A DNA stretch of 64,000 nt from Escherichia coli (lineage in GTDB: Bacteria; Pseudomonadota; Gammaproteobacteria; Enterobacterales; Enterobacteriaceae), in assembly GCF_044324875.1 (NCBI RefSeq), contig NZ_CP172185.1; one strand, 5' to 3'. The number at the start of each line of letters is the position of its first letter. The stretch's first letter is position 1. The notes under the pieces are model-generated. The model saw nothing but the letters and a program-made list of their open reading frames with translations, was not told the origin of the DNA and made no database searches. Positions 1 to 64,000 of the stretch are shown here, piece by piece. The translations under genes were made by a program, and so were the position numbers.

Positions 1-12054: not shown

Positions 12055-12161
12055 CTCGTCGCACATATCTTCAGGTTATTGATTTCCGTGGCGCAGAAAA
12101 AAGCAAATGGCACATCTGTTTGGGTATAATCGCGCCCATGCTTTTTCGCCAGGGAACCGTT

Positions 12162-13364
12162 ATGCGCATCCTTCACACCTCAGACTGGCATCTCGGCCAG
12201 AACTTCTACAGTAAAAGCCGCGAAGCTGAACATCAGGCTTTTCTTGACTGGCTGCTGGAGACAGCACAAACCCATCAGGTGGATGCGATTATTGTTGCCG
12301 GTGATGTTTTCGATACCGGCTCGCCCCCCAGTTACGCCCGCACGTTATACAACCGTTTTGTTGTCAATTTACAGCAAACTGGCTGTCATCTGGTGGTACT
12401 GGCAGGAAACCATGACTCGGTCGCCACGCTGAATGAATCGCGCGATATCATGGCGTTCCTCAATACGACCGTGGTCGCCAGCGCCGGACATGCGCCGCAA
12501 ATCTTGCCTCGTCGCGACGGGACGCCAGGCGCAGTGCTGTGCCCTATTCCGTTTTTACGTCCGCGTGACATTATTACCAGCCAGGCGGGGCTTAACGGTA
12601 TTGAAAAACAGCAGCATTTGCTGGCGGCTATTACTGATTATTATCAACAACATTATGCCGATGCCTGCAAACTGCGCGGCGATCAGCCTCTGCCCATCAT
12701 CGCCACGGGACATTTAACGACCGTGGGTGCCAGTAAAAGTGACGCTGTGCGTGACATTTATATTGGCACGCTGGACGCGTTTCCGGCACAAAACTTTCCA
12801 CCAGCCGACTACATCGCGCTCGGGCATATTCACCGCGCGCAGATTATTGGCGGCATGGAACATGTTCGCTATTGCGGTTCCCCCATACCACTGAGTTTTG
12901 ATGAATGCGGTAAGAGTAAATATGTCCATCTGGTGACATTTTCAAACGGCAAATTAGAGAGCGTGGAAAACCTGAACGTACCGGTAACGCAACCCATGGC
13001 GGTGCTGAAAGGCGATCTGGCGTCGATTACCGAACAGCTGGAACAGTGGCGCGATGTATCACAGGAGCCACCTGTCTGGCTGGATATCGAAATCACTACT
13101 GATGAGTATCTGCATGATATTCAGCGCAAAATCCAGGCATTAACCGAATCATTGCCTGTCGAAGTATTGCTGGTACGCCGGAGTCGTGAACAGCGCGAGC
13201 GAGTGTTAGCCAGCCAACAGCGTGAAACCCTCAGCGAACTCAGCGTCGAAGAGGTGTTCAATCGCCGTCTGGCACTGGAAGAACTGGATGAATCGCAGCA
13301 GCAACGTCTGCAGCATCTTTTCGCCACGACATTGCATACCCTCGCAGGAGAACACGAAGCATGA
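12162..13364 (+). CDS. sbcD: DNA repair exonuclease SbcCD, nuclease subunit
   Basis: ORF track gives 12120..13364 (TTG); internal ATG at 12162 ([12 protein letters not shown]...) gives 400 aa; stop overlaps sbcC start (ATGA). Confidence 0.9.
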
Positions 13365-16300
13365 AAATTCTCAGCCTGCGCCTGAAAAACCTGAACTCAT
13401 TAAAAGGCGAATGGAAGATTGATTTCACCCGCGAGCCGTTCGCCAGCAACGGGCTGTTTGCCATTACCGGCCCAACCGGTGCGGGGAAAACCACCCTGCT
13501 GGACGCCATTTGTCTGGCGCTGTATCACGAAACTCCGCGCCTTTCTAACGTTTCACAATCGCAAAATGATCTCATGACCCGCGATACCGCCGAATGTCTG
13601 GCGGAGGTGGAGTTTGAAGTCAAAGGTGAAGCGTATCGCGCGTTCTGGAGCCAGAATCGGGCGCGTAACCAGCCCGACGGTAATTTGCAGGTGCCACGCG
13701 TAGAGCTGGCGCGCTGCGTCGATGGCAAAATTCTCGCCGACAAAGTGAAAGATAAGCTGGAACTGACGACGACGTTAACCGGACTGGATTACGGGCGCTT
13801 CACCCGTTCGATGCTGCTTTCGCAGGGGCAATTTGCTGCCTTCCTGAATGCCAAACCAAAAGAACGCGCGGAATTGCTCGAGGAGTTAACCGGCACTGAA
13901 ATCTACGGGCAAATCTCGGCGATGGTTTTTGAGCAGCACAAATCGGCCCGCACAGAGCTGGAGAAGCTGCAAGCGCAGGCCAGCGGCGTCGCGTTGCTCA
14001 CGCCAGAACAAGTGCAATCGCTGACAGCGAGTTTGCAGGTACTTACTGACGAAGAAAAACAGTTACTTACCGCGCAGCAGCAAGAACAACAATCACTAAA
14101 CTGGTTAACGCGTCTGGACGAATTGCAGCAAGAAGCCAGCCGCCGTCAACAGGCCTTGCAACAGGCGTTAGCCGAAGAAGAAAAAGCGCAACCTCAACTG
14201 GCGGCGCTCAGTCTGGCACAACCGGCACGAAATCTTCGTCCACACTGGGAACGCATCGCAGAACACAGCGCGGCGCTGGCGCATACTCGCCAGCAGATTG
14301 AAGAAGTAAATACTCGCTTACAGAGCACAATGGCGCTTCGGGCGAGCATTCGCCACCACGCGGCGAAGCAGTCTGCAGAATTACAGCAGCAGCAACAAAG
14401 TCTGAATGCCTGGTTACAGGAACACGACCGCTTCCGTCAGTGGAACAACGAACTGGCGGGTTGGCGTGCGCAGTTCTCCCAACAAACCAGCGATCGCGAG
14501 CATCTGCGGCAATGGCAGCAACAGTTAACCCATGCAGAGCAAAAACTTAATGCGCTTGCGGCGATCACGTTGACGTTAACCGCCGATGAAGTTGCTAGCG
14601 CCCTGGCGCAACATGCTGAGCAACGCCCACTGCGTCAGCGCCTGGTCGCGCTGCATGGACAGATTGTTCCCCAACAAAAACGCCTGGCGCAATTACAGGT
14701 CACTATCCAGAATGTCACGCAAGAACAGACGCAACGTAACGCCGCACTTAACGAAATGCGCCAGCGTTATAAAGAAAAGACGCAGCAACTTGCCGATGTG
14801 AAAACCATTTGCGAGCAGGAAGCGCGCATCAAAACGCTGGAAGCTCAACGTGCACAGTTACAGGCGGGTCAGCCTTGTCCACTTTGTGGTTCCACCAGCC
14901 ACCCGGCGGTCGAGGCGTATCAGGCGCTGGAGCCTGGCGTTAATCAGTCTCGATTACTGGCGCTGGAAAACGAAGTTAAAAAGCTCGGTGAAGAAGGTGC
15001 GACGCTACGTGGGCAACTGGACGCCTTAACAAAGCAACTTCAGCGTGATGAAAACGAAGCGCAAAGCCTCCGACAAGATGAGCAAGCACTTACTCAACAA
15101 TGGCAAGCCGTCACGGCCAGCCTCAATATCACCTTGCAGCCACAGGACGATATTCAACCGTGGCTAGATGCACAAGATGAGCACGAACGCCAGCTGCGGT
15201 TACTCAGCCAACGGCATGAATTACAAGGGCAGATTGCCGCGCATAATCAGCAAATTATCCAGTATCAACAGCAAATTGAACAACGCCAGCAGCAGCTCTT
15301 AACGGCATTGGCGGGTTATGCGCTGACATTGCCACAGGAAGATGAAGAAGAGAGCTGGTTGGCGACGCGTCAGCAAGAAGCGCAGAGCTGGCAGCAACGC
15401 CAGAACGAATTAACCGCGCTGCAAAACCGTATTCAGCAACTGACGCCGATTCTGGAAACGTTGCCGCAAAGTGATGAACTCCCGCACTGCGAAGAAACTG
15501 TGGTACTGGAAAACTGGCGGCAGGTACATGAACAATGTCTCGCACTACACAGCCAGCAACAGACGTTACAGCAACAGGACGTTCTGGCGGCGCAAAGTCT
15601 GCAAAAAGCCCAGGCGCAGTTTGACACCGCGCTACAGGCCAGTGTCTTTGACGATCAACAGGCGTTCCTTGCGGCGCTAATGGATGAACAAACACTAACC
15701 CAACTGGAACAGCTCAAGCAGAATCTGGAGAACCAGCGCCGTCAGGCGCAAACGCTGGTCACTCAGACAGCTGAAACGCTGGCACAGCATCAGCAACACC
15801 GACCTGACGGCCAGGATCTCACGGTGACGGTGGAACAGATTCAGCAAGCGTTAGCGCAAACTCAGCAAAAGTTGCGTGAAAACACCACTCGCCAGGGGGA
15901 AATTCGCCAGCAGCTGAAGCAGGATGCAGACAACCGTCAGCAACAACAAACCTTAATGCAGCAAATTGCTCAAATGACGCAGCAGGTTGAGGACTGGGGA
16001 TATCTGAATTCGCTAATAGGTTCCAAAGAGGGCGATAAATTCCGCAAGTTTGCCCAGGGGCTGACGCTGGATAATTTAGTCCATCTCGCTAATCAGCAAC
16101 TTACCCGGCTGCACGGGCGCTATCTGTTACAGCGCAAAGCCAGCGAGGCGCTGGAAGTCGAGGTTGTTGATACCTGGCAGGCAGATGCGGTACGCGATAC
16201 CCGTACCCTTTCCGGCGGCGAAAGTTTCCTCGTTAGTCTGGCGCTGGCGCTGGCGCTTTCGGATCTGGTCAGCCATAAAACACGTATTGACTCGCTGTTC

Positions 16301-16504
16301 CTTGATGAAGGTTTTGGCACGCTGGATAGCGAAACGCTGGATACCGCCCTTGATGCGCTGGATGCCCTGAACGCCAGTGGCAAAACCATCGGTGTGATTA
16401 GCCACGTAGAAGCGATGAAAGAGCGTATTCCGGTGCAGATCAAAGTGAAAAAGATCAACGGTCTGGGCTACAGCAAACTGGAAAGTACGTTTGCAGTGAA
16501 ATAA
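13361..16504 (+). CDS. sbcC: DNA repair exonuclease SbcCD, ATPase subunit
   Basis: 1047-aa ORF with Walker A (GPTGAGKTT), long Q-rich coiled coil, CPLCG zinc hook and C-terminal signature/Walker B. Confidence 0.93.
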
Positions 16505-16629
16505 CTATTCAGCAGGATAATGAATACAGAGGGGCGAATTATCTCTTGGCCTTGCTGGTCGTTATCCTGCAAGCTATCACTTTATTGGCTACGGTGATTG
16601 GTAGCCGTTCTGGTGGTTGTGATGGTGGT

Positions 16630-17814
16630 ATGAAAAAAGTCATTTTATCTTTGGCTCTGGGCACGTTTGGTTTGGGGATGGCCGAATTTGGCATTATGGG
16701 CGTGCTCACGGAGCTGGCGCATAACGTAGGAATTTCGATTCCTGCTGCCGGGCATATGATCTCGTATTATGCGCTGGGGGTGGTGGTCGGTGCGCCAATC
16801 ATCGCACTCTTTTCCAGCCGCTACTCACTCAAACATATCTTGTTGTTTCTGGTGGCGTTGTGCGTCATTGGCAACGCCATGTTCACGCTCTCTTCGTCTT
16901 ACCTGATGCTCGCCATTGGTCGGCTGGTATCCGGCTTTCCGCATGGCGCATTTTTTGGCGTCGGCGCGATCGTGTTATCAAAAATTATCAAACCCGGAAA
17001 AGTCACCGCCGCCGTGGCGGGGATGGTTTCCGGGATGACAGTCGCCAATTTGCTGGGCATTCCGCTAGGAACGTATTTAAGTCAGGAATTTAGCTGGCGT
17101 TACACCTTTTTATTGATCGCTGTTTTTAATATTGCGGTGATGGCATCGGTCTATTTTTGGGTGCCGGATATTCGCGACGAAGCGAAAGGAAAGCTGCGCG
17201 AACAATTTCACTTTTTACGCAGCCCGGCCCCGTGGTTAATTTTCGCCGCCACCATGTTTGGCAACGCAGGTGTGTTTGCCTGGTTCAGCTACGTAAAGCC
17301 ATACATGATGTTTATTTCCGGTTTTTCGGAAACGGCGATGACCTTTATTATGATGTTAGTGGGGCTAGGGATGGTGCTGGGGAATGTGCTAAGTGGCCGG
17401 ATTTCAGGACGTTATTCACCACTGCGCATTGCAGCAGTGACTGACTTTATCATTGTACTGGCACTGCTGATGCTCTTTTTCTGCGGTGGCATGAAAATAA
17501 CGTCGCTTATTTTTGCTTTTATTTGTTGCGCGGGATTATTTGCCCTTTCAGCACCTCTGCAAATATTGTTACTGCAAAACGCCAAAGGCGGAGAGTTATT
17601 AGGTGCCGCAGGTGGGCAAATAGCGTTTAACCTCGGTAGCGCCGTCGGCGCATATTGCGGTGGTATGATGCTGACGCTGGGGCTGGCATATAATTACGTG
17701 GCGCTGCCTGCCGCCCTGCTTTCGTTTGCTGCGATGTCGTCGTTGCTGCTGTATGGTCGCTATAAGCGCCAGCAAGCGGCGGATAGTCCGGTGCTGGCGA
17801 AACCACTGGGGTAG
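16630..17814 (+). CDS. araJ: MFS transporter AraJ
   Basis: ORF track gives 16546..17814; internal ATG at 16630 (MKKVILSLALGTFGLG...) gives 394 aa. Confidence 0.85.
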   Translation: MKKVILSLALGTFGLGMAEFGIMGVLTELAHNVGISIPAAGHMISYYALGVVVGAPIIALFSSRYSLKHILLFLVALCVIGNAMFTLSSSYLMLAIGRLVSGFPHGAFFGVGAIVLSKIIKPGKVTAAVAGMVSGMTVANLLGIPLGTYLSQEFSWRYTFLLIAVFNIAVMASVYFWVPDIRDEAKGKLREQFHFLRSPAPWLIFAATMFGNAGVFAWFSYVKPYMMFISGFSETAMTFIMMLVGLGMVLGNVLSGRISGRYSPLRIAAVTDFIIVLALLMLFFCGGMKITSLIFAFICCAGLFALSAPLQILLLQNAKGGELLGAAGGQIAFNLGSAVGAYCGGMMLTLGLAYNYVALPAALLSFAAMSSLLLYGRYKRQQAADSPVLAKPLG

Positions 17815-17842
17815 ATTACTGTCACGGTGCGCGTTGCTTATT

Positions 17843-17931
17843 GCCGGATGCGGCGTGAACGCCTTATCCGCCCTACGCGGTTCTGGCACATTTTGTAGGC
17901 CTGATAAAACGCGGCAAGCGTCGCATCAGGC
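17843..17931. repeat. REP/BIME palindromic elements
   Basis: Two copies of the gccggatgcggcgtgaacgccttatccg / gtaggcctgataa motif between convergent araJ and mak. Confidence 0.75.
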
Positions 17932-17956
17932 ATGATGCGCCAATTGCCTACGTTTT

Positions 17957-18865
17957 TTACTCTTGTGGCCATAACCACGCAGCGCCGCGTACGCCGCTGG
18001 AATCACCGTGCTTCGCCTTACGCACCGGTGTTTCACATTCGCCGCCGAAGACAAATTGTTTAATCAACTGCGGAACCGTTTGATATAAACGGTCTACATT
18101 GCTCATCCCGCCCCCCAGGACAATCACATCCGGATCGAGAATATTCACGACATGTGCCAGCGATTTTGCCAGCCGCAGCTCGTAGCGACGCAATGCCAGT
18201 TCCGCTACCGGATCGCTTTCTTCAACCAGGCGGATAATTTCACTGCCTTTCAGCGCATGTCCGCTCAAACGACGATAATCCGTCGCGAATCCCGTGCCCG
18301 AAATAAAGGTTTCAATACAACCTTGTTTACCGCAATAACAAGGGACTTCCTCGCGATAACGCAGTTCGTCTTCGTCCATCCACGGTAGCGGATTGTGTCC
18401 CCACTCACCTGCCGTGCCATTGCCGCCGATATGCGCCCGCCCATTGAATGCCACGCCCGCGCCGCATCCCGTGCCGATAATCACGGCAAATACCGTCTGC
18501 GCTCCCGCTGCCGCGCCATCTACTGCTTCTGAAACCGCCAGACAGTTGGCGTCATTTGCCAGCCGCACTTCCCGCTGCAACCGCGCGCTTAAGTCTTTAT
18601 CGAATGGCTGACCGTTGAGCCAGGTTGAATTGGCATTCTTCACCACGCCGGTGTAAGGCGAAATTGAGCCAGGAATGCCCATACCTACCGTTCCGCGCAG
18701 CCCTGTCGCCTGCTCCGCCATATCAACCAACGTGGCGATCGTTTCAATAGTCTGCCGGTAATCATCACGCGGCGTGGGCAGACGATGGCGGTACAACTGC
18801 TCCCCTGCATCGCCCAGTGCAATCACTTCAGTTTTGGTGCCGCCTAAATCGATACCTATACGCAC
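17957..18865 (-). CDS. mak: fructokinase / manno(fructo)kinase (ROK family)
   Basis: ORF track extends to 19003; GTG at 18863-18865 preceded by GGAGAG gives the expected 302 aa ([13 protein letters not shown]...). Confidence 0.85.
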
Positions 18866-18989
18866 GGTACTCTCCTTATTTTTTTCAATATCAATAGCGT
18901 AGAGACGGACAACCGGATTGGCAATGCAAGCCCGCCGACAATTCGTTATCATGCCCGCTAAATTTAACGACAAGGCCGTGGAAATTATC

Positions 18990-19901
18990 ATGCTGTGGTT
19001 CAAAAATTTAATGGTTTACCGTCTTAGCCGCGAGATTTCGCTGCGTGCAGAAGAGATGGAAAAACAGCTAGCCTCGATGGCATTTACCCCATGCGGCAGC
19101 CAGGACATGGCGAAGATGGGCTGGGTTCCTCCGATGGGATCGCACAGCGATGCGTTAACGCACGTTGCCAATGGTCAAATTGTTATCTGCGCGCGCAAAG
19201 AAGAAAAAATCCTCCCGTCTCCGGTGATTAAACAGGCGCTGGAAGCGAAAATCGCCAAACTGGAAGCGGAACAGGCGCGTAAGCTGAAGAAAACCGAAAA
19301 AGATTCGCTGAAAGACGAAGTGCTGCATTCTCTGCTGCCGCGTGCTTTCAGCCGTTTTAGCCAGACAATGATGTGGATCGACACGGTTAACGGTTTGATT
19401 ATGGTGGACTGCGCCAGTGCCAAAAAAGCGGAAGATACGCTGGCATTACTGCGTAAAAGCCTGGGGTCGTTACCGGTTGTACCATTGAGCATGGAAAATC
19501 CGATTGAACTGACGCTGACCGAATGGGTACGCTCCGGCAGCACAGCACAGGGCTTCCAGCTGCTTGATGAAGCCGAGCTGAAATCACTGCTGGAAGATGG
19601 CGGCGTGATCCGCGCGAAGAAACAAGATCTGACCAGCGAAGAGATCACCAACCACATTGAAGCCGGAAAAGTGGTGACTAAACTGGCGCTCGACTGGCAG
19701 CAGCGCATTCAGTTTGTGATGTGCGACGATGGTTCGCTCAAGCGTCTGAAGTTCTGCGACGAGCTGCGCGATCAAAACGAAGATATCGACCGTGAAGATT
19801 TCGCCCAGCGTTTTGATGCCGATTTCATCCTGATGACTGGTGAACTGGCAGCGTTAATTCAAAACCTGATTGAAGGATTAGGTGGCGAAGCACAACGTTA
19901 A
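18990..19901 (+). CDS. rdgC: recombination-associated protein RdgC
   Basis: ORF track gives 18918..19901; internal ATG at 18990 ([16 protein letters not shown]...) gives 303 aa. Confidence 0.9.
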
Positions 19902-19920
19902 TTGCTGATTTACCTTTAAT

Positions 19921-19957
19921 GCCGGATGCGACGCCTGCCGCGTCTTATCCGGCGTAC
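19921..19957. repeat. REP element
   Basis: gccggatgcgacgcctgccgcgtcttatccggcgtac immediately downstream of rdgC. Confidence 0.7.
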
Positions 19958-20058
19958 GAAGCTACACCAGGCATATAATTATTCGCTACGGCGGGCAATA
20001 ATTTTTAGCGCAGCAATATTATGCGTTTTACGCTGTAACTTGCTCCAGGGGCGTTGTG

Positions 20059-20376
20059 TCATTGTTTTTCCTCAAGCCGGTGACGCGCTTCACTACGAAT
20101 TTTCCGCGTTGCCCCGGTTTTCACTAAATCCCGTAACTGCGAAAGAGCGGGTTGATCGACAAATAAAAGTAATGATGGCTCCTCTTTTAGCCACAGCGTT
20201 TTCACATCGGCAGCCAGCTGTGGATTATTAATAGCCAGCGACCGATCCTGAGACTCAGTCAATGTCGTTAACAACACCGGGGTATGTGCGTTGCGCAATG
20301 CCGTTTGGCGCAAATGATCATTGCGACTTTGCAGCAATGCACGCCACCATTCATCATCTGATTTATCTTTGATCAT
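20059..20376 (-). CDS. small hypothetical protein (105 aa), possibly ykiA-like
   Basis: ORF between rdgC and ppnP; protein not recognised with confidence; weak RBS. Confidence 0.4.
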   Translation of the reverse strand: MIKDKSDDEWWRALLQSRNDHLRQTALRNAHTPVLLTTLTESQDRSLAINNPQLAADVKTLWLKEEPSLLLFVDQPALSQLRDLVKTGATRKIRSEARHRLEEKQ

Positions 20377-20544
20377 CGCCAGTTCCGCAACAATATCTGG
20401 AGATCTTCACTGATATTTATATCAACCTTGATGAATTATGAATATATCGGAAATCGAAAAAATCCCAGCAAAGGAAATATTATTATGGGTTAAAGAGAGG
20501 ACATTTCAGAAAAATGCCCTCCCGTTCAAGGGGAAGGCGAGGAA

Positions 20545-20829
20545 TTACAGATAGCGGCACAGATAAGAGGTGGGTTCGGCAACTTGCAGATGAAACTCGC
20601 TGTGACCGGGAACATTAAACACCGAACCGGCTTCATACACTTGCCAGTCGGTCGCGTCAGGCAGTAACACATTCAGCGCACCACTGATTACCGTCATCTC
20701 TTCAGGCTCAGCGGTGCTGAAGGTGTATTCACCTTCAACCATAACACCCACGCTGGCGCGACCAGTGCTGCTGCTGGAAAAGCCGATCGATTTCACTTTG
20801 CCTGAAAAGTACTCATTACTTTGAAGCAT
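20545..20829 (-). CDS. ppnP: pyrimidine/purine nucleoside phosphorylase
   Basis: 94-aa ORF recognised as PpnP/YaiE ([17 protein letters not shown]...). Confidence 0.88.
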
Positions 20830-20900
20830 AAACTGGCCCTGTCTGGTAGTTGAACATCTACTTCACTATAGGGGCCAGAGGCGCTGGCTGTCACGCAAAA

Positions 20901-21578
20901 TTACACCAGTAATTCCGCAGCCAGCCGTGCAATCAATACGTTAGAGAGCAAGACAGGAACATCGAGCTGTTTTTGCAGTAAATCGCGATGACGTTGGTGA
21001 AATCCTAAACAATCCAGCATGATGACATCAGCCCCTTTTGCCAGTAATTCTTTCCCGGCATCAATGATTTTTTGTTCCGAATCATGAATGGGGTTACCCA
21101 ATGAAAATACTGGCGGTTTCTGCAAAATTTGCCATTTTTGCGCCTGAACGGTCAGCAACTCCTCAACCGGTACGATAACCCCCACCTGATGATCTTCAAC
21201 AATAGAGGAAACCAGCGGTGGCAATATCCGCGACGGCTCAAGAAAGATCGTATTACGCGCAGTCATACTACTAATGTTTGCTGTACTCATTAATAAAATG
21301 ACGTCATAACCCTGATTATCGAGCACTTCAACCACACCTTGCAGGTCTCGTTCCACTTTACGACGCGAAACATGGGCCAGCTGGTTGTCATTTAATAATG
21401 TGAGAATGGTGTCTTCGCCTGCTTCTGGCGCGTACTCCGCCATCACTTCTTCACGACTTAACTTCCCCAGCAGGCTATGATGGGAAATATTATCTTCGTC
21501 AATGTATTCTGTCAGGAGCGGCAAAACTTCCTGCATAGGTACAATGCCGATGGTCAGGATCGCCAACGACGCACTCAT
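20901..21578 (-). CDS. aroM: AroM family protein
   Basis: 225-aa ORF; position downstream of aroL-yaiA. Confidence 0.85.
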
Positions 21579-21835
21579 TGTTCTTCCACCTTACTTTTAT
21601 TTCGTCGTTAATTACCGGGCAAGCGCTAAGCACCACTGCTGACACTTACCTGTGCTACAAATGACAAAAAGCGTAGCAGCAGACCTGCACGGCATAATGT
21701 AAAGATTCCAAATGATTCCAGTAATGGATTGTTATTGTTTAATATTCTAATTATTTGAAAAACATGAATTGTGAAAAATGTGACGCAGCTCCCTTGTGGT
21801 GGCACTCAGAATCCCTTCCGAGCAGTCTGATGCGG

Positions 21836-22036
<201 letters not shown>

Positions 22037-22076
22037 TTATTTCACGGGATGAACGTTAAGTATAGGCGCTCGAAAA

Positions 22077-22601
22077 TCAACAATTGATCGTCTGTGCCAG
22101 GGCACTGCGAATTTCAGAAATCACCTGGCTGGGTTCGTTTGTTGCGTCGATGATAATATGCGCAACTTCGCGATATAGCGCATCGCGTTCTTCCAGCACT
22201 TCCTGAACTTCTTCGCTCAGCGGTTTCCCCGTTAAGGTTGGCCGTAAATCTTCTTCCGGTGCAGCTTGCAGTCGGTTAACCAGGACTGATACTGGCGCAC
22301 ACAAATAAACCACGATCCCGTTATTTTGCATAAAGTGACGATTAAATTCCGTCAGAATAATGCCGCCGCCCGTGGCGATAACGGTGGATGGCGCAGTTAC
22401 CGCTTCCAGCGCCGCCGTTTCTCTGGCGCGGAATCCCGCCCACTCTTCCCTTTCGACGATCTCCGCGACCGTCATATTGAGCTGTGATTGCAACCACTGG
22501 TCGGTATCGACAAATCGACGGTTAAGCGAATCGGCAAGGGCCATTCCGACCGTTGTTTTACCACAGCCCCGAGGCCCGATCAGAAAAAGAGGTTGTGTCA
22601 T
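22077..22601 (-). CDS. aroL: shikimate kinase II
   Basis: 174-aa ORF with P-loop GPRGCGKTT. Confidence 0.93.
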
Positions 22602-22659
22602 CGTGGGTTTTCCCCAATAGGTCGCAATGCGGCGAAAGCCGGTGTCATGAGAATAGCGA

Positions 22660-22782
22660 TCATACCATCAAACTAGTACAATTTCGATTGTAAAGAAAAA
22701 ATTCCACTTAAAGTGAAAATATCGATACACCCCTTACTATACCAATAAATATTCAAGAATGAAGTGTAAATAATAAATTACA
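22660..22782 (-). promoter_or_regulatory. aroL promoter region with TyrR-box-like palindrome and TrpR operator-like half-site
   Basis: TGTAAATAATAAATTACA at 22765-22782 fits TGTAAA-N6-TTTACA; GTACTAGTT (minus strand) near 22664-22681. Confidence 0.5.
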
Positions 22783-22783
22783 T

Positions 22784-23242
22784 TTAGCCACGACTACGTT
22801 GCACTTCCAGCCACCACTTCTCCAGCTCCGCGGCAAAGGCCTGGCGGTCACGTTGTGAAAGGCTATCTGGTCCCCCGGTCTGGATCCCACTGGCGCGTAA
22901 GGTATCCATAAAATCGCGCATCGTCAGGCGCTCACGAATGGTCGCTGGCGTGTAACGTTCGCCGCGTGGATTAAGCGCCGCCGCGCCTTTCTCGATGGCT
23001 TCAGCAGCCAAAGGAATATCTGCGGTGATCACCAAATCGCCCGCTTCACACTGCCGGACAATTTCGTTATCGGCAACGTCGAAACCTGCCGCGACGCGCA
23101 GCGTACGAATAAATCGCGATGGCGGCACGCGTAAACTCTGGTTTGCTACCAGTACCAGCGGCATCTGCATACGTTCCGCCGCGCGATACAAAATCTCTTT
23201 AATTACATTGGGACACGCGTCGGCATCCACCCAAATTGTCAT
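22784..23242 (-). CDS. yaiI: UPF0178 protein YaiI
   Basis: ORF track extends to 23362; internal ATG at 23240-23242 ([13 protein letters not shown]...) gives 152 aa. Confidence 0.85.
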
Positions 23243-23361
23243 AAAGTCATCCTTTGTTGGGTAATCCTCTATTGTGTCGCGCTTTTGCCTTCCGGCATAG
23301 TTCTGTTTATGCTTCTGCCAGCGATTATCAAAACAATGAATTTCACGGCAGGAGTGAGGCA

Positions 23362-24171
23362 ATGGAAAAGAAAATCGGTTTTATTGGCTGCGGCAATATG
23401 GGAAAAGCCATTCTCGGCGGTCTGATTGCCAGCGGTCAGGTGCTTCCAGGGCAAATCTGGGTATATACTCCCTCCCCGGATAAAGTCTCCGCCCTGCATG
23501 ACCAGTTCGGCATCAACGCCGCAGAATCGGCGCAAGAAGTGGCGCAAATCGCCGACATCATTTTTGCCGCCGTTAAACCTGGCATCATGATTAAAGTGCT
23601 TAGCGAAATCACCTCCAGCCTGAATAAAGACTCTCTGGTCGTTTCTATTGCTGCAGGTATCACACTCGACCAGCTTGCCCGCGCGCTGGGCCATGACCGG
23701 AAAATTATCCGCGCCATGCCGAACACTCCCGCGCTGGTTAATGCCGGGATGACCTCCGTAACACCAAACGCGCTGGTAACCCCAGAAGATACCGCTGATG
23801 TGCTGAATATTTTCCGCTGCTTTGGCGAAGCGGAAGTAATTGCCGAGCCGATGATCCACCCGGTGGTCGGTGTGAGCGGTTCTTCGCCAGCCTACGTCTT
23901 TATGTTTATCGAAGCGATGGCCGACGCTGCCGTGCTGGGCGGGATGCCACGCGCCCAGGCGTATAAATTTGCCGCTCAGGCGGTAATGGGTTCCGCAAAA
24001 ATGGTGCTGGAAACGGGAGAACATCCGGGGGCACTGAAAGATATGGTCTGCTCACCGGGAGGCACCACCATTGAGGCGGTACGCGTACTGGAAGAGAAAG
24101 GCTTCCGTGCCGCAGTGATCGAAGCGATGACGAAGTGTATGGAAAAATCAGAAAAACTCAGTAAATCCTGA
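23362..24171 (+). CDS. proC: pyrroline-5-carboxylate reductase
   Basis: ORF track gives 23254..24171; internal ATG at 23362 ([17 protein letters not shown]...) gives 269 aa. Confidence 0.93.
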
Positions 24172-24187
24172 TGACTTTTGCCGGACG

Positions 24188-25303
24188 TCAGGCCGCCACT
24201 TCGGTGCGGTTACGTCCGGCTTTCTTTGCTTTGTAGAGCGCCAAATCTGCCGATTTCAACCACTCGCGATAGTGACTCATTTGTGGGTTCAGCGGCGCAA
24301 CCCCCACACTAATCCGTAACATCACCTGCGGCGTATTCGGCAGACGTAATGTATTTAGCCCTTCATGCACTCGTAACATGGCGGTAATGGCGCTCTCAGC
24401 TGGCGTACCGGACATGATTACCGCAAACTCATCGCCGCCAAACCGACCAATCACATCGCTACCGCGCAGGGTTATTTGTAATTGTCGGGTAAGCGCCACA
24501 ATCGCTTCATCGCCCACATCATGGCCCCAGGTATCGTTGATGCTCTTGAAATGGTCGATATCGATAATCAGTAATGTCGCATCGCGGTTATGCCGCCGAC
24601 AGTTATCAAATTCATTGCGTAACATAGTTTCCCAATGACGTCGGTTATACACGCCCGTCATACCGTCGCGGGTACTCATGACCTGCAACCTGCGTTTATG
24701 TTCCGCCAGTTTAGTCGCCGTCTGGTAGCTGACCCAGCCAAACAGCAGAGGATAAATGACGATAATGGGAAGGGAGAGCCACCATTCCAGCGGCGCACTA
24801 TTGAACGACACGGTGATGCCCGTCAGTTCAAGGGTGACAAGACAGGAAACCACCATCAACACCAGACCCGCGACAAACAGACGGGGGCCGCCTGCCCCCA
24901 TCAAATTCAGACACATAATCATCAACATCGCGGTGGAAGGCAGCACGTTTACGCCCATTACGCCTACCCACATTCCCGCTAATACTGCATCGGTTTTTAA
25001 GTTGTAAATTTCCCGGCTAAGCGGATCGACGGCCCTGCTCGCTATCTGCCAGGCTAAATGCGGCCAGACGAACGCCCAGCCGACCAACACCAGCCACCAC
25101 CAGCCCGGCGGCGGGTGCGAAACCAGCGTTGAAGCAATCGGTAAGAACATACCAGCCAGGCCAACCGCGCGGGGTAGTCTGACGCGACGGGCGAAGCGCA
25201 GCCCGGACCGCTGATGTTCGTTTTGAGGAGTTAAAGGAGGTTCCTCCCCATGCGCCGCCGCTTTTTTGAAAAAGTTTTCATCATTCATTATTTTTGGGAA
25301 CAT
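24188..25303 (-). CDS. dgcC: diguanylate cyclase (GGDEF domain, membrane-anchored)
   Basis: 371-aa ORF with N-terminal transmembrane region and GGDEF motif (RFGGDEFAVI); former names adrA/yaiC. Confidence 0.88.
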   Translation of the reverse strand: MFPKIMNDENFFKKAAAHGEEPPLTPQNEHQRSGLRFARRVRLPRAVGLAGMFLPIASTLVSHPPPGWWWLVLVGWAFVWPHLAWQIASRAVDPLSREIYNLKTDAVLAGMWVGVMGVNVLPSTAMLMIMCLNLMGAGGPRLFVAGLVLMVVSCLVTLELTGITVSFNSAPLEWWLSLPIIVIYPLLFGWVSYQTATKLAEHKRRLQVMSTRDGMTGVYNRRHWETMLRNEFDNCRRHNRDATLLIIDIDHFKSINDTWGHDVGDEAIVALTRQLQITLRGSDVIGRFGGDEFAVIMSGTPAESAITAMLRVHEGLNTLRLPNTPQVMLRISVGVAPLNPQMSHYREWLKSADLALYKAKKAGRNRTEVAA

Positions 25304-25404
25304 TCAGAAACAATTTTCCCAAATTATAGAGACGGGGCTAAAGGCAGAAGTATGAAATTTCGGGTGAGCCATTTTCGTAGCTCACCCGTTAGCACTATCA
25401 GGTA

Positions 25405-25725
25405 TCAGGCGGCTTTCTTGAGGCAGGCGCTCATAAACTTATTACGATCATCACCTTTCAGAGATTGTTGCGTTGCTTGATTATTACATTCGCGCATCTT
25501 TTGCTGCTGTGGCGTCAAACTTTTTTCACCAGGCGCAGACTTGCTGTTCTTCAGGCAATCACTCATGTAGGTCTTACGAGCATCCCCTTTCAACGCCTGC
25601 GCCGTCGCCTGCTGATTACAGGAGGTCATACGCTGTTGTTGCGGGGTTAAGGTTCTCTCGGCAGCGCCGACGGTGGTTAAAAAAACCAGACCGAAAAGCA
25701 AGGTAACCAGTAATGTTATTTTCAT
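25405..25725 (-). CDS. psiF: phosphate starvation-inducible protein PsiF
   Basis: ORF 25405..25743; Met at 25725 (MKITLLVTLLFGLV...) gives a signal peptide; downstream of phoA. Confidence 0.85.
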   Translation of the reverse strand: MKITLLVTLLFGLVFLTTVGAAERTLTPQQQRMTSCNQQATAQALKGDARKTYMSDCLKNSKSAPGEKSLTPQQQKMRECNNQATQQSLKGDDRNKFMSACLKKAA

Positions 25726-25843
25726 AGCACCATCCCTCTTCATGTTTTAACCATGAGCATATGCGCCCGTGATCTGCCATTAAGTCTGGTTGCTAACAGC
25801 AAAAAAACCACCCGACAGCGAAAATTCACTGCCGGGCGCGGTT

Positions 25844-27259
25844 TTATTTCAGCCCCAGGGCGGCTTTCATGGTGTAGAAGAGATCGGTCTGGTCGGTCAG
25901 TCCAACGACATTGGCGGCATGTGGGCCATACGCAGCAATACGCAGCTGACTACCGGTATGTTCTTGTGAATCCTCTTCAGAGTTCCCGTAACTCATCACC
26001 ATCACTGCGCCATCTTTGGTATTTAGCGCCTGGGTGAGGCCCGGCGCTTTGGTGTCCGGCGCAACAATCTGGCTGGCGTGGGCGTGATCAGCGGTGACTA
26101 TGACCAGCGTGTTGCCATCCTTTTTAGCGAATTCCAGCGCACGTTGTACGGCTTCATCGAGATCGACCGTCTCGCCAATTTGCCCACAAGGATTCGCAGC
26201 GTGATCCTGTTTATCGATTGATGCACCTTCAACTTGCAGGAAAAAACCTTTCTCATTTTTACTCAACAATTCAATGGCTTTGTCGGTCATCTGCGCCAGG
26301 GTCGGTACGCTGTCATTACGTTGCGGATTAGGCGTACAGGTAACTGCGGGCTTGTCGATATTGCCGTGGTACGTTGCTTTCGGTCCTAGCCAGCGCACTG
26401 GCATATTGCCGTCAGCAAACAGTCCTAGCAGGGGTTTTTGCTGGTTCGCTTCCGTCACCGCATTTAGCGAGGCAGCATCACTCACCAACTGATAACCACG
26501 CGCCTGTGCCTGTTCACGCAGCGTTTTTCCCTGCCATTCGCCGACGGTTGCCGTTTCAGCAAAGGTTTTTGCGCCGCCGCCAAGCGTAACATCGGCACGA
26601 GCGTTAAGCAGCTGTTCGGTAATCGATCCTTTCCCGCCTTTTTCCAGAGCGTTACCCGGACATTTTTCACTGGTCGCGCTCGGACCGTAGCATTTGCGCG
26701 AGGTCACATGCGCCACCAGCGCGGCGGGCGTGGCATCCTGCAACTCTGCGGTAGAAACGTTACCGGTCGCCAGACCTGCGGCTTTTGCCATTTCCAGAAT
26801 CGTTGGGTGATCTTTTTCGTGAATATCGACGCCCAGCGCACCGTTATAGGTTTTGACACCGGTTGACCAGGCGGTTGCTGATGCAGCCGAGTCGGTAACG
26901 TAGTCCGGTTTGCCGGTTTTTTTATTCAGCGCATAGTGTGTGTATTGTCCGGTAAGCGGTAAGGCATCGATACCTTTAAAAAAGCCGCCCGCACCTTCGG
27001 CATAATTGCGTGCAGCAGTAATTTCCGAGTCCCCCATCCCATCGCCAATCAGCAAAATAATATTTTTTGCAGGTTTATCGCTAAGAGAATCACGCAGAGC
27101 AGCGGTCTGATCACCCGTTAAGCGGCGAGCACCGCCGGGTGCAGTAATATCGCCCTGAGCAGCCCGGTTTTCCAGAACAGGCATTTCTGGTGTCCGGGCT
27201 TTTGTCACAGGGGAAAACAGTAACGGTAAGAGTGCCAGTGCAATAGTGCTTTGTTTCAC
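25844..27259 (-). CDS. phoA: alkaline phosphatase
   Basis: 471-aa ORF recognised as PhoA (signal peptide ...[12 protein letters not shown], active-site DSAASAT). Confidence 0.95.
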
Positions 27260-27320
27260 TTTATTTTCTCCATGTACAAATACATTAAAAATAAAAACAA
27301 AGCGACTATAAGTCTCGGCC

Positions 27321-27340
27321 GTGACAGCTTTATGACAGCT
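27321..27340 (-). promoter_or_regulatory. Pho box in the phoA promoter
   Basis: Minus strand reads CTGTCATAAAGCTGTCAC upstream of the phoA start. Confidence 0.75.
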
Positions 27341-27358
27341 GTTGAAAAGATTAACTTT

Positions 27359-27619
27359 TTACTGACGAGGATGCTTCAATAGCTTCTTTACATAATTGCG
27401 CAGCAGCTCCGTATCGTCGTCAGGAATGCTGGCATCGGGCTTTACCTCGTACAGCGCCCCCTCTACCTGATCAATCAACCTTTGTTGGTCATTTTGCGCC
27501 ATATTGCGAAGCATTGCAGTGACGATAATCTCCAAAGCTTCTACCTGCGCGCACAGTTCTTTCGACTCTTCTTCTTTTTGGGCAAGCTTAAATAACAACT
27601 CAGCAATGAGATTTTTCAT
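27359..27619 (-). CDS. iraP: anti-adaptor protein IraP
   Basis: 86-aa ORF ([22 protein letters not shown]...) recognised as IraP/YaiB. Confidence 0.88.
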
Positions 27620-28080
27620 GTCTGTATTTCCTTATCCAAAGTATGGAGAAGTTAACATTATGTTTCACAACTTCATAGTGTCTGGAAGTATTATTTTTAT
27701 GACAAAGGAAATACTTTGCGCAAATATTTTTTGTTTGATTACCAGCGAAACGTTTCCCTTATTTTAATAATTACCCACACAAAATATAGGCTTTTAATTA
27801 TCAACCTTTATTATAAATAAAAGTTATGAAATATATTCTCTTCGTTAACTTATAATTAAGAGAAAAAACTCACTGCATGGCCATACAAGCCAGGAATAAA
27901 TTAGCTTCCCGTTCATCATTTTTGTGATCTTGCGCACATCATTGAGATAACGCACTTTCTTCACCAGTACGTTGCACGCTTTGTCAGCAGAAGATTGCAA
28001 CATTCTGTCAGAAGGCCGCGAATCCCCCGTTTTGTCGTGGTAATGTATGCACTTTGTGTTAGACGGGATAGGTTTTTAAG

Positions 28081-29175
28081 ATGGAAAAACTGCGGGTAGG
28101 AATCGTTTTTGGTGGTAAATCAGCGGAACATGAAGTGTCTCTGCAATCGGCAAAAAACATTGTCGATGCCATTGATAAAAGTCGCTTCGACGTTGTGCTG
28201 CTGGGCATTGATAAACAAGGGCAATGGCACGTCAGCGATGCCAGCAATTATCTGCTAAATGCAGACGATCCTGCCCATATTGCATTGCGCCCTTCGGCGA
28301 CCAGTCTTGCGCAGGTGCCTGGTAAACATGAACATCAGCTTATCGACGCGCAAAACGGTCAGCCGTTGCCGACGGTGGATGTCATTTTCCCGATTGTCCA
28401 CGGTACGCTGGGCGAAGATGGTTCTTTGCAGGGAATGCTGCGGGTCGCCAATTTACCGTTTGTAGGTTCTGATGTTCTGGCTTCAGCGGCCTGTATGGAT
28501 AAAGATGTCACCAAACGTCTGCTGCGCGATGCCGGGCTGAACATTGCGCCATTTATTACCCTGACGCGCGCTAATCGTCACAACATCAGTTTTGCCGAAG
28601 TGGAGTCTAAACTGGGGTTACCGCTGTTTGTAAAACCGGCTAATCAGGGCTCTTCTGTTGGTGTCAGCAAAGTAACCAGTGAAGAACAGTACGCAATTGC
28701 CGTCGATCTGGCGTTCGAGTTCGACCATAAAGTGATCGTTGAGCAAGGGATCAAAGGTCGTGAGATCGAATGCGCAGTTCTGGGCAACGACAATCCGCAA
28801 GCCAGCACCTGTGGCGAGATCGTACTCACCAGCGATTTCTATGCCTACGACACCAAGTACATTGATGAAGATGGCGCGAAAGTGGTAGTTCCGGCAGCCA
28901 TTGCGCCAGAAATCAACGATAAGATCCGGGCGATTGCCGTTCAGGCTTATCAGACGTTGGGATGCGCAGGCATGGCGCGTGTAGACGTGTTTTTAACCCC
29001 AGAGAACGAAGTGGTGATCAACGAGATCAACACACTGCCTGGCTTCACCAACATCAGTATGTATCCGAAGCTGTGGCAAGCCAGCGGTCTGGGTTACACC
29101 GACCTGATCACCCGTTTGATTGAACTGGCGCTGGAGCGTCACGCTGCGGATAACGCATTGAAAACCACAATGTAA
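28081..29175 (+). CDS. ddlA: D-alanine--D-alanine ligase A
   Basis: 364-aa ORF recognised as DdlA. Confidence 0.93.
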
Positions 29176-29233
29176 TTTTTAAATGCCTGATAACTTTTAT
29201 TGGGCATTTAAGACTGATGGAAAAAGTAAGATT

Positions 29234-29331
29234 GCCTGATGCGCTTTGCTTATCAGGCCTACCAGATAATTGCAATATACTGATTTTGCATGATTTTGTA
29301 GGCAGGGTAAGGCGTTCGCGCCGCATCCGGC
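29234..29331. repeat. REP/BIME palindromic elements
   Basis: gcctgatgcgctttgcttatcaggcctac and gtaggcagggtaaggcgttcgcgccgcatccggca between ddlA and yaiZ. Confidence 0.7.
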
Positions 29332-29361
29332 AAAAACAACGAGCACTTTGTCAGCCCCCAG

Positions 29362-29389
29362 AACGCCCAATCCTCTGTTATTGGGCGTT
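29362..29389 (+). terminator. putative intrinsic terminator overlapping the 3' end of convergent yaiZ
   Basis: aacgcccaat / attgggcgtt 10-bp stem followed by ttcagtttctt. Confidence 0.45.
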
Positions 29390-29590
29390 TTCAGTTTCTT
29401 CATCGCGACGACGAATAATCAGCCCCGCCAGCCAGAAACTAATCACCCACGTCACCAGACCGACGGCATAGGTCTGCCAACCTTTTGCTTCAAATCCCAG
29501 TAAACCCACCACGCCATTAAGAATGAATATAAGGCCAATGGCGAACGCATAGTAGTGCCAGTCACGGCGGATTTTTACAGGCAAGTTCAT
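29378..29590 (-). CDS. yaiZ: small membrane protein YaiZ
   Basis: ORF track extends to 29722; internal ATG at 29588-29590 (MNLPVKIRRDWHYYAF...) gives 70 aa. Confidence 0.75.
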   Translation of the reverse strand: MNLPVKIRRDWHYYAFAIGLIFILNGVVGLLGFEAKGWQTYAVGLVTWVISFWLAGLIIRRRDEETENAQ

Positions 29591-29849
29591 GGCAGCTCCG
29601 TTAACGAAAAACAACATCCTTGCATATTCTGCAACAACCGTCTGTGGCGTAGACAACACTTCCGTAATTGTTAATAAATTTAACTTAAGGTTATCATTTT
29701 GTGACTCACGACGAAGATTCACGCTTCGGGAATATTCCCAACATCAATTTACCATGATTCTGATATTGACAATCTAAATGTCCTGTCAGACTTGCCATAA
29801 GCCGCTGGTATCACACCAGAAGAGAAGCAGATGACTTCCGGAGGTTTTT

Positions 29850-30158
29850 ATGGCTGATTTCACCCTGTCAAAATCGCTGTTTAGCGGAAAATATCGCAAT
29901 GCCTCTTCAACGCCTGGCAATATTGCCTATGCGTTGTTTGTGCTGTTTTGCTTTTGGGCTGGGGCGCAATTGCTGAACCTGTTAGTGCATGCGCCCGGCG
30001 TCTATGAGCGTTTAATGCAGGTCCAGGAAACAGGTCGCCCACGGGTGGAAATTGGTTTAGGTGTCGGCACCATTTTCGGGCTGATCCCGTTTTTAGTAGG
30101 CTGCCTCATTTTTGCAGTAGTGGCGCTATGGCTGCACTGGCGACATCGTCGCCAGTAA
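29850..30158 (+). CDS. yaiY: inner membrane protein YaiY
   Basis: 102-aa ORF with two hydrophobic segments. Confidence 0.8.
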
Positions 30159-30215
30159 GATTTACTTGCCAGATAGGGCCTAAAACGCCTTATCTGGCAT
30201 GACATTCCTGTTTGA

Positions 30216-31310
30216 TCACTGTTTCATACAACGCGCCCGCCGTTCGTCTACGCGCTTCGCAAACCAGGCCGTAGTCAGGTTGCGGGTGATTTTCGGGCTT
30301 TCCAGTTGAATGCCAGGCAACATTTCGCGGGGTAGTGATTTCCCCGTTTTCGCTTCGGCAAGTTGATAAACTTTCTTGTACAGCGCCGTCTCCTCAAAAG
30401 AGAAGCTGTCGCCTTTCTCTAACTGGCGGCGAATTTCACTGTCGCTCATCCCCAGTTTTCCCGCCAGTTTGCGCGTTGCCAGTTCGGTTTTCCCGGGCTC
30501 TTTACTGTCGTAACGAATTAAATCACCGTCCAGTGCCAGCTTCACGCCGCTGGCCTTACTGACCGCGTTCTGAAACGCGGCATTACGGCTGGCGTACCAG
30601 CCAGCGTTAAAATCAGCAAAACGGTATATCGGCGCGCTATAGCTGGCGGGATAATTCAGTAAATGGTAAGTACCAAACCACAACCCGCCGCGACGACTGA
30701 AGACTTCCTGACGGACTGTACCGTCCATTTTCCACGGATACCCTTTGGTATGCTGTTCGGCAAAAGCAATGCTGACCTGCATCGGCCCACCGGTGCGCAC
30801 CGGATTAAGCGAACCAAACAACGTCTGCCCCATTGGCACCATGCTGATCAGATCGTCAAAAATCGCGCTCAATTGCTTTTCTGTACGCACCGAATCTAAC
30901 CGCTCGCTATAGCTTTTGCCGTTTGGCGATTTGATTTTTAGCGCGGTATGCACCAGAAAAGCAGGAATGTGCATCCGTTCAGCACGACGGTCAATCTCTT
31001 GCCAGGCGATCTTGCTTAAGCCCGGAACGGCCGGATCTGCCTGATAATTTGACTCCTGCTGCGCCACCGCCAGCACCGAGCAGACGTTTTCCAGCGTCGG
31101 TGCCAGCCCCTGACTTTCAAACGTGGTGGCGAGATCTTTCGCCCAGGCATCGCGGTCTTTCACGCTCGCAGGCATCTTCTGCCGCACGACGCTCGCCACA
31201 TCTATCGCTTTTTCGCCCTTTTTCAACGGTTGCGGAGCCTGACTACTACACCCCGCTAAAACCAGAACCGCCAACAATGACAGCGAAGATAGATGATTGA
31301 CGCGCGACAT
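30216..31310 (-). CDS. yaiW: outer-membrane lipoprotein YaiW
   Basis: 364-aa ORF with lipoprotein signal (LLAVLVLAGCSSQ). Confidence 0.85.
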   Translation of the reverse strand: MSRVNHLSSLSLLAVLVLAGCSSQAPQPLKKGEKAIDVASVVRQKMPASVKDRDAWAKDLATTFESQGLAPTLENVCSVLAVAQQESNYQADPAVPGLSKIAWQEIDRRAERMHIPAFLVHTALKIKSPNGKSYSERLDSVRTEKQLSAIFDDLISMVPMGQTLFGSLNPVRTGGPMQVSIAFAEQHTKGYPWKMDGTVRQEVFSRRGGLWFGTYHLLNYPASYSAPIYRFADFNAGWYASRNAAFQNAVSKASGVKLALDGDLIRYDSKEPGKTELATRKLAGKLGMSDSEIRRQLEKGDSFSFEETALYKKVYQLAEAKTGKSLPREMLPGIQLESPKITRNLTTAWFAKRVDERRARCMKQ

Positions 31311-31322
31311 TACTTCTCCTTT

Positions 31323-32543
31323 TTAGCTCAAGGTATGGGTTACTTCCTGAATTTTGTCACCATCCAGCTCATGTTCAAAGCTGCGCAGACGTTTGTAGAT
31401 AGACATCAACTCAACCAGTGTGGTCCATGAGTTAATCAGGTACTGGAAAGCTCCGCGAACCTGACCAAAAACGTTGGTAATCTGCGTCATCAGGCCGAGC
31501 GTAATCGTACCGGCAACAATTGACGGAAACAGCAAGAACAAACCGAAAACGTTATCGACCTGCAAATAGAGAATGCGGGCGATGTTGAAATACATATAGT
31601 GAAAATAGAGGCGGAAATAGTTTTTCCGTACGGCGCTAAACAGCTCGCGTACCGTAGGCGGCGTCGCGCGCGTGGCATCGTCTTCACCATAAACCAGCTC
31701 TTTACGGTAGGCAGCCTCTACACGCTGGTTTTTAAACTCCAGCCCCGGCAGTTTGATCCCTACCACTGCCAGCAATCCGGTCCCCATCAGCGACCAGACG
31801 ATAGCGGCAATCACCAGGCCATACGGAATGTGCCCGACAATCGGCAGCTCCGGCACATGCGCGGAGAGCGTTACCAGCACCGGCAGGAAGGCGATCAACG
31901 TCATGATAGCGTTGATAAAGCTGACGCCCATATTCTCCAGCGTTGAAGCAAAACGCATGGTGTCTTCCTGCACACGCTGTGCGGCACCTTCGATATGACG
32001 CAGTTGTTGCCAGTTCGCCATGTAATATTCGTTCATCGCTGTACGCCAGCGGAACACGTAGTGACTGACAAAGAAGTTGTTCAGCACACTGATCACCACC
32101 GCGATCAGCGCAATCCCCAGAAAGACGCCCACTTCGCGGTAAAATTGTTCGATGGTGACTTTATGCGGCGAACTTAGCGCGGTTTGAATCAGATCATAGA
32201 ACGGCGCATACCAGGCGTTGACGGCGACCCCGACTTCCACCAAAAACCAGGTGACGAAGATGATCAGTGCAGTACCGAGTATTGACCAGTATTGCCAACG
32301 ATGCGGGCTGTAGATAAACCAGAACAATGCAAAAAGTCCTACACAAACAATGTAGTAAGCGTAAAAAATCAGAAAATCCAACGACCAGAAACGCGCGGCG
32401 CTAATCGGGATTTGCCCGGAAGCTCCGGTGATACGCGCCACCCAGTCACCCCCACCTGCTTGCCAGAAGATAACGGCAATCAATGCCCAAACAAAGGCCG
32501 AGAGAAAAAACGTTCCCGGCTTTGGGAAAAAAGACTTAAACAT
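31323..32543 (-). CDS. sbmA: peptide antibiotic / microcin transporter SbmA
   Basis: ORF 31323..32549; start taken at [10 protein letters not shown] (406 aa); multi-pass membrane protein. Confidence 0.9.
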
Positions 32544-32894
32544 ATGCACTCCTGCTAACTTCTTATCGTTTTAACAACTGCTGTGTATTAACCGCATGAC
32601 CGCTACAAAGAGTCAGCCAAATGAAACCGCCCATTGTGACCCATAGCAAGGCGCTTAGTTCGCCAGCCTGAGCATAAGAATTGTTTCGACGGATTTCGCA
32701 AACCAAAGATTGTTTACATAAGCGGATTAACACGCGCAGGATCACAAATGCAGGCATTGGTGAGCAGGAAAAAGATCGTGTTTACGCGCCGTTACGTTTT
32801 TAACACTATTATTGCACTAATTCGCCCTTTGCAATCCATCAATGAGTAGTATAAATACGCTCAGTTACCTTCATTCAATCTATGGACACCACCG

Positions 32895-34052
32895 TTGAAA
32901 CGTAGTCTGCTTTTTTCTGCCGTGCTGTGTGCGGCGTCATTGACCTCCGTCCATGCGGCGCAGCCGATCACTGAACCGGAGTTTGCCTCTGATATTGTCG
33001 ATCGTTATGCCGATTATATTTTTTACGGCAGCGGTGCCACGGGGATGGCGCTGGTAGTTATCGACGGTAACCAGCGCGTCTTTCGTAGTTATGGCGAAAC
33101 GCGACCTGGTAATAACGTTCGCCCGCAGCTGGATTCGGTCATACGTATTGCTTCCCTCACCAAGTTAATGACCAGTGAGATGCTGGTGAAATTGCTCGAT
33201 CAGGGGACCGTGAAGTTAAACGATCCGCTAAGTAAATATGCTCCGCCAGGCGCACGCGTACCGACCTACAATGGGACGCCCATTACGCTAGTGAATCTGG
33301 CAACCCATACCAGCGCCCTGCCCCGTGAACAGCCCGGTGGCGCGGCACATCGTCCGGTATTTGTCTGGCCAACGCGCGAGCAACGCTGGAAATACCTTTC
33401 CACTGCCAAACTAAAAGCCGCGCCGGGCAGCCAGGCCGCGTACTCCAACCTTGCGTTCGACCTGCTGGCAGATGCACTGGCGAATGCGTCCGGCAAGCCT
33501 TATACCCAGTTGTTTGAAGAGCAGATTACCCGCCCATTGGGGATGAAAGACACCACCTACACCCCCTCGCCGGACCAGTGCCGCCGTTTAATGGTTGCTG
33601 AGCGTGGTGCCAGTCCGTGCAATAACACGCTGGCGGCAATTGGCAGCGGCGGAGTCTATTCCACGCCTGGCGATATGATGCGCTGGATGCAGCAGTATTT
33701 GTCATCTGATTTTTATCAGCGCAGTAACCAGGCAGATCGCATGCAGACGTTGATTTATCAGCGCGCGCAGTTTACGAAAGTGATTGGCATGGATGTCCCC
33801 GGCAAAGCGGACGCGCTTGGTTTAGGCTGGGTATATATGGCCCCGAAAGAGGGTCGTCCAGGGATTATTCAGAAGACAGGTGGTGGTGGCGGTTTCATTA
33901 CCTATATGGCGATGATCCCGCAGAAGAACATTGGCGCATTTGTGGTGGTCACTCGTTCGCCATTGACGCGCTTTAAAAATATGAGCGATGGCATCAATGA
34001 CCTGGTGACCGAACTGAGCGGGAATAAACCGTTGGTCATCCCCGCATCCTGA
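32895..34052 (+). CDS. ampH: penicillin-binding protein AmpH (class C beta-lactamase fold)
   Basis: 385-aa ORF with signal peptide and SxxK motif (IASLTK). Confidence 0.9.
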   Translation: MKRSLLFSAVLCAASLTSVHAAQPITEPEFASDIVDRYADYIFYGSGATGMALVVIDGNQRVFRSYGETRPGNNVRPQLDSVIRIASLTKLMTSEMLVKLLDQGTVKLNDPLSKYAPPGARVPTYNGTPITLVNLATHTSALPREQPGGAAHRPVFVWPTREQRWKYLSTAKLKAAPGSQAAYSNLAFDLLADALANASGKPYTQLFEEQITRPLGMKDTTYTPSPDQCRRLMVAERGASPCNNTLAAIGSGGVYSTPGDMMRWMQQYLSSDFYQRSNQADRMQTLIYQRAQFTKVIGMDVPGKADALGLGWVYMAPKEGRPGIIQKTGGGGGFITYMAMIPQKNIGAFVVVTRSPLTRFKNMSDGINDLVTELSGNKPLVIPAS

Positions 34053-34735
<683 letters not shown>

Positions 34736-34749
34736 AACCTATTTCTTCA

Positions 34750-36137
<1,388 letters not shown>

Positions 36138-36148
36138 TGGATTTGCCC

Positions 36149-37054
36149 CTATATTTCCAGACACCTGTTATCACTTAACCCATTACTGGCTTGCTGCCGT
36201 AGATATTCCCGTGGCGAGCGATAACCCAGTGCACTATGCGGATGCCATTCGTTATAATGCTCGAACGCCTCTGCAAGGTTCTTTGCTGCCGTTAACCCGT
36301 CTGGTTTGGGCATGACACTGATGTAGTCACGCTTTATCGTTTTCACGAAGCTCTCTGCTATGCCGTTACTCTCCGGACTCCGCACCGCCGTGCTCTTCGG
36401 TTCAAGCCCCAACATCCGGGCAAACTGCCGTGTTTCATTAGCCCGGTAGCATGAACCATTATCCGTCAGCCACTCTACTGGAGACGCCGGAAGCTCGTTG
36501 CCGAAGCGGCGTTCCACCGCTCCCAGCATGACGTCCTGTACTGTTTCACTGTTGAAGCCGCCCGTAGTGACCGCCCAGTGCAGTGCCTCACGGTCACAGC
36601 AGTCCAGCGCGAACGTGACTCGCAGTTTTTCTCCGTTATCACAGCGGAACTCGAACCCGTCAGAGCACCATCGCTGATTACTTTCTTTCACAGCCACTCT
36701 GCCTGTATGTGCCCGTTTCGATGGCGGTACAGCAGGTTTTCGCTCAAGCAACAGCGCATTCTGGCGCATGATCCGGTAAACACGTTTGGCATTGATCGCA
36801 GGCATACCATCAAGTTCTGCCTGTCTGCGAAGCAGCGCCCATACCCGACGATAACCATACGTTGGCAGCTCTCCGATAACATGGTGTATACGGAGAAGCA
36901 CATCCGTATCATCAGTGTGACGACTGCGGCGGCCATCCATCCAGTCATCGGTTCGTCTGAGAATGACGTGCAACTGCGCACGCGACACCCGGAGACAACG
37001 GCTGACTAAGCTTACTCCCCATCCCCGGGCAATAAGGGCGCGTGCGCTATCCAC
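36149..37054 (-). CDS. insD: IS2 transposase OrfB (InsD), DDE integrase
   Basis: 301-aa ORF recognised as IS2 InsD; GTG start immediately after the A6G slippery site. Confidence 0.88.
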
Positions 37055-37377
37055 TTTTTTGCCCGTCCATATTCAACGGCTTCTTTGAGGAGTTCATTTT
37101 CCATCGTTTTCTTGCCGAGCAGGCGCTGGAGTTCTTTAATCTGCTTCATGGCGGCAGCAAGTTCAGAGGCAGGAACAACCTGTTCTCCGGCGGCGACAGC
37201 AGTAAGACTTCCTTCCTGGTATTGCTTACGCCAGAGAAATAACTGGCTGGCTGCTACACCATGTTGCCGGGCAACGAGGGAGACCGTCATCCCCGGTTCA
37301 AAGCTCTGCTGAACAATTGCGATCTTTTCCTGTGTGGTACGCCGTCTGCGTTTCTCCGGCCCTAAGACATCAATCAT
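37012..37377 (-). CDS. insC: IS2 OrfA (InsC), HTH protein
   Basis: ORF track extends to 37422; start at [24 protein letters not shown]... gives 121 aa; overlaps insD for programmed -1 frameshift. Confidence 0.88.
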
Positions 37378-37468
37378 CTGTTCTCCAATGACTAGTCTAA
37401 AAACTAGTATTAAGACTATCACTTATTTAAGTGATACTGGTTGTCTGGAGATTCAGGGGGCCAGTCTA

Positions 37469-39004
37469 TTCAGTATCGAACTGATCAACGTTCACATCCA
37501 ATACACCACCGTTAGTTACGGTGATGGTATTGGCGTACAGGTTGTAATCAGCACCCCAACCTGTAGATTCGGTCAACGCAACAGTACTGTAGGAGTTAAT
37601 AGTCAGATGATCGGTATCAACGTAACCATCTTCACCAATGTTCAGCGAAGAACCGTTAGTTAAATCGATAGTATCTGAAGTTAATTTAGATTCCGAAACA
37701 TTAACCTGAGAAGCATTATTAACTGTCAAGGTATCAACGATGGAACGACCTGTAGTATCCCATTCAGAACCGTTGTTCAACGCTACGTTAAATACACCGC
37801 TCTGGAAGACCTTGTCATCAACAACACGTTTCCAGTCATTGTTTTCATATGTTGCATTAGGAGTAAGGCTGTTTGTAGCAACATCATACATTGCTGACGT
37901 TTCAGCAACGTTATAAATTGCCTGACCAACCCACTTGCTTCCGTTATCAAGAGTGAGGTTCAGTTCATCAACGTTGAGGCCATCATCAGTCCAACCACCG
38001 TTGGTATCTTTCAGCCCGTCACCGTTGGAATCATGACCATTCGGATCAAAATTACTATTCCAAGTGCTGTTAAATGCAACATCGCCCATCAGCGTTGAAT
38101 TGCTGAAGTATACGTTGTTCTTCATTGCATAGTCGGAACCTGAATCAGTGAAGGACATTGCAACATCTCCCGGACCGGTATAATCACTCGGTTCACTAGA
38201 GTTGCCAAAGTGTCCTGTTTTGACATAAGTATCGCTATCCAGAATAATGTCTGAACCAGAAGTCACTGTGGAATCTTTTACAGAGATATTGTTATCCCAA
38301 GTATGAGATTCGGTAGTATAAGTTTCGTTGTAAGTATTACCTTGAGATAATGCAATACCTGCAATGCGGGAGTTATTTGAAATATTGATGTTACTTTCTA
38401 CATCAAGATTAACAGCAACACCTTCACTGGTATCAAATGTCTCATTTGTGTGTTTGGTTACATCACCATCTTTATAAGAATCAGTGAAGTAAAACGCTTC
38501 ATAATCATCATCAATGGTAGTGTTAGCAATGTTAAGAGTGAAAACATCACCATCACGCCAGTTTGTGTCAACAACAGCATCAGTGTAAAAATCATATCCA
38601 ACCAGAAGATCACTATCTGCATCCAAACGATCATAATAACCGCCTGGCTTCAAAGAAGTAATCGAACCGTGAATCACTGAATTACTGATATCAAGCTGAT
38701 TAGCAGTACTGTCTGCATAATCATGGTTCAAATAATAGGTTGAGATCGTGCCGTTAACGGTATCGCCGTTAAAGGACTGATCGAAATCACCATTGGTGTT
38801 GTTGTAATAGACAAAACCACTATAGTTTACATAGTTGCCATCTACAGTGCCTGCCTTATCCATATGATCCCAATCAAGTGCAGTAACGGGATTGTCGTAA
38901 TAAGTCCAGGTGTCATAAGTAGTTGCATTAGCCTGAGAGGTGATAGCCAGAGTGCAAGCCAATGCTAATTGTGATACTACAAGTTTCTTTTTCCAGGAGT
39001 GCAT
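37469..39004 (-). pseudogene. yaiT: autotransporter yaiT, 5' fragment (signal peptide and passenger region) upstream of the IS2 insertion
   Basis: ORF 37466..39004 begins with signal peptide MHSWKKKLVVSQLALACTLAITSQANA; reading frame runs into the IS2 end and stops there. Confidence 0.8.
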
Positions 39005-39529
39005 TTGTCATCCCTCCTCAGGGACGTAATAAGTTGATCCATCAATTATCAATGCATAGAAAACATCTTATGTTTCGCGTTGACGATTATGCGGCGTTAT
39101 AGAGGAATGGTTCAATTATTCTTTCCCCGAAGTCCGGTTACGGACATATATAAAGCACGGAGGAACACACAAAGAAAAAATTGATAAAGGCTTGATGTTT
39201 CAACAAGTTAACAGGAGTTCCATTTTTAAAGCATATGCATTTAAAATATCAAACACACAAACCAGACAAATAATCTATCAATAACCAATGAACTTTAAAT
39301 CATTCTGTTTTTGATAACGCAATCAAATCCGTAAAAACAATAATCCAGGGATATAAATAAAAATTAAAAATATTTTCAGTGAATATGAAATTATTGCTGT
39401 TTCTATTACAAAGATGTCATGGACTCTCTTTCATTCTCTTCTTGTCAACATCGCGACAACTTTCGTAAAACATCCCCACCCTGCTTCAGGTATACTATGC
39501 CCCTCGATTCCACAAACATCAGGCAGACC

Positions 39530-64000: not shown

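Follow-up and report, generated by a model that had tools for sequence, protein, structure and literature searches.

Organization of the iraP-ddlA intergenic region

The window analysed here is a 64,000-nucleotide stretch of Escherichia coli DNA (contig NZ_CP172185.1), presented in the reverse orientation to K-12, in which iraP and ddlA are transcribed divergently and their start codons enclose a single gap of 461 bp (27620-28080; Table 1), the counterpart of 462 bp in K-12 (NC_000913.3, 400,924-401,385). The GC content of this gap is 0.347 compared to 0.514 for the window, with a minimum of 0.227 over 150 nt and values of 0.19-0.28 (up to 0.33 by segment) in the centre, whereas only 0.9% of all 150-nt intervals across the full 64 kb have a GC content of 0.28 or less. 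By length the gap ranks third among the 39 intergenic gaps of the 50-kb neighbourhood in K-12, and comparable divergent gaps lie nearby, namely yaiS/tauA (615 bp, GC 0.30) and hemB/yaiT (523 bp, GC 0.34). These values confirm the sequence-only reading of the region as a long, AT-rich gap of about 460 bp between divergent iraP and ddlA genes, and they place it in the upper tail of length and AT-richness, neither unique nor exceptional. The region is single-copy, is found in 5422 of 5426 complete E. coli genomes and, within E. coli, is most polymorphic at its centre.

Table 1. Features of the iraP-ddlA region, in window coordinates (identities of islands are to E. albertii)
Feature	Coordinates	Strand	Description
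phoA	25844..27259	-	
iraP	27359..27619	-	86-aa ORF; RefSeq annotation agrees
Island 1	27620-27705	-	iraP 5' UTR, Shine-Dalgarno region and two promoters; identity 0.90
Segment homologous to Salmonella MFS/iraP gap	27836..27626	-	63% identity
Proximal iraP start	27642	-	Extended -10 (predicted from spacing): TG (27657-27656) + TAACTT (27654..27649)
Distal iraP start	27686	-	-10 (predicted from spacing): AAAAAT (27698..27693)
Island 2	27738-27762		Identity 0.84
Operator-like palindrome	27742-27761		CCAGCGAAACGTTTCCCTTA; core GAAACGTTTC at 27747-27756
Predicted NagC site	27767..27789		aataattacccacacaaaatata; FITBAR, in silico
Island 3	27797-27850		Very AT-rich (GC 0.19); conserved in Escherichia alone; identity 0.87
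PGAP "hypothetical protein" ORF	27801..28003	-	67 aa; WP_001300163.1 in K-12-like strains
Shortened ORF in the window	27845..28003	-	52 aa
Island 4	27890-27940	-	Putative relic promoter module of lost MdtG-like MFS gene; identity 0.86
-10-like hexamer of island 4	27903..27898	-	TAATTT, preceded by spacer ATGATGAACGGGAAG
Segment within Salmonella ext/MFS gap	27927..27905	-	96% identity over 23 nt
CRP site	27923-27938		TGTGATCTTGCGCACA; reads TGTGC-GCAAGA-TCACA on the iraP strand (27938..27923)
Island 5	27986-28080	+	ddlA promoter (predicted) and 5' UTR; identity 0.91
Segment homologous to Salmonella ddlA/ext gap	28080..27999	-	84% identity
Putative decayed -10 of the ext promoter	28007..28002	-	CAGAAT here; AAGATT in K-12
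Predicted extended -10 of ddlA	28038-28046	+	TG-G-TAATGT
ddlA	28081..29175	+	364-aa ORF; RefSeq annotation agrees

Loss of two genes joined three intergenic gaps

To trace the origin of the gap, we compared it with the equivalent loci of other Enterobacteriaceae in a DdlA-anchored survey of 80 loci, with one genome per species. In about 60 of them an MFS gene (about 396 aa, on the iraP strand) lies between iraP and ddlA, including loci of Citrobacter, Klebsiella, Raoultella, Enterobacter, Kosakonia, Leclercia, Buttiauxella and Cedecea. The encoded transporter, whose amino acid sequence is 83-90% identical between genera, is a paralog of MdtG (544.7 bits with NCBIfam NF007372, below the cutoff of 571), and in many of these loci an extensin-like gene (ext, about 235 aa) adjoins ddlA. 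Salmonella enterica, S. bongori and C. sedlakii possess both genes, in the order ddlA(-), ext(+), MFS(+), iraP(+), and in the Salmonella/Enterobacter type of locus the flanking genes (yaiZ, ddlA, iraP and psiF) are the same as in E. coli. Likewise, the K. pneumoniae genes KPN_00324 and KPN_00325 are listed without an E. coli partner in a published ortholog table (Kim 2012). When the Salmonella DNA encompassing ext and MFS was compared with complete E. coli genomes, the 5425 genomes that matched did so only through the paralog mdtG (64% identity), and no ext homolog was found among them. Since the sole E. coli match is a paralog, we conclude that ext and MFS were lost and not relocated. A tblastn search with the MFS and ext proteins revealed no coding relic in the gap (best E = 6), which is no objection to gene loss because the deletions took the entire coding sequences. 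Both genes are missing from Citrobacter sp. R56 as well.

What remains in E. coli aligns with Salmonella in three pieces and in order, one for each of the three intergenic gaps at the Salmonella locus (Table 1). Together these gaps amount to 535 bp compared to 461 bp in the window, so that the length of the E. coli gap approximates the sum of three gaps between which two genes have been lost. Furthermore, the MFS/iraP gap of relatives (median length 241 bp) has a median GC content of 0.37, indicating that the AT-rich DNA upstream of iraP is ancestral. This bears on another possible origin of the AT-rich DNA, as horizontally acquired foreign sequence or the remnant of a mobile element, for which the GC content of the centre (0.19-0.33, far under the genome average) and an IS1 insertion at this place in one O121 strain could be cited. 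Such an origin is highly improbable, however, given that the sequence occupies a median of one place per E. coli genome, that most of the gap aligns in order with intergenic DNA of Salmonella and Enterobacter, and that the homologous gap of relatives is AT-rich as well.

The ancestral arrangement, with ddlA facing away from ext, MFS and iraP in succession, is still found in many genera, Enterobacter and Salmonella among them, as well as in C. sedlakii. On the Escherichia branch, deletion of ext and of the MdtG-like MFS gene fused the three flanking gaps (MFS/iraP, ext/MFS and ddlA/ext) into 27620..28080. The ddlA promoter block, the CRP module, the iraP promoters and the palindrome described below are homologous and follow the same order in the Salmonella/Enterobacter locus, whereas Escherichia lacks ext, MFS and the MFS terminator hairpin and has the three gaps joined. 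The length and AT-richness of the gap are thereby explained. Loss of two genes as the main cause of the length did not figure in the sequence-only reading.

Five conserved islands in a drifting background

Next, we examined which parts of the gap have been conserved within Escherichia, using as a neutral yardstick the identity to E. albertii at four-fold degenerate sites of ddlA, phoA and iraP (0.57-0.66, about 0.6). Three lineages were compared (E. coli, the lineage L079 and E. albertii), and three further loci reached through relatives of IraP were left out because the contig ended (L092), the assembly was poor (L093) or the arrangement was unrelated (L094). The gap resolves into five islands (Table 1), separated by four stretches that are only 0.47-0.60 identical to E. 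albertii, that is, at the neutral rate or below. Because the boundaries were set post hoc and three Escherichia lineages were available, P values for the islands are to be taken as indicative. Promoter prediction and conservation analysis were both suggested by the sequence-only reading as ways into this region. A consensus promoter scan returned 3 matches, not above shuffled sequences (mean 2.6), and the comparison yielded the five islands and with them a base-level map of the conserved elements in the gap.

The islands would represent what purifying selection has kept, and the gap would owe much of its length and low GC content to the AT-rich DNA between them. Taken together, the gap is very probably a composite regulatory region brought about by gene loss, with five selected islands and with neither a small RNA nor a small protein encoded in it. 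As such it is an ordinary composite promoter region with a clear history of two gene losses.

Two sigma-70-type promoters drive iraP from island 1

Transcription start data are available from two studies of K-12, both conducted with mid-log, glucose-grown cultures, conditions under which CRP-dependent or ribose-responsive promoters would be silent. One maps the iraP start to K-12 v2 position 400587, corresponding to the proximal start in the window (Kim 2012). Cappable-seq recovers the same position (score 168) along with the distal start at 400543 (score 298) and a weak start at 400561 (window 27668); these are the sole Cappable-seq starts on the iraP strand of the gap, with none between 398889 and 400543. 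The -10 hexamers predicted for the two main starts, the proximal one being of the extended type (TGnTAACTT), both end 7 nt upstream of the mapped position, and about 30 taxa conserve the two hexamers together with -35-like sequences (CTTTGCA/CTATGAA) and an AAGGA ribosome-binding site. Having two independent start datasets and a -10 element at the correct spacing, the starts at 27642 and 27686 belong to sigma-70-type promoters. Neither was picked up by the consensus scan, as neither has a -35 element.

The leaders mapped for iraP measure only 23 and 67 nt, and the remainder of the gap is untranscribed in the available glucose-grown datasets, making "leader region" a poor label for it. The expectation that the gap could hold several promoters and regulator sites was borne out by three starts in the iraP sense (two of them strong, from published 5'-end data) and a conserved ddlA promoter block, and by a CRP site that is bound in vivo and in vitro and an operator-like palindrome conserved across genera upstream of iraP. 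Fold analysis of the iraP 5' UTRs revealed no unusual structure.

CsgD presumably binds in the iraP promoter region as well. Bougdour and Gottesman in 2007 and Girard and colleagues in 2018 reportedly described activation of the iraP promoter by ppGpp and DksA, and a 2007 paper by Gualdi is said to be another primary source on this promoter. Activation by ppGpp and DksA is also stated in reviews and appears, by way of citation, in a passage of PMC10948607. The promoters of island 1 would be those through which ppGpp and DksA reportedly act: the gene and region are the same, and the starts at 27642 and 27686 fall within the conserved island next to iraP. In contrast, the upstream palindrome and the CRP module are absent from the literature that we searched.

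A conserved palindrome upstream of iraP resembles the RbsR operator

Island 2 contains a palindrome, CCAGCGAAACGTTTCCCTTA, centred 65.5 nt upstream of the distal start of iraP. No other block upstream of iraP is as invariant across genera. In 36 of 66 loci a match at 14 or more of 20 positions is centred 117-133 nt ahead of the iraP ATG, compared to 5 of 1320 shuffled sequences, and the core GAAACGTTTC is present once in the window against an expectation of 0.10. As far as comparative sequence analysis can, this conservation shows the palindrome to be a functional element. To find a candidate for the protein that reads it, we aligned it with the rbsD operator TCAGCGAAACGTTTCGCTGA, as read from K-12, and found identity at 17 of 20 positions, while a 14-bp box within it (27745-27758; K-12 v3 401,247-401,260) matches GCGAAACGTTTCGC at 13 of 14. 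The two elements have the core in common and an identical half-site, GTTTCGCTG(A). They differ in that one half-site of the iraP palindrome is imperfect, and in that the latter lies about 65 nt upstream of a start, as opposed to over or just downstream of one. From these matches we infer that the LacI-family protein RbsR is a candidate reader. PurR, Cra and GalR fit worse than RbsR, as judged by eye against consensus sequences. Another LacI-family protein is a possible alternative reader. The islands under selection would include this RbsR-type, operator-like element.

A link between RbsR and RpoS has been reported in a Salmonella study, in which deletion of rbsR lowered the RpoS protein and left rpoS transcription unchanged. 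The same screen recovered insertions in iraP, and an effect of RbsR on iraP was outside its scope; its authors proposed an indirect post-transcriptional or post-translational route, citing an effect involving rbsD mRNA. In the literature searched, we found no other paper that treats RbsR and iraP together in any depth. In K. pneumoniae, the start of yaiB maps to the edge of the palindrome in glucose medium (Kim 2012), an arrangement unlike that of a simple RbsR-repressed promoter.

Between the palindrome and the CRP module lies island 3, 0.87 identical to E. albertii and 0.93 to L079, with no conservation outside Escherichia in the upstream alignment. Its minus strand harbours a perfect TATAAT (27815..27810), at which Cappable-seq recorded no start in glucose-grown K-12, and the conservation of this island is unexplained. 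The nearby NagC site aataattacccacacaaaatata, predicted in silico, is probably non-functional, as identity to E. albertii over 27763-27796 is just 0.54, at the neutral rate or below.

Island 4 resembles a class II CRP promoter that has lost its gene

The CRP site in island 4, TGTGATCTTGCGCACA, matches the CRP core at 9 of 10 positions. CRP motifs are no more frequent in the window than expected by chance (2 found compared to 1.76 expected), so the evidence for CRP comes from published binding studies. Footprint-seq documents binding of CRP to the site in vitro with a Kd of about 1.2 nM, and ChIP-seq in the ETEC strain H10407 places an in vivo CRP peak on TGTGCGCAAGATCACA, which its authors assign to ddlA. 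Comparison with relatives points to a different gene. In about 30 loci that retain MFS, a TGTGA-N6-TCACA site precedes the MFS start codon by 128-131 nt. The spacer ATGATGAnnGGGnAGA comes next, and after it a TAAAAC, TAAAAT or CAAAAT hexamer that begins 27.5 nt from the centre of the CRP site, a class-II-like geometry. The module upstream of MFS is homologous in Salmonella, Citrobacter and Enterobacter, with CRP site and hexamer in equal register, and E. coli has retained the CRP site, an identical spacer and TAATTT in the same register. As the module lies between ext and MFS in Enterobacter-type loci, it belongs to the transporter gene and not to ddlA. Island 4 would accordingly be the class-II-like CRP promoter of the lost transporter, still bound by CRP, with a start predicted at about 27889-27891, corresponding to about 401,113 in K-12 v3, and directed toward iraP.

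Like class II CRP promoters such as galP1 and melR, in which CRP is centred near -41.5, the module has a documented CRP site, and the spacing of its hexamer would put the centre at about -39.5 to -41.5. Unlike them, its gene is gone and its relic hexamer is weak, and no start has been mapped from the E. coli module, nor for the intact K. pneumoniae gene. Both CRP half-sites are intact in all Escherichia sequences examined. The relic -10 hexamer TAATTT corresponds to GAATTT in E. albertii, and an active orphan promoter is the less plausible for it. The terminator scan found no terminator between the module and iraP in E. coli, whereas the Salmonella counterpart of that interval holds the MFS terminator hairpin. 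No start is seen at the module in the glucose-grown K-12 datasets; mid-log glucose cultures have low cAMP-CRP.

The module can be read in three ways: as the source of a long iraP transcript, as an element acting on ddlA from about -122, or as a site bound without consequence. That the site at 27923-27938 now serves ddlA, as an activating or repressing element in place of a transcript toward iraP, would agree with the choice of ddlA by the ChIP-seq authors as the gene nearest to the peak, with conservation of the site in Escherichia, and with the gene loss, which shortened the distance between the site and the ddlA start codon to about 150 bp, compared to more than 800 bp before. Yet its centre would lie at about -122 relative to the ddlA start that the conserved extended -10 predicts, a distance that is unusual for CRP acting alone by the spacing of class I and class II promoters, and among relatives the site travels with MFS and not with ddlA, which makes this reading rather unlikely.

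The possibility that the module is a non-functional relic, an undecayed site bound with no regulatory effect, carries somewhat more weight in our view, although we still hold it to be the lesser one. No start maps nearby, the -10 element is weak and altered in E. albertii, and many CRP sites detected by ChIP have no detectable regulatory output. Evidence against a relic free to decay comes, however, from the identity of the module to E. albertii (0.86, against 0.47-0.60 for its flanks and 0.57-0.66 for four-fold sites; with the boundaries set after inspection of the data, the binomial P is about 8e-4), from the intact half-sites throughout the Escherichia sequences examined, and from the module of Citrobacter sp. 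R56, which is retained with a TAAAAT hexamer in a locus that has neither ext nor MFS.

Candidate carbon-source inputs to iraP

The palindrome and the CRP module provide one testable lead that could be of interest for the general stress response, namely RbsR-type and CRP inputs to iraP. We put forward tentatively, as a possibility that may well prove wrong, that iraP and hence RpoS stability receive direct carbon-source inputs that have not been described, through an RbsR operator and through capture of a CRP promoter in Escherichia. The putative RbsR-type operator, 65 nt from the distal iraP promoter on its upstream side, is shared by Escherichia, Salmonella, Enterobacter and many other genera. 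Binding by RbsR, if it occurs, would account for the drop in RpoS, with rpoS transcription unchanged, when rbsR is deleted in Salmonella; the Salmonella screen found RbsR to be needed post-transcriptionally for normal RpoS, and a direct link from RbsR to iraP would close the gap between the two. The CRP input would be confined to Escherichia, in which loss of MFS together with its terminator put iraP directly downstream of a CRP-dependent promoter, so that cAMP-CRP could, if this is true, drive a long-leader iraP transcript from near 27890. The CRP site, classed elsewhere as a new or ddlA-associated target, represents the orphaned promoter of a lost transporter gene, a clear example of gene loss leaving behind, and perhaps rewiring, a transcription factor site.

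The gap is unlikely to encode a small protein or a small RNA

The sequence-only reading also allowed for an unannotated small protein or small RNA in the gap. Neither was supported: many strains and E. albertii carry a broken version of the sole annotated ORF and curated K-12 annotation lists none, and for an RNA there is no Rfam match, no terminator and no conserved predicted structure.

The ORF in question, a 67-aa "hypothetical protein" without an NCBIfam family, is broken in six of the nine sequences compared (the window, 118UI, RM8385, KE48, L079 and E. albertii). RefSeq flags a frameshift or an internal stop for it in 118UI, RM8385 and KE48; stops occur at codon 41 (O103 and KE48), codon 45 (L079) and codon 19 (E. 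albertii, which has multiple stops). Its start codon is TTG in K-12 and ATG elsewhere, and it spans segments that drift at the neutral rate or below. The curated annotation of K-12 places no gene in the gap, although small proteins known from ribosome profiling (ykiC, ykiD and ytiB) are annotated nearby. In being a family-less 67-aa hypothetical protein, present in thousands of RefSeq genomes and often flagged as a pseudogene, it resembles spurious automated small-ORF calls, from which we found no difference, as it behaves as non-coding sequence. Although thousands of RefSeq E. coli genomes carry this annotation, we judge the ORF at 27801..28003 to be non-genic. That the gap nevertheless encodes a small protein, either this one, which RefSeq/PGAP calls intact (WP_001300163.1) in BL21 and CFSAN061772, or a shorter one starting from the conserved ATGATGAAC, whose ATGATGA motif is shared between genera, is scarcely credible. 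The longer frame has the broken, drifting and family-less character just described, with a varying start codon, and is left out of the curated K-12 annotation, and the frames that follow ATGATGA in other genera end after 7-8 codons of varying sequence, the conserved bases downstream including third codon positions as would be the case for a promoter spacer and -10 element.

An unannotated small RNA or structured leader RNA in the AT-rich centre is likewise very unlikely, even though the segment 27742-27891 on the minus strand folds at -37.1 kcal/mol in the window strain, K-12 and 118UI (z of -3.6 to -4.5; -3.3 to -4.5 for the window strain and K-12) and the orphan promoter could provide a 5' end. 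This fold signal is lost in KE48, L079 and E. albertii (z of -0.9 to +0.4), and we rejected the segment as a conserved RNA, since the fold is strong in some E. coli lineages and absent from others and from E. albertii. Rfam searches yielded nothing meaningful at a permissive E of 10 or less on the window and nothing at the gathering threshold on five related loci, a scan for terminators on both strands of 27300-28300 found 0 terminator-like sites, and no capped 5' end is present on the iraP strand between K-12 v2 398889 and 400543 in glucose-grown cells. In addition, the segments that flank the conserved islands drift at the neutral rate or below.

A conserved, putative promoter block precedes ddlA

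The 82 bp adjoining ddlA are conserved throughout the Enterobacteriaceae, including Salmonella, in which they form part of the ddlA/ext gap. Within this block we predict an extended -10 for ddlA, TG-G-TAATGT, which follows the conserved pattern TG-n-TA(A/T)(T/G)(G/T)T and would place the ddlA start near 28053; the predicted ddlA 5' UTR shows no unusual structure by fold analysis. The supplements of the SMRT-Cappable-seq study mention neither iraP nor ddlA, and in the PIRT-seq tables the two appear as gene names only. On the opposite strand of island 5, the putative decayed -10 of the ext promoter lies at the position homologous to that of the CATAAT -10 assigned to the mapped start of the K. 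pneumoniae ext gene, KPN_00324 (Kim 2012).

Gene content changes on both flanks of iraP

The genes for an extensin-like protein (ext) and an MdtG-like transporter (MFS), which lie between ddlA and iraP in relatives and were lost in Escherichia, are also missing from Klebsiella sp. BIGb0407, an uncultured Enterobacteriaceae genome, an uncultured Cedecea and Citrobacter sp. R56, and in these four loci iraP and ddlA are 600-680 bp apart. The absence of ext and MFS from these genomes suggests that their loss was repeated and independent. Citrobacter sp. R56 retains the CRP module (CRP site, spacer and -10-like hexamer of the MFS promoter), together with a larger remnant of the MFS leader than that found in E. 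coli. On the other side of iraP, phoA is absent between iraP and psiF in Salmonella enterica, S. bongori and Citrobacter sedlakii (locus ~4270-4620) and present there in Escherichia and several Citrobacter; gene content has therefore changed on both flanks of iraP.

Where MFS is preserved, the stretch from the CRP-dependent -10 to the MFS start codon contains two further motifs conserved across genera, CGCA(T/C)CTCTGG and CTTGCTAA(G/T)CT. No Rfam family was found for this 5' leader. A second CRP-like site, TGTGA-N6-GCACC, occurs in the leader of Salmonella and Citrobacter.

Features of the iraP-ddlA gap and of related regions
Feature	Locus	Position	Strand	Remark
IS1 disruption	L007, E. coli O121 strain 201805972	1889-2986		equivalent to window ~27470-27835
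Second, imperfect operator-core copy, TAAAACGTTTCGAG	L095, K-12 rbsD promoter region	1243-1263		CRP-like site adjoining
MFS 5' leader, example	L036, related locus	1543-1690	-	
MFS 5' leader, example	L089, S. enterica	2400-2498		
iraP-phoA gap	window	27260-27358		99 bp, GC 0.30, downstream of iraP
phoA Pho box, ctgtcataaagctgtcac	window	27320-27345	-	within iraP-phoA gap

The AT-rich centre of the gap

On the minus strand, the RNA predicted for 27742-27891 folds much more stably than shuffled sequences in this strain, 118UI and K-12-like strains (z -3.6 to -4.5), an excess not seen in strain KE48, the Escherichia lineage L079 or E. albertii. The fold is composed of AT-rich inverted repeats. Elsewhere in the 64-kb window, 150-nt GC falls to <=0.28 only at 4311-4371, 39161-39321 and 44061-44301, and two of these three places are probably the hemB/yaiT and yaiS/tauA gaps, judging by K-12 gene order.

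The second operator-core copy at K-12 rbsD resembles the Klebsiella element upstream of iraP, GGTAAAACGTTTCGCTG. The O121 strain lacks the N-terminal half of iraP and carries an IS1 insertion in the AT-rich centre of the gap; it is therefore without functional iraP and iraP promoters.

The iraP-phoA side

Cappable-seq places several weak iraP-sense starts within iraP and before phoA (K-12 v2 400650-400995). The ChIP-seq table that contains the CRP peak of the iraP-ddlA gap in ETEC H10407 lists a second peak inside phoA, at 463095 (TTTGCGCGAGGTCACA), ~1.2 kb from the first.
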